Notes: a model not told the origin generated them from the sequence alone. A stretch of DNA of 54,946 nucleotides from an uncultured Bdellovibrionales bacterium (GCA_964609855.1 CAZSTB010000009.1:1-54946); one strand, 5' to 3'; shown: positions 1 through 54,946, counted from the stretch's first letter. Numbers and translations are program-made.

Positions 1-19
1 ATTCCTGCCGCAAATACGA

Positions 20-64
20 ATAAAATTAAAAGCACCTATCAAAAATAGGTGCTTTTAATTTTAT
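20..64. terminator. Perfect 20-bp stem-loop, likely bidirectional intrinsic terminator downstream of tRNA-Trp
   Basis: ATAAAATTAAAAGCACCTAT-caaaa-ATAGGTGCTTTTAATTTTAT; A/T tracts on both sides. Confidence 0.85.
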
Positions 65-67
65 CTG

Positions 68-138
68 CACGGGCGGCAGGAATCGAACCCACGCCAACGG
101 TTTTGGAGACCGACGTACTACCACTATACGACGCCCGC
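68..138 (-). tRNA. trnW: tRNA-Trp(CCA)
   Basis: Minus strand GCGGGCGTCGTATAGTGGTAGTACGTCGGTCT-CCA-AAACCGTTGGCGTGGGTTCGATTCCTGCCGCCCGTG folds as a cloverleaf; 3' CCA not encoded. Confidence 0.95.
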
Positions 139-174
139 ATTTTTTAAAGGACGGGCAGAGCCCGCCCAATAAAA

Positions 175-339
175 CTACTTCATTTCTTTATGTAAAGTGT
201 GCTTACGATCATATTTACAATATTTCATAAGCTCTAGTTTTTCCTTGATCTTCTTCTTGTTACGAGAAGTGTAATAAGTGATATTTTTACAATCACTACA
301 CTTAAGCTTCACTAGATTCTCCTTGGTCTTTGTTGCCAT
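175..339 (-). CDS. rpmG: 50S ribosomal protein L33 (54 aa, not in ORF track)
   Basis: Manual translation MATKTKENLVKLKCSDCKNITYYTSRNKKKIKEKLELMKYCKYDRKHTLHKEMK; L33 signature and usual thrT-rpmG-trnW context. Confidence 0.95.
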   Translation of the reverse strand: MATKTKENLVKLKCSDCKNITYYTSRNKKKIKEKLELMKYCKYDRKHTLHKEMK

Positions 340-432
340 ACGATTAACTTTTAGTTTTTATATTCATTAACTTATGGCCGAGCAATGAAGATAGAAACTT
401 ATTTTTAAAATCTTTTTAATTTATAACTACTG

Positions 433-505
433 AGCCGTTGACCGGAATCGGACCGGTGACCTCATCCCTACCAAGGATGTGCTCTACCAACTGAGCTACA
501 ACGGC
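433..505 (-). tRNA. trnT: tRNA-Thr(GGT)
   Basis: GCCGTTGTAGCTCAGTTGGTAGAGCACATCCTT-GGT-AGGGATGAGGTCACCGGTCCGATTCCGGTCAACGGCT; T-loop reads TCC instead of TTC; discriminator U. Confidence 0.95.
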
Positions 506-792
506 ATTGCGCCCAAGTAGTCTTTCAATTGGTTTTTCAAAAATCGTCTACCGGATCCTGATTTTAGAAATTCCTCCCTACCAAGTGCGTCTCTCTTAGA
601 AAGATAGCATTCTGCATAAATTATCTTCCATTTTCCACCTTTTCTAGAAGTATATGGTGATTTTCCAGCATTATGCTCTTTTATTCGATTTTTAAAATTA
701 GACGTAAAACCAATGTACCAACTTTGATCTTGGTCATTTTCTAAAACATACACGTAATAGAATCCCTCATCCTGGCCGTGCCGCGTGATCAT
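496..792 (-). CDS. Small stand-alone GIY-YIG nuclease (UPF0213/Slx1-like)
   Basis: YYVYVL...WYIGFT..R..EHN...ALGREEFLKSGSGR motif set; start codon uncertain; stop codon lies inside the 5' end of tRNA-Thr(GGT). Confidence 0.88.
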   Translation of the reverse strand: MITRHGQDEGFYYVYVLENDQDQSWYIGFTSNFKNRIKEHNAGKSPYTSRKGGKWKIIYAECYLSKRDALGREEFLKSGSGRRFLKNQLKDYLGAMPL

Positions 793-889
793 GAGCGGGC
801 TTTCTTAGTTTTCATTCCCGTAAAATAATTTGAATACAAATTATCACGGGACGCTTAAATCACTCGCAATAGCTCATGATTTTACGCGG
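781..889 (-). repeat. ~110-nt nested hairpin between tRNA-Tyr 3' end and GIY-YIG gene
   Basis: Outer CCGCGT-g-ATCATGAGC / GCTCATGAT-ttt-ACGCGG; inner TCCCGT/ACGGGA and ATAATTTG/CAAATTAT stems. Confidence 0.75.
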
Positions 890-972
890 TGGGCAGTGAG
901 GGATTCGAACCCCCGAAGGCGTAAGCCGTCTGATTTACAGTCAGATCCAGTTGACCGCTTTGGTAACTACCC
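890..972 (-). tRNA. trnY: tRNA-Tyr(GTA)
   Basis: GGGTAGTTACCAAAGCGGTCAACTGGATCTGACT-GTA-AATCAGACGGCTTACGCCTTCGGGGGTTCGAATCCCTCACTGCCCA; long variable arm. Confidence 0.95.
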
Positions 973-990
973 GCATCGCGCTCGTGCGCT

Positions 991-1092
991 CAAATTTTCA
1001 ATTCACAATTTCAAATTTCCAATCAAATCTCAATGACAAAAGTTAAAAATACTCCTTTCATTTCAAATTTCAAATTAAAAATTTTAAATTGC
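991..1092. repeat. Degenerate 7-nt-period (AATTTCA-like) tract
   Basis: aattttc aattcac aatttca aatttcc ... atttcaaattttcaaattaaaaattttaaatt. Confidence 0.6.
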
Positions 1093-1104
1093 TTTCCATA
1101 CCTG

Positions 1105-1176
1105 AGCCACCCACCGGATTTGAACCGATAACCCACTGTTTACAAAACAGTAGCTCTACCGTTGAGCTAGGGTGGC
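1105..1176 (-). tRNA. trnT: tRNA-Thr(TGT)
   Basis: GCCACCCTAGCTCAACGGTAGAGCTACTGTTT-TGT-AAACAGTGGGTTATCGGTTCAAATCCGGTGGGTGGCT; discriminator U. Confidence 0.95.
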
Positions 1177-1243
1177 AATATTTTCTTATGTTACACTATA
1201 TATGATTTTTTATCAACCCCTTCACCTGACCGCAAAAATCACC

Positions 1244-1903
1244 CTATTTTTCCATTCTTTGCAATCTGCGTATCCTTAATCTCGCCTTTTGATGCGTAGG
1301 GCTGAGCCAAAGCACCTGCTTAAAACATTCCAACGAATCCTGATAATTCTTGCTTTCCAGATAGTAGTCACCAAGCCGCTCGTAAGCTTCAATGTCGCGC
1401 GGATTGATAGCAATGCGCTTTATTAAAACATCTTCCAATTTATTCTTTTCAACGATTTTCTTTTTTTCAGGATGAGTTACTTCTCTAGCAATCATCGGTC
1501 TAGATTCAACTCCGCCAGCACGAATATCCGCATTGTAGGGTTTTTGAACTTTCAATATTTCTGGAGAAAGTTGAGTCTCTGCTTGAATTTCCTTTTCAAC
1601 AGCTTGCTGTTGGATACGTGTTTTTTCCTGTCTCTTTTCGCGAATAGATTGAAATAGGTCATTACTGGTGTTGTGAAATTTCAAAGATGTCAGTTTTGCG
1701 CGATGCATCAGGCGCTCCAAAAATTTCAAAATCAATTGCCAAACAAAAGAACTCAACGCTGAAAATTTCTTTTCCGGTTGTTTTACTGGTTCATCATAGC
1801 TTAATTCTGATTCTGGCAGCTGTTCGATTTTACGAAAAAGAAAAACTATCAAAATAGAAACGCAAGCGATGATAATAATTGGAGGCAATATGTAATTGAG
1901 CAT
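1244..1903 (-). CDS. Membrane-anchored protein with C-terminal TPR repeat
   Basis: N-terminal hydrophobic helix; C-terminal NPRDIEAYERLGDYYLESKNYQDSLECFKQVLWLSP fits the TPR consensus. Confidence 0.75.
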   Translation of the reverse strand: MLNYILPPIIIIACVSILIVFLFRKIEQLPESELSYDEPVKQPEKKFSALSSFVWQLILKFLERLMHRAKLTSLKFHNTSNDLFQSIREKRQEKTRIQQQAVEKEIQAETQLSPEILKVQKPYNADIRAGGVESRPMIAREVTHPEKKKIVEKNKLEDVLIKRIAINPRDIEAYERLGDYYLESKNYQDSLECFKQVLWLSPTHQKARLRIRRLQRMEK

Positions 1904-1919
1904 ATTTCAAAAGCTAATA

Positions 1920-2696
1920 CTAATTCAAGGCTTCTTTTTTCACAACCGCAATTGAGCCGTCGAACATTCTTATTTTAACATCTCCCGTCAGAGCGTTCAA
2001 CTCTATAACCTCTCCTTTGCCATCTCTGGTTTTTACGCTGCTATGCAGTTCTGGCATTCCTGCCAGCATCTGCTGATATTGAGCTGCTTCATATGAAAGA
2101 CAACACATCAAGCGTCCGCATACACCTGAGATTCTCTCACTGCCGCGATGCGCAACTTGCTGCACCCTAGCCATGTCAATGGAGATACTCGGCAGAGATC
2201 CAGGAAAACGCAAGCAACACAAATCTCTCCCACAAACGCCGCAGCCTCCGAGTTTTCTCGCCTCATCGCGCGAACCAACCTGGTGCATACGTACACTTCG
2301 ATGAAAAATCTTAGAAAGATTTTTCACTAGTTCGCGAAAATCCACGCGTTCATCTGCCGTAAAAAGTACGACCGCACTGCTTCCATCTAAGCTGATGTGC
2401 ACATCAACCAGTTTCATGTTTAAATCAAGTCGCTTGATCTCACTCTTACTGAGCTTAAGTATTTCTACTTTTTTTTCTGCATTTTTTTCAAAGATCTCCA
2501 GATCTCTCTCAGTGGTTTTACGCAAAATCACCGTCTTTCGCTCATTCATCAAAGTGCCCTCACCCTCTTCGATAATTCCTATTTCATTGCAGAGATCTTC
2601 TTTGACAACAACCTTATCCCCATTGCTCAATTCCAGATCACTCATGCATCTGCGAGCGGGCTCCCAGCTATAAACGCGAACCGAATATGTATACAT
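1920..2696 (-). CDS. ricT: PSP1/YaaT family Fe-S protein (RicT-like)
   Basis: FTADERVDFRELVK, RDEARKLGGCGVCGRDLCC and ISGVCGRLMCCLSYE motifs. Confidence 0.9.
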   Translation of the reverse strand: MYTYSVRVYSWEPARRCMSDLELSNGDKVVVKEDLCNEIGIIEEGEGTLMNERKTVILRKTTERDLEIFEKNAEKKVEILKLSKSEIKRLDLNMKLVDVHISLDGSSAVVLFTADERVDFRELVKNLSKIFHRSVRMHQVGSRDEARKLGGCGVCGRDLCCLRFPGSLPSISIDMARVQQVAHRGSERISGVCGRLMCCLSYEAAQYQQMLAGMPELHSSVKTRDGKGEVIELNALTGDVKIRMFDGSIAVVKKEALN

Positions 2697-2771
2697 ACAC
2701 TTAAGACTTTTTAAATCCTCATTCTTTAGTTAAAAGCGCTGCGAAAAATATCCACCAATGTGCGAGAATTT

Positions 2772-3350
2772 TTACAATTCGATACGACTGATTTCACCGA
2801 TTTGAATGTTTTCTCCCATTTTACCGATTGCAGCGACAATCAATTCGCCCACTGTAACTTCAGGATTTTTCACGAAAGTTTGAGTCAAAAGAGCTGATTC
2901 TTCTCGGAATTTCTTTTCTTTGCCAAGCATAATTTTTTCCATCATCTCAAGAGGTTTTCCCTCTTGCTCAAGTTGAACTTTCCAAATTTCTTTTTCTTTC
3001 TCAAGTAGCTCGATAGAAACATCTTCAGGCTTGATGAAAGTTGGGTTCATCGCAGCGATATGCATTGCGATATCCTTTGCAAGTTCCACAAATTCAACAT
3101 TGCGAGCAACGAAATCCGTTTCACAAAGAAGTTTCACCAATACGCCAACCTTATTTGAATGCACATAAGAAACAACAACTCCCTCATTTGCAGCTCTATC
3201 TGCTTTTTTAGCAGCCTTGCTTTGTCCTTGCTTTCTTAGAATTTCAATCGCTTTTTCTTCATTTCCACCAGCTTCATCTAAAGCTTTCTTAATCACAACA
3301 ACACCAGCGCCGGTGCGCTCACGAATTTTTTTAATCAGTTCCAATGACAT
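2772..3350 (-). CDS. tsf: Elongation factor Ts (short form)
   Basis: IKKIRERTGAG, CETDFVA, AMHIAAMNP motifs; downstream of rpsB. Confidence 0.97.
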   Translation of the reverse strand: MSLELIKKIRERTGAGVVVIKKALDEAGGNEEKAIEILRKQGQSKAAKKADRAANEGVVVSYVHSNKVGVLVKLLCETDFVARNVEFVELAKDIAMHIAAMNPTFIKPEDVSIELLEKEKEIWKVQLEQEGKPLEMMEKIMLGKEKKFREESALLTQTFVKNPEVTVGELIVAAIGKMGENIQIGEISRIEL

Positions 3351-3358
3351 ATAGGTAA

Positions 3359-3460
3359 GTAATTTAAAATTTGAAATTTGAAATTAAAAATGAACTCAGG
3401 CCAAACGGTCGTTTGTTCAATTTTGATTAAAAATTCAAAATTAAAAATTAAAAATTATTT
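3359..3460. repeat. 7-nt-period tracts flanking a central hairpin (rpsB-tsf spacer)
   Basis: aatttaa aatttga aatttga aattaaa ... aaaattc aaaatta aaaatta aaaatta, with TGAAC..GTTCA stem between. Confidence 0.6.
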
Positions 3461-3463
3461 ATT

Positions 3464-4225
3464 TTATGCTTCTTGAATAGCTTTGAATACGTAGCTCAAG
3501 ATAAGTCTAAGTGAAGAAATAGCGTCATCGTTTGCAGGAATCGGGTAGTCAACATGAGAAGGATCAACATTCGTGTCAGCAATTGCAATAACAGGGATTC
3601 CCATTTTGCGTGCTTCAGCGATTGCTAAATTGTCTTCTTTGATACTTACTGCGAAAATTGCGCCCGGAAGATCAGCCATATTCTTAATTCCACCCATGCG
3701 TTTTTCCATTTTTTCAAGCTCTTCAATCTTCTTCATTTGTTCGAACTTAGTATATTTCTTGAATTCTCCACGCTCAAGCATCCCTTCACCATCAAGCAAA
3801 TAACGAGTTCTTCCACGAATAACTTTAAAGTTTGTAAATGTTCCTCCTAGCCATCTTTCACTTACGAAAGGCATTCCCGTAGCCACTGCAACTTCCCTCA
3901 CTAGGTCCTTAGCCTGAATTTTTGTTCCAACAATAAGGATATTTTTACCGCTTTTTTTAATAGTCTTAATGAATTCAAGAGCTTCTTGGATTTTTTCCTG
4001 AGTCTTTTGAAGATCTATAATATTGATACCTTTACGTGTTGTAAAGATATATTCATCCATTTTAGGGTTTCTGCGAGCTTTTTGGTGACCAAAGTGAGCA
4101 CCAGCTTTCATCATTTCTTCAAGACTGATCTCAATTTTAGACAAGTCAAGAGAGGCGAAATAATTTTCTCGCTCTACTTTTTCTTCGACTACAAGCTCTG
4201 GGGCCTGTGTTTCGGCGTTTTTCAT
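3464..4225 (-). CDS. rpsB: 30S ribosomal protein S2
   Basis: AGAHFGH, RWLGGTFTN, PIPANDD motifs. Confidence 0.98.
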   Translation of the reverse strand: MKNAETQAPELVVEEKVERENYFASLDLSKIEISLEEMMKAGAHFGHQKARRNPKMDEYIFTTRKGINIIDLQKTQEKIQEALEFIKTIKKSGKNILIVGTKIQAKDLVREVAVATGMPFVSERWLGGTFTNFKVIRGRTRYLLDGEGMLERGEFKKYTKFEQMKKIEELEKMEKRMGGIKNMADLPGAIFAVSIKEDNLAIAEARKMGIPVIAIADTNVDPSHVDYPIPANDDAISSLRLILSYVFKAIQEA

Positions 4226-4438
4226 AATTTTTTTCCCTCAACATCTCCGCTCCAAAAGCGGCTATACTGCGAGTTTTTCCTTTATGCCACATCTCTTTTC
4301 AGGAAAATGCAGCCACCTATTTTTCCTTTTATTGAGCCGCAATCTCGCTTTCGCAGGACAGGATCGACTCAGAAAAAATATGCTTTTTCATTAATTAACA
4401 ATACGAAACTTATTATAGCAGGTATCCGCCCCTTGTCA
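4226..4438 (-). promoter_or_regulatory. rpsB promoter and long structured 5' leader
   Basis: Minus strand TTGACA-16nt-TATAAT with extended TG (4412-4439); leader hairpins TCCTGC-GAAA-GCGAGA, GCTGCATTT/AGATGTGGC and CCGCT-tttgg-AGCGG; S2 autoregulatory leaders are known in other bacteria. Confidence 0.6.
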
Positions 4439-4481
4439 ATTACACTTATCTATGCTAAGGTTCGTTAAGTAAATATTGCAC

Positions 4482-4569
4482 TCATTTGAGACATTCAAGC
4501 GTTCGTTCAAGTTTCCTGTCGCGTTTAGCCATTATAAGCGACGAATGAACCTAATTTCCACTCAAATGA
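4482..4569 (+). repeat. Nested hairpin element upstream of rpmE
   Basis: TCATTTGAG/CTCAAATGA, GTTCGTTC/GAATGAAC and GTCGC/GCGAC stems. Confidence 0.65.
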
Positions 4570-4597
4570 CTTCATTAAAAAATTTAAATTAACTCTC

Positions 4598-4873
4598 ATG
4601 AAAAAGAATATTCACCCAACTTACTTTAGCGATGCAAAAATCATCTGTTCTTGTGGAGCAGTTCTGGAAACAGGAGCTACACAAAAAGAACTGCATGTTG
4701 AAATCTGCAGCGCTTGCCATCCTTTCTATACAGGTAAAAAGAAAGTTTTGGACACAACTGGACGTGTTGATCGCTTCAAGAAACTTGCTGAAAAAGCCGC
4801 AACTAAAAAAGAAGCTGCTGCTAAAAAAGAACCTAAAGCTACTAAAAAAGCTAAAGAAGAAAAACAAGCTTAA
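4598..4873 (+). CDS. rpmE: 50S ribosomal protein L31 (zinc-binding type) with Lys/Ala-rich tail
   Basis: [28 protein letters not shown]. Confidence 0.97.
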
Positions 4874-4892
4874 CAAAAAAAGCATCTTCCCT

Positions 4893-4920
4893 ATAAAAAC
4901 CTGCGCTGGCAGGTTTTTAT
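4893..4920 (+). terminator. Intrinsic terminator after rpmE
   Basis: ATAAAAACCTGC-gctg-GCAGGTTTTTAT. Confidence 0.8.
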
Positions 4921-4921
4921 A

Positions 4922-4930
4922 TTATCCACA
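4922..4930 (+). promoter_or_regulatory. Consensus DnaA box
   Basis: Exact TTATCCACA; single copy, function unproven. Confidence 0.35.
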
Positions 4931-5030
4931 AGGCCGCTAAAGCTTGAACTGATATGAACAGTAGAAATGTTATTTTTTTATTGAAATTATCCTTTACAAA
5001 AAGCTTAAATGCGCCTATAATAACAAAGCT

Positions 5031-6104
5031 ATGAAAAATCAATTAGACGCAATCCAAAATGAATATGAGGCAATCACTGCCCAACTCAGTTCCCCTGAGA
5101 TTCTTAAGGATGCCAAAAAGATGGCTGAGCTTGGAAAAAGACAGTCGGAGATTCAAGGAATAATGACTTTGATTGAAAAACTGGCAAAAATTGACCATTC
5201 CATGAAAGAAAATGCTGAAATGATAAATAATGAAGAGGATGCAGAAATGAAGGAAATGGCCATGGAAGAAAACATCCAACTTGCCCAAGATAAGGACGCA
5301 ATTGAAAAGGAACTGGAAATAATGCTTCTACCGAAAGACCCTAATGATAACAAAAACATTATCATGGAAATTCGCGGCGGTGCTGGCGGAGATGAATCTT
5401 CACTTTTCGCCGCAAGTCTGTTCAGAATGTATTCTAAGTTTGCAGAAAAAAACAACTGGATAATTTCCATCCTTAATTCAAACAGGACGGAAGTCGGAGG
5501 ATTCAAGGAAGTGGTTTTCGAAATCAATGGAAAGCCTGGAAATCCCGTTTATCAGAAAATGAAATTCGAATCAGGAGTTCATCGTGTTCAGCGCGTTCCT
5601 GAAACTGAAAAAATGGGCCGCATTCACACATCCACCGCGACCGTTGCCGTACTTGCTGAAGCGGAAGAAGTTGAATTGGTGATCAGTGAAAATGATTTGC
5701 GCATTGATACTTTCTGCTCATCTGGGCCAGGAGGACAATCAGTGAACACAACTAAAAGTGCTGTGCGCATCACACATATTCCAACAGGTGTTGTTGTCTC
5801 TTGTCAGGACGAAAAATCACAACTCAAAAACAAAGATAAGGCTATGAAAGTTTTGCGTTCCCGACTTTTGCAAGCAGAAGAAGAAAAGCGCGCCAAGGAA
5901 CTTGGCGATGCGCGCAAAAGCCAGGTTGGAACTGGAGATCGCAGTGAAAAAATCCGCACCTACAACTTTCCGCAAGATCGCATCACCGACCATCGCATCA
6001 AGCAATCATGGAGCAACGTGGAAGGAATTTTGAGCGGAGACTTAGAACCAATCATAAACGCCTTGCAGGAGGAGGACATGAAATTAAAAATGGGCAGAGA
6101 ATAA
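5031..6104 (+). CDS. prfA: Peptide chain release factor 1
   Basis: HRVQRVPET (PxT), GPGGQSVN (GGQ), RTYNFPQDR. Confidence 0.98.
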
Positions 6105-6175
6105 GCTACATTACAAGGTCCGAATTTCAAAACCCTATCTCATTTGGAACATTAAATCTCAATTTCCAAACATTA

Positions 6176-7069
6176 ATGACAATCCAGGAAATTACAAAAA
6201 CTTATAAAAATAGCTTAGACTATTTGGATATAGAAATCTTATTGGCAAACTCTCTTGGTAAAACAAGGGAGTTTGTTCTAATGTATCCAGAAAAAGAACT
6301 GAGCACTTCTCAAATTAAAAATTTCCAATCAAAAGTTCGGCGCCGTATTAAGGGCGAGCCGATTGCATACCTCCTTGGTCACAAGGAGTTTTACGGTTTA
6401 GACTTTATAGCCAATAAACACACACTTGTACCGAGGCCAGAAACTGAACTCATGGTGGAATCAGCAATCAAAGAAATTTCAAATTTCAAATTTCAGAATT
6501 CAAATTCTCTCTCTGTAGTTGATATTGGAACAGGTTCCGGATGCATAATCATATCCGTTGCAAAAGCAATCGAAAATTTCAAATTTCAAATTTCAAATTT
6601 AAAATTTATCGGCACGGACATCAGCAGTGAGGCATTAAAAATTGCCAAGAAAAATGCCGAGATCCACAAATTGAACAAGCAAATAAAATTCATGCAAGGC
6701 GATTTATTATCCCCAATCATTGAAAATTATAAATTGAAAATTGAAAACTCCACAATGATAATTGTGGCTAATCTTCCCTATCTCTCAAAAGAAATTTACA
6801 ACAGCGCACCTATCGATGTGAAAAAGTATGAACCAAAGTCGGCATTATATTCTGCCGAAAATGGCTTAAAACATTATAGACTATTGCTAGAGCAATTAGA
6901 TGAGTTAAACTTCGTCGGTCATCAATCATCGTTCATCGTATTTTTAGAAATTAGTCCTGAGCAAAAAACCGCAATTAAAAAATTAGCGCTTACCATTTTC
7001 CCATCTGCAAAAGTTGACCTCATCAAAGACCTCACTGGCCGATGGCGAATATGCAAAATCAGTATTTAG
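6176..7069 (+). CDS. prmC: Release factor glutamine methyltransferase with in-frame repeat-derived insertions
   Basis: GEPIAYL, LVPRPETE, DIGTGSG, ANLPY, YEPKSAL; follows prfA; start moved to ATG 6176 (MTIQE) from the track's 6008. Confidence 0.93.
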   Translation: MTIQEITKTYKNSLDYLDIEILLANSLGKTREFVLMYPEKELSTSQIKNFQSKVRRRIKGEPIAYLLGHKEFYGLDFIANKHTLVPRPETELMVESAIKEISNFKFQNSNSLSVVDIGTGSGCIIISVAKAIENFKFQISNLKFIGTDISSEALKIAKKNAEIHKLNKQIKFMQGDLLSPIIENYKLKIENSTMIIVANLPYLSKEIYNSAPIDVKKYEPKSALYSAENGLKHYRLLLEQLDELNFVGHQSSFIVFLEISPEQKTAIKKLALTIFPSAKVDLIKDLTGRWRICKISI

Positions 7070-7123
7070 TATTTAGTATTTAGTATTTAGTATTTAGTAT
7101 CTCGTATTTAGTATCTAGTATTT
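7061..7123. repeat. Tandem heptamer (AGTATTT)x9, supplies the prmC stop codon
   Basis: 5 perfect AGTATTT units, then AGTATCT, CGTATTT, AGTATCT, AGTATTT. Confidence 0.92.
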
Positions 7124-7139
7124 GATTCACATTCTTTCC

Positions 7140-7308
7140 CGCACAATCGCGTAGCGCGCCGATACAAATCTGCCGTAAAATGAGCGTTAAAAAATTGTTT
7201 CGCCAGCAGGCGGTTTACAATTTTAGCGAATGAGCGAGCAGTTTGTCGCCGCGCGAGCTTGTGCGAAGCTTTCTTTTGTAACTTTTCTTTCGGGGGAAAG
7301 AAAAGTTA
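7140..7308 (+). repeat. GC-rich ~125-nt nested hairpin followed by a 13-bp AT-rich hairpin (REP/MITE-like)
   Basis: CGCACAA/TTGTGCG, TCGCG/CGCGA, ACAAA-t-CTGC/GCAG-TTTGT, AAAATTGT/ACAATTTT, CGCC/GGCG; then TAACTTTTCTTTC-gggg-GAAAGAAAAGTTA. Confidence 0.75.
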
Positions 7309-7320
7309 GTCATATTTCCC

Positions 7321-7356
7321 CAAACTAAAACCCGCTTTTCAGCGGGTTTTAGTTTG
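7321..7356. terminator. Bidirectional terminator
   Basis: CAAACTAAAACCCGCT-tttc-AGCGGGTTTTAGTTTG between convergent prmC and the H1-like gene. Confidence 0.85.
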
Positions 7357-7412
7357 TTGATATATTCAAATTTACAATGAAATTCGAAAACAAAAACTTT
7401 ATCAAAAGAAAG

Positions 7413-7592
7413 TTACTTCTTTTTTGAAACTTTTTTAGTTGCTTTTTTAACAACCTTCCTTGGAGCTGCTTTTTTAACTGCTTTTTTTACAGTTTTCACT
7501 GCTTTTTTTACAGTCTTCTTAGCAACCTTCTTTGGAGCTGTTTTTTTAACAACTTTTTTAACTGCTTTTTTTGCTACTTTTTTAACTGCCAT
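7413..7592 (-). CDS. Histone H1-like Lys/Ala/Val-rich DNA-binding protein (59 aa, not in ORF track)
   Basis: MAVKKVAKKAVKKVVKKTAPKKVAKKTVKKAVKTVKKAVKKAAPRKVVKKATKKVSKKK; 27 Lys + 1 Arg, no acidic residue; strong SD AAGGAGGT 8 nt before ATG; own terminator. Confidence 0.85.
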   Translation of the reverse strand: MAVKKVAKKAVKKVVKKTAPKKVAKKTVKKAVKTVKKAVKKAAPRKVVKKATKKVSKKK

Positions 7593-7629
7593 GTAAATAC
7601 ACCTCCTTCCAGTAATTTGCTTTTTCTAA

Positions 7630-7720
7630 ATATGAGAACGGAACAAGTGTCCCGCACCTTTTGCTTCAATTATCATGTGATAATTTTTTCAAAAGGCGCA
7701 GGGCAATCTTTATCTCATAT
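7630..7720 (-). promoter_or_regulatory. Long hairpin in the 5' leader of the H1-like gene
   Basis: ATATGAGA/TCTCATAT, GCACCTTTTG/CAAAAGGCGC and AATTATCA/TGATAATT nested stems. Confidence 0.6.
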
Positions 7721-7792
7721 AAATTATTTCAACAAATTTTATTTTAATTTTTATTTTTTAAAAATATATAAAATATTTTTTCTTCTAAGTTA

Positions 7793-7839
7793 ATTATAGA
7801 GCATATTTTTTAAAATGCAATGCAAAAAAGTTATCCACA
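7793..7839 (-). promoter_or_regulatory. Candidate sigma70 promoter of the H1-like gene with adjacent DnaA box
   Basis: Minus strand TTGCAT-16nt-TATAAT (7793-7820); exact TTATCCACA at 7831-7839 on plus. Confidence 0.45.
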
Positions 7840-8307
7840 ACCAGTAAAAAAGTTTAAGAATAAAATAATATTTTCTAAGTAGCTATTGATACCATTTTTA
7901 CTAGGTATAAATTATATTCAATATATATTATTATATAAATTAAGAACAAGAAGATTATGAAAAAAGTTCCAGCTATTTTTAAAAAAATAAAATTATGTAA
8001 AAAATTATATTCAAGAAAATTAATAACCAAGAAAATAAAAGATACTAACCCCGAAGCCGCAAGGTTTTAAACCTCTTGATGTCATCACTCGCGGGGAAAC
8101 GAAAATTCATTTTCGTTTTGCTCGACTTCGTTCGACAATAATTTTAAAAATTTCTCAAGCTGCAATATTTTTATTTAAATATCAAGTTCAATAGAAATAT
8201 TTTTTACTACTTTTGATTTTCGATTAACCCAAGAAAATTGTGCAAGTTTAAATATAAAAAAATATTTTTTAACCCTTATTAGGCCAATAAATTGAGGTTT
8301 TGTCTAG

Positions 8308-8336
8308 TTGACGCTGAAATATCGCTAAGTTACAAT
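8308..8336 (+). promoter_or_regulatory. sigma70 promoter for the 8466 gene
   Basis: TTGACG-17nt-TACAAT. Confidence 0.65.
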
Positions 8337-8465
8337 TAAATGACTAAAGGAAGAATTTGCAGCGACTCTCGCAGCAAAGCTTCAACGAAAGCGCCCTTTG
8401 AAATTAATTTACCTAATCTCGCATCTTGCATGTGAGACGAAACTAGAAAGGATGGTGACATCATC

Positions 8466-9074
8466 ATGGAAGAATACACACCAGAAACACAAGAGGACAA
8501 GTCTGAGGAACTTAAAAGATGGTTTCAAGATAACTTAAGAATCGTTGTGAGTATTGCAATTGTTTTCATTATTGCAGGAGGAATTTATTCATATTCAAAA
8601 CGTGGAGAAACTCTATCTGTAAACGACCAGGAAATCGAAAAAGTTTCCGGAAGCGAAGATTCAATTGAAATTGAAGCTGCAACAGACACTGATGAGCAAT
8701 CAGCTGAACCTGCTAAAAAAGAAACTGTTGAAAAAGCTGCTGATAAAGCAGTTACCGAAGCAGTGGCTAGCAAAGAAACTGATAACTCATTCGTAGAAAC
8801 TGCAACTAAAAACGACGGCTTGACTGTACTTGCTCGTAGAGCAACAGCTAATTATCTTGAAAAAAACCAAGACTCAGCATTGACCAAAGAACACAAGATT
8901 TACATTGAAGATTACCTAAGAAAGAACGTTAGCCAGAAAGGTGGTATCAAAGTTGGGACTTCAGTTGAATTCTCAAAAGATCTCATTCAGAAAGCTATCG
9001 AGAAATCTAAGACTCTAAATGAAAATCAACTTAAAAACCTTCAAAAATACTCTGCTCGCGTTTCGACTCTGTAA
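8466..9074 (+). CDS. Hypothetical single-TM protein with acidic linker and C-terminal domain
   Basis: TM IVVSIAIVFIIAGGIYSY; SD-like AGAAAGGA upstream; followed by terminator. Confidence 0.8.
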   Translation: MEEYTPETQEDKSEELKRWFQDNLRIVVSIAIVFIIAGGIYSYSKRGETLSVNDQEIEKVSGSEDSIEIEAATDTDEQSAEPAKKETVEKAADKAVTEAVASKETDNSFVETATKNDGLTVLARRATANYLEKNQDSALTKEHKIYIEDYLRKNVSQKGGIKVGTSVEFSKDLIQKAIEKSKTLNENQLKNLQKYSARVSTL

Positions 9075-9145
9075 TTTTGAAGTATTCTGAATTAAACATA
9101 AGTATACTTTTGTCCTTTCAGTCGCAAGATGGCTTTCATCCTGCG

Positions 9146-9180
9146 AACAAAAAGCTCCGTAAATACGGAGCTTTTTGTTT
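9146..9180. terminator. Bidirectional terminator
   Basis: AACAAAAAGCTCCGTA-aa-TACGGAGCTTTTTGTT between convergent genes. Confidence 0.85.
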
Positions 9181-9183
9181 TAC

Positions 9184-9621
9184 TCAAAACACTCTGTCGC
9201 CAATACGTAGACTGAGACGCTTGCAGCTTCCGGCATTGAGCTCCAAAACTTGGTCTGCGTTTTCCTGCGATTTAAGAACCCCCGAAAAATCCGCGGGAAT
9301 ATTTTCTTCCATGTGCACAATCTTTCCATCCTTGAGCCAAAGAATGTCCAATGGGAAAAGCATGTCTTTCATCCAAAAAGTATGCGTACCAGACTTTGTA
9401 AAAACAAACAACATGCCGCATTTTTCGCATATCCCCTTTCGCCCACCCAAGCCCTTTTGCAATTTACTGATACTTTCAACCACCTCCAAATTAATGGTTT
9501 CACCATTTAATGAGATATTTCTAATCCTGTTGCCATGCCGCGAAAAGTTGCTGAAATACGAAAAAATGGATGTGAGAAAAACTAAACAAATAAAACAATA
9601 AATTTTCTTTCTTAATTTCAT
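9184..9621 (-). CDS. DUF192 family protein
   Basis: KGLGGR, GMLFVF, FWMKDMLFPLDILWL, VLELNAG motifs. Confidence 0.9.
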   Translation of the reverse strand: MKLRKKIYCFICLVFLTSIFSYFSNFSRHGNRIRNISLNGETINLEVVESISKLQKGLGGRKGICEKCGMLFVFTKSGTHTFWMKDMLFPLDILWLKDGKIVHMEENIPADFSGVLKSQENADQVLELNAGSCKRLSLRIGDRVF

Positions 9622-9624
9622 CTT

Positions 9625-10650
9625 TTAAATTATATTACTTACACGCTTCCTTATATTGAATAAAAATGCGATACCTAGAATCAGAATTAGCAGTAAGGAA
9701 ATACTCTTCCCTACGGCTCTAGTGTTAAGAGCAATAAATGCTATCAAAATGGTGACCGAATAATAAAAAATACAGACTTGTTTTTGCGACCAACCCAAAT
9801 CAAGCAAGCGATAATGCAGGTGCCTCTTGTCAGCAGAAAAAATTGATTGTCGCGATTGCAGACGCTCCCCAATGACCCATAAAGCATCAATAATTGGCAC
9901 AGCTAGCACCAGGAGTGTTGTTGCTATTTTTGCGCCCGCATAGATAGCCAAGACCGCTAACGCAAACCCCATAAACATTGCGCCACTGGTGCCAGCTAAA
10001 ATTTTTGCGGGGTGAAAATTCAAAAACATGAAAGCTCCGATAGCTCCCATAAGGGAAGCCGTCACAATAGTAACTGGCGGTTGATTAACCTCTGGCCTGA
10101 AGCTTAAAATAAATATAGTCACCACACCGATAAGCGCAACACCACTGCTCACCCCATCAATCCCATCGAGCCAATTCATAGAATTCATCAGAAAAACCAC
10201 CCAAATGATAGCAAGCAAGCTTCCCATTATTTTCCAAATACCGGAATCCAGCAAAATTATTCCACCCAAGGGATTACTGACAAATTCCAGATTTACTCCA
10301 AAAATAACCGTCAGGGATACGATTAAGATTTGAAAAAAAAATTGCGCACCCCAACTCAACTGCTTAATATCGTCATATAAACCAAAAAGCAGGATACCAA
10401 TAGATCCTGCCATTACAGCCATCAAGGGAGTTGCGAGCACAAGCTTCTTATCTATACTCAGCGCAAGCAAGAAAGCCAAGATCATCGCTGCTCCCCCACT
10501 ACGAGAAATTCCTTTAGCATGAATGTGTCTACCCGATAAACGTCGATCATTTTTTTTAAATTTCAAATTTAAAAAAATAAATAGCACTAAGACTGCAAGC
10601 GAGCTCGCAAAAGATATTAAAAGTGGCAATAAATAGAGATCATACTGCAT
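9625..10650 (-). CDS. MraY/WecA-family undecaprenyl-phosphate sugar-1-phosphate transferase
   Basis: GLYDD, NSMNWLDGIDG, FLNFHPAKI, DKRHLHYRL; multi-TM. Confidence 0.9.
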   Translation of the reverse strand: MQYDLYLLPLLISFASSLAVLVLFIFLNLKFKKNDRRLSGRHIHAKGISRSGGAAMILAFLLALSIDKKLVLATPLMAVMAGSIGILLFGLYDDIKQLSWGAQFFFQILIVSLTVIFGVNLEFVSNPLGGIILLDSGIWKIMGSLLAIIWVVFLMNSMNWLDGIDGVSSGVALIGVVTIFILSFRPEVNQPPVTIVTASLMGAIGAFMFLNFHPAKILAGTSGAMFMGFALAVLAIYAGAKIATTLLVLAVPIIDALWVIGERLQSRQSIFSADKRHLHYRLLDLGWSQKQVCIFYYSVTILIAFIALNTRAVGKSISLLLILILGIAFLFNIRKRVSNII

Positions 10651-10693
10651 AGCTAATTAGCAATCTCGTGACACCCATGCAAGCATCAAGAAA

Positions 10694-12379
10694 CTATTTT
10701 TTACGAATCTTCTCTGTAACCCAAAATTCACCGAAGTATTGCTTAAATAAAATACGAGTTTGAGAGTCAATTGCTGGAATTGCACCGAGAGTAGGAGCAA
10801 TAATTGGGGCCAGAAACCATTGCAAGAACATATAAATGTAACGCTTTTTGCCATACTTTGCAGGACGAGGAGGTAGAAGCACGAAGCTTAGAAACATAGA
10901 GATTATGAGTCCGCCCATCGCCAAGGTCATCAGGTAACGTGTCACAAAAGGAAGATTATGCGCCAACACGCTCTCATTAAATTGCGGACCACCAAAAATC
11001 AATGGAAGCCATCCAAGGAGTGCCAAAATAAATGCGGATGTCGCCCAGGAATGATGACCCTCGAGCATTTCAAAAGCTATGCCCAATTTACGACTGGTTT
11101 TTATTTTCTTATCAGGCCAGATTGCTCGCATAATTACAGGGAAATTCTCAATGCCATACGCCCAACGCCTTTTTTGCTTGTACTGATTCTTGATAGTTTT
11201 CCAATATGTTTCAGCAAGCACGGCATCCAGAGAAACCGGCAAATAAATCGGCTTAACTTTATAGTCACCATTGTAGTATGTGAAACATTTCCAATAAATA
11301 ATTGAGTCTTCACTGATCATATCTAACGGCCAGAAGTTAACCTTAACCAGGGTATCAAAGGGTTCGCTGTGCGAGGAGAATGTCACCATCTCACTTCTGG
11401 TGCTTTGAAACATATGCCAAAATGAGGAACCAGTTACAATAACGCGTACGAATGCATTCGTATCCCAGAGATTATTATGGTACATCGGCAAAGGCTGATA
11501 AGAACGCTGGAGACGCTTCGGGTCCGTAATGTATGAATATGTTAAAGCTGAAAAATATTGAGGATGACAAACGCTGTCACAATCAAAATTTGAAAAAATC
11601 ACCCGCTTATAATCGATATCACGCTCATCCAAATAAACCATCAACTTCTTGGCGGCATAAGTTGCATTTGAAGCTTTACACTTCATTTCATTGTCTGAAA
11701 CTTCATGAGTGGTAACCAAGAAATCTTTGAATACTCCTTCAAATTTAGTTTTCAGATAGTTAACTTTCTCCAATCTATTCTCTTCATTTTCACGTTCTTC
11801 TGTTGCTAAAAGAATTACAATTTGCTGGTTTGGAAAATTACTATCCGCAATAGCCTGAATTGCGGGTTCAATAATTTCCGCTGGCTCATTTGCAGTTGGA
11901 AGTAAAACGACATGCAAAATTTTGCGCCAATCTACTATTTCAATTTCTTGTGCTGCAATTTCATTAACTTCCTGACTGAATTCTCCGAGTTTCTTAATTT
12001 CATATTTAACTTTCCCGCGGTTTCTCCAGGATTTAATTTGCGAAAGACTTTTCTGCATCTGATCTATTCTTTGCGATATGGTAGCAGAATACTCCTTTGG
12101 TTTTTCAATATTCTGACAACGCTCCCACCAATCAATTCGCTTGCCATGTTGAAAGCGATTATATGCCACGATTGAATAGTAAGTGATAAATATCGTTCGA
12201 AAAATCCAATATATATCGAACATGATAATAAAAACTGCAATCCAAATAGGAAGCACGAAAGACAGAACCACCATTCCAATCAAGGTAATCCACGTCAAAA
12301 TCCCTGGAATCATTTCCAGGGTTCTTTGTACTCGTCTTTCAGCCGGATCTGTTGTCTTAGGACTTGGAAAATCGAACAT
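10694..12379 (-). CDS. Membrane GT2-family glycosyltransferase
   Basis: LLPTANE, FDCD (DxD), ISED and QKRRWAYG (QxxRW) motifs; TM helices at both ends. Confidence 0.85.
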   Translation of the reverse strand: MFDFPSPKTTDPAERRVQRTLEMIPGILTWITLIGMVVLSFVLPIWIAVFIIMFDIYWIFRTIFITYYSIVAYNRFQHGKRIDWWERCQNIEKPKEYSATISQRIDQMQKSLSQIKSWRNRGKVKYEIKKLGEFSQEVNEIAAQEIEIVDWRKILHVVLLPTANEPAEIIEPAIQAIADSNFPNQQIVILLATEERENEENRLEKVNYLKTKFEGVFKDFLVTTHEVSDNEMKCKASNATYAAKKLMVYLDERDIDYKRVIFSNFDCDSVCHPQYFSALTYSYITDPKRLQRSYQPLPMYHNNLWDTNAFVRVIVTGSSFWHMFQSTRSEMVTFSSHSEPFDTLVKVNFWPLDMISEDSIIYWKCFTYYNGDYKVKPIYLPVSLDAVLAETYWKTIKNQYKQKRRWAYGIENFPVIMRAIWPDKKIKTSRKLGIAFEMLEGHHSWATSAFILALLGWLPLIFGGPQFNESVLAHNLPFVTRYLMTLAMGGLIISMFLSFVLLPPRPAKYGKKRYIYMFLQWFLAPIIAPTLGAIPAIDSQTRILFKQYFGEFWVTEKIRKK

Positions 12380-12449
12380 GCAATTAGTTTCACCTCGTGT
12401 CTGCCCAAGCTTACAAACTGGTCAGTTGTCGGTGATTTTGAATAGATTC

Positions 12450-12866
12450 TTAGTAGTTAATGATCAAAATACTTATAACAGCAATTGAAAGGCAGATCTG
12501 GACGATAAAGACTGCCAGCATCAATAAATGCGCTACAGTGCGCTCTTTTTGCTGATAAAACAGATATCCGAGCAGCGAGTTAACACTCAAAATCAACAGC
12601 CCAATTAACGGCAAGAAGTAAACCTGCCACCAGGAACCGATGATATCCACTCCGAAGTATACATTATAGTGAAGAATGATAGGAAAATCAACAGGTCTGA
12701 TATAAAAAATTATCAAACCCCAATTCAAAGCATTGAGTGCGAATGATGCAATAAGCATCCATTGAACAAGACCACTTCTGAAAAATTCCTTAGCAAAGAA
12801 TGCTTTGAGGAAAGATTCTGGCATCTTATCTGTTATTTTTAATATATTTTGTTTTGAATATTGCAT
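12450..12866 (-). CDS. Small 3-TM membrane protein
   Basis: IILHYNVYFGVDIIG loop between TM helices (DUF1648-like by recollection). Confidence 0.7.
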   Translation of the reverse strand: MQYSKQNILKITDKMPESFLKAFFAKEFFRSGLVQWMLIASFALNALNWGLIIFYIRPVDFPIILHYNVYFGVDIIGSWWQVYFLPLIGLLILSVNSLLGYLFYQQKERTVAHLLMLAVFIVQICLSIAVISILIINY

Positions 12867-12882
12867 GCAAGCGTGGCTATGA

Positions 12883-14064
12883 TTAAAAAAGTTCCAGCGG
12901 TTTTTCCAAAATTAGCGGTTCTATATTTTTTTCGCTATCCGTAATTTTGGCAACATCTTTATCAATTTTCCCGAATTCTCTGTAGGCGGCATTGTAATGA
13001 TTTATCGTGGTGCCGAGACTGTTTCCCATTTTTTTTAAATATTCCTCATAAACCAGCATGTGCTTACCAAGCTTCTCAACATTAATGCGTATCTCCTTGG
13101 CACTTTCTTCAATCTGAAAAGCTCTAAGTCCTTGTAGCACAGTTTGCAAATATGCCAAGAAAGAAGTTGGCGAAACTATAATAACTTTTTTTTCCTGAAA
13201 AGCGTACTCGATCAAATCCCTGGTATTAATCTGTGCGGCTCCGATTTTATTTACCAATAAATCATAATAAATCGCTTCCGAAGGAATGAACATAAAAGCA
13301 AAATCCATCGTACCTTTTTCGGGCCGAATGTACTTAGCTGTTTCATCAATTCTGTTCTTTAAATCTTGCTTGAAAATTTTCTCCCACCCCTCTCTTTCAA
13401 GTCCATCAGCTGAATTTAAAATCTTTTCATAATTCTCCAATGAGAACTTAGAATCGACAGGAATGATCTTATCCTTAACGAAGACTACCGCATCAACAAT
13501 GAGATCCTTGTCGGTTTTTTCACTTTTTCCAAGTGCATATTGCATCTGATAGGAATTTGGCGGCAAAACATTTTTCAATGTCTCCTCTAAAAAATACTCT
13601 CCAAGCACACCTCTTTGTTTTGGATTCTTTAAGATATCCTGTAAATTCTTGAGTTGCTCAGAAAAATTTACGACCTGACGATTGGTCTCATCCAGCTTGG
13701 TAAGCTTTTCAGTCACGCGAGTGATAAGCTGCGCTGATTGTCCAGAAATCCCCCGCACAGTTTCAATTGTATCTTTCATATGCTCATTGGCCGATCGGCG
13801 CGACTCAGTCAATTTTGTGTCTATTTCCGTACGCAGCTCATGATTTTGTTGACTGAGCATCCTGAGTCTTTCAAGAATTGCGGTCATCTTTTCTCTATCC
13901 TCCTTATTTTCAGAACTGAGTTGAATTTTTTGTTTCAAATCAAAAATAAGCCACAAAAGGCCGAGAAGCAGCATGATTGAAAAAAGGATAGCAATAGATG
14001 AAAACATAAAAAGGACATGTCTTTCTACAAAAAATATTGCCACTGCAATGATTTTCATTAGCAT
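12883..14064 (-). CDS. rmuC: DNA recombination protein RmuC
   Basis: NPKQRGVLGE, PVDSKFSL, DFAFMFIPSEAIY, IVSPTSF; start uncertain. Confidence 0.92.
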   Translation of the reverse strand: MLMKIIAVAIFFVERHVLFMFSSIAILFSIMLLLGLLWLIFDLKQKIQLSSENKEDREKMTAILERLRMLSQQNHELRTEIDTKLTESRRSANEHMKDTIETVRGISGQSAQLITRVTEKLTKLDETNRQVVNFSEQLKNLQDILKNPKQRGVLGEYFLEETLKNVLPPNSYQMQYALGKSEKTDKDLIVDAVVFVKDKIIPVDSKFSLENYEKILNSADGLEREGWEKIFKQDLKNRIDETAKYIRPEKGTMDFAFMFIPSEAIYYDLLVNKIGAAQINTRDLIEYAFQEKKVIIVSPTSFLAYLQTVLQGLRAFQIEESAKEIRINVEKLGKHMLVYEEYLKKMGNSLGTTINHYNAAYREFGKIDKDVAKITDSEKNIEPLILEKPLELF

Positions 14065-14095
14065 TTAATATTGTAAAAAGATGGTTGTTTTAAAA

Positions 14096-14701
14096 TTAAT
14101 ATTTTTTGCGCCCAAGAATGAAGCGTTTCAAGCCTGGAATCTTATCGATAATTTCTAAGTGTGTCCCCTCAATAAAATCAAGCAAAAAACGATCCAGCAT
14201 ATCCAAGCGATATTTGAATTCCTCATTAGTCATGAGCACGTAGCTGACCTCCTTACCGATTTCAGCTTCCAAACTATTCATAACGCTCTTGAGCTTTCCC
14301 CGACTGACATTATTTGCAACCAGAACGAGATCCACCTTGCTTTTTGCATAGTTAATAAAAATACCGCTAACAAGTGCGAGCTTAACATCGCCGATAGTGC
14401 TTAGCCGTGCCAGACTCTTGCATTGAGGTGAGGAAGTGGATTTAGCAAAAAGACTTTTAACTTCTTGAAAGAAATAAAATTCCTGATTTGCAATGTAGCA
14501 TTTGGAGCCTTTTTTTGTTTTCTCAATGATGAACTTGATTTTCTTTAGCTCATTAATCTCCTTTCTAACAGTTGCAGGAACCAACATATTTCTAGCCGCA
14601 ATCTCCGCAATCGTGAACTCGTGATCAAAGTTCAAAGAAAAAAATCTGAGGATTCGTGTTTTTGCTTTTGAGCCGAATAGGGATTCAAGAATTTCTGACA
14701 T
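14096..14701 (-). CDS. Winged-HTH plus nucleotidyltransferase-like protein
   Basis: N-terminal LFGSKAKTRILRFF...VRKEINEL HTH; C-terminal VSGIF...KVDLVLV NTase-like fold. Confidence 0.65.
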   Translation of the reverse strand: MSEILESLFGSKAKTRILRFFSLNFDHEFTIAEIAARNMLVPATVRKEINELKKIKFIIEKTKKGSKCYIANQEFYFFQEVKSLFAKSTSSPQCKSLARLSTIGDVKLALVSGIFINYAKSKVDLVLVANNVSRGKLKSVMNSLEAEIGKEVSYVLMTNEEFKYRLDMLDRFLLDFIEGTHLEIIDKIPGLKRFILGRKKY

Positions 14702-15095
14702 ACATTATGTTTATTAAAATTATATAAAGGCTTTTTCCGCGTTCAGCATTTGAAGTGAATCATTTCATAGCTAATATCATAGCTATTATACAGTTAACCA
14801 TCCAAAAAGTAAAACTCCAGCGCTTCACGCGAACTTTGATACCAACTTTTTAACGGATTTGAAAAATAGAAATTATGGATTGTGATTTTTTCGTATTTAA
14901 GATATTATAGATGAGTAATAAGTGATGATTTTTTGCTTTAATTTATCAAGGATCCAAACATGTCGAAGTTCGTCGCCAAACATTGAAAAAGAACTTTAGA
15001 AAATCTGGATTTTTGTGGTATAATTTGATTAAAGGATTTGATTTCTTTGAACTGTTCGATTTCATTCGCACGGCATACTAGAATGTAACAAATTC

Positions 15096-17822
15096 ATGTC
15101 CTTAAGAAATTCAGATAAAAACAAAGACGTGCTAAAAGCATTGGAAAATACAATTTCCCCTATTTTGGTTATAAATAACTCCACATTGAAACCGTATGTG
15201 GAACTTTTTAACTATGCGCCGGAAAATATCTATCAACAGCCACTTGGATCTTTGGTTGGTTTTTTTGAAATTAAAGAATATTCTCAAGACTCTGCTTATA
15301 TCGTAAACTTTCTAACGTCCGTTCTGAAGAAAGAATACTACATAAATCCCAAGCGCCCAGTAACTGAAAGTCTCGACAGCGCCTTGCACAAAGTAAATCT
15401 TGCACTTTCAGAGTTAGCTAAGCAAGGAAATGTTGAGTGGTTGGGAAAATTACACGCCTCTATCTGCGTGCTCGAAAAAAATAATGCTCACTTCAGTGTT
15501 GCAGGAAATGCCAAAATATTTCTACATAGAAATCAAACGCTCAGCGAAATCAGTGAAGATTTAGCATCAGATGCAATCGAATTGCATCCGCTCAAAACTT
15601 TTGTGAATGTTTCCAGTGGAAGAATGGAAGCAGGTGACCGTCTCCTAATAACCTCAGATGATATTTTTCACATTCTTTCAATCAACGAACTTAAAAAGAA
15701 TTTGCAACGACTTGAAGGAGAAAAGTTTGTACAATTCTTAAAAACAGCTCTCTCGAATCAACTTGAAATGATAGCATCATTGGTGCTGGAAATGTCGGAA
15801 GCTGAGAAATCAGTACCCACAAAAGCAATAGCGGACAATAAAGCCGCTCCACCAATCAATGTATTCAGTGAAGATGCATTTTCGAATGTGAATTCACAAA
15901 ATACAACTTCGCACGAACAAATTACCGAAAAGGAAAAGGGAGAAGTTGCCTACACTGATGAAAAAACCGGACACATCTACATTCAAGGAGAAGACCTTCC
16001 AATCAGCGAGGTTTCCAAAACCGCCCTGTTTATGGAAGCAGCTAAAGAAAAGGCAGCTGAAGTGTTATATCTAGCGAAAAAAGACCTCCGAAGACGTTTT
16101 ACTTTGTATAAAAAACAACGTGCGAAAGTAGCGGAACTTAGGCGCAGTGAAAAAGAACTTAGAGAAAAATTAGCACTGGAAGAAAAAGAAAAACTTTTAG
16201 CTGAAGCCGAGGCTGAAGAAAAAATAAGAATGGAGCAGCTTGCAATAGAAATGGAAGCGCAACTTGAACTTGAAAAAATTCAGGCTGCAGAGGAAAAAGA
16301 ACGACTACTGATTGAACAGCAGCAATTTGAATTACAGCTTGCTGAAGAAAAAAAGCAAATAGAAACGGCCAAGAAGACTCCGATTGTTGTTGACCTAAAA
16401 AACAACAAGGAAGCAAGCTCTCAGCGACCACTGACATTCAAGGAAAAATTAGCCTTGGCAGTGGTAGAAGACATGCCAACCATAGAAATTGAAGAAGCGG
16501 TAAAAACAAATATTGAAACGTCCAAATCTCCGTTTCAAATGAAGCTACAAAATGCTATTAAAGAACAGCAAAGAAATGCCGTAATAGATTTGCGCACCCC
16601 CAAGCAAGAGGCGGAAGAAGCTTCCATAACCAATGAAGAATATTTCCAACAGCCTGCGGAGTCTGAAGTCTCTGGAAAAGTTTCAGTAACTATCAGCAAC
16701 ACCAAACCACTGTCGCCTGCTGCGCTGAAGCTTGAAGAATTTAAGCTACTGACACAAAGCATAATCAAGCAGACAAATCTGCGTGCTCAAAATTTTGCAA
16801 AGCTGACTCGCAAAACTGCTCAGAAAAAACTCAAGGGGGATGGAGAGAGCGTTGAAAGTAAACATTTCACACCAAGATTCGATAAAATCCGCAGTTCATT
16901 CGCAGCTTTTTCTTCAAAACAAAAGAAATATGCCATTGCCGCGTTTATCATAATTTTTATCGTACCACTTTTCATTGTAAATTTAACTGAAAAACCTAAA
17001 CCGGTAGCTGCTCCAAAAACTGAAATCATTCCCCAGACGCTAGCGGAAAAATTAGCAGGCGAAAAGAACATCAAATTCAATTCAACAAAAAAATTACTCG
17101 TATCAGAATCGATAGTGGCAATTGTCATAGCTAATTCAGATGTTATAGCTATCACTCCCACTGGCACAAAAATTACCAATCGTGATCTTCAAAAAGAATA
17201 TACCCTACCCGAGGGTTCAGGGTCAGCAATTGATGCCACTTTTATGAGCGATCTCTCTTTGGTGCTAATCCTAACTGATAAAAATAAAGTTATTTCATTT
17301 AGTCCAACCTCGCTTAAATTTTCCGAAAATAATATCGTCCTAACCGGAAAACCCTCAGCTACTTTCATGGGAACATATCTTACGTATTTATATGTTTTAG
17401 ATCCTGAAAGTAATCAGATCTATCGCTATCCTCGCGCAGAAGGAGGATTTGGCGAAAAACTAGATTGGTACAAGGACAAAATTTCACTGAGCAAAGTAAC
17501 AGACATGACTATCGATGATAATATTTACTTAGTAGAAAACAATAAAATATTAAAATTCTTCAAGGGAACTTCCGTGCCTTTCACACTAGAAGAATCAAAA
17601 AATCCAGTTCAGCTTAAAAACATCTTCACCACCATGGAATTAACTTCAATATATGCTCTCGATAAAGAAAGTTCGCGAATAATGGAATATAGCAAAGATG
17701 GAAAAATAATCGCACAACATTTCAATGAGGCAGTTGAAAGTGCTGATTCGCTTGCCGTAGATGAAAAAAATCGAACCGCCTACATTATAACTAAAAAAGG
17801 CTTGATCGCGATCTCACTTTAA
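15096..17822 (+). CDS. Large bitopic protein: PP2C-like N-terminal domain, coiled coil, TM, C-terminal beta-propeller-like domain
   Basis: HFSVAGNAKIFLHR...GDRLLITSD (PP2C-like fold); E/K-rich coil; TM YAIAAFIIIFIVPLFIV; repeated LYVLD/IYLVE/IYALD strands. Confidence 0.65.
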   Translation: MSLRNSDKNKDVLKALENTISPILVINNSTLKPYVELFNYAPENIYQQPLGSLVGFFEIKEYSQDSAYIVNFLTSVLKKEYYINPKRPVTESLDSALHKVNLALSELAKQGNVEWLGKLHASICVLEKNNAHFSVAGNAKIFLHRNQTLSEISEDLASDAIELHPLKTFVNVSSGRMEAGDRLLITSDDIFHILSINELKKNLQRLEGEKFVQFLKTALSNQLEMIASLVLEMSEAEKSVPTKAIADNKAAPPINVFSEDAFSNVNSQNTTSHEQITEKEKGEVAYTDEKTGHIYIQGEDLPISEVSKTALFMEAAKEKAAEVLYLAKKDLRRRFTLYKKQRAKVAELRRSEKELREKLALEEKEKLLAEAEAEEKIRMEQLAIEMEAQLELEKIQAAEEKERLLIEQQQFELQLAEEKKQIETAKKTPIVVDLKNNKEASSQRPLTFKEKLALAVVEDMPTIEIEEAVKTNIETSKSPFQMKLQNAIKEQQRNAVIDLRTPKQEAEEASITNEEYFQQPAESEVSGKVSVTISNTKPLSPAALKLEEFKLLTQSIIKQTNLRAQNFAKLTRKTAQKKLKGDGESVESKHFTPRFDKIRSSFAAFSSKQKKYAIAAFIIIFIVPLFIVNLTEKPKPVAAPKTEIIPQTLAEKLAGEKNIKFNSTKKLLVSESIVAIVIANSDVIAITPTGTKITNRDLQKEYTLPEGSGSAIDATFMSDLSLVLILTDKNKVISFSPTSLKFSENNIVLTGKPSATFMGTYLTYLYVLDPESNQIYRYPRAEGGFGEKLDWYKDKISLSKVTDMTIDDNIYLVENNKILKFFKGTSVPFTLEESKNPVQLKNIFTTMELTSIYALDKESSRIMEYSKDGKIIAQHFNEAVESADSLAVDEKNRTAYIITKKGLIAISL

Positions 17823-17842
17823 AATAGCAGCCAAGATATCCG

Positions 17843-17864
17843 CCACACATATTGGTGTGGTTTT
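17843..17864 (+). terminator. Terminator after the 15096 gene
   Basis: GCCACAC-atattg-GTGTGGT followed by TTT. Confidence 0.6.
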
Positions 17865-17872
17865 AAAGCTTA

Positions 17873-17900
17873 TTGACATTCATTTACCTCCTGCTATATT
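17873..17900 (+). promoter_or_regulatory. sigma70 promoter pointing into the non-coding element
   Basis: TTGACA-16nt-TATATT with extended -10 TG; predicted +1 near G17907. Confidence 0.7.
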
Positions 17901-17906
17901 TAACCT

Positions 17907-18264
17907 GCCACAGAGAGGCAGTTTTTAATCACCAGTTCAAGACGGATTGGATACCCGTCGTGTCAAGGAAGAGTCTTAGGGATAGGAGCTTCTCCGTAGA
18001 CACCAAGATTCATGACTGAATTGGCGATTAGCAGGACTTCGGAGCGCAAAGCACACCGATGATCTCACTGGACCAGTCCAGGAGAAAAAGCCTGTACTTT
18101 TTAAGAAATCATGACTATGAACCTTATCAGCCGGAAACGGACTCAAGGAACATGGTGCGCCAACTTTTAAAATTGATGGATGGAAATCCACATGATGGAA
18201 CCAGTTGATATCAATTTTTAGGCTGATTCTTTTTAAGGGCTCCTCTCTGTGGCCCTTTTCTTTC
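17907..18264 (+). ncRNA. Putative ~350-nt structured non-coding RNA of unknown class (alternative: MITE)
   Basis: 12-bp terminal pairing GCCACAGAGAGG/CCTCTCTGTGGC; internal helices 17926-17939/18017-18030, GACGG/CCGTC, GTGTC/GACAC, AGCCT/AGGCT, AAAATTGAT/ATCAATTTT; CCG-GAAA-CGG tetraloop; own promoter and U-tailed hairpin. Confidence 0.6.
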
Positions 18265-18291
18265 AAGATAAGTAATTTTACCCAATCTTAT

Positions 18292-18320
18292 ATTATACAC
18301 CTAAATTGAGTAAAAGTCAA
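18292..18320 (-). promoter_or_regulatory. Near-consensus sigma70 promoter antisense to the non-coding element
   Basis: Minus strand TTGACT-17nt-TATAAT. Confidence 0.65.
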
Positions 18321-18335
18321 CCAAAATTAAGCACA

Positions 18336-18371
18336 CACCTAAAAACAGCTCATCTGAGCTGTTTTTAGGTG
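18336..18371 (-). terminator. Terminator after the ATPase operon
   Basis: CACCTAAAAACAGCTCA-tc-TGAGCTGTTTTTAGGTG. Confidence 0.8.
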
Positions 18372-18399
18372 GACATTTTAGCTAGTATTTCAATGCGGT

Positions 18400-20889
18400 T
18401 TAAAAATCAACTTCTTTAACGGCCTGCTGAGCGAATCTTGCGCGTTCCATAATTTCCCGATTAACAATATGCGCATCTCTGCCGTACTTGAGACGCGAAA
18501 GCTCCTTGAGATAATTTGCAGCTTCCTGATTGCCTTTAGTTGGAGGATAAAATTTAATATTGAATGGCTTGGAAAGTTCCCCATTAACTAACATGCGAGT
18601 AAAACCGCTGTAGTTATCCACATTAACGAGATCATTAACCGTGAAAATCGGTAGGAATTGTTTTTCTAAAAATTCCGCATCTTCAGGCCCTACTCGCAGC
18701 GTCACCATTGAACCGACATTACCGAAAACCGCCTTTGAGATTTCATCTTTAAGTTGCCCAATAAACTGATGGGCGATAATCAAGCAGAGACGATACTTTC
18801 TTGCCTCAGATAGAATCTGAGAAATTGAATCGGTCGTGACATTTTGGAATTCATCAAGGTATAAATAAAAATCGCGTCTCTCATTTTCAGGCATGTCTCC
18901 ACGTGCCAAAGCATTCATCAAAATCTTACCCACAATCACCATTCCCAGCAGATGTGCATTAATTTCTCCAATTTTTCCTTTTGACAATTTGACTAACAAA
19001 ATTTTTCCGCCATCCATTATTTCTCTGAAATTTAACGTGCTCTTTTGCTGCGCAATAATCGGGCGCATCATATCATTGGAAATGAAAGTTGTAAGTTTTG
19101 AAGTGATATAAGGAACCATATTGGCAAGTGCCGCCTCCCCACCAGCTTTCTCTGCTTCTTTGATCCAAAAATCTGAAACAACTGGATTCTTGCACTTAGT
19201 AAGCTTCATTTTACGGAAACCGTCGTCGGCCAACACCTTAGAAATCTCCATCAAAGTCGAGCCGGATTCCGGATCTTCCATAATCAGGAGCATGGCATTT
19301 CTCACATACTGTTCAAACATTGGGCCACCGGTTGCCTTAAGGTCATATAATTGATCAAAAATTCCAATCATCTCATTAATAACAAAAGTTTTCTGTTCCG
19401 GATGAGCGGGATCAAACTCTAACATATTCAAACCAAAAGGTCTTTCCATATCAGACGGATCAAAAACAATCACGTCCTCGGCTCGTTCTTTCGGAATTGC
19501 AGTTAGGATGTCTTCAATTGCATCTCCATGTGGGTCAATGAAACAGAAACCTTTTCCACTTCGTGCGTCCTGTTTGGCCATTTCCTGTAAGAAATTTGAT
19601 TTACCAACACCAGTCTGCCCGATTGTGTACAGGTGACGTCTTCTATCACCATCACTGAGTCTAATATCAGTTTTAACCCCGCGATAATCATTGTAACCCA
19701 AAACCATGCCCTCTTTGGGAATGTTTAGTGGAGGCGGAGCAGCACCAGCCTTGAGCCATTTTATCTTAGGCGTTTCCGTAGTGGAAATTGGAAAATGGAA
19801 AATACTGGAAATCTCCTCAGTCGAAAGAATTGCCGCAGTTTCTTCATCAAAATTGCGAAAAATATAATCATAGGATATTACTTTTTCCTTCAAGCGTTTT
19901 TGTACGATAAAATGGTTGACCTCGTGACTTTCAAACTGAGCGAAAGCGTTTTCCATATGACTCAAAATTTCATCTGCACGCTGCTGACTCATGGCGGAAG
20001 CTACCAAACGAATATTCACCTTAAAACCTGCTTTGCCTGATTTAGCTTCGATCTTTTTAATTAACTCCTGCTCTTCGGGGGTGAGCTGGATAGACTCTTT
20101 CTTTCCATACTGATTTTGTGGATCATTCTTCATTGTCTGCACGACTCCCTTACTTAATTCCAACGCCAATGAGGGATTGTGCGCATCTTTCAATTGCTTC
20201 CCTTGCTGCATCTTATGTGCGATTCCTCTGCCAAGCTTGCGCCAACTTTGTCCGGCTGGACGCAAAATCAGCTGAATAGCTGCGCCTTCGCCGTCATCTC
20301 TTAGCTTACTCAACGCATTGGATATTTCACCCAATGGATCAACCTCCATGCCTTCATAAGTAGCTATCGGGAGAGCGTAAGAACGTTTCAAACCCAAAGA
20401 AGCAGCCGAAGTGAAACTGCCTGGGGAAAAAATCGTATAGTCGGGAATTTTTTCAATCGAGGCATGCGGAAAATAACTATGCACCTGCTTTTCAATACTG
20501 TCGCGAAATTTCTTAGGAACTGCTAAATAAAAATGAATCTCTTCGTTTCCTGCTGGGTTAGCTATCTCCAGGGCGATATAAGGTTCGTTATATAAAAAGT
20601 GAGCCAGCAAAGATTTTTTTTCTTTCAAGTTAGCCAGCGTAGTTAATAATTGCTCCATGGCGCCAATTTCTTCTTTCCAAATTTCGCTACCACCAGTCTT
20701 CTGTTCATTTTTATCCTTGAAAATCTTAGTCACTCTAACAATTTCCAAGTCCATATTCATGCTGCGGTTGATTTGTGCGCGATAATTCAAAAAACTTCGC
20801 AGTACCCAAAAAATTCCACTTAAAAACGTGGTTACCGAAAATGTCCATGCAAGAGGAATTAAAAATGCATTCGGATCTATAGTTTCCAT
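18400..20889 (-). CDS. VirB4/VirD4(TraG)-like HerA/FtsK-superfamily ATPase with N-terminal TM
   Basis: RRRHLYTIGQTGVGKS (Walker A), FIDPHGD, LYLDEFQN (Walker B), EARKYRL..AHQ. Confidence 0.88.
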   Translation of the reverse strand: METIDPNAFLIPLAWTFSVTTFLSGIFWVLRSFLNYRAQINRSMNMDLEIVRVTKIFKDKNEQKTGGSEIWKEEIGAMEQLLTTLANLKEKKSLLAHFLYNEPYIALEIANPAGNEEIHFYLAVPKKFRDSIEKQVHSYFPHASIEKIPDYTIFSPGSFTSAASLGLKRSYALPIATYEGMEVDPLGEISNALSKLRDDGEGAAIQLILRPAGQSWRKLGRGIAHKMQQGKQLKDAHNPSLALELSKGVVQTMKNDPQNQYGKKESIQLTPEEQELIKKIEAKSGKAGFKVNIRLVASAMSQQRADEILSHMENAFAQFESHEVNHFIVQKRLKEKVISYDYIFRNFDEETAAILSTEEISSIFHFPISTTETPKIKWLKAGAAPPPLNIPKEGMVLGYNDYRGVKTDIRLSDGDRRRHLYTIGQTGVGKSNFLQEMAKQDARSGKGFCFIDPHGDAIEDILTAIPKERAEDVIVFDPSDMERPFGLNMLEFDPAHPEQKTFVINEMIGIFDQLYDLKATGGPMFEQYVRNAMLLIMEDPESGSTLMEISKVLADDGFRKMKLTKCKNPVVSDFWIKEAEKAGGEAALANMVPYITSKLTTFISNDMMRPIIAQQKSTLNFREIMDGGKILLVKLSKGKIGEINAHLLGMVIVGKILMNALARGDMPENERRDFYLYLDEFQNVTTDSISQILSEARKYRLCLIIAHQFIGQLKDEISKAVFGNVGSMVTLRVGPEDAEFLEKQFLPIFTVNDLVNVDNYSGFTRMLVNGELSKPFNIKFYPPTKGNQEAANYLKELSRLKYGRDAHIVNREIMERARFAQQAVKEVDF

Positions 20890-20954
20890 TTTATATTTTT
20901 TGTTTTATTTTGGTTTTTATTATCAAGCTTACCCAGGTTGATTTTTCCTGTTTT

Positions 20955-21401
20955 TTATATCTCCTTTATCATGCCTTTTTCCACAAGTGCTCCATGCAGC
21001 TCATCTGCGAGCATGCGATCATGCATCGTATCTAAGACGTAATTATCCTGCATATGCCTAGCAACTTTTACTGCATGAAACACGCCTTTCTGCTGAGCAA
21101 TATCAATCAAATGTTGGATTTGAGATTCCGCATCTATTTTTTGCGCCCCAATTTGCGCATCACTGGCAACCTCCGCATGACTGGTCGTATCATCGGTTTG
21201 CTGCACGGCAGACAAAATTTTTCCATAGGCATTATCTTTTTCAGCGGAGCTGATTTCCTGCTGAGAACTTTCGTTTTCTACATTTGTAAAAACGTCTTTT
21301 TCAGCTTGAATTTCCAAATTTTCCAATGGACGCCTTATCTTGCTTTCAAAATCGAGATCCTTTTCTTCAATCGGTTCCAAATTACTTTTCATACAATTCA
21401 T
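20955..21401 (-). CDS. Hypothetical acidic protein
   Basis: Disordered acidic N-terminus, helical C-terminal domain (AQQKGVFHAVKVAR...YVLDTMHD); start probably ATG 21392. Confidence 0.75.
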   Translation of the reverse strand: MNCMKSNLEPIEEKDLDFESKIRRPLENLEIQAEKDVFTNVENESSQQEISSAEKDNAYGKILSAVQQTDDTTSHAEVASDAQIGAQKIDAESQIQHLIDIAQQKGVFHAVKVARHMQDNYVLDTMHDRMLADELHGALVEKGMIKEI

Positions 21402-21488
21402 TTAAACATTTAAGCATTCAAACATTCAAGCATAGCTTTATCTTTGCATTCTTGTTTGCATGTTTACATGTTTGTATGTTCACATGAT
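21401..21488. repeat. Inverted pair of 8-nt-period tracts
   Basis: aaacattt aagcattc aaacattc aagcatag ... gcatgttt acatgttt gtatgttc acatgatt. Confidence 0.7.
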
Positions 21489-21808
21489 TACTTATTAGCC
21501 TGCAGCATTTCTATCTTAAATTCCTCAATCACATTTTCCACCATCTCGTCATAACCTTGGATTTTTTCCTTGAAGAAAGCCTCCACCTGCTCTGGCATGA
21601 TTTCTCCGACAGTCAATTTTTCATATTCTTCGCGTCCCTGCTCCCCAAGCTTCTCCATCGTCTCGAGAAAAATTCGCTTCAGTAAAACTTCCGTCATCTT
21701 TATTATAAGCTCATTTTGTTTATCTTGCGAGAGATTGTCAATTCCCAAATCTTTTATCAGCTGAGTAAGCGCGGCCGCCTGGGAACTTTGGATTATTTCT
21801 TCACTCAT
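21488..21808 (-). CDS. Small acidic helical protein (DUF5663-like)
   Basis: LGIDNLSQDKQNELIIKMTEVLLKRI...FFKEKIQGYDEMV; family assignment from recollection. Confidence 0.7.
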   Translation of the reverse strand: MSEEIIQSSQAAALTQLIKDLGIDNLSQDKQNELIIKMTEVLLKRIFLETMEKLGEQGREEYEKLTVGEIMPEQVEAFFKEKIQGYDEMVENVIEEFKIEMLQANK

Positions 21809-21831
21809 ATTTTTTATTTTATTTATAACAA

Positions 21832-24132
21832 TTACGCAGCCAATTTATTATCAACCGATTCTCTGGTTAGATTCATGATTCGGTAAGTCCAATGTTTAAA
21901 ATCCTCATCAGGCAGTGGCTTCGTCAGCTCTATGCTAGCGTACCCATTGATAGTCTTGATAGCTTTCTTTGAAAGTCCACTTAAACTCTCCTGATTACTT
22001 AAAGCTTCCCGAACGTTTACGTTTTCAAATTTGTGCAGATTGATAATACTCGAATCGAAGAAAGTTTTCCTAATGTTGTTAAATGTTTCCTTATCATCCA
22101 TGGCAAGCAACGATTCCATATGCTCCCTCGCAATTTTGACCGCGCTGCCAATCCTACCCGCCTCATATGCCGGCGCCCAATTATATACGTTGCTGGAAGC
22201 TGCGCGTGAAAGCTCGGTGGCATATCTAGCGTTCTCCTGAAAATTCGGACTATCGCCATCTAAAACTGGCCTCACCCTACTGGCAATAGAACTTGCGATT
22301 TCATGTTTCTCTTCTTGCGCTAAAAGTTCTCCCGCTTGCGTTGCTACCACGTCGCCTTTCCATTGCTGAGCCAATTCATCTGCGTTAATTTCAAGTTCAA
22401 GCGGCGGCGTTAGCATTGGCGCGGAAATTTCAGCCGCAGGAACAGCAGCCTTTGCAGCTTTCATGAAGTTAACGTTGTCTTCATCGATATTCATATGATA
22501 ACTACCATTTGCATCCGGCGTAACATCGAAACTGGTTCCGGGATGAATCTTGCTTAGTCTTGCAACGGCTGCATCATAAGAAATTTTGTTCTCATTGGCA
22601 TAATTAAGCACACCGTCACGGAAAATTGTTTGCGTAGCACCATTGAGATGCTTTTCGTCCCATTCTGGATGCGCTTGTTTCAAGTGATCCTTAAGTCCGC
22701 GCCAAATACTGTCATATTTCTTGTGACCGTCAGCCCCGATAAAAGGTTTTCTGATTTCCACTTTTGAGCTGTGCGCTTTTTCCGCAACCGTTTCAGGAGA
22801 TGCAAGAGGCTGCTCGAAAGAACCTGTTGCTCCAGGCGCACGCATATTAATCGGCGTGCCAGAATCTGGTTTGCCGAATGCCGCATCAGACAAGGGAGTT
22901 TGCACTTTCGCATTTAAAGCAGCGCCACTATCCGGCTTTGGAATTCCCCCAGGCGCAGCATTGCCGCCTACCTTATAATCATCCAGCGCCTTAAATAAGC
23001 CTGTAGTAGCTAGCGTACCAAGCAGCAAAGCAGTTCCAACTGCAATAGTCTTATGCGCATACGACCTGAATACAAACTTGTTAAGCTTTTTATCAATTTT
23101 TTTAATATCGTCCTCCAAAAAATTCTTTATTTTTTCAAAATCAACTTTTCCTTTCTTATCAGTCGCCTCACTGATGTTTCTAAGTGTATCTTTTTGGCCA
23201 GCGCGACTATCCACCTTTTGTGCCAAGGCATCAAGTGCCATGCCGCCGGACGTAGCCATCATCAAAGCCCCCCAAATTCTTTTTCCAGAAGTAAACACAC
23301 CAGCGCCTGCCACGAATGATCCAACCGCCAATCCACCCTTCAGCCAAAGCGGAACTTTTTTATTATAAAAATTTGCAATACTGGTCATCCCAGACATGAC
23401 CACATCTAAACCATGCTTTGCAGCAGACTTATCACCTTTCTCTCGCATGTAAGCAATTTTTTCTTCCGTTCTAGCATTATATAATTCGTGAGCTGCCGTT
23501 ACCTTATAATGAATCATTAACTTTTCTAATTCCTCATTCAATTTCTCGCCTTTCAGCCCCTTATCTTTCAAATTCATAACTTTACTTTGCATATCAGCAC
23601 TAAGAGCTGCCTCATACATTTCCCGCGCCGTCTTTATGTTTGGTGTTTCGCCAATATCTTCCTTGGAGAAAACAAGTTTAGAAAAACGCTTAATTTCCTC
23701 CATTGCTTTGCGATCTCTAAATTCAGTTTTCGCATATTGCTTCCTAGCAATTTCAAGCGGGCTAAGAGACTCTTGTTTTTCAGAACTTTTTTCAGGCTCT
23801 CCAGCTTTTTTTGTTTTTTCTTTTTTCTCAACTTTTTTTACCTCATTAGGAGTCACATTTGTTGATTCCAAAGGCTCGATACCAACAACCGCAGCAGTGT
23901 TTGAATCGGCGGTTTGAAGAGGCTTATTTTCCAGATTTGGAAATTCTGGATCCACAAAATGCATATCGAAATCCTTTTTTTCTTCCGACTGCGAAGCAGC
24001 AACAACTTCGGATTTAGTTTCAATTCCAATTTCAGGCTCCGCATCAAAAATGCTGAGGCGATCGCTCGCTTCTAGTAGGGATTCATTCCTTATTTTATCT
24101 GCTTTCTTGATCAAATTTCCTTCTGCTTCCAT
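21832..24132 (-). CDS. Large hypothetical protein with Gly/Ala-rich hydrophobic segments and a LysM-like motif
   Basis: 766-aa ORF; charged N-terminus; hydrophobic LKGGLAVGSFVAGAGVF and TIAVGTALLLGTLATTGLF; YDSIW...KIHPG resembles a split LysM signature. Confidence 0.75.
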   Translation of the reverse strand: MEAEGNLIKKADKIRNESLLEASDRLSIFDAEPEIGIETKSEVVAASQSEEKKDFDMHFVDPEFPNLENKPLQTADSNTAAVVGIEPLESTNVTPNEVKKVEKKEKTKKAGEPEKSSEKQESLSPLEIARKQYAKTEFRDRKAMEEIKRFSKLVFSKEDIGETPNIKTAREMYEAALSADMQSKVMNLKDKGLKGEKLNEELEKLMIHYKVTAAHELYNARTEEKIAYMREKGDKSAAKHGLDVVMSGMTSIANFYNKKVPLWLKGGLAVGSFVAGAGVFTSGKRIWGALMMATSGGMALDALAQKVDSRAGQKDTLRNISEATDKKGKVDFEKIKNFLEDDIKKIDKKLNKFVFRSYAHKTIAVGTALLLGTLATTGLFKALDDYKVGGNAAPGGIPKPDSGAALNAKVQTPLSDAAFGKPDSGTPINMRAPGATGSFEQPLASPETVAEKAHSSKVEIRKPFIGADGHKKYDSIWRGLKDHLKQAHPEWDEKHLNGATQTIFRDGVLNYANENKISYDAAVARLSKIHPGTSFDVTPDANGSYHMNIDEDNVNFMKAAKAAVPAAEISAPMLTPPLELEINADELAQQWKGDVVATQAGELLAQEEKHEIASSIASRVRPVLDGDSPNFQENARYATELSRAASSNVYNWAPAYEAGRIGSAVKIAREHMESLLAMDDKETFNNIRKTFFDSSIINLHKFENVNVREALSNQESLSGLSKKAIKTINGYASIELTKPLPDEDFKHWTYRIMNLTRESVDNKLAA

Positions 24133-24166
24133 ACTTTTTTGATTTTATTTTGTCTCACTTCAAATA

Positions 24167-26017
24167 TTATTTTGCAAGTTCTTTTTTTATTATTTCAATA
24201 AACTTATCATGATTGCCACGCTCAGTGAGACTTTCTTTTTCAAATAATTCGTCTAGAAATGCAACCAATTCCCCTTCTAAGAAATTTTTCTGATGCTCTG
24301 GTCTCCGTTTTTTCCAGGATTCTTCTTCCTCCATCGCAGCATCAAGCTTTGTCTGAAAAGAACGCGCCATGTCAACAACAACCTTCAAAACTTCCGGATT
24401 TTCCAAGTTCTTTCCAGTGCGCTCTGGCTTATTTTCACTTTCAGTTTCCGCGTCAGCTCCAGTCATGTTTTCCTGTGGAGATATTTCAGCATTATTAATA
24501 ACATATGTCTTACCCTCAAAAACAACTAGCTTCGAATCTTTGTACTTCGTGTTTATAATTTCGAAAATTTCTTTATTTTTTCGCCAAATTTTTTGCAATT
24601 GCGGCTCAAAAGCGTCAACCGCGTCTTCATGATCTGCATACATTTCTGTGTATTCCTCGAAATTTTCTATTACACTTTCCTGTAAAATCACTTCTGCAGA
24701 ATTCTTATATGCCTCAAATTCTTCAGCTGTAACCTCGTCTATTTTTGCAATTGCAGCTTCAAATTGATTTTCAATTTCCGCATAATCTATCCCCGCATTT
24801 TCAATATGTTCATGAGCTAACCTACTGATTTCTTTTTTATCCTCAGGATCAATGCGCTCCGATTTTTTTGTTTTCCTCAGCTCTAAAAATCTACCTTGCG
24901 CTTTGCTCAACATTGGAAGCTCGCTCAAGAACGATTCTGTCAATTGTTTTTCCAAATTTTTATCCTTAATGACAGTCCCATTTTGAGCTGCTTCTTTTTT
25001 AGCTTTTGCAATTTCTTTTCCTATTTCATTATGTGCGAAAGCGCGGAAAAAAAGTTTATGAACATTTGCCTTTTCACATATCCGCTGAAGCAACTTCACA
25101 TTTTCAGCAGTTTTCCATTCAGTTCCCAACTTTTTTGCTTTCTTAATTTCTGCAAGGGTCGATTCATCAGCAATAAATTCTTCGGTCAGCACCGAAGCTG
25201 AATATGAAAGTTCCTCATTCATCGGAGGCTTAGCATTCACATTGAGAATTCTTTCCGTAATAACTCTCTTGATTAACGCTTCTCTCATCAATATCGCCAC
25301 CTCTGCTCGGATCTCATTCAATTGCTTAAGTTCTTTTTGACTCGTCTTTTTCTCAGCTTCAGTCTTAGTAGCTTCCTGCTGCAGTTTTATTGCATCAGCG
25401 ACATGCGCCGCTGGAATTATTTCTTTATCTTTGTCTATGATGTCTTTCTCTTCCTCTACCTTTTCCTTTTCACTCACTACCAAATTCGGCTTTTCAGATT
25501 TATTCAAATCCTCAGCTTGCGCAAAATTTCTAAGCACTTGTACAATGGATATTTTTTCTTCAGGCTTTAGCGCATACACGGAATTTATGCCTGCGTTTTC
25601 ATCTTCAATCAATTCAGGGCTTATTTCCGTTTGCTCATTAGCTATAGTACCTCTCAAAATTTGCTCCAACTCTTCAGCTGAAGAAACTTCCACTTTCCTA
25701 TCAATATAAACCTTGGCAAATTCCACGCATAAATCTTCATTGATCCAATCAACAACTTGCTTGGCGATAACCTTTTTCGTACTACTGCTTCTTTTTGGCA
25801 AGCTATTTAATATCTCATCAAAAAGCTGTTTCCGTGGAAAAATATCAGCAAATGCTTTTTTCATATCAACCTCGTTCGGAATTCGCTTTTCATCTTCAAT
25901 AACCACGTTTAAAGAAACAGCTTCAGGCTTTTTTGATCCTGCTGAATTTGTTTCAGTGGACGGAAATTTCAATCCCTTTAATTGTTCCGCACCCTTAGCG
26001 TTTCCTATTCCAAACAT
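24167..26017 (-). CDS. Large E/K-rich helical hypothetical protein
   Basis: 616-aa ORF, first gene after TG-n-TATAAT at 26057-26065; no recognisable motif. Confidence 0.75.
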   Translation of the reverse strand: MFGIGNAKGAEQLKGLKFPSTETNSAGSKKPEAVSLNVVIEDEKRIPNEVDMKKAFADIFPRKQLFDEILNSLPKRSSSTKKVIAKQVVDWINEDLCVEFAKVYIDRKVEVSSAEELEQILRGTIANEQTEISPELIEDENAGINSVYALKPEEKISIVQVLRNFAQAEDLNKSEKPNLVVSEKEKVEEEKDIIDKDKEIIPAAHVADAIKLQQEATKTEAEKKTSQKELKQLNEIRAEVAILMREALIKRVITERILNVNAKPPMNEELSYSASVLTEEFIADESTLAEIKKAKKLGTEWKTAENVKLLQRICEKANVHKLFFRAFAHNEIGKEIAKAKKEAAQNGTVIKDKNLEKQLTESFLSELPMLSKAQGRFLELRKTKKSERIDPEDKKEISRLAHEHIENAGIDYAEIENQFEAAIAKIDEVTAEEFEAYKNSAEVILQESVIENFEEYTEMYADHEDAVDAFEPQLQKIWRKNKEIFEIINTKYKDSKLVVFEGKTYVINNAEISPQENMTGADAETESENKPERTGKNLENPEVLKVVVDMARSFQTKLDAAMEEEESWKKRRPEHQKNFLEGELVAFLDELFEKESLTERGNHDKFIEIIKKELAK

Positions 26018-26082
26018 ATTGATGTTTCAAAATTAAATAAATTTTCATTTATCAAAATTATACCATGAAAAAAAAATTTAGC

Positions 26083-26177
26083 CTACAAATTTCGTGCGAA
26101 AATATTTTAAAGCAACTCGGTATGTTCTTTTGCGGCAAATAATATTTTTATTGTCGAACGAAGTCGAATTTGTAGAG
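26083..26177. repeat. Imperfect hairpin carrying the TTATTGTCGAACGAAGTCGA motif
   Basis: CTACAAATT/AATTTGTAG and AAAATATT/AATATTTT stems; 26148-26167 is the exact reverse complement of 8122-8141. Confidence 0.65.
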
Positions 26178-26212
26178 TTGCAAAAAAGCTTTCAACTATT
26201 TTAAAAATATAG

Positions 26213-26241
26213 AAAAAACGCGGGGGCTATTGCCCACCGCG
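26213..26241 (-). terminator. Terminator overlapping the stop of the 26227 gene
   Basis: CGCGG-GGGC-tatt-GCCC-a-CCGCG hairpin with T6 tail on minus strand. Confidence 0.65.
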
Positions 26242-27489
26242 CTTGATGATGATTCGATCTTCACCGGTGTTACCAGTGAAGTTGAAAGGGTTTTCCTGAC
26301 GAGCGTTGATTGTTACCAGCACATCAGACTTTTGCGTTAAATCAAATTTCATTCCAGGTCCGGCATACATCCACGGACCGTTATCGATTTTTATCAATCG
26401 AGATCCTGGAGCAGCCGATGGAACCGGAAAATCATGTTGATTTGCCAGCACAACTCCAACCCTACCGGCAGGAGGAACGGCGATTACTTTTTCCGGGCCA
26501 TCGACTAACTGTCGGTTTATGCCGTCGAAAACAATCGTGTATTCTCCGGGCTGCAGAGTTGCGATTTTTACTGCACCGAGATTTTGCGGATCCCAGTGAT
26601 TGTACGTTATTTTTCCGGTCAAAAAAGCTTCCTCCCGAACTAGGTTTGCCAACTTCACATTGGAACCAAGATTGGTCGCCTTATAGCTGCTCTGCTTTTT
26701 CTGGCGATATTGTTCCACCGTCAAATTTTCAGCAGCTGCATCAATGACTTCCCGATACGCAAAAGGCAATTCCTGTCCCGGGTTCTGCTCCTGCCACTTG
26801 AGTGCATCACTTAGCAGCTCATTATTTATCTGCTCGCGCTGCTTTTCCCGCAAGCTGTTGATCTCGCGGACCTTGATTGCGGATGAAAGCGGCATGTATC
26901 TGACTTTTTCTTCCAGCTTGCTATAAAAGCCTAGCTGGGGGAAAAGTACAAACGTCAGACCGAGGACATATAGAATCACTGTCACAGCCACCCCAAACCT
27001 GAAAAGTTTGGTAAAAAATGCAGCGCTGCCAATTGCAACAATTACAGCCACCATAGCAATCACGATCATTGTGGTATTGCCGCCAGCAGTGTAATTAATG
27101 TACAGCGGCAGAGCCAGAAAGAGAAAAGTTTCAGCGGCAAAGATGCCGGTGATGATTCTCAAATAGAGCCGCGAAGTGTCATTGTCCAGCACACTTGTAG
27201 CCTCACTCTGCGCGGTCGGCTTTACTACGGCAACCTGCATCAACTCGAGAAGCTCTCCTGCAACATGCAGGTGAATGAACCTCTTTATGTCAAAGAGGAA
27301 GTAGGCAGAAACCAGCCACGGTCCGAGCGTAATCCAGAAAGACTTTTCCATACTCGGTCTCAGTATCATGAGCGCGAAAAAACCAACCAAGGAGCAAGCG
27401 ATGACGTAATTCAGATTAAGCCTTAGATGATCGAGTTCAACATTGACTCTGTCGTATAGCTTCTCTATCAAGTTGATTATCTTGGTCAT
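26227..27489 (-). CDS. Hypothetical multi-TM protein with C-terminal beta-rich domain
   Basis: About 5 hydrophobic helices, coiled linker, beta-rich tail; start set to ATG 27489 (SD GGGAGG, ATGA overlap with upstream stop). Confidence 0.75.
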   Translation of the reverse strand: MTKIINLIEKLYDRVNVELDHLRLNLNYVIACSLVGFFALMILRPSMEKSFWITLGPWLVSAYFLFDIKRFIHLHVAGELLELMQVAVVKPTAQSEATSVLDNDTSRLYLRIITGIFAAETFLFLALPLYINYTAGGNTTMIVIAMVAVIVAIGSAAFFTKLFRFGVAVTVILYVLGLTFVLFPQLGFYSKLEEKVRYMPLSSAIKVREINSLREKQREQINNELLSDALKWQEQNPGQELPFAYREVIDAAAENLTVEQYRQKKQSSYKATNLGSNVKLANLVREEAFLTGKITYNHWDPQNLGAVKIATLQPGEYTIVFDGINRQLVDGPEKVIAVPPAGRVGVVLANQHDFPVPSAAPGSRLIKIDNGPWMYAGPGMKFDLTQKSDVLVTINARQENPFNFTGNTGEDRIIIKRGGQ

Positions 27490-28118
27490 TTGAATAATCC
27501 TCCCAGAAATGGTATTTTTTTCCACCACAAACGTTTTTCGTATTCATCTTGAGCATCTTTAAGGTTTTTACTAACCATACTATCAAGCTTTTTGACTGGT
27601 GCCTTAATGACTTTGCCAACTTTTAGCGTCGGCAAAGATGCCATGGTGGTTTTTAAAGTCTTCCTTACAGTATCCATGGAAAAAGTCTGGTCATGCATCG
27701 CGCCCGCAACTTGGATTGCCGCAAAGACCTCAACCTCGGTTGCACAGGTTTCCGCAAGCTTTTCAATTATGGTTATTCCCGGCCGAGGCGTAAGTCCTTC
27801 CACTTTGTCACGGATGGTGACGATAATACGAAAATGTCTGGCGCTGTTGGTATCATTAGCCGCATCGTGCCGTTCTGCCAATTCAATACCGCCCATAATC
27901 ATTTTGCGCTTCCCGTCGTCGATGTTTGCTTCCGACAAATCCAGGAAGAAAAAGTGCTCATCCTCCCAACCCTTGGAATTAATGATTTCCTTGAGTTTTT
28001 CCTTTGAAACTTCCTTTACGTTGTCAAAAAGAAGCCCCTTCAGTAGTCCCCAGATCTTTCCCAGCGAATTCATGAGCACCTGCTCACCAGCTGCTTCCAA
28101 GAGAAATTTCCCAATCAT
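27486..28118 (-). CDS. Hypothetical protein
   Basis: 210-aa ORF with SD AAGGGGAGGT; translationally coupled to the downstream gene. Confidence 0.75.
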   Translation of the reverse strand: MIGKFLLEAAGEQVLMNSLGKIWGLLKGLLFDNVKEVSKEKLKEIINSKGWEDEHFFFLDLSEANIDDGKRKMIMGGIELAERHDAANDTNSARHFRIIVTIRDKVEGLTPRPGITIIEKLAETCATEVEVFAAIQVAGAMHDQTFSMDTVRKTLKTTMASLPTLKVGKVIKAPVKKLDSMVSKNLKDAQDEYEKRLWWKKIPFLGGLFK

Positions 28119-28143
28119 AATTACCTCCCCTTTTAAGTTTATA

Positions 28144-28234
28144 TTGTCAAAGAGCCTCTATAAAGCCCTTTTTGGCTTTATCACAGGACCATCCTGTAAT
28201 AATTAATATTAGCACAAAATAGCAAAAATGTCAA
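28144..28234 (-). promoter_or_regulatory. Promoter, two hairpins and boxA-like antitermination site
   Basis: TTGACA-17nt-TAATAT; ATTACAGGA-tgg-TCCTGTGAT; ATAAAGCC/GGCTTTAT; GCTCTTTGACAA (rrn boxA consensus TGCTCTTTAACA). Confidence 0.6.
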
Positions 28235-28389
28235 TAGCTGAAAGTAAATTCTTACCCTCACTATCCCCTTACGAAAACGAGAGAAATCTGCTATAATTTA
28301 CACAAGTCATGGCGAATTTATCTCAATATTTTCTTAAAAGAATTTTGAAATATTTTCGGGATGAATTTTCATATTCTTAAAAAATAAAA

Positions 28390-29958
28390 ATGAAAACAAA
28401 ACAAAAATATCTCCTCTTTGGAATCCTGATCGCAATTTTATTTGCCGCTTTCGCGCTGCGTATCTTCAACATTGAAAACTTGCCTGCCGGAATCTATCCA
28501 GATGAAGCTCAAAACGGCACGGATGCGCTACAAGCAATCGCAACAGGCGAATATAAACTTTTTTATGAGCCTAATTATGGCAGAGAAGGATTGTTCATAA
28601 ACTTGCAAGCGCTTTCCATCAACATTCTCGGAAACACAACACTTGCACTCAAACTTTGGTCTGTGATTTTTGGAACACTTACGGTGCTCGGCGTTTTTCT
28701 CCTCTCCAAGGAAGTTTTCAGGAGCCATATTGCTGGACTTGTCAGTGCGTATCTAATCGCCTTTTCTTACTGGGCGATAAATTTTTCGCGCATCGGTTTC
28801 CGCGCAATCATGGTTCCTTTCATTTTGTCTTTCGCTTTCTATTTTATTCTCAAAGGATTAAGGACGAGGAAGTTTCATGATTTTCTGATTGCCGGTCTCA
28901 TTTACGGACTCGGTCTGCATACCTACATTGCCTTTCGCGTCTCACCATTGGTTTTAATTGTACTTTTTGCATCCCTCCTGATTACCCGCAAACATTTTCT
29001 CAAGGAATACTGGAAACATGTGCTTGTTTTTATTATTGCGATGTTCATCACGGCAGCGCCAATGCTTTTGGATTTTTTCTTAATCAATCCGCATCATTAC
29101 GCTTCGCGCACCGGAGCAATTTCCGTGTTCAATCCTGAATCCAACCAAGGCAAACTGCTTGCAACTATCGGAAAAACTTTCAGCCTGAGCATCCAGAAAT
29201 ATTTTGGCATGGGCGATCTTAATATGAGACATAATTATCCGCCTTATGCCCTACTTAATCCCATTGTCGGCGTTGCATTTCTGATCGGTTTAATTTATAT
29301 CTTTTCAAACTTTTTCAAATTGCTTTGGCTGCGCTTCAAAAAAGATTTACGTTCAGAAAAAATGGACATGTACGCTCTTCTACTGGCCTGGTTTTTTGCG
29401 CTGCTGATTCCAGAATTTCTTGCCAATGAAGGGAACCCGCATGCGCTGCGCGCTATCGGCACGCTGCCGGTTGTGATTTTAATTGCAACCATACCTTTTC
29501 TTTGGATATTGGAAAAATATCATTCTTTTGGACACTCCTTTAGGATTTTTACAATCTCCATGCTAGTTGCCGCTTTTGTATTCATCGGACTTGCTGATCC
29601 AATAAAATATTTCGTATATTTCGCCAACAGTCCGAAGCAGCATGAAGTTTTCAACGCGCATCTGAAAGAAATCTCCAGCTACATCCGCGCGCTGCCACAA
29701 ACAACCGAAAAATATATCATTATCGGAAGCATGGAAAGGCTGACGATTAAATATCTGAATCCAAATCTACCGAACACCTTTTATGTTTATCCTGATCAAA
29801 TAGATACTATTTCTCCGAGCGATTCCAGCACCGCAATCTACATCATTTCAGGCAGAAATTATCCTGCAGTTGATGCGCTTGCAAAAAAATTCCCGAACCT
29901 GAAATTTGCTGAACATAAAAATGATTTTGGCGACATTTTCCTGACAATGTCGAATTAG
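28390..29958 (+). CDS. ArnT/PMT-like (GT-C) membrane glycosyltransferase
   Basis: LRIF...PAGIYPDEA loop after TM1; FSRIGFRA; many TM helices. Confidence 0.85.
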   Translation: MKTKQKYLLFGILIAILFAAFALRIFNIENLPAGIYPDEAQNGTDALQAIATGEYKLFYEPNYGREGLFINLQALSINILGNTTLALKLWSVIFGTLTVLGVFLLSKEVFRSHIAGLVSAYLIAFSYWAINFSRIGFRAIMVPFILSFAFYFILKGLRTRKFHDFLIAGLIYGLGLHTYIAFRVSPLVLIVLFASLLITRKHFLKEYWKHVLVFIIAMFITAAPMLLDFFLINPHHYASRTGAISVFNPESNQGKLLATIGKTFSLSIQKYFGMGDLNMRHNYPPYALLNPIVGVAFLIGLIYIFSNFFKLLWLRFKKDLRSEKMDMYALLLAWFFALLIPEFLANEGNPHALRAIGTLPVVILIATIPFLWILEKYHSFGHSFRIFTISMLVAAFVFIGLADPIKYFVYFANSPKQHEVFNAHLKEISSYIRALPQTTEKYIIIGSMERLTIKYLNPNLPNTFYVYPDQIDTISPSDSSTAIYIISGRNYPAVDALAKKFPNLKFAEHKNDFGDIFLTMSN

Positions 29959-30000
29959 AAAATTAAGCCAATAGCAAAAATAAACAATTAACATAAAAAA

Positions 30001-31845
30001 ATGGAAGATTTTCTCAAAAAGCATCACAAAATTATTGTTGCACTCATAATGACGTTTTTCATCAGCGTATCATTATTGAATGCGAAAAATGACAGCGCAA
30101 CATTTGATGAGGTTGCACACATTCCTGCCGGATATTCTTATGTTACTCAGCATGACATGCGACTCAACCCAGAGCACCCACCACTACTTAAAGACCTAGT
30201 TGGAATTCCACTGGCTTTTTTAGATTTAAATTTTGATACTTCTCAAAAATTTTGGACCGGAGATTATCCACGTCTTTGGGATGATGGCCAATGGTTTGCA
30301 GGAAAACATCTACTCTACGAAGCCGGGAATAATCCCGACCAGATTCTTTTTTGGGCGCGTCTGCCGATTATAATTATTTCAGTAATTTTAGGATTATTTC
30401 TTTTCATGTGGGGCAAGGAAATTGCCGGGATTCTCGGAGGTTTGTTCATTCTGACGATCTATGCATTTGACCCGAACATTCTTGGGCACAATCATTACGT
30501 TACAACTGACATCGGAATTGCAGCCTTTTTAACTTTTGCTTTTTACTACTTCTTAAAGTTTATCAAAAACCCCAGCTGGAAAAATGTCGCCTTGGGAGGA
30601 TTTTTCCTTGGCTTGGTTAATCTGACCAAGTTCTCATCCATCATGGCTTATCCGATCTTAGGACTTACCTTGCTAATTTATCCGCTGATAAAAAAAGTTT
30701 CTCACGACAAAGCTGCAATCAAGAAATCTTTGCGTCTGAAAATATTTTTCGAATATTTCAGCAAAGGAATCGCAGCGATGGCACTTTCACTGTTTGTCGT
30801 CTGGGTTGGATATGCGGTCAACACTTATAAGATGCCGAAAGAAGTCATCGACAAGCAAATCAACTTCTCTTTCCCCGTCAATGACTACAACCCGCTCAGT
30901 ATTCGCACCAATCAAGCACTTACATCTTTAAATTCAGCGCAGCTAACCAGACCTTTTGCGGAATACGCTTTGGGTGTGGCAATGGTATTCAAGCGCGTGG
31001 CGGGCGGAAATGGCGCCTACTTTCTTGGCAATGTGACCAGTGAAGCCTCTAAAATTTATTTTCCCTTTGTCTTTGTTGCCAAGGAAACGATTCCTATGCT
31101 TAGTTTAATGCTCTTAGCGATAGGTTTATCACTTACTGAAGCAGCAAAATCAATCAAACAAAGCATCAAAGACAAAAACGCCAAGAAAGTTTTTGCAGCT
31201 TTCCTGCAAAAAAGAGTCACGCGCTATGTCGCGGCTAGCTTTATCGTTCTTTATGCATTTTTAAGCATCACCGGTAATTTAAATATCGGCTTTCGCCACC
31301 TGTTTCCAATTTTACCCTTTATTTACATCCTGATAACGAAAAAAGTTTTCGATCTTTTCAAAGGTAAGCATTATTTCACCCAGCAATCATTGAAATGGGG
31401 CTTCACGATCTTGATTGCTTGGATCGTCATTATTCCTGTCTTGAGCTATCCGAACTACACATCATATTTCAATGAATCTGTCGGGGGCAGCAAGAATGGA
31501 TACAAATATGTCACGGATTCTAATACTGATTGGGGTCAAGACCTGAAAAGATTGAAATCTTTTCTTGATGAGCATCCTGAAATAGACAAAATCCGCACTG
31601 ATTATTTCGGCGGCGGAAATCCCGAGTATTACCTTGGCGAAAAATTTACCCCATGGTGGGATGCTAGACGTCCGGTTGAAGCTGGCTGGTATGCGATTTC
31701 AGTAAATTCATTGCAAACCAGTATCTACGACAAAGCGAATAAGAATTATGCTAACAATTACGCTTGGACCAAAGCTTACGAGCCTACAGCTATGATTGGT
31801 AGTTCGATTATGATTTTTAACATCGAAACGCCGCCAGTGAAATAG
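30001..31845 (+). CDS. ArnT/PMT-like (GT-C) membrane glycosyltransferase
   Basis: SATFDEVAH, NPEHPPL, VTTD, NIGFRH, DSNTDWGQDL motifs; multi-TM. Confidence 0.85.
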   Translation: MEDFLKKHHKIIVALIMTFFISVSLLNAKNDSATFDEVAHIPAGYSYVTQHDMRLNPEHPPLLKDLVGIPLAFLDLNFDTSQKFWTGDYPRLWDDGQWFAGKHLLYEAGNNPDQILFWARLPIIIISVILGLFLFMWGKEIAGILGGLFILTIYAFDPNILGHNHYVTTDIGIAAFLTFAFYYFLKFIKNPSWKNVALGGFFLGLVNLTKFSSIMAYPILGLTLLIYPLIKKVSHDKAAIKKSLRLKIFFEYFSKGIAAMALSLFVVWVGYAVNTYKMPKEVIDKQINFSFPVNDYNPLSIRTNQALTSLNSAQLTRPFAEYALGVAMVFKRVAGGNGAYFLGNVTSEASKIYFPFVFVAKETIPMLSLMLLAIGLSLTEAAKSIKQSIKDKNAKKVFAAFLQKRVTRYVAASFIVLYAFLSITGNLNIGFRHLFPILPFIYILITKKVFDLFKGKHYFTQQSLKWGFTILIAWIVIIPVLSYPNYTSYFNESVGGSKNGYKYVTDSNTDWGQDLKRLKSFLDEHPEIDKIRTDYFGGGNPEYYLGEKFTPWWDARRPVEAGWYAISVNSLQTSIYDKANKNYANNYAWTKAYEPTAMIGSSIMIFNIETPPVK

Positions 31846-31871
31846 CTCACAGCTTTCGACTTGGCAAAATA

Positions 31872-31908
31872 ATAAAAACGCTTAGCGAGAAGCTGAGCGT
31901 TTTTTATT
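31872..31908. terminator. Bidirectional terminator
   Basis: AAAAACGCTTAGC-gagaa-GCTGAGCGTTTTT between convergent genes. Confidence 0.8.
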
Positions 31909-31924
31909 GGCTCTTATTTTCCTT

Positions 31925-32824
31925 TTAATTCTGCTGAGCCTTATTTTCATCTCCTTTTTCAGTAACTTGATCCCCGGGCTGATTTTTAAATTTATAAAAA
32001 GCTTTATTCTCAGAACGTAGGTCGATATAATCAAGCTCTGATCTTTTTTCAACAGGAATTTCCTTTTTTAAGATAATGCCCAAGGTACGCATAGCATTCT
32101 CCAGGGCGAATTGCGTCGACAGTTGCAACCTCGTCCCATCCGGCGTAGCAGCATCGATTTCTTCAGCCATGCGGGACGGTGTTGTATATTCGTTTCCTAA
32201 TTCCATTCCCTGCTCTTTTGCAGCATCATGAATATGTAGTAAATATTTTTCGTATCCATCATTTAAAACTTTTTCACCGATACTTACATTACCGCGGCTT
32301 AAATCACTTATTTTAATCAGATTATTTTCAATGATTTCCTGAGAGCCAAAATTAGCTGCACTGTAAGCGACACCTCCATCATCAATCAGAAAGCAATTTT
32401 CTCCACTACACCAAACAAGTAAAGCTTTTCTTTCATCAATAATTACCTCAAGCGAACCTGGAAATTTTTTTTCCACCCTCACCTGACGGATTTTCTTATA
32501 GCTTTCTTTTAAAATTCTTTCAATTCGAGAGCTGGAAATGAATAAGAAATTATCCCTGGGAAAAATTCCAAGATATGCACCCTGAAAAGGACCCTCTAGC
32601 ACCTGCATTATTCTGACTTGCTCCAGCTCACGAGTTCCATCAATTTTAATATCCGTTATTTTTAAATACGATGAAAAAAATAATATAAAAATTGTTACGC
32701 CAAAAAATGCGAGAAGCAAGATATAAAAAATTAAGCGAGAAAGCATTTTTGATTTGGAGCTTATTTTCTTTCCACAATCCGCTCCTGTACAATTTTTGAT
32801 GTATTTTTTGTTTGATTTTGACAT
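31925..32824 (-). CDS. ftsQ: FtsQ/DivIB-like POTRA-domain cell division protein
   Basis: Basic N-terminus, single TM, KITDIKIDG...VEKKFPGSLEVIIDER POTRA domain, C-terminal YIDLR. Confidence 0.8.
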   Translation of the reverse strand: MSKSNKKYIKNCTGADCGKKISSKSKMLSRLIFYILLLAFFGVTIFILFFSSYLKITDIKIDGTRELEQVRIMQVLEGPFQGAYLGIFPRDNFLFISSSRIERILKESYKKIRQVRVEKKFPGSLEVIIDERKALLVWCSGENCFLIDDGGVAYSAANFGSQEIIENNLIKISDLSRGNVSIGEKVLNDGYEKYLLHIHDAAKEQGMELGNEYTTPSRMAEEIDAATPDGTRLQLSTQFALENAMRTLGIILKKEIPVEKRSELDYIDLRSENKAFYKFKNQPGDQVTEKGDENKAQQN

Positions 32825-32901
32825 AAAAATGCGAGAGGAAAATTTTTTTTCTTTTTCTATTTCAATTATAAATTCAATATCAGAAACTGTTCGGAAAAGA
32901 T

Positions 32902-33792
32902 TTATAAATCCATGAACAGCGTTTCTAAGATCAGCTTACTGTTAGCATTAGTGCGCTTCAGCACCTGCATACTTTTTTGAATTTTTTCGATTTTTACAAA
33001 AATTTGAGCGCGCTCTGCTTCTTGGCAATCCGCAGCAAGCGCTTTTTTTCTAAGCTCCCAAGTCCAGGCATTTAATTTTTGAAGCGTATCGACAATATCT
33101 TTTGAAAATTCATCTGCCAAAGAAAAACGCTCATTCAGCGAACCGGAAAGAATCTTAGAAAGTTGAATCCTCGCTTCAAGCTTTAATTCACGCTCATCAA
33201 CTTTCTCATACATATTTTGAGCAAAGCCTGGCCTACCGATTGAAAACTCCGTAGTTTGCCTGAACGTTGGCTCAGCCATCATTTCTTTTTCATCTGCAAG
33301 GCCAAAATTCACCATTTGGCAGCGCGAAATAATCGTAGGTAGAATGCGGTCAATCTCATGCGTCACTAAAATTAATATTGTCGTAGGATTAGGTTCCTCA
33401 AGAATTTTCAAAAGTCCGTTTTGTGCAGCCGAATTCATTCTGTGCGCATCTCGCACGATGAGAATCTTATATTTTCCATGATATGGAAAAAGACTCAATT
33501 TCTGTTTTGCCTCCCTGACAGTTTCGATGGGGATATCCCGCTGCTTGGAAATATTGTTTTTTTCCACAATTTCAGGTTCCAGCACAATCAAATCTAATAA
33601 AGCATCCTTATTAAAATCCTTAATTTCTAAATTCAAATCAGCTGAAGCTATTAGTGAAAGTGCGAACATTTTCGCCAGCGTGAACTTTCCTACACTTTCT
33701 GGTCCGGAAAAAATATACGCGTGGTTAATAACGCCCCGTTTAATGGAACGCTCGAGCATAGATGTCACTTTTTTATTTCCGATAAAATTCAT
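32902..33792 (-). CDS. holB: DNA polymerase III delta' subunit
   Basis: HAYIFSGPESVGK, AQNGLLKILEEP, LPTIISRC. Confidence 0.88.
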   Translation of the reverse strand: MNFIGNKKVTSMLERSIKRGVINHAYIFSGPESVGKFTLAKMFALSLIASADLNLEIKDFNKDALLDLIVLEPEIVEKNNISKQRDIPIETVREAKQKLSLFPYHGKYKILIVRDAHRMNSAAQNGLLKILEEPNPTTILILVTHEIDRILPTIISRCQMVNFGLADEKEMMAEPTFRQTTEFSIGRPGFAQNMYEKVDERELKLEARIQLSKILSGSLNERFSLADEFSKDIVDTLQKLNAWTWELRKKALAADCQEAERAQIFVKIEKIQKSMQVLKRTNANSKLILETLFMDL

Positions 33793-33812
33793 GCGCTAAG
33801 ATTGAGATAAAT

Positions 33813-34949
33813 TTATTGATTGATAACGCCATTAACATATTCGCTGAATTCCTGCTTGAATCTTTCCTTGGAAAATTGTGAAGCGTGACTTTTTATTTTC
33901 TCCTTATCATAACTGTTCCTGTTTAGCATCAGCCTGCGAACACCATCAGCTAAGACTTCCGGGGTTTGAGCGTCGAAAAACTCTCCCGTTACACCCTCTT
34001 CGATCGTTTCCATGGCGCCACCTTTGCGATATGCCAACACCGGAATGCCCGCACTCATCGCCTCTATTGGCGCAATTCCAAAATCATCTTCTGCTGGAAA
34101 AATAAAAGCTGTCGCATCTTGGAGATAACGCTCTACTACTTCGTCATTTTTCCATCCCAAGATTTTAATATTTTCTTTTGCAATTTTTTTCAGATACTTT
34201 TCCTGTTCGCCTGTACCAATTACAACCAATGGCAAGCCAAGCTTATTGAAAGCTTCGACGACAAGCGCGACTTTTTTATAAGCTGAGAGACGGGAAACGA
34301 CCAGGAAGTAATCAGCAATCGGCAATTGGTCAGCCTTTTTTTCAAGTGATGACTGCTGATTGGCAATTGGCAACTTTTCTACCGGTGGAAATATGATCTT
34401 ACTTTCGCGTCTGTAATATTTTGCGATGCGTTTTTGTGTGTAACGGGAGTTTGCGATCAGAAAATCCGGACGATCAGCTGCTAACTTGTCCCAGATTCGC
34501 AGATAATTAAGCACGAACCTGATAAAAATTGAAGGATTTTTCTTTTTCTCTTTTAAATATAACTCATTATAATCCCAGACAAAACGCATCGGAGAATGCA
34601 AATACGCCACATGTGTGGTGTGCAGTTTTGTTACGATTCCTTTTGACCAGGCGCCGGACGAGGAGATAACCAAATCAAATTCCCTCAAATCGAAAGTCTC
34701 AGGAATTACCGGAAAAAACGGCAAAAGCCAGCGATAATTTTGTTTAAGAAATTTTGGCAACTTATCCAGGTAAGATACTCGAACATCCTTAGCTGCAAAG
34801 ATTTCTCCCATTTTCTCCTTATCGTAAAGCAAGGTGTAAATTGGCGCCTCAGGATACATCTCACTCAATACTTTCAAGACACGCTCAGCGCCTCCAGCAT
34901 TCACCATAAAATCATGCACTATGGCAATTTTCATTTTTTTCTCCATCAC
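33813..34949 (-). CDS. GT4 family glycosyltransferase
   Basis: KIAIVHD..GGAERV, SRLSAYK, EDDFGIAPIEA. Confidence 0.92.
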   Translation of the reverse strand: MMEKKMKIAIVHDFMVNAGGAERVLKVLSEMYPEAPIYTLLYDKEKMGEIFAAKDVRVSYLDKLPKFLKQNYRWLLPFFPVIPETFDLREFDLVISSSGAWSKGIVTKLHTTHVAYLHSPMRFVWDYNELYLKEKKKNPSIFIRFVLNYLRIWDKLAADRPDFLIANSRYTQKRIAKYYRRESKIIFPPVEKLPIANQQSSLEKKADQLPIADYFLVVSRLSAYKKVALVVEAFNKLGLPLVVIGTGEQEKYLKKIAKENIKILGWKNDEVVERYLQDATAFIFPAEDDFGIAPIEAMSAGIPVLAYRKGGAMETIEEGVTGEFFDAQTPEVLADGVRRLMLNRNSYDKEKIKSHASQFSKERFKQEFSEYVNGVINQ

Positions 34950-34984
34950 TATTTTCTCTAGGATCTTATTTCAATAAAAAAGAC

Positions 34985-36292
34985 TCAGGCTATTCCATTA
35001 ATTTCATGAGCAATTTCATTTGCACATTTATCCCAACTAAACCTCCGGATATTCTTCAGGCCTTTCGTTATTATAGCATTTTTTAAATCTTCTTCCGAGA
35101 GCAAACGATAAATATTTTTTGAAATATCTTGAGGATCCTTATGGTCGACTAACAATGCTGATAGCTCATCACAACTACTCACTTCGTCGCAATCGCAAAC
35201 AACTTCTGGAATAGAAGAATTATCAGAAGCTACAACGGGACAACTGACACTTTGCGCCTCCAAGATAGGTATACCGAAACCCTCATATTGCGTAGGAAAA
35301 AGAAACACCTCAGCTTTTTTTAAGAGTTCCCATTTTTTCTGCTCGCTAATATACCCTAGTTCATAAATGTCTTCTTTGAACTTCGAGTTTAAAATTTCTT
35401 GCCGAATATCAGCGTAACCGTAGCCGGGCCTGCCAGCCAATACCAGTTTATGCTGAATATCATACTTCTCCTTGAGTATCTCAAAAGCCTTTACGATATT
35501 ACCAATATTTTTACGCTGCTCAATCCTACCTATAAAAAGTAGGAATTTTGAATTTTGCTCATTGAATTCTGTAGGGCCTTTAGATATAAGCTCCGACGGA
35601 AACTCTAACACATTGCTTTTTAAAGTTTTCTTATCAATGTTTGATTCTGAATTCGAAATTAGAAATTCAAAATTTTCCTCGTAACCCTCATATATAACTG
35701 TGATTTTCTCTTCCGGAACATCATAAAGCCTCATCAGGTCTCTCTTGGTGTTTTTGGAAACGGAAATAATCTTGCTGGCCCATTTGCAAGATTTCTTGAT
35801 AGTCCAGCGCATATATAGGCGCGCTGCCCATGAGTATGCCTGGGGACAAAATTCATATTCCAAACCATGCACTACCACAATGGTATTTTTCGATACGCCT
35901 GCAAGGCTATGCGCATAATTCCAATCTTCCTCACTGTTAAAGAATTTTCTGATCCACCATATCACAGCATTATTAAATAATGGTGAAGCATTGCGGGCAG
36001 GATGAATAATTGGCACCGTATGTGCAGGCACTAGCAAAGCATCAACAGGCCTAAGTAGTAATTCTAGAGATAAGCCTAGCTGCGTCCAAAATCTTGGCCA
36101 CTTGATAATTTTTATTTTCCAATTTTCAGGAAGATCAAAATCAACCGCCTGGTTTGGACGCAAATACAAAACAACTCGAGTCTGCTGATCAGCGAGCTTA
36201 TTTCGCAGGTGTTTGATTATCTGATATGAATATTCTTCGATACCAGTCCTATTTTTCAAAAACGCTCTGGACGCGTCAATACCTATAAACAT
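34985..36292 (-). CDS. GT4 family glycosyltransferase with several insertions
   Basis: IGIDAS..RTGIEEY, GRIEQRKN, YEGFGIPILEA. Confidence 0.92.
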   Translation of the reverse strand: MFIGIDASRAFLKNRTGIEEYSYQIIKHLRNKLADQQTRVVLYLRPNQAVDFDLPENWKIKIIKWPRFWTQLGLSLELLLRPVDALLVPAHTVPIIHPARNASPLFNNAVIWWIRKFFNSEEDWNYAHSLAGVSKNTIVVVHGLEYEFCPQAYSWAARLYMRWTIKKSCKWASKIISVSKNTKRDLMRLYDVPEEKITVIYEGYEENFEFLISNSESNIDKKTLKSNVLEFPSELISKGPTEFNEQNSKFLLFIGRIEQRKNIGNIVKAFEILKEKYDIQHKLVLAGRPGYGYADIRQEILNSKFKEDIYELGYISEQKKWELLKKAEVFLFPTQYEGFGIPILEAQSVSCPVVASDNSSIPEVVCDCDEVSSCDELSALLVDHKDPQDISKNIYRLLSEEDLKNAIITKGLKNIRRFSWDKCANEIAHEINGIA

Positions 36293-36367
36293 TAGCTTTT
36301 TAGCTTATTAGGCATTAGCTTTTTAGAAAAATCTAAGAAGCTGAAAAGCTAAGACCTAAAGCCTAAT
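36291..36367. repeat. Palindrome built from 7/8-nt TTAGC(TT)-type units
   Basis: ttagcttt ttagctta ttaggca ttagcttt ttag-aaaaat-ctaa gaagctga aaagctaa gacctaa agcctaa. Confidence 0.75.
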
Positions 36368-37374
36368 TATTTGGCTAGCATGATCGTTCGTTTGTAAACA
36401 TCAAGATTATCAAGCGCCGTTCCGATCCCCTTAATTACACAAAAAAGTGGATCATCTGCGACATAGCACGGCACTCCGATTGTCTTAGTGATGAGTTGAT
36501 CAAGATTCCTCAACAATGCCCCGCCGCCGGAAAGAATCATTCCTTTGTCCATAATATCAGCTGCAAGCTCTGGTGGAGTTTCCTGAAAAACTTTCTTGAT
36601 CGCATTGATAACTTCACGAAGTTCATCCTGAAGTGCCTCAGTTACCTCATTGGAAGAAATTTTTATCGTCTTAGGAAGACCACCCATCAGGTCTCTTCCG
36701 CGCACATCCATGTGTTCCTCTTTCACTTGCGCAATCGCACTACCAATTTCTTTTTTAATATCCTCCGCGGTCCTATCCCCAACTGCCAAACCATATTTGC
36801 GTTTGATATAATCCGAAATAGCTTGATCAAACTTATTCCCTCCAACCCTAGCGCTATGCGCGGCCACGATTCCACCCAAGGAAATAACCGCAATCTCCGA
36901 AGTTCCACCTCCGATGTTGATGATCATATTCCCTTGCGCATTATGAATGGGAATTCCTGCACCAATCGCAGCAAGCAACGGCTCTTTGACCACATAGGCA
37001 GATTTTGCTCCAGCTCGCACGGCAGCATCGATTACCGCACGTCTTTCAGTTGAGGTAACTCCAGCTGGTATTGAAATCATGATTTCCGGCTTGAAAATGC
37101 GCACCTTGCCAGTAACCTTATTGATGAAATATTTAAGCATCGCTTCTGTTACGCGATAGTCTGCAATCACACCATCTTTCATGGGTCTTGACGCCACAAT
37201 ATTATCAGGCGTGCGCCCAAGCATTTCCCTGGCCTCATTACCTACCGCCAACACGATATTTTCGGTCGGCGAAACAGCGACGACCGAAGGTTCATTTACA
37301 ACAATCCCTTTCCCAGGAATAAACACCAAAGTGTTTGCAGTACCAAGATCAATTCCAATTTTTCTAATAAACAT
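36367..37374 (-). CDS. mreB: Rod shape-determining protein MreB
   Basis: IGIDLGTANT, RPMKDGVIAD, IGGGTSE, LSGGGALL. Confidence 0.96.
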   Translation of the reverse strand: MFIRKIGIDLGTANTLVFIPGKGIVVNEPSVVAVSPTENIVLAVGNEAREMLGRTPDNIVASRPMKDGVIADYRVTEAMLKYFINKVTGKVRIFKPEIMISIPAGVTSTERRAVIDAAVRAGAKSAYVVKEPLLAAIGAGIPIHNAQGNMIINIGGGTSEIAVISLGGIVAAHSARVGGNKFDQAISDYIKRKYGLAVGDRTAEDIKKEIGSAIAQVKEEHMDVRGRDLMGGLPKTIKISSNEVTEALQDELREVINAIKKVFQETPPELAADIMDKGMILSGGGALLRNLDQLITKTIGVPCYVADDPLFCVIKGIGTALDNLDVYKRTIMLAK

Positions 37375-37506
37375 ATGCGTAAGATTTCAATTATCAACTT
37401 CGATTTGAATTTAATTTTCCATCAGTAATTTTTCTGACATTCGGCTAGATTTTGATTGATTCCCATCCCGCTTTCTTCCTCAATCTTTTTCAGTAATTTG
37501 AGATTT

Positions 37507-37959
37507 TTACATTTCAATATATTTTTTTTCCAAGTAGCTCTTGATCGTTTCCCTTGTTGTCTGTGTAAGTTTTTTGGGAAGAGCGGCCAGCGAAAACCAT
37601 TGCAATTCGTCACATTTATGCGGTTCCATGATTTTTGGCATGCCTTTTTTTACTCTGGCTAGATATGAGACCGCCAACCAATGTTGCTTTTCATTTTTTA
37701 TGATGTGATCAATGTGAGAAACTTCTGCCCAAAGCTCGACTGCAATTCCCAACTCTTCCATAATCTCTCGCTTAACTGCAGCAGTGACTTTTTCGCCAAA
37801 GTCAACTGAGCCGCCAGGCTGAGACCACCAAAGAGCCTGATTTTTTGAGTTTTTACTGCGCTTCATCAGCAAAACCTCACCCTTGTCATTAAATATCAGC
37901 GCACCGCAGCCAACACCTATGCAATCCTTTCCGATCTTAACATCCTTTTCCATAGACAT
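37507..37959 (-). CDS. NUDIX hydrolase
   Basis: GGSVDFGE....AVKREIMEELG Nudix box; MEPHKC. Confidence 0.9.
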   Translation of the reverse strand: MSMEKDVKIGKDCIGVGCGALIFNDKGEVLLMKRSKNSKNQALWWSQPGGSVDFGEKVTAAVKREIMEELGIAVELWAEVSHIDHIIKNEKQHWLAVSYLARVKKGMPKIMEPHKCDELQWFSLAALPKKLTQTTRETIKSYLEKKYIEM

Positions 37960-37974
37960 TATTTCAAAAATTTA

Positions 37975-39237
37975 TTATCTGGAGATTCTTTTTATTTCCG
38001 CACCTAATTTCTGAAGACGTTCTTCAATCTTTTCATAGCCGCGATCAACTTGATAAATTTCTTCTATCGTGGAAGTTCCATTTGCTGCCAACGCTGCAAT
38101 AATTAGCGATGCTCCCGCGCGTAAATCAAAACTTTTAATTGCTGAGCCTTTCAGTTTTACGGGTCCGGTAATTATAACCTGATGAGGGTTTAATACCTTG
38201 GCTTTTGCGCCCATCTTCTCGAGTTCGCTGATATAATTAAAGCGTCCCTCAAACATAGTGTCGAAAATAAGCGTGCAGCCGTTTGCCTGAGAAGCCAATA
38301 CGCCCAGTGGCGCTTGAATATCAGTAGGAATTCCCGGATAAGGACGCGGATCAAGCTTTTCAACTGCGATCAAATTTTCGCAAGGAACAACTGAAATAGC
38401 ATTTTCTTCAATTTTAAAATCTACCCCAAACTCCTTGAGTTTTTCCAGAACCAAATCCAAATGCTCACGCCTAGCATTTTCAACCTTAATCGGACTTTTA
38501 GTTACCACTCCCATAATCAAAAAAGTAGCAGCTTCATTGGCGTCCGGCATGATTTGATGATTCGCACCGGTGAGATTCCTGTTTCCAATAATTTCCAAAG
38601 TATGCGTACCTAGTCCGGTAATTTTTGCGCCCATAGCAATCAGGAATTTTCCTAAATCTTCGACATGCGGTTCAGCAGCTGCAATTTTAATAATCGTTTT
38701 TTCAGGAATTGCTGCGGCCAGCATCATCGCATTTTCAGTTGCAGTCACTGAAAATTCTCTCAACACAATTTCAGCCGCCTTTCTGTTTTGCGCATCTACG
38801 CAATAACAATCTTCATTACTGGTAATTTTCACTCCCATTTTTTCCAGCGCGTCAAAATGCGTTCCTACTGGACGCTTACCGATAACGCATCCGCCAGGAT
38901 GTGCAATTTCAAATTTTTCACTGCGCGCACTCAGAGGTCCAAGAAATAAAATAGAAGACCTTAACCTCTTAACTTTCTGCAGATCAATTTTCTTGGTGTC
39001 TAAATTCTGGGCGCAAATTTTCACAGTCCTTTCGCTAAGCCACTCCACTGAGACATCCATACTTTCTAAAATTTCCAACATACGATACACATCTTCAATA
39101 AGTGGGATATTGGAGATAATGCATTCCCCCTTTGTTAAAACCGTAGCAGCCAAGATGGGTGTTGTGGCATTCTTACTCCCACGAACCTCAATGGTGCCAG
39201 AAAGCTTTTTTCCTCCTTGTATTTCAAAAAAATCCAT
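37975..39237 (-). CDS. murA: UDP-N-acetylglucosamine 1-carboxyvinyltransferase
   Basis: GSKNA, PGGCVIGKRP (catalytic Cys kept), SVTATEN, DLRAGA. Confidence 0.97.
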   Translation of the reverse strand: MDFFEIQGGKKLSGTIEVRGSKNATTPILAATVLTKGECIISNIPLIEDVYRMLEILESMDVSVEWLSERTVKICAQNLDTKKIDLQKVKRLRSSILFLGPLSARSEKFEIAHPGGCVIGKRPVGTHFDALEKMGVKITSNEDCYCVDAQNRKAAEIVLREFSVTATENAMMLAAAIPEKTIIKIAAAEPHVEDLGKFLIAMGAKITGLGTHTLEIIGNRNLTGANHQIMPDANEAATFLIMGVVTKSPIKVENARREHLDLVLEKLKEFGVDFKIEENAISVVPCENLIAVEKLDPRPYPGIPTDIQAPLGVLASQANGCTLIFDTMFEGRFNYISELEKMGAKAKVLNPHQVIITGPVKLKGSAIKSFDLRAGASLIIAALAANGTSTIEEIYQVDRGYEKIEERLQKLGAEIKRISR

Positions 39238-39366
39238 ATATTTTTTAAGTTAAAGTTTGAGAATATAATACAGGCCAATAGGGATAGTATATGTTAATAT
39301 GGCTTTTTTTTCAATAGATAAAGAAAAAACCGGCTAAGCCGGTTTGAAGAATTTAGTATTAAGGAT

Positions 39367-40143
39367 TTAGGTTTTTTTTCTTGCTCCATGTAAAATGAAA
39401 AATCGAGCGTGTTTCTTATGAAGTAGCGCGATCAGATCGCCTGCAAACATTAAAACCACCAAACCAGCCACTAAAAGCCATATTTTAACGGTCAGCGGAT
39501 TATCACTGATGAAACTCTCAACTTTCTCTTTATTTAAAATTGACCCAGTAATTGAAGCGTTATCCGCTGACGGCAAATTCGATTCACTTTCCAAAGAAGA
39601 TTCCTGCGCTGCGACTTCTGCACTTAAAACATCAGACATTTGCCTGCCAAACTCCTGAACCGTCACGGTCGTCTGCCGACCTTCAATAAAACCACGCTTC
39701 ACTGCCACGCCTGTTTCGGTATAATTTTTATTCAGGATGTTCTTTCGATGCAGCGCACTATCCATCCAGGCTTTTTGCTGCCTAGCTGCATCGGTAAAGT
39801 TAATTGCCAAATTCTCACCAGCAAAGCGATAATTATAACCCTCAGCCTCAATGAAAATCCAAGGAGTTTTCCCTTGCGGAGAGATATGGGCAAAATAATT
39901 GTTATCAATCATGTCTTGCGCTTTCTTTTCCGCTGCAAGCTGCAAAGACGCATTATTCTCAACTGCTTTAATATTTGCCGCCATTCTAGCTTCATTCACC
40001 AATTCAATCACTTTTTCTGGGCTGATTTCACTTGCTTTGGCGCCGCCAACAGAGACAAGCACCATCAAAGCCAGCATCATGAAAATCTCGCCCAGTAAGC
40101 CAGTTTTTTTAAGAATATTGATTTTTTGCTTTATTTTAACCAT
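39367..40143 (-). CDS. CAP (SCP) domain membrane protein
   Basis: VNEAR, KAQDM..NNYFAH, AGENLA, WMDSALHRKNIL; TM at both ends. Confidence 0.9.
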   Translation of the reverse strand: MVKIKQKINILKKTGLLGEIFMMLALMVLVSVGGAKASEISPEKVIELVNEARMAANIKAVENNASLQLAAEKKAQDMIDNNYFAHISPQGKTPWIFIEAEGYNYRFAGENLAINFTDAARQQKAWMDSALHRKNILNKNYTETGVAVKRGFIEGRQTTVTVQEFGRQMSDVLSAEVAAQESSLESESNLPSADNASITGSILNKEKVESFISDNPLTVKIWLLVAGLVVLMFAGDLIALLHKKHARFFILHGARKKT

Positions 40144-40290
40144 AAGAAAAGAAAAAAGGGCGTTTAAGCCATAAAGTCTTTTATGGCAAACACCCTTTCT
40201 TAACCTTTTTCCATTATAGCACAGTTTTCCGTAAAAAGCAAGTGATTATAAAAATAATTTCGGCATTTTCCTTAAGCAGAAGTCAAACTA

Positions 40291-41688
40291 CTACTTCAAT
40301 TTCTTCACAGCTTCTCGGAACTTATCACCTCGATCGAATTCATTCGCAAAAAGTCCGAAACTTGCAGCTCCCGGTGAAAGCAAAACTACATCGCCTTTGC
40401 TTGCGTTGGCTGCGGCCAGCTTTATAGCAGTTTCCATAGAATCAACAGTTTCAATTGTTCCCAAGGCTTCAAGCTCCATATTTTTTTTCAATGCAGCAAA
40501 GAGCTTGTCGGTCGCATTGCCTTTAAGTAAAATAATGTGTTTGGCTTTTTCAGAAATCTCCTTGGCAAACTTCTCAAATTCCAGATTCTTGTCAGTTCCC
40601 CCAGCAATCAAAACAATCGGTTTTTCGAAAGATCCAAGAGCAGAAATTGCCGCATCCGGAATAGTTGCAGCCGTGTCATTGTAATATTGCACACCTTTAA
40701 CTTCGCGTACAAATTCCAAGCGATGGGCAGCTCCCTTGATTTCCGGTAACGCTTTTTTAATTTCTTGCGCGCTCAATCCCCAAGCATATGCGGCTCCTAT
40801 TGCCGCCATAACATTTGAGAGATTATGCTTACCAGGAATTTTTATATCCTTAATAGCAATAAGCTTCTTAACATCGATACCGTTGTTGAGATAAATAAAT
40901 CCGTCGTCAATAAATACAGCGCGGCTGCGCTCAAGAGGCTGGTACGAAAAACGAATGGTCTGGGCTCGCGCCGGACGCGTCGCTTCCATCAAAACTTCGT
41001 CGTCATTATTTTTAATAAGCCAATCTTTGGGTTTTTGATTCTCAAAAATATATTTCTTATCCTGCAGATATTTTTCCATGCTGCCGTAATAATTCAAATG
41101 GTCAGGCATGATATTTTTAAAAACCGCAATATGCGGACTAAGTTTGGCTCGACCAAGTGCACTTAAACGCCAAGAGGAAAGTTCAAAAACGGGAATAGAA
41201 TCTTTTTTGAGTACCAATAATTTATCCAGCACGGGAACCTGACCGATTCCGATTTTGATCGGATTTTTTCCAGCCGCTTTCAAGAGCTGATAAATCAAAG
41301 TTGCCGTGGTTGTCTTACCTTTCGTTCCAGTTATACCAATTATCGGGTTTTTGCAAAGCTTAAAGAAAAGGCTCGAATCCATCTCAACCGGCACATTATT
41401 CTCCAAAGCAATTTTCACTTGCTTATCACTCCAGGGAATGGCGGGATTCTTGATTACCATATCAACTTTTGAAAAATCCTCCCTGCGATGTTGCCCGAGA
41501 ACAAATTGGATATTCTTAAGTCCTTTGAGCTTTTCCAATGAAGAAGCTAGCTTTTCTTTGGAATTAAGATCTGTAACAATAACTTTTGCACCATGAGCGA
41601 CCAAGAATTTCACGGTTCCGATTCCGCCACCATGTAAACCCAAGCCAAATACGGTGATTTTCTTATCCTTAAAGAAAGAGATGTCCAT
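40291..41688 (-). CDS. murD: UDP-MurNAc-L-Ala--D-Glu ligase
   Basis: GITGTKGKTTT, ELSSW, DHLNYY, HRLE, YNDTAAT, LLSPGAASF; start likely ATG 41688 (track gives 41712). Confidence 0.95.
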   Translation of the reverse strand: MDISFFKDKKITVFGLGLHGGGIGTVKFLVAHGAKVIVTDLNSKEKLASSLEKLKGLKNIQFVLGQHRREDFSKVDMVIKNPAIPWSDKQVKIALENNVPVEMDSSLFFKLCKNPIIGITGTKGKTTTATLIYQLLKAAGKNPIKIGIGQVPVLDKLLVLKKDSIPVFELSSWRLSALGRAKLSPHIAVFKNIMPDHLNYYGSMEKYLQDKKYIFENQKPKDWLIKNNDDEVLMEATRPARAQTIRFSYQPLERSRAVFIDDGFIYLNNGIDVKKLIAIKDIKIPGKHNLSNVMAAIGAAYAWGLSAQEIKKALPEIKGAAHRLEFVREVKGVQYYNDTAATIPDAAISALGSFEKPIVLIAGGTDKNLEFEKFAKEISEKAKHIILLKGNATDKLFAALKKNMELEALGTIETVDSMETAIKLAAANASKGDVVLLSPGAASFGLFANEFDRGDKFREAVKKLK

Positions 41689-41825
41689 AGTATAGTAATC
41701 CCCCATTAGCAATCAACTGCCTACTCAAAAGAGCGCAGATTTTGGATAACCGATGAAGTCTATTTATTAAAAATTCAATATAGCACCGGAAAAGATAAAT
41801 TACAACCCCAGGAGATAGGAAAAGC

Positions 41826-43418
41826 TTAAAATTCAAAAAGTGAAGATTTGCGACGAAGAACTTCTCCGCTGCGGTTTTCCGTAATTAAACAGTTGTTGAC
41901 TGCTAGTTTACCATTGACGATGACATGCTCAATGCCTTTTGAATATTGATAAGGATTTTCAGCGGTTGCCAAATCTTGAATATTTTTAGGATCAAAAACT
42001 ATCACGTCGGCATAATTTCCTAATTTCAAAATCCCACGTTTTTCAATTTTGAATTTTTCAGCTGGAAGGCCGCTCATTTTGCGTACCGCTTCTTCCCAAC
42101 TGACAACACTCCTACCCCTGACATAATTAGCCAAGACGCGAGGAAAGGATCCGAAATTTCGTGGATGCACAACTTCACCAGATTTTACATGTCCCAAATC
42201 ATACCCTGAACCATTAGTGGAAATTATAGAAAAAGGATTAATTACCCCCTTATCAACATTTTTTTCACTAAGCACTTCCATCATTGTCACCACTTGCCCA
42301 TTGCTGGCAATCAGTACATCAATGATTGTATCCTCAATACTTTTCCCTTGGAGTGCTGCAATTTCAGTTATGCGTTTCCTGTTTAAGGATTTATCGAGAG
42401 CAGAAATTGAAATCGTAATTTTGGAGTAATCAGTCTCATTAGCTTTCATATCTTTAATGACACGTTTTCGCGTGTCATCATCCTTGAGCCTGGCGAGCAT
42501 CATATCCCTTCCTCCCTCAGTAACCCAATCTGGCAGTAAAATATATAACACACTTCCGGTTGAAGTATATGGATAGACATCAAAATGCACATCTATACCG
42601 CTTGTTCTAGCTGTTTCGATCAAATTTAAAGCTTCATCCATAAGCTTCCAATTTTCTTTGCCCATGGCTTTGAGATGAGAAATTTGAAGTCTTACCCCGG
42701 TTGTCTGAGCAATGCGAATAGCTTCCTCTACTGCGCGGATAAGCTCGTGCGATTCGCCGCGAATATGTGTGGTGTAAACTCCGTCGTATTTTTTTACGAC
42801 TTCCGCTAATTCAGCAATTTCTCGCGAGGACGCTAATTTCGCATGCGTATATACCAAACCAGTTGAGAAGCCCAATGCTCCCTCTTTCATTGCATTTGTA
42901 AGCATCTTTTTCATTATTTTCATTTCCGCAGGACTAATATCCCTGACTTCATCGCCAACCAGACCGCGACGCAAAGTTCCATGACCAACAAGACTGGCAA
43001 AATTCATCGAGAGTTTCTTTTTCTCAACTTCAGTTAAAAATTCTTTCATGCTCAACCAATTGAAACTGACCTTTTTCATATCCACCCATTTTTGAATGGA
43101 TTTTATAACATCGTGCGAAGTCAGTGGTGCCAACGAAGATCCGCAATTTCCGCCAATAATCGTGGTCACGCCCTGATAGAGCAGACTTTCAAGCTTTGGA
43201 TCAAGAAAAATTCTCCAGTAAGTATCCGAATGATTGTTCACATCAATAAAGCCTGGGGAAACATATTTACCCGTCGCATCAATTTCGTGTTCGCAATGCT
43301 CATTGTGAAGGTCGCCGATTTCTACAATTTTGCTTTCGCGGATTCCCAAATCGCCGCGAAACATCGGTGTCCCGGTTCCATCGATGACTGTTCCGTTTTT
43401 AATAATGATGTCGAGCAT
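41826..43418 (-). CDS. N-acyl-D-amino-acid deacylase (D-aminoacylase)-like amidohydrolase
   Basis: NGTVIDGTG, PGFID, GNCG, THIRGE, SHLK, HPRNFGSFPR, GNYADVIVFDP. Confidence 0.85.
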   Translation of the reverse strand: MLDIIIKNGTVIDGTGTPMFRGDLGIRESKIVEIGDLHNEHCEHEIDATGKYVSPGFIDVNNHSDTYWRIFLDPKLESLLYQGVTTIIGGNCGSSLAPLTSHDVIKSIQKWVDMKKVSFNWLSMKEFLTEVEKKKLSMNFASLVGHGTLRRGLVGDEVRDISPAEMKIMKKMLTNAMKEGALGFSTGLVYTHAKLASSREIAELAEVVKKYDGVYTTHIRGESHELIRAVEEAIRIAQTTGVRLQISHLKAMGKENWKLMDEALNLIETARTSGIDVHFDVYPYTSTGSVLYILLPDWVTEGGRDMMLARLKDDDTRKRVIKDMKANETDYSKITISISALDKSLNRKRITEIAALQGKSIEDTIIDVLIASNGQVVTMMEVLSEKNVDKGVINPFSIISTNGSGYDLGHVKSGEVVHPRNFGSFPRVLANYVRGRSVVSWEEAVRKMSGLPAEKFKIEKRGILKLGNYADVIVFDPKNIQDLATAENPYQYSKGIEHVIVNGKLAVNNCLITENRSGEVLRRKSSLFEF

Positions 43419-43485
43419 ATTTTTGTTTTTAAAAGTTTGTTTTTCTACTTGAATTATACAATTTTTTCAGACAACTGGCAATCAT

Positions 43486-43635
43486 AAATTTTCAAAATTT
43501 TGAATTTATAATTTCGAATTTTGAATAAAATCATAATGATTTAATGTTTTAAAAATTTTTGCTTCAAACTTATCCTCTAGGAAAGACATTGAGCTCATTC
43601 ATTTAAAATTGAAAACTTTAAATTTAAAATTAAAA
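43486..43635. repeat. 7-nt-period AATTTT(G/C)A-type tracts in inverted arrangement
   Basis: aattttg aatttat aatttcg aattttg aat ... attcattt aaaattg aaaactt taaattt aaaatt. Confidence 0.65.
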
Positions 43636-43708
43636 AGCCTGCAAATAAATCACAAGCCTTTGAACAATATCAGTAAGAATATGCACTAAATATTTTAAAT
43701 TATTTTCG

Positions 43709-44398
43709 CTATATCCAACCTTTCACTTCTAGTCCTTTACGCGCTGCTTCACGCTGCGCCTCTTGCTTGGAATTTCCATCACCTTCCGCCACAAGTTCAT
43801 CGCCAAGAAACACGCCCACAATAAAATGTTTGTCATGATCGGGACCCCATTCTTTCGTAACTCGATATGATGGAGTTACTTTACTGTTTTCTTGAGCTTT
43901 TTCCTGAAAATAACTCTTTGGGTCTAGATATAATTTCTTTTCCAAAATTTCTTGCAGTTTAATTGCAACATTTGTTAAAACAAATTTCTTTGTTACCTCA
44001 TAACCCTGATCAAGATAAGTTGCTCCAATAATTGCTTCAAGGGCATTCGCCAAAAGATATTGACGCGCACGTCCAGTATCCTTAGCTTCCCCGCGGCTCA
44101 TCAGGAGATATTTTTCCACACCGATTTCCTGGGCAACATGTGCCAGCATTTCCCCATTCACCAGGGCGCTTCTCCAGCTCGTAAGTTCTCCTTCCGGATT
44201 TTTGTAGTTATTGTAAAGATATTCCGTAATTATAAGCTCCAAAACTGCATCACCTAGAAATTCCAGACGCTCATTGTGATCAAGGGCATAGTCACGGTTC
44301 TCATTTAAATAGCTGCGGTGCGTTACGGCTTGGCGCAACAATTCAACATTCTTAAAGTTGACGCCGATCTTTTTCGCTAAAGAGTTTACCATTTGCAT
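43709..44398 (-). CDS. rnc: Ribonuclease III
   Basis: THRSY, NERLEFLGDAVL, C-terminal dsRBD (DPKS..QE, GPDHDK, SKQEAQ). Confidence 0.98.
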   Translation of the reverse strand: MQMVNSLAKKIGVNFKNVELLRQAVTHRSYLNENRDYALDHNERLEFLGDAVLELIITEYLYNNYKNPEGELTSWRSALVNGEMLAHVAQEIGVEKYLLMSRGEAKDTGRARQYLLANALEAIIGATYLDQGYEVTKKFVLTNVAIKLQEILEKKLYLDPKSYFQEKAQENSKVTPSYRVTKEWGPDHDKHFIVGVFLGDELVAEGDGNSKQEAQREAARKGLEVKGWI

Positions 44399-44400
44399 AA

Positions 44401-44512
44401 AAATCTAAAAACCAAAATCCAAATGACAAATAAAATCAAAAGTTCAAAATCAAAAATTTAGATTTTGATATTTAGTCATTTATTTGACATTAGGATTTTG
44501 AAATTGAGATTT
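44401..44512. repeat. ~110-bp imperfect palindrome of 7-nt-period units filling the nusB-rnc spacer
   Basis: AAATCT/AGATTT, CAAAATCC/GGATTTTG, CAAATAAA/TTTATTTG and TCAAAATC/GATTTTGA nested pairs. Confidence 0.75.
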
Positions 44513-44520
44513 AGATGAAT

Positions 44521-45030
44521 TTAATTATTTTCCACTATTTCCTTTTCCTCACTATTTTCAATACTTTCCTCGGAAATTTTATGCTTCTTGCTCGTGTCAT
44601 CTTTCATGGGCTCTCCCATCTCGCGATATATCGTTCCCAAAACACCATTAACGAAACGCGCACTGCTTTCGCCGCCAAAAGTTTTAGCCAATTCAATTGA
44701 TTCATTAATTGCAACCTTAGGCGGAACCTCTGCATAATTTCCATGCATTAGCTCATAAATGCCCAAGCGCAAAATATTGCGATCAATAATAGTCACTTGT
44801 TCAAGTGGCCATTCTGGAGCGCATTTCTCAATCAAAGAATCTATAATTTGACGCTTCTCAAGCGTACCTTTGACAAGTTCTTCCACGAAACCAAACTCTT
44901 CAATACCTGGCGCAAATTCCTTTACGTTTCGATTTACGATTTCAGAAATATTCTCGTCTTGGCAACCCTGAAAGTCCCACTCAAAAAGAGCTTGCATAGC
45001 GACACTGCGCTGAAGATGTCTATTGGCCAT
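44521..45030 (-). CDS. nusB: Transcription antitermination factor NusB
   Basis: [37 protein letters not shown]. Confidence 0.97.
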
Positions 45031-45125
45031 GTTTATTTTTTATGCCACTTAGACTATTTAAAGACTGGGATTAATTTCCAATTCTCAAAACAGCTTAGAA
45101 ATGACAACAAGTTTTTAAAAATCGA

Positions 45126-45320
45126 TTATTTTTTTGCAACTTTCTTCATTGTATTAACGACTTCATTTCCTTTGTAGAATCCACAATGAGGACAAACACG
45201 ATGTGAAAGTTTTTCCTTGCCACATTTTGGACAAGTTTGAGTTTTTACGGTTTCAATTGCAAAACGATCACGTTTAGCATCTCGTCGTTGTTTAGTGTGT
45301 CGTTGCTTTGGTACTGACAT
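45126..45320 (-). CDS. rpmF: 50S ribosomal protein L32
   Basis: MSVPKQR, CPKCG..HRVCPHCGFYKG. Confidence 0.97.
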   Translation of the reverse strand: MSVPKQRHTKQRRDAKRDRFAIETVKTQTCPKCGKEKLSHRVCPHCGFYKGNEVVNTMKKVAKK

Positions 45321-45396
45321 AGCATTACATAAAAATAAAGCGCCTTTCTCTAACCATATCTTGAAAACTAAAACTAGTTATTCCGATAATTTTAGG

Positions 45397-45461
45397 GTTT
45401 CAATTTCCAATTTTTAATTTTCAATTTTCAATCAATGACCGAATTTCTAAATTTCAAATGA
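45397..45461. repeat. 7-nt-period AATTTTC-type tract
   Basis: aatttcc aattttt aattttc aattttc aatcaat ... aatttct aaatttc aaat. Confidence 0.6.
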
Positions 45462-45540
45462 AAATGCCGCTCTATTTCGAACTTTTTAAATGTTAAAATA
45501 TCAAAGCCATATTACCATGACAATCAGGATTTGGCAAGAG

Positions 45541-46227
45541 TTAGACTCTTTTTAACGCTTTTTTGACAGGCGCGAAGCTTTTACGGTGAATTTCACATGG
45601 TCCGTATTGAATAAGCGCTTCCATATGCATTTTTGTTCCATAGCCTTTATGCTTATCTAAGCCATAATTTGGAAATTTGGCATGCATATCCATCATCAAC
45701 CTGTCCCGAGTGACTTTTGCAGCAATAGAAGCCGCGGAAATTGACTTCACAAGCTTATCACCGCCAATTACCGCATATTGCTCCATGGATAAATTCGGGA
45801 TTTCCTTATTTCCATCGACAAGAATTATAGTTTTCAGTTCTCCATCTATTATTTTAAAGGATTTTTCTTTTTCCATGTTCCGCTTGAGCTCCTGAATCGC
45901 CTTTTTCATAGACAGAAAACTTGCTTCCAAGATATTGATGCGATCGATAGTTTCATGGTCACACAGTCCATAGCCCAGATAAAAATGCTCCCCGATAAAA
46001 TCAAAGATCTCCTCGCGCTGCTTTTCAGAAAGCTTTTTTGAATCCCTTATTAGGTCAAATTTTTTTTGCAGGTCATCTGGAATTTCAAAATCCGGATTCT
46101 TAAACATTGCCGCACACGCCAAAACAGGACCACAAAGAGGACCCCGCCCGACTTCATCAGTTCCAATAATATGCGTGTATCCTTGAGAGAAAAAATCCTT
46201 CTCCAGAATAAAGTTTGAAATCTCCAT
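45541..46227 (-). CDS. rnhB: Ribonuclease HII
   Basis: GTDEVGRG, DSKKLS, VDGN, SAASIAAKVTRD, HKGYGT, HRKSF. Confidence 0.97.
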   Translation of the reverse strand: MEISNFILEKDFFSQGYTHIIGTDEVGRGPLCGPVLACAAMFKNPDFEIPDDLQKKFDLIRDSKKLSEKQREEIFDFIGEHFYLGYGLCDHETIDRINILEASFLSMKKAIQELKRNMEKEKSFKIIDGELKTIILVDGNKEIPNLSMEQYAVIGGDKLVKSISAASIAAKVTRDRLMMDMHAKFPNYGLDKHKGYGTKMHMEALIQYGPCEIHRKSFAPVKKALKRV

Positions 46228-46364
46228 TTCTTCAGTATAGCGTATATTATATGATGTATCTAGTTTTCGATTTTCTATTTAATAACTTGTCGACTAACAC
46301 GCTTTGAAAAAAGGGATCTTGAGTGTATAATAATGAATATTGAATGAGTTTATAATTTATCCAA

Positions 46365-46862
46365 ATGAATGAGATAATAATTACCTTGTGGGAGAGGATT
46401 TGGCCGCTTATTTCAGTTTCTTGGATATGGATTTTTTCCCAGTGGCACAAGACACTTCCTTATCTGGAAAAGCTTTTCGAATTTTTTAAGAATACTTATA
46501 GCACTTTAAGTAATTTTATATTTAATTTTCTTACTTATTTAAAGCAACAATACATCCTCCTGAAGCCGATTGCCTTAACTTTCGCCGAAAAAGAGCCTAT
46601 TTGGGCAGGAATTATTCTCCTAACCATCATTCTTTCCGCAATATTCTGGATAAGCATGCTGAAGCATGCAAAAAAAAATGAATTGGTTTGGCGCAAATTC
46701 TGGCTTTTCATTATTTTCATTCTTGGACCACTTGGAGCTCTTCTCTACTACTTTTTACGAAAAAAATATTTAGAAAGAAAAGAGAATGCTCACAGCAAAG
46801 TCATGCTCAGCTTTTTTACGCCCATGAATAAACAGCCAGGAGAAATTTCCAAAAAAAATTAG
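46365..46862 (+). CDS. Small membrane protein with PLDc_N-like C-terminal region
   Basis: FWISMLKHA...KFWLFIIFILGPLGALLYYF; promoter-like TATAAT at 46325. Confidence 0.7.
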   Translation: MNEIIITLWERIWPLISVSWIWIFSQWHKTLPYLEKLFEFFKNTYSTLSNFIFNFLTYLKQQYILLKPIALTFAEKEPIWAGIILLTIILSAIFWISMLKHAKKNELVWRKFWLFIIFILGPLGALLYYFLRKKYLERKENAHSKVMLSFFTPMNKQPGEISKKN

Positions 46863-47024
46863 CACAATTTTCTCAGCTGTGCTAAAATACCTGTATTAAA
46901 AAATATATCTTGCAAAACCCAATGGCAAGTCCCTGGGGGATGAAGATAAAAAAAACCATGAGAAAGATTGCTTTTCATAATATCAATACGTGCATTTTGT
47001 AGCCCACTATTTCATAGTGAGGTT

Positions 47025-47148
47025 TTTTAATTTTCAATTTTAAATTTAAAATTTTTAAACAGTTTCCAATTTCTAAATTACAAAATTTTTAAACATTTGC
47101 TTATTTGAATTTCATTTCAAATTTCAAATTAAAAAATTTCAAATTTTT
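47025..47148. repeat. 7-nt-period AATTT(C/T)A tracts immediately upstream of dnaE
   Basis: aattttc aatttta aatttaa aattttt ... atttcaa atttcaa attaaaaaatttcaaattt. Confidence 0.6.
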
Positions 47149-47150
47149 TC

Positions 47151-50100
47151 ATGAAATATACTCACCTCCACGTTCACTCTCACTATTCCCTCCTTGATGG
47201 ACTTGGCAAAGTCGATGACCTTATTGATCGCGCCCTGGAAATGGGAATGGATAGCATTGCCCTAACCGATCATGGAGTGATGTATGGGGCGGTGGAATTA
47301 TTCATCAAGGCAAAAGAAAAAGGAATCAAGGCTATCATTGGATGCGAAATGTATATAACACCTAATGACCTGACGAGCAAAAATCCTACAGCGGAAGATC
47401 GCAAGCGTCATCATTTAATCCTCTTGGTGAAAGATGATGAGGGCTATCACAATCTCATGAAACTTGTTTCCATTGCACATCTCGATGGTTTCTACTACAA
47501 ACCTCGTATCGACCGCAAGGTGCTAAGAAAATACAGCAAGGGACTTATTGGACTCAGCGCCTGTGTGGAGGGAGAAATTCCTGCTCAAATCGTCATGGGT
47601 AATTACGATAAAGCTAAGGAGCTCGCCTTGGAATACAAGGATATTTTTGATAAGGATGGTTTTTTTCTGGAGGTTCAAAGTCATCCTAATTTCCCAAACC
47701 AAGCAATTGCTAATGAGGGAATATTTAAGCTTGCCAAGGAAGTTGATCTGCCAGTAGTTGCAACTTGCGACGTCCATTATGTAAATAAAGAAGATGCCAG
47801 CGCCCAAGATATTCTCCTTTGCGTACAAACTAACCGTAAAGTATATGAGCCAGATCGCATGAATCTTATGGATTTTGATTTATCACTGCGTTCACCTGAG
47901 GAAATCTTAGCTGGATTTCCCAATAATCCTGAAGTTTTATCAAACACGCAATTAGTAACCGACCAATGCAACTTCAAACTTAAATTAGGCGAGACGCAGC
48001 TTCCACATTTTGATGTACCGGAAGGATTTAATCCGAATTCCTACTTGAGGCATCTTTGCGAAGAAGGCTTGAAAAAACGTTACGGGACAGAAATCACTAA
48101 AATACATCGTGAAAGAATGGAGTATGAACTTTCTGTTATCGAAAAATGCGGCTATGATGCCTACTTCTTAATCGTGCAGGATTTCGTAAACTGGGCAAAA
48201 AATAATGGCATCGTTTGCGGTCCCGGCAGAGGAAGCGCAGCTGGCAGCTTCGTGTCATATCTAACCGGAATTACCAATGTCGATCCGATAGTTTACGATT
48301 TACTCTTTGAAAGATTTTTGAATCCAGAGAGAGTATCCATGCCCGATGTCGATATGGATTTTGCTGATGACCATCGTGAGGACGTGCTCAATTATGTCAG
48401 ACAAAAATATGGCAATGACCATGTTTCGCAGATCATCACTTTTGGAACAATGGCAGCGCGCGCAGCAATCCGCGACACCGGACGCGCCCTTGGTTTCCCT
48501 TACGATTTTTGCAACAAGACCTCCCAGATGATTCCGATGTTTTCCTCAATCAAGAAAGCTTTAGAAGAAGTTCCGGAATTCAAGGAACATTATGGCTCAG
48601 GTGCGGATGCAAAGAAATTGATTGATAGTGCGATGCGCCTGGAAGGTGTTGTTAGGCATGCTGGCATGCACGCCTGCGGCGTCGTTATCACCAAAGAGCC
48701 AGTTACACATTACTCGCCAATTCAAAATATCACAGGATCGCGAGAAGGAACCGTGACGCAATATTCTTCCTCAACTAAATCGTCTTACGTTGAAAAAATC
48801 GGTCTGCTAAAAATGGATTTTTTGGGGCTGAAGAATCTTACTATTATCCAAAATACTCTTCGCATCGTAAAAAAGACTAAAGGTATAGATATTGATATCG
48901 ACACCATTCCAATTGATGATGCAAAAGCCTATGAGCTTTTACAGCAGGCTCATACAACAGGCGTCTTCCAGTTGGAAAGTTCCGGCATGAAAAGATACTT
49001 GAAACTTTTAAAACCCACCGTCATCGAAGACATTATTGCTATGGTTGCGCTTTATCGTCCTGGACCTATGGATTGGATTCCTGATTTTATTTCCGGAAAA
49101 CATGGCAGAAAAATTAAATACGTACATCCAAAACTTGAGCCGATCCTAAAAAACACTTACGGCGTTGCAGTATATCAAGAACAAGTGATGCAAATTGCTC
49201 GCGACCTGGCCGGCTTCACTATGGGTGAGGCAGATGTGCTCAGAAAAGCTATGGGCAAAAAGATTTTGGATCTTATTCAGGAACAAAAAATTAAGTTCGT
49301 AGAGGGCTGCATCACGAACGGATCAACCAAAGAAATTGCGGAAAAAGTTTTCTCTTTTATTGAACCTTTTGCTGGTTATGGCTTCAACCGCTCTCATGCT
49401 GCATGCTATGGAATCATTGGGTATCAAACAGCATATTTAAAGGCACATTATCCTGCCGCATTCATGGCCGCGTTACTAACTTCCGACCAAGACAATATTG
49501 ATCGCATCGCCATCGAAGCCGCTGAATGCAGAGATATCGGAATTGAAGTATTGGCACCAGACGTAAATGAAAGTTTTGAAGATTTTGCCGTTATCACAGA
49601 AGATGACGGATCACAGCGAATCCGCTTCGGATTCAATGCCATTAAAAATGTTGGTCACGTAATTGCGCATGAAATTGTGGAAGAAAGAAAACGCGGAGGA
49701 AAATTTAAATCGCTTGGCGATTTTCTTGAACGCGTGCAAACCAAGGATCTTAACAAGAAATCTATCGATGCACTTGCTAAAGTTGGCGCACTGGATAAAC
49801 TTGGCGAAAGAAACCAGATTATTGAGAGCATGGAACAGATCTTGATGTTTACTAAGAATGTTCAAAAACAAAAAAATTCTAACCAGGTAAGTTTATTTGG
49901 CGAAGCGATTCTAGAGACACCGACAGTTCCCTTGCTTGAAGTTGAACCAGCGACAAAACGTCAACAACTTCAATGGGAAAAAGAACTTCTCGGCCTCTAT
50001 GTTAGTGGTCACCCAGTTAAGGAATATCAAAGCTACATCAATAAAGTTGCCACACCCCTAAACGAGTTATCGAAAGAACTAGTTGGACAAAAAATTACTG

Positions 50101-50750
50101 TCGGAGGCGTCATTCAAAAAATACAGAAAATTCTCACCAAAAGACAGGAAACTATGCTTTTCGTAATGATGGAAGACACACTCGGAAAAATCGAAGCCTT
50201 GGTTTTTCCTAAAGTCTTGGAAAAAATTGCCAGCGTTTGGGAGGAAGAAAAAATGGTCATTGTTGATGGCAGACTTTCCGACAAAGATGGCGTGTACAAA
50301 CTCATAGTTGACGATGCAAAAGAATTAAACCGCGGAGAGATTGAAAATTTCATGCGAGTTGAAGCCACTAAGAAAGCTTACGGCAACAATGAAAGCGCTG
50401 AACATCAGAAGGATGATGACCATCAAAATCCTACCGGCGGCTCAGCAGTTGCCTCCACGCAACCCTATCCCTCAAATGATTTTTCAGCTGATCAGCCACT
50501 TCCCAGTATTTCAGCCAAACAATTCGAGCAGGATATTGCCAAATTAATAATAACGCTTCCTGCTAGTGCAACGTCTGATATGATTCATAAACTTTCAGGA
50601 ATCTTTAATAACTGCCAGGCTGGACCATGCAAGATTTTCTTGCATCACCAGGATAATAAATTAGAAACACCGTTTTCAATCGAACAGCATCCAACATTGC
50701 TTGAAGAAATTAAAGCTATCATACAAGGTGGCAGTATAGAATTGGCTTAA
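47151..50750 (+). CDS. dnaE: DNA polymerase III alpha subunit
   Basis: HLHVHSHYSLLDG PHP domain, GPGRGSAAGS, PDVDMD, YGFNRSH; no intein seen. Confidence 0.98.
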   Translation: MKYTHLHVHSHYSLLDGLGKVDDLIDRALEMGMDSIALTDHGVMYGAVELFIKAKEKGIKAIIGCEMYITPNDLTSKNPTAEDRKRHHLILLVKDDEGYHNLMKLVSIAHLDGFYYKPRIDRKVLRKYSKGLIGLSACVEGEIPAQIVMGNYDKAKELALEYKDIFDKDGFFLEVQSHPNFPNQAIANEGIFKLAKEVDLPVVATCDVHYVNKEDASAQDILLCVQTNRKVYEPDRMNLMDFDLSLRSPEEILAGFPNNPEVLSNTQLVTDQCNFKLKLGETQLPHFDVPEGFNPNSYLRHLCEEGLKKRYGTEITKIHRERMEYELSVIEKCGYDAYFLIVQDFVNWAKNNGIVCGPGRGSAAGSFVSYLTGITNVDPIVYDLLFERFLNPERVSMPDVDMDFADDHREDVLNYVRQKYGNDHVSQIITFGTMAARAAIRDTGRALGFPYDFCNKTSQMIPMFSSIKKALEEVPEFKEHYGSGADAKKLIDSAMRLEGVVRHAGMHACGVVITKEPVTHYSPIQNITGSREGTVTQYSSSTKSSYVEKIGLLKMDFLGLKNLTIIQNTLRIVKKTKGIDIDIDTIPIDDAKAYELLQQAHTTGVFQLESSGMKRYLKLLKPTVIEDIIAMVALYRPGPMDWIPDFISGKHGRKIKYVHPKLEPILKNTYGVAVYQEQVMQIARDLAGFTMGEADVLRKAMGKKILDLIQEQKIKFVEGCITNGSTKEIAEKVFSFIEPFAGYGFNRSHAACYGIIGYQTAYLKAHYPAAFMAALLTSDQDNIDRIAIEAAECRDIGIEVLAPDVNESFEDFAVITEDDGSQRIRFGFNAIKNVGHVIAHEIVEERKRGGKFKSLGDFLERVQTKDLNKKSIDALAKVGALDKLGERNQIIESMEQILMFTKNVQKQKNSNQVSLFGEAILETPTVPLLEVEPATKRQQLQWEKELLGLYVSGHPVKEYQSYINKVATPLNELSKELVGQKITVGGVIQKIQKILTKRQETMLFVMMEDTLGKIEALVFPKVLEKIASVWEEEKMVIVDGRLSDKDGVYKLIVDDAKELNRGEIENFMRVEATKKAYGNNESAEHQKDDDHQNPTGGSAVASTQPYPSNDFSADQPLPSISAKQFEQDIAKLIITLPASATSDMIHKLSGIFNNCQAGPCKIFLHHQDNKLETPFSIEQHPTLLEEIKAIIQGGSIELA

Positions 50751-50755
50751 GAGCC

Positions 50756-50784
50756 TTGACTTCAAAGCTGTTTTTAGTTATATT
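50756..50784 (+). promoter_or_regulatory. thrS promoter
   Basis: TTGACT-17nt-TATATT. Confidence 0.7.
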
Positions 50785-50790
50785 AAGCGT

Positions 50791-50970
50791 ACAATCTATT
50801 AGGTTATGGAGTACCGACCCATTAACAAAACCTTCGCTTAAGCAGCTTGCGAACAAGCGCACAAAGTGCCCAAATAATACGGGAAGTTGAGTGGAACCGC
50901 TATGGTGTTAATCATAGTCTCAATGCAGGAAATTTTATTTCCTATCGTATATTGTTTGTGGCTTTTATTA
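50791..50970 (+). promoter_or_regulatory. Compact T-box riboswitch (Thr)
   Basis: AAGTTGAG-TGGAACC-GC...GT-CTCAA antiterminator with 7-nt UGGN bulge; upstream of thrS; UGGA matches the U discriminator of both tRNA-Thr in this window. Confidence 0.8.
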
Positions 50971-50987
50971 TTTAAAAATTCATTTAT

Positions 50988-51057
50988 TAGTTAACGAGTT
51001 TGGCGAGTTAACGAGTTATTCCAAAACACGTTAACACGTAACGCGTTAATAATTAAC
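50988..51057. repeat. Inverted 8-nt-period GTTAACGA tracts before thrS
   Basis: gttaacga gtttggcga gttaacga gtt ... aacac gttaacac gtaacgc gttaat. Confidence 0.7.
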
Positions 51058-51058
51058 C

Positions 51059-52792
51059 ATGGAAAATATAAACAATCTTAATCTCTTAAGACATTCCACA
51101 GCCCATATCCTCGCTGCTGCTGTTTTGGAAATGCTTCCTGAGGCAAAATTCGGCATCGGACCGGCAGTGGAAAATGGATTTTATTACGACTTTGAACTTC
51201 CTCGCACCCTGATCCCAGAGGACCTTCCTTTGCTTGAAGAAAAGATGAAGGAAATCATCAAGGCAAATCATGTCTTTGAAAAAGCCGAGGTTTCCGTTGA
51301 TGAAGCCATGGAAAAATTCAAACAACTTGACCAGACATTGAAGCAGGAGCTGATAGATGATCTGCGCAAACAAGGAAATGAAACTGTGACCATCTATAAG
51401 TCAGGAAATTTCGTCGATCTTTGTTCTGGACCGCATATTGAATCCGCCGGAAAAATAAATCTGAAAGCGTTCGCTCTTACAAAAATTTCAGGAGCATATT
51501 GGAAAGGAGACGCCAACAACAAACAACTGCAAAGAGTTTATGGCGTTGTCTTCAATGACAAGCAAGGACTTGCTGAATACAAACTTCAACAAGAAGAAGC
51601 AGCTAAGCGCGATCACAAAAAACTTGGACGTGAATTGGATTTATTTTCTTTTCATTCAGAAGCACCGGGTAGCGCATTTTGGCATCCAAAAGGAATGGTC
51701 ATCTGGAACGAATTGGAACAATTTGGAAAATATCTACGAAAAAAATATGGCAGTCTTGAAATACAAACGCCTCAATTAGCAAAAAATACTCTTTGGAAAA
51801 CTTCTGGCCATTGGGATCATTATAAGAATGACATGTTTTCTTTTGATGTGGATAATGAAACTTTTTGCCTTAAGCCGATGGATTGTCCTTTTAATATAAA
51901 AATATATCAAACGCAACAAAGATCCTATAAAGATTTACCTATCCGCTTTACTGAGATCGGCAGAGTCATGCGAAATGAAAAATCAGGGGAATTAAATGGA
52001 CTATTGCGAGTACGTTCCATAACACAAGATGATGCACATATCTTCGCTATGGAATCTCAAATAAAAGAAGAAATTACTTCTCTGTTAAAAATGGTAAAGG
52101 AATACTATAAAGTTTTTGCCATGGAACCAAAATTCTTTCTTTCCACAAGGCCAGAAGATTTCATGGGAGAAATTGCAACATGGAATCAAGCTGAAGCAGA
52201 TTTAAAAGATGCGCTAACAAGTGAGAATATCACTTTCAGACTAAAGGAAAAAGATGGCGCATTTTATGGTCCAAAAATAGACATCAATATAAATGATGCA
52301 CTTGGAAGATCATGGCAACTTGCAACTATTCAATTAGATTTTCAATTACCACAACGATTTGATCTTGAATATATTGATAATGAAGGAAAGAAAAAAACTC
52401 CAGTAATGATCCATGCCGCAATATTCGGTTCACTGGAGCGCTTTATTGGAATTTATCTTGAGCATACTGGAGGAAATATGCCACTTTGGCTCTCGCCTGT
52501 CCAAGTTGCGGTTCTTCCGATTTCAGAAAAATTCATCGACTATGCCAATGAGGTCAAAGCTAAACTTCTTGAAAATGATATTCGCGTGGAACTTTCAGAC
52601 AGAGCTGAATCTCTTGGCAAGCGAATCTCTGAAGCTGAAAAACAAAAGATTCCATATATTCTTGTGGTTGGTGAAAAAGAAACTACCGATAAAACTGTTG
52701 CTGTTAGAACGCGTGGAGTGAAAGAACAGCATACGTTGCCAATTTCCGAATTTATTGAAAAGATAACAAAAGAGATAAGGAATAAAGCATAA
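51059..52792 (+). CDS. thrS: Threonine--tRNA ligase (no N-terminal TGS domain)
   Basis: RHSTAH, DLCSGPH, KRDHKKLG, LKPMDCP, GSLERF. Confidence 0.98.
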   Translation: MENINNLNLLRHSTAHILAAAVLEMLPEAKFGIGPAVENGFYYDFELPRTLIPEDLPLLEEKMKEIIKANHVFEKAEVSVDEAMEKFKQLDQTLKQELIDDLRKQGNETVTIYKSGNFVDLCSGPHIESAGKINLKAFALTKISGAYWKGDANNKQLQRVYGVVFNDKQGLAEYKLQQEEAAKRDHKKLGRELDLFSFHSEAPGSAFWHPKGMVIWNELEQFGKYLRKKYGSLEIQTPQLAKNTLWKTSGHWDHYKNDMFSFDVDNETFCLKPMDCPFNIKIYQTQQRSYKDLPIRFTEIGRVMRNEKSGELNGLLRVRSITQDDAHIFAMESQIKEEITSLLKMVKEYYKVFAMEPKFFLSTRPEDFMGEIATWNQAEADLKDALTSENITFRLKEKDGAFYGPKIDININDALGRSWQLATIQLDFQLPQRFDLEYIDNEGKKKTPVMIHAAIFGSLERFIGIYLEHTGGNMPLWLSPVQVAVLPISEKFIDYANEVKAKLLENDIRVELSDRAESLGKRISEAEKQKIPYILVVGEKETTDKTVAVRTRGVKEQHTLPISEFIEKITKEIRNKA

Positions 52793-52852
52793 ATCCTTAG
52801 AAGTTAACTGAACAAAAAACATACCACCTATAAAGAGTTGCCAGTCAGCGTC

Positions 52853-52883
52853 TGGAGCTGCAAAATCCGCAGCTCCACTTTTT
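52853..52883 (+). terminator. Terminator after thrS
   Basis: TGGAGCTGC-aaaatcc-GCAGCTCCA followed by CTTTTT. Confidence 0.8.
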
Positions 52884-52900
52884 TAAATAAACCAAAGCAA

Positions 52901-53626
52901 ATGCGCCTCGATCAATTATTGGTAAATAAAAAAATCCTGCAATCACGGCAGCGCGCAAAGAACCTAATCGAAAGTAAGGGCGTTTTAGTGAGTGGAAAAA
53001 TTGCTGCAAGAGCAAGTGCTAATGTTTCGGAAGATGTGATTATAGAAATAATTGGCGAAGATATCCCCTGGGTTTCTCGCGCAGGCCTAAAACTCGAAAA
53101 GGCGCTAGCGCAATGGAACATTGACGTGCAAGGCATGGTTTGCGCTGATTTTGGAGCATGCACTGGAGGATTCACTGAGGTGCTACTAACCAATCATGCA
53201 GAGAAAGTCTACGCCATCGATGTTGGCCATGGCCAATTAGCTGAAAAATTAAAATTCGACTCGCGCGTAATAAATCTGGAAGGAACACATCTTAAAGCTG
53301 TCTCCCGTCAGACTTTCACAGAACCAGTAGATTTTGTTTGCATAGATGTTTCATTCATCTCGCTGGAAACAATCTTAAGAAAAGCACATGAGATACTTTC
53401 CCTAAACGGTCGCATCGTGGCACTCATCAAGCCTCAATTTGAAGTAGGCAAAAAACTTATCAAAAAAGGCATTGTAAGTGATCCCATTTTACACAAGCAA
53501 GCGATTGCGAAAATCAGAGAAATATCAAGCAACCTCTCACTTACAGAATTAGGTTTTTCTGATTCGCCTATTCTCGGAGGAAAAGGAAATAAGGAATTTT
53601 TAATTTATCTGGAAAAACATGAATAA
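52901..53626 (+). CDS. tlyA: TlyA-family rRNA 2'-O-methyltransferase
   Basis: MRLD S4 domain, VSRAGLKL, GACTGGFT, DVSFISL, LIKPQFE, GGKGNKE; start ATG 52901. Confidence 0.95.
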   Translation: MRLDQLLVNKKILQSRQRAKNLIESKGVLVSGKIAARASANVSEDVIIEIIGEDIPWVSRAGLKLEKALAQWNIDVQGMVCADFGACTGGFTEVLLTNHAEKVYAIDVGHGQLAEKLKFDSRVINLEGTHLKAVSRQTFTEPVDFVCIDVSFISLETILRKAHEILSLNGRIVALIKPQFEVGKKLIKKGIVSDPILHKQAIAKIREISSNLSLTELGFSDSPILGGKGNKEFLIYLEKHE

Positions 53627-54946
53627 AAAATATTATATCAAAACTTTTGGATGCCAAATGAATAGTTCTGATAGCGAACGAATTGCTGCTTTCCTGGAAA
53701 GCCACAAATTCGTTTTAGCAAAAAATATTGAAGCTGCTGATTTAGCAATTTTCAATACTTGCGGCATAAAGCAAACGGCAGAAAACCGCGCCTATAGTTT
53801 GATTAATAATCTACGCAAAGAAAATAAGGAGATTCAAATTATCCTAACAGGATGCCTCGCCAACCGCACTGATGTTCAAAAAAGGATGCAAAAATCCGTG
53901 AATCTCTTTTGTGAAATAAAAAACTTCCAAACTAAGTTGTTAACATTGATACAAAATACTAAATACCAAATACCAGCTACTAAAAATAATCTTAATCAGG
54001 AAAATATTTCTTATTTATCAATAGATCCAAAAAGGAATAACGATTTCACCGCCTATATCCCTGTCATGACTGGTTGCAATAATTTCTGCAGTTACTGCGT
54101 TGTTCCCTACGCTCGAGGTCGCGAGGTTTCACGTGACGCTGAAGAAATAATTTCTGAAGTAAAAAACCTGGTTTCAAATGGATATAGAAATATTATCTTG
54201 CTTGGGCAGAATGTGAATTCATATAACTCTCAAATCCATAAAGTGAAAGTTGAAGCAGTTAATTTCGCAACATTGCTAAAAAAATTAGATAAAATTCCAG
54301 GAAAATTTTGGCTATCATATGTTTCATCCCATCCCAAAGACATGAGCGATGAGCTCATCGAAACGACTGCAAAATGCAAGAAAGTTTGTGAATGGATTCA
54401 TCTGCCACTGCAAGCTGGCAACAATGAAGTTTTGAGAAAAATGAACAGAAAATATACGCATGAACATTACTTGAAACTGCTGAAAAAAATACGGAGCGAA
54501 TTTAGAAAACATAAACCCGAAATCCCCTTTTCAATCTCGTCTGATATCATCGTCGGTTTTCCAGGTGAAACCAAAAAACAATTCACTGACAGCGAAATGA
54601 TGATGGAAAAATGCAGATTTGACATGGTGTTTTTCGGACAATTCTCTCCCCGCCCAGGAACGAAAACTTGGGAGATGAAAGATAATGTTTCGCATGAAGA
54701 AAAAGAAAGGCGCGAGAATATTCTCAATGACATTCTTAAGAAAACCACTCTTGCAAATAATAAAAAATATGTTGGCGAAGTTTTGGAGGTTTTGATTGAA
54801 AAAGAAAAAGATGGCTTTTACTTTGGAAAAACCCGCACGCAAAAAAATGCAAAGATTGAACGCAAGAAAAAAGATTTGATTGGGTCATTTGCCAAAGTTG
54901 AAATAACCAAAGCCAATGTTTGGAATTTGGAAGGAATTTTGGGATA
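53619..54946 (+). CDS. miaB: tRNA methylthiotransferase MiaB (runs off window end; not in ORF track)
   Basis: Manual translation MNKKYYIKTFGCQMNSSDSE; NTCG; GCNNFCSYCVVPYARG radical-SAM motif; GQNVNSY; SDIIVGFPGET. Confidence 0.93.
   Translation, partial: MNKKYYIKTFGCQMNSSDSERIAAFLESHKFVLAKNIEAADLAIFNTCGIKQTAENRAYSLINNLRKENKEIQIILTGCLANRTDVQKRMQKSVNLFCEIKNFQTKLLTLIQNTKYQIPATKNNLNQENISYLSIDPKRNNDFTAYIPVMTGCNNFCSYCVVPYARGREVSRDAEEIISEVKNLVSNGYRNIILLGQNVNSYNSQIHKVKVEAVNFATLLKKLDKIPGKFWLSYVSSHPKDMSDELIETTAKCKKVCEWIHLPLQAGNNEVLRKMNRKYTHEHYLKLLKKIRSEFRKHKPEIPFSISSDIIVGFPGETKKQFTDSEMMMEKCRFDMVFFGQFSPRPGTKTWEMKDNVSHEEKERRENILNDILKKTTLANNKKYVGEVLEVLIEKEKDGFYFGKTRTQKNAKIERKKKDLIGSFAKVEITKANVWNLEGILG

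What the first reader, a model, noticed from the sequence alone, without database searches (positions are those of the whole stretch)
17873..18264. Orphan ~350-nt highly structured non-coding element with its own promoter and terminator
Seen: the predicted +1 (G17907) coincides with the start of a perfect 12-bp helix that pairs with 18242-18253. Inside are a 14-bp helix (12 Watson-Crick pairs) closing a multibranch domain (GACGG/CCGTC, GTGTC/GACAC), CTGGAC/GTCCAG, a CCG-GAAA-CGG tetraloop, a CTTCGG and a 9-bp AAAATTGAT/ATCAATTTT helix. GC content is visibly above the flanks and no credible protein is encoded. I do not see the signatures of RNase P (GAGGAAAGUCC), tmRNA (tRNA-like ends), SRP or group II intron D5. 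Inference: best candidate in the window for an undescribed large ncRNA, lying convergent to the VirB4/VirD4-like operon.
Basis: partly seen in the sequence, partly recalled or inferred. Interest (0 to 1): 0.78.

Follow-up and report, generated by a model that had tools for sequence, protein, structure and literature searches.

The report
New structured RNA gene in Moranbacteria
This is a real, roughly 355-base folded RNA gene with its own start and stop signals, found in only four related groundwater bacteria, matching no known RNA family, and carrying a hairpin that copies a universally conserved loop of ribosomal RNA.

Summary
Window 17907-18260 (+) is a stand-alone, non-coding, highly structured RNA gene. 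It has a near-consensus promoter (TTGACA-16-TGnTATATT), a perfect 12-bp closing helix that starts at the predicted +1, and an intrinsic terminator.

It matches none of 4227 Rfam families. RNase P RNA and tmRNA lie elsewhere in the genome.

Homologues exist in 4 of 33 genomes of the same family (Moranbacteria-like Patescibacteria). They always sit in the same variable gap, between a conserved 908-aa gene and a conserved VirD4-like gene. Each has the same promoter and terminator.

All four fold far better than shuffles (z -3.9 to -5.3). They share no reading frame and show compensatory changes in five helices.

Nothing similar turned up in 150 other genomes of the order, 150 of the class, or in three collection scans. 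In a quick VirD4 tree, each carrier's nearest relatives lack the gene, so it is an accessory gene.

The best-conserved piece is a hairpin whose 9-nt loop plus G-C closing pairs copies the 16S rRNA "790 loop" (13/13 in one homologue).

Function is not shown. My best guess (about 0.3) is a stable trans-acting decoy or scaffold that binds a partner of the 30S platform. No expression data exist.

The parts
17873..17900 (+). Promoter: -35 TTGACA (17873-17878), 16-nt spacer, extended -10 TGcTATATT (17892-17900). Predicted +1 is about G17907.
   Evidence: scores it 11 of 12 with TG. The same promoter sits at the same distance in G001, G021 and G032 (10-11 of 12). The +1 is inferred from spacing, not measured.
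17907..17918 (+). P1 5' strand, GCCACAGAGAGG. It can also form a weak local hairpin (17905-17921).
   Evidence: The A/G at the fifth base covaries with the 3' strand.
17926..18030 (+). 5' domain. Helix P2 (17926-17939 with 18017-18030) encloses hairpins H1 and H2.
   Evidence: MFE folds. P2 is formed by different segments in G021 and G032, so this domain is only partly conserved.
17941..17959 (+). H1: GACGG-AUUGGAUAC-CCGUC, a hairpin that copies the 16S rRNA helix-24 '790 loop'.
   Evidence: Matches to GGATTAGATACCC of a family member's 16S are 12/13 in G000 and G021, 13/13 in G001 and 12/12 in G032. One stem pair changes A-U to G-C.
17960..18003 (+). H2: GUGUC/GACAC stem with a GGAG-CUU-CUCC tip, followed by the conserved CCAAGAUU block.
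   Evidence: The tip keeps pairing in G001 and G021 with different letters (read).
18031..18100 (+). Variable middle domain. It is shorter in G021 and replaced in G032.
   Evidence: Alignment A4; folds.
18103..18232 (+). Conserved 3' domain. P3 (18103-18111 with 18224-18232) encloses the AUCAUGAC block, hairpin HA (18114-18156, GAAA tip 18134-18137), the GGUGCGCCAAC block (18154-18164), P4 (18159-18161 with 18221-18223) and hairpin HB (18169-18218).
   Evidence: The domain folded alone gives the same layout in G000, G001 and G021. G032 reaches it within 4 kcal/mol of its MFE. Compensatory changes are seen in HA, P4 and HB. CM R2 scores 122-136 bits in the four genomes.
18237..18263 (+). Intrinsic terminator: stem GGGCU/GGCCC, loop CCUCUCUGU, then a U-run. 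The P1 3' strand CCUCUCUGUGGC (18242-18253) lies inside it.
   Evidence: Canonical terminators sit at the same place in the three homologues.
18292..18320 (-). Neighbour, not part of the RNA: a conserved minus-strand promoter, TTGACT-17-TATAAT, pointing towards the RNA gene.
   Evidence: 11 of 12. The same promoter is found in G001 and G032 and can be read in the other loci printed.
18340..18372 (.). Neighbour: a two-way terminator hairpin that ends the VirD4-like gene (18400-20889, minus strand).
   Evidence: hairpin picked up as spurious miRNA-like matches. The same hairpin is listed in G001.

Best explanation
Window 17907 to about 18260 (+) is an independently transcribed, non-coding, stably folded RNA of about 355 nt. 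It founds a new, very narrow RNA family in Moranbacteria-like Patescibacteria.

Shown from sequence and comparison:
- a strong sigma-70-type promoter fires at the first base of a 12-14 bp closing helix (P1);
- the transcript ends at an intrinsic terminator whose left arm and loop are the other strand of P1;
- between them lie a 5' domain with the conserved hairpin H1, a variable middle, and a conserved 3' domain (P3 enclosing HA, P4 and HB).

Inferred:
- the terminator hairpin forms first and releases the RNA;
- the released RNA then refolds into the much more stable P1 (-26 to -32 kcal/mol, against -14 to -16 for the two local hairpins), which seals both ends and makes the RNA long-lived.

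Most likely mechanism (inference, about 0.3): the RNA acts in trans as a decoy or scaffold. Its H1 hairpin presents a copy of the 16S rRNA 790 loop, including the base equivalent to G791. It would bind something that normally recognises the 30S platform. Candidates are IF3's C-terminal domain, a platform ribosomal protein or assembly factor, or the 50S side of bridge B2b. The conserved 3' domain would supply the fold or a second binding surface.

The gene is accessory: it sits in a hypervariable gap and has been gained or lost repeatedly among close relatives.

I put 'real structured ncRNA gene of a new family' at about 0.85. The confidence field below refers to the mechanism.
For: Promoter, +1 and P1 coincide in the window. 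The same holds in all three homologues, each with a canonical terminator.

Fold z-scores are -5.33, -4.09, -4.52 and -3.88. The plus strand folds better than the minus strand.

On the 26 pairs that MAFFT aligns (P1, H1, the HA base, P4):
- 93.3% of 104 cells pair, against 38-50% when the partner is slid by 1-3 columns;
- 5 pairs (7 cells) change on both sides, against 0-2 in the slid controls;
- 0 of 500 shuffles reach the observed percentage paired or covariation score.

HB starts 4-5 nt after the conserved GGYGCGYCAAC block in all four RNAs. Its letters are unrelated between the two genera, and it has two swaps between G000 and G001.

No reading frame is shared on either strand. No Rfam match exists for any of the four.

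H1 is the best-kept stretch, 12 of 13 positions, in an RNA whose mean column identity is 61%. It equals the 16S 790-loop hairpin of a family member.

From passages read in papers:
- IF3C binds the 790 loop, a change at 791 lowers IF3 affinity tenfold, and the loop forms bridge B2b (PMC3130014);
- the E. coli loop sequence, as given by that paper's RNase T1 fragments, is CAGGAUUAGAUACCCUG (PMC4613259).

P1 is far more stable than the two local hairpins.
Against: - No transcript has been seen.
- Only four distinct sequences exist, so covariation statistics are thin and R-scape-type tests are impossible.
- I noticed the 790-loop likeness after the fact. Against a single 4.5-kb rRNA locus its BLAST E-values are only 0.019 (G001) to 4.8 (G000).
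- The likeness covers only the loop and two to three closing pairs, not the rest of helix 24.
- Two of the four RNAs carry G at the position equivalent to A790.
- No partner protein was identified, and no gene co-occurs visibly with the RNA at the locus.
- A decoy for a core translation factor would be expected to be widespread. This one is in 4 of 33 family genomes and is missing from each carrier's nearest relatives.
- The 5' and middle domains are poorly conserved.
Confidence: 0.3

Rival explanations
1. A base-pairing riboregulator. The RNA acts through exposed conserved stretches: GGUGCGCCAAC, CCAAGAUU, the U-rich linker, or the purine-rich SD-like 5' strand GAGAGG. These would pair with mRNAs or with the 16S 3' end. 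In the two g11 RNAs the 5' end reads GGAGAGGUGAU, close to a perfect Shine-Dalgarno sequence, and the 3' strand reads UCACCUCUCC, like the 16S tail GGAUCACCUCCUUUCU.
For: Conserved unpaired blocks are seen in alignments A4 and A5. The 16S tail of a family member was read. SD-like and anti-SD-like strands are present in G021 and G032.
Against: - 355 nt with five or more conserved helices is far more structure than a seed-pairing sRNA needs.
- The strong SD-like extension is absent from G000 and G001.
- The GGUGCGCCAAC block is partly paired (P4) in the consensus fold.
- Its perfect complement occurs once elsewhere in the 1.23-Mb genome, about what chance gives.
- The short ORFs behind the SD-like 5' end are not conserved.
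Confidence: 0.15
2. A large self-organising or catalytic RNA, such as a ribozyme, a ligand-binding RNA or a multimer-forming RNA in the manner of other large orphan bacterial RNAs. Its conserved junctions would form an active site or an assembly interface.
For: Size, a multi-helix junction with conserved joining strands, GNRA-type tips on HA in two of the four RNAs, and a closing helix.
Against: No match to any ribozyme or large-RNA family in Rfam at E up to 10. The middle third is freely replaceable. No cleavage-site signature was seen. Only four sequences exist.
Confidence: 0.1
3. A DNA-level or selfish element rather than a functional RNA. One form is a MITE-like cassette with 12-14 bp terminal inverted repeats (GCCACAGAGAGG ... 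CCTCTCTGTGGC). Another is a transfer-origin-like set of inverted repeats beside the coupling-protein gene. Its hairpins would matter as DNA.
For: - The ends are perfect inverted repeats that change together.
- The cassette is present or absent among close relatives.
- The gap is a hot spot that also holds a multicopy MITE-like repeat.
- G024 keeps only the right-end sequence, as a terminator.
- The gene lies next to a VirD4-like gene.
Against: - There is one copy in the genome.
- No target-site duplication flanks the repeats in any of the four (read).
- The conserved promoter lies outside the repeats and places +1 on the first repeat base, and a U-run follows the last.
- Several conserved pairs are G-U on the plus strand, which would be A-C mismatches on the other strand and weak in DNA.
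- The plus strand folds better than the minus strand.
- The VirD4-like gene is core (33 of 33 genomes) while the element is in 4.
Confidence: 0.1
4. A cis-acting transcription device. Competition between P1 and the terminator decides whether transcription stops at about 18260. If it does not stop, it reads on across the conserved minus-strand promoter (18320-18292) towards the end of the VirD4-like gene. The long RNA would then work like a riboswitch-type sensor controlling interference with the neighbouring promoter.
For: The P1 3' strand is embedded in the terminator, so the two exclude each other. A conserved minus-strand promoter faces the RNA gene 30-60 nt downstream.
Against: - A two-way terminator at 18340-18372 would stop read-through after about 100 nt.
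- In G021 a 97-aa gene and another terminator separate the RNA from that promoter.
- The minus-strand promoter and its cargo exist in the many genomes that lack the RNA.
- No ligand-type conserved pocket was identified.
Confidence: 0.05
5. A small-protein gene: the 96-codon minus-strand frame 17976-18266, or a plus-strand frame.
For: An open frame of 95-96 codons exists on the minus strand in G000.
Against: - The frame starts with TTG and has no ribosome-binding site (read).
- It is broken into different frames in G001.
- The longest frames of G021 and G032 lie on the other strand and share no similarity with each other.
- It has no Pfam match.
- The substitution pattern is of the base-pair type.
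Confidence: 0.02

Closest known systems
6S RNA (RF00013), the classic bacterial decoy RNA
   Same: A stand-alone gene with its own promoter and terminator and with paired ends. It works, as I propose here, by imitating a nucleic-acid structure that a core machine recognises. No 6S was detected in this genome.
   Different: 6S is about 180 nt and is one long irregular hairpin with a central bubble, found in most bacteria. This RNA is about 355 nt and multi-branched, gives no 6S match even at E up to 10, and is present in only 4 of 33 family genomes.
rRNA-mimicking leaders of ribosomal-protein operons (S15, S8, L1, S6:S18 and similar; recalled)
   Same: A short RNA hairpin copies a protein-binding site of rRNA.
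   Different: Those are cis-acting parts of the mRNA they regulate. This RNA has no downstream gene, because the next gene is convergent. I recall no known mimic of helix 24 / the 790 loop, and my searches for '790 loop' with 'mimic' or 'IF3' listed none.
Large orphan structured bacterial RNAs (OLE, GOLLD, ROOL, raiA, HEARO; names recalled, families held in Rfam)
   Same: Several hundred nucleotides, many conserved helices, patchy distribution, and function not obvious from context.
   Different: No sequence or structure match to any of them. This family is much rarer (four species, one bacterial family), and a third of the molecule is not conserved.
Riboswitch expression platforms
   Same: One strand of the closing helix P1 is shared with an intrinsic terminator, so two folds compete.
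   Different: No downstream gene is controlled. Here the competitor of the terminator is the closing helix of the whole RNA, and the P1 fold is the thermodynamic end state.
MITEs / small non-autonomous transposons
   Same: Perfect 12-14 bp inverted repeats at the ends, about 350 bp, and present or absent among relatives.
   Different: Single copy, no target duplication, the promoter lies outside the repeats, and internal helices show RNA-type (G-U) pairing.

Membership tests
Bacterial RNase P RNA (RF00010/RF00011) | Match to the covariance model, with the conserved P4 core (GAGGAAAGUCC ... ACAGAA); one essential copy per genome | tested here: not met
   No match on the element even at E up to 10. 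The genome's RNase P RNA is at G000:C19:16011-16393, 147 bits.
tmRNA (RF00023) | tRNA-like paired ends with a T-arm, a tag reading frame, and a model match | tested here: not met
   ARAGORN finds no tmRNA in the window. The genome's tmRNA is at C13:2181-2592, 127.5 bits. No match on the element.
6S RNA (RF00013) | About 180-nt single rod with a central bubble; model match | tested here: not met
   No match in the genome or on the element. The predicted fold is multi-branched.
SRP RNA (RF00169, RF01854) | Helix 8 with the conserved GNAR tetraloop and symmetric/asymmetric loops; model match; universal together with Ffh | tested here: not met
   No match on the element or in the genome. RF00169 matched 0 of 33 family genomes. 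A paper reports that Parcubacteria lack both ffh and ffs (PMC4508563, abstract and passages). The HA tip is GAAA in two RNAs but CAG and UAAAA in the other two.
Group I / group II introns, known ribozymes, other Rfam large RNAs | Match to the family covariance model | tested here: not met
   cmscan of 4227 families gives nothing at gathering score and nothing relevant at E up to 10 on the element. Nothing at E up to 0.5 on the three homologous loci.
MITE | Terminal inverted repeats | tested here: met
   12-14 bp perfect inverted repeats.
MITE | Target-site duplication and multiple copies per genome | tested here: not met
   One copy in G000. The flanks of the four copies share no direct repeat.
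Stand-alone bacterial ncRNA gene (generic) | Own promoter and intrinsic terminator, conserved with the RNA; no conserved ORF; conserved base-paired structure | tested here: met
   signals; no ORF; structure.
Stand-alone bacterial ncRNA gene (generic) | A transcript with defined ends is actually made | not testable with these tools
   There is no direct evidence of a transcript, so its ends could not be mapped.
rRNA-site mimic (decoy) | Copies the sequence and hairpin context of an rRNA site | tested here: met
   GG-AUU(A/G)GAUAC-CC in a hairpin loop in all four RNAs. It matches 13/13, 12/12, 12/13 and 12/13 to the 16S of family member G004.
rRNA-site mimic (decoy) | Binds the factor that binds the rRNA site | not testable with these tools
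   No RNA-protein prediction tool was available. This needs a binding assay.

The most novel reading that the evidence does not exclude
An accessory 'platform-mimic' RNA. This would be a stable 355-nt RNA that displays a copy of the 16S 790 loop and, in its terminator loop, an anti-Shine-Dalgarno-like CCUCUC strand. It would titrate a factor that docks on the 30S platform. That factor could be the cell's own IF3, or a foreign platform protein such as the S21 copies that phages of these bacteria are reported to carry (recalled, not checked here). If so, it would be the first trans-acting rRNA decoy, used as a movable defence or translation-tuning cassette in ultra-small bacteria.
Probability: 0.12. 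Interest if true: 0.9.

Novelty: new variant of a known kind. Interest (0 to 1): 0.62.

Why it matters
Large, intricately folded bacterial RNAs outside the known families are rare. Each one so far has pointed to unexpected biology.

This one comes from Patescibacteria, where almost nothing is known about non-coding RNA, and it is clean enough to test directly. It has defined ends, a defined core, four natural variants, and one sharply conserved hairpin that equals a universally conserved ribosomal loop bound by IF3 and by the large subunit.

If that hairpin is a decoy, it would show that bacteria use free-standing rRNA mimics to act on the translation machinery. Its presence or absence among close relatives would suggest a role in conflict or adaptation rather than housekeeping.

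If it is not a decoy, the family is still a new structured RNA for Rfam and a marker of a hypervariable slot beside the conserved type IV secretion-like genes of these organisms.

Tried and rejected
**Known RNAs.** RNase P, tmRNA, 6S, SRP, introns and ribozymes are all excluded.

**Coding.** Rejected.

**Expression.** The look-up of sequencing runs listed no RNA holder. It listed only three groundwater DNA runs from one study, which may be the source of the assembly.

**Wider homologues.**
- BLAST over 61 relatives found 3 genomes, G000 included.
- CM R1 (5' 108 nt) found 3 of 33 and missed the divergent G032 copy.
- nhmmer on the syntenic gaps added G032 and a terminator-only remnant in G024.
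- CM R2 (3' domain) separated 4 genomes (122-136 bits) from noise (25.6 bits or less) among the 33 family genomes.
- In 151 genomes of the order, R2 found only G000 and G021 above noise. The best other match, 29.9 bits, lies in a stretch that reads as coding, and no R1 match lies near any weak R2 match.
- In 151 genomes of the class, R2 found G000 plus one 25-bit match.

**Collection scans** with a P1-plus-H1 pattern:
- Genome contigs returned 2 stretches, the G001 and G032 records;
- Metagenome contigs returned 26 stretches, of which 3 are homologues (copies of G032, a G021-like and a G001-like sequence) and 23 are chance matches lacking the 3' strand;
- Viral contigs returned 0.

These patterns demand exact conserved motifs, so divergent relatives would be missed.

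**Other leads that went nowhere.**
- Extra rRNA likeness: an 8-mer match of G001 to the 690 loop and a 15/16 match of G032 to a site downstream of the 16S are not shared by the other RNAs.
- Target search for complements of the conserved blocks in the genome gave chance-level counts.
- A pseudoknot partner for the H1 loop that covaries with the A/G loop position: none found at a conserved place (by eye).
- The genome search does not take DNA alignments.

**Prior description.** Searches found no paper on this RNA. Two 2026 preprints that map intergenic sequence families (10.64898/2026.09.15.751765 and 10.64898/2026.10.21.760802) were seen only in a search listing. Their data tables and all supplements were not seen and could list this family.

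Full report
**What is there**

- A near-consensus promoter on the plus strand: TTGACA 17873-17878, a 16-nt spacer, TATATT 17895-17900 preceded by TG. It scores 11 of 12. This puts the likely start at about G17907.
- From that base, GCCACAGAGAGG (17907-17918) pairs perfectly with CCTCTCTGTGGC (18242-18253).
That fold is -119.7 kcal/mol against -94.0 +/- 4.8 for 100 dinucleotide shuffles (z -5.33, none as good).
- The opposite strand folds less well (z -3.80).
- G+C rises to 0.44-0.49 inside the element, against 0.32-0.38 around it.

**What it is not**

- cmscan of the whole window against 4227 Rfam families finds only four tRNAs.
- A permissive scan of 17700-18450 lists 19 matches up to E = 10. 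None comes near its family threshold and none belongs to a large structured RNA family.
- The genome's RNase P RNA (147 bits) and tmRNA (127.5 bits) are on other contigs.
- No 6S RNA was detected in the genome.
- No SRP RNA was detected in the genome or in any of the 33 genomes of the family. This agrees with a paper reporting that Parcubacteria lack both ffh and ffs (PMC4508563, abstract and passages).
- The three homologous loci also give no Rfam match.
- There is one copy in the 1.23-Mb, 98.5%-complete genome.

**Setting**

The window is ordinary chromosome, with genes such as rpsB, tsf, prfA, mreB, murA, rnc, nusB, dnaE and thrS.

- Upstream on the plus strand is a 908-aa gene with no family match.
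- Downstream and convergent is an 829-aa TrwB/VirD4-like coupling protein.
- The VirD4-like gene is core: 33 of 33 family genomes carry it at 71-87% identity.
- The convergent pair is conserved, but the gap between the two genes ranges from 77 to 1236 nt in the 26 loci where both ends could be placed.

Public records name two of the relatives as Candidatus Moranbacteria and Parcubacteria genomes from groundwater.

**Homologues**

- BLAST over 61 relatives found the element in G001 (same genus) and part of it in G021.
- nhmmer on the syntenic gaps added a divergent copy in G032. In G024 it found a remnant that keeps only ACCACCTCTCCGTGG plus a T-run, serving as terminator of the 908-like gene.
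- A covariance model of the 3' domain separates four genomes (122-136 bits) from everything else (25.6 bits or less) among the 33 family genomes.
- The same model finds no further member in 150 other genomes of the order or 150 of the class.
- Exact-pattern scans of genome, metagenome and viral collections return only copies of the same species.

So there are four distinct sequences, in two genera: 2 of 3 genomes in one genus and 2 of 9 in the other.

**Conserved anatomy**

All four RNAs have the promoter at the same distance (10-11 of 12). All four have a terminator at the 3' end, canonical in the three homologues. All four fold well: z -5.33, -4.09, -4.52 and -3.88.

Shared parts, in order:
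- P1, 12-14 bp.
- Hairpin H1.
- A CCAAGAUU-type block.
- A variable middle, shortened in G021 and replaced in G032.
- A 3' domain. Here a purine-rich strand just before the AUCUUGAC block pairs with the U-rich linker (P3). P3 encloses hairpin HA, the GGYGCGYCAAC block (whose GCGYC pairs with GRC-UGC of the linker, forming P4), and hairpin HB.

Folded alone, this 3' domain gives the same layout in three of the four RNAs. G032 reaches it 4 kcal/mol above its own optimum.

**Covariation**

On the 26 pairs that MAFFT aligns reliably:
- 93.3% of 104 cells pair, against 38-50% when the 3' partner is slid by 1 to 3 columns.
- Five pairs (seven cells) change on both sides, against 0-2 in the slid versions. 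They are A-U to G-C in P1, A-U to G-C in H1, A-U to G-C and U-A to A-U in HA, and C-G to U-A in P4.
- No shuffle of 500 reaches the observed pairing or covariation score. With four related sequences this is weak as statistics.

HB could not be aligned by column. In all four RNAs it starts 4-5 nt after the conserved block and ends 22-24 nt before P1. It has two swaps between G000 and G001 and unrelated letters in the other genus.

Several conserved pairs are G-U on the plus strand. No reading frame is shared: the 95-codon minus-strand frame of G000 is split in G001, and the longest frames of G021 and G032 lie on the other strand and are unrelated.

**Ends**

The 3' strand of P1 is also the left arm and loop of the terminator hairpin. 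The 5' strand can form a small hairpin of its own.

The two local hairpins sum to -13.6 to -16.2 kcal/mol. The P1 duplex is -25.6 to -31.6 kcal/mol.

The simplest reading, which is inference: the terminator forms during transcription and releases the RNA. The RNA then settles into P1 with both ends sealed, as in other stable RNAs.

**The ribosomal loop**

H1 (17941-17959) is GACGG-AUUGGAUAC-CCGUC. The 16S gene is missing from the assemblies of G000, G001, G021, G032 and G018. Family member G004 has it, and its helix 24 reads GGGAUUAGAUACCCC.

Matches of the RNA hairpin to GGAUUAGAUACCC:

| RNA | Match |
|---|---|
| G001 | 13 of 13 |
| G032 | 12 of 12 |
| G000 | 12 of 13 |
| G021 | 12 of 13 |

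In each case the match is a 9-nt hairpin loop closed by G-C pairs, as in the ribosome. It is the best-kept stretch of an RNA whose mean column identity is 61%. The one variable loop base corresponds to A790; the G791 equivalent is invariant.

From passages read in papers:
- The C-terminal domain of IF3 binds this loop, a change at 791 lowers IF3 affinity tenfold, and the loop forms bridge B2b to the large subunit (PMC3130014).
- The E. coli loop sequence and its role at the subunit interface are given in PMC4613259.

I noticed the likeness after the fact, and it does not extend beyond the tip of helix 24. It is a lead, not a proof.

**Accessory nature**

A quick maximum-likelihood tree of the VirD4-like protein (30 rows; the careful search did not finish) gives the following:
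- All four carriers fall inside one clade of 12 genomes, with SH-aLRT support of 80.
- Each carrier sits next to non-carriers, so four changes of state are needed.

G032 differs from its near neighbours G018 and G026 by a 438-bp block that holds the promoter, the RNA and a short terminator. In G018 that block is replaced by 139 bp, and in G026 almost nothing lies there.

The gap also holds a multicopy MITE-like repeat and, on the other strand, a conserved promoter with variable small cargo. The RNA gene is therefore one of several interchangeable inserts in a hypervariable slot. That fits adaptation or conflict better than housekeeping.

**Verdict**

- A real, new, narrowly distributed structured RNA gene: about 0.85.
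- Mechanism unknown. My best guess is a sealed, long-lived trans-acting RNA that uses the 790-loop copy to bind a partner of the 30S platform (about 0.3).
- Rivals: base-pairing regulator (0.15), self-organising or catalytic RNA (0.1), DNA-level or selfish element (0.1), cis transcription device (0.05), small-protein gene (0.02).
- No expression data could be found (see Tried and rejected).

Noticed in passing
window 18292-18320 (minus strand) and the same place in L003, L046 and the loci: A near-consensus promoter (TTGACT-17-TATAAT) directly after the terminator of the VirD4-like gene is conserved across the family. In different genomes it drives different small, mostly hydrophobic ORFs (for example G002, G021, G024, G030, G031). 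In others it drives only a 45-60 nt transcript ending in its own terminator (G001, G018, G026, G032). In G000 it points straight into the RNA gene's terminator.
   Followed up: partly
window 7125-7320; also upstream of the RNA gene in L046 (about 6900-7100), L004 (about 1200-1420) and other loci: A roughly 190-nt long-hairpin repeat with CTTTTCTTT/AAAGAAAAG ends, MITE-like. It gave 11 BLAST matches in G000 on 10 contigs, the query itself included, several of them partial, and it recurs in the variable gap of several relatives. No Rfam match above threshold.
   Followed up: partly
gap between the 908-aa-like and VirD4-like genes in 26 family loci: The gap is a hypervariable slot, 77 to 1236 nt long, with unrelated contents even between close relatives.
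   Followed up: partly
L027 (G024), directly after the 908-like gene: Only the right end of the RNA gene (ACCACCTCTCCGTGG plus a T-run) is present, acting as a terminator. Either it is a remnant of a lost RNA gene, or it is the ancestral terminator from which P1 was built.
   Followed up: no
whole genome G000 and 32 relatives: No SRP RNA match in 0 of 33 family genomes, and no 6S RNA match in G000. The SRP result fits the published absence of SRP in Parcubacteria (PMC4508563).
   Followed up: partly
L004 about 1469-1500 and L046 about 7152-7200: In the two RNAs of the second genus the 5' end reads GGAGAGGUGAU, a near-perfect Shine-Dalgarno sequence, followed by a start codon and a 4- or 9-codon frame. 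The frames are not conserved and are absent from G000 and G001.
   Followed up: partly
window 7063-7125 and 7413-7592 (minus strand): A tandem GTATTTA repeat, and beside it a 59-aa Lys/Ala-rich, very basic ORF (histone-H1-like composition) in an AT-rich 1.4-kb stretch without other genes.
   Followed up: no
H1 and P1 across the four RNAs: P1 letters follow the genus (G000 = G001; G021 = G032). The H1 loop base and its covarying stem pair group G000 with G021 and G001 with G032. This hints at recombination or parallel change.
   Followed up: no
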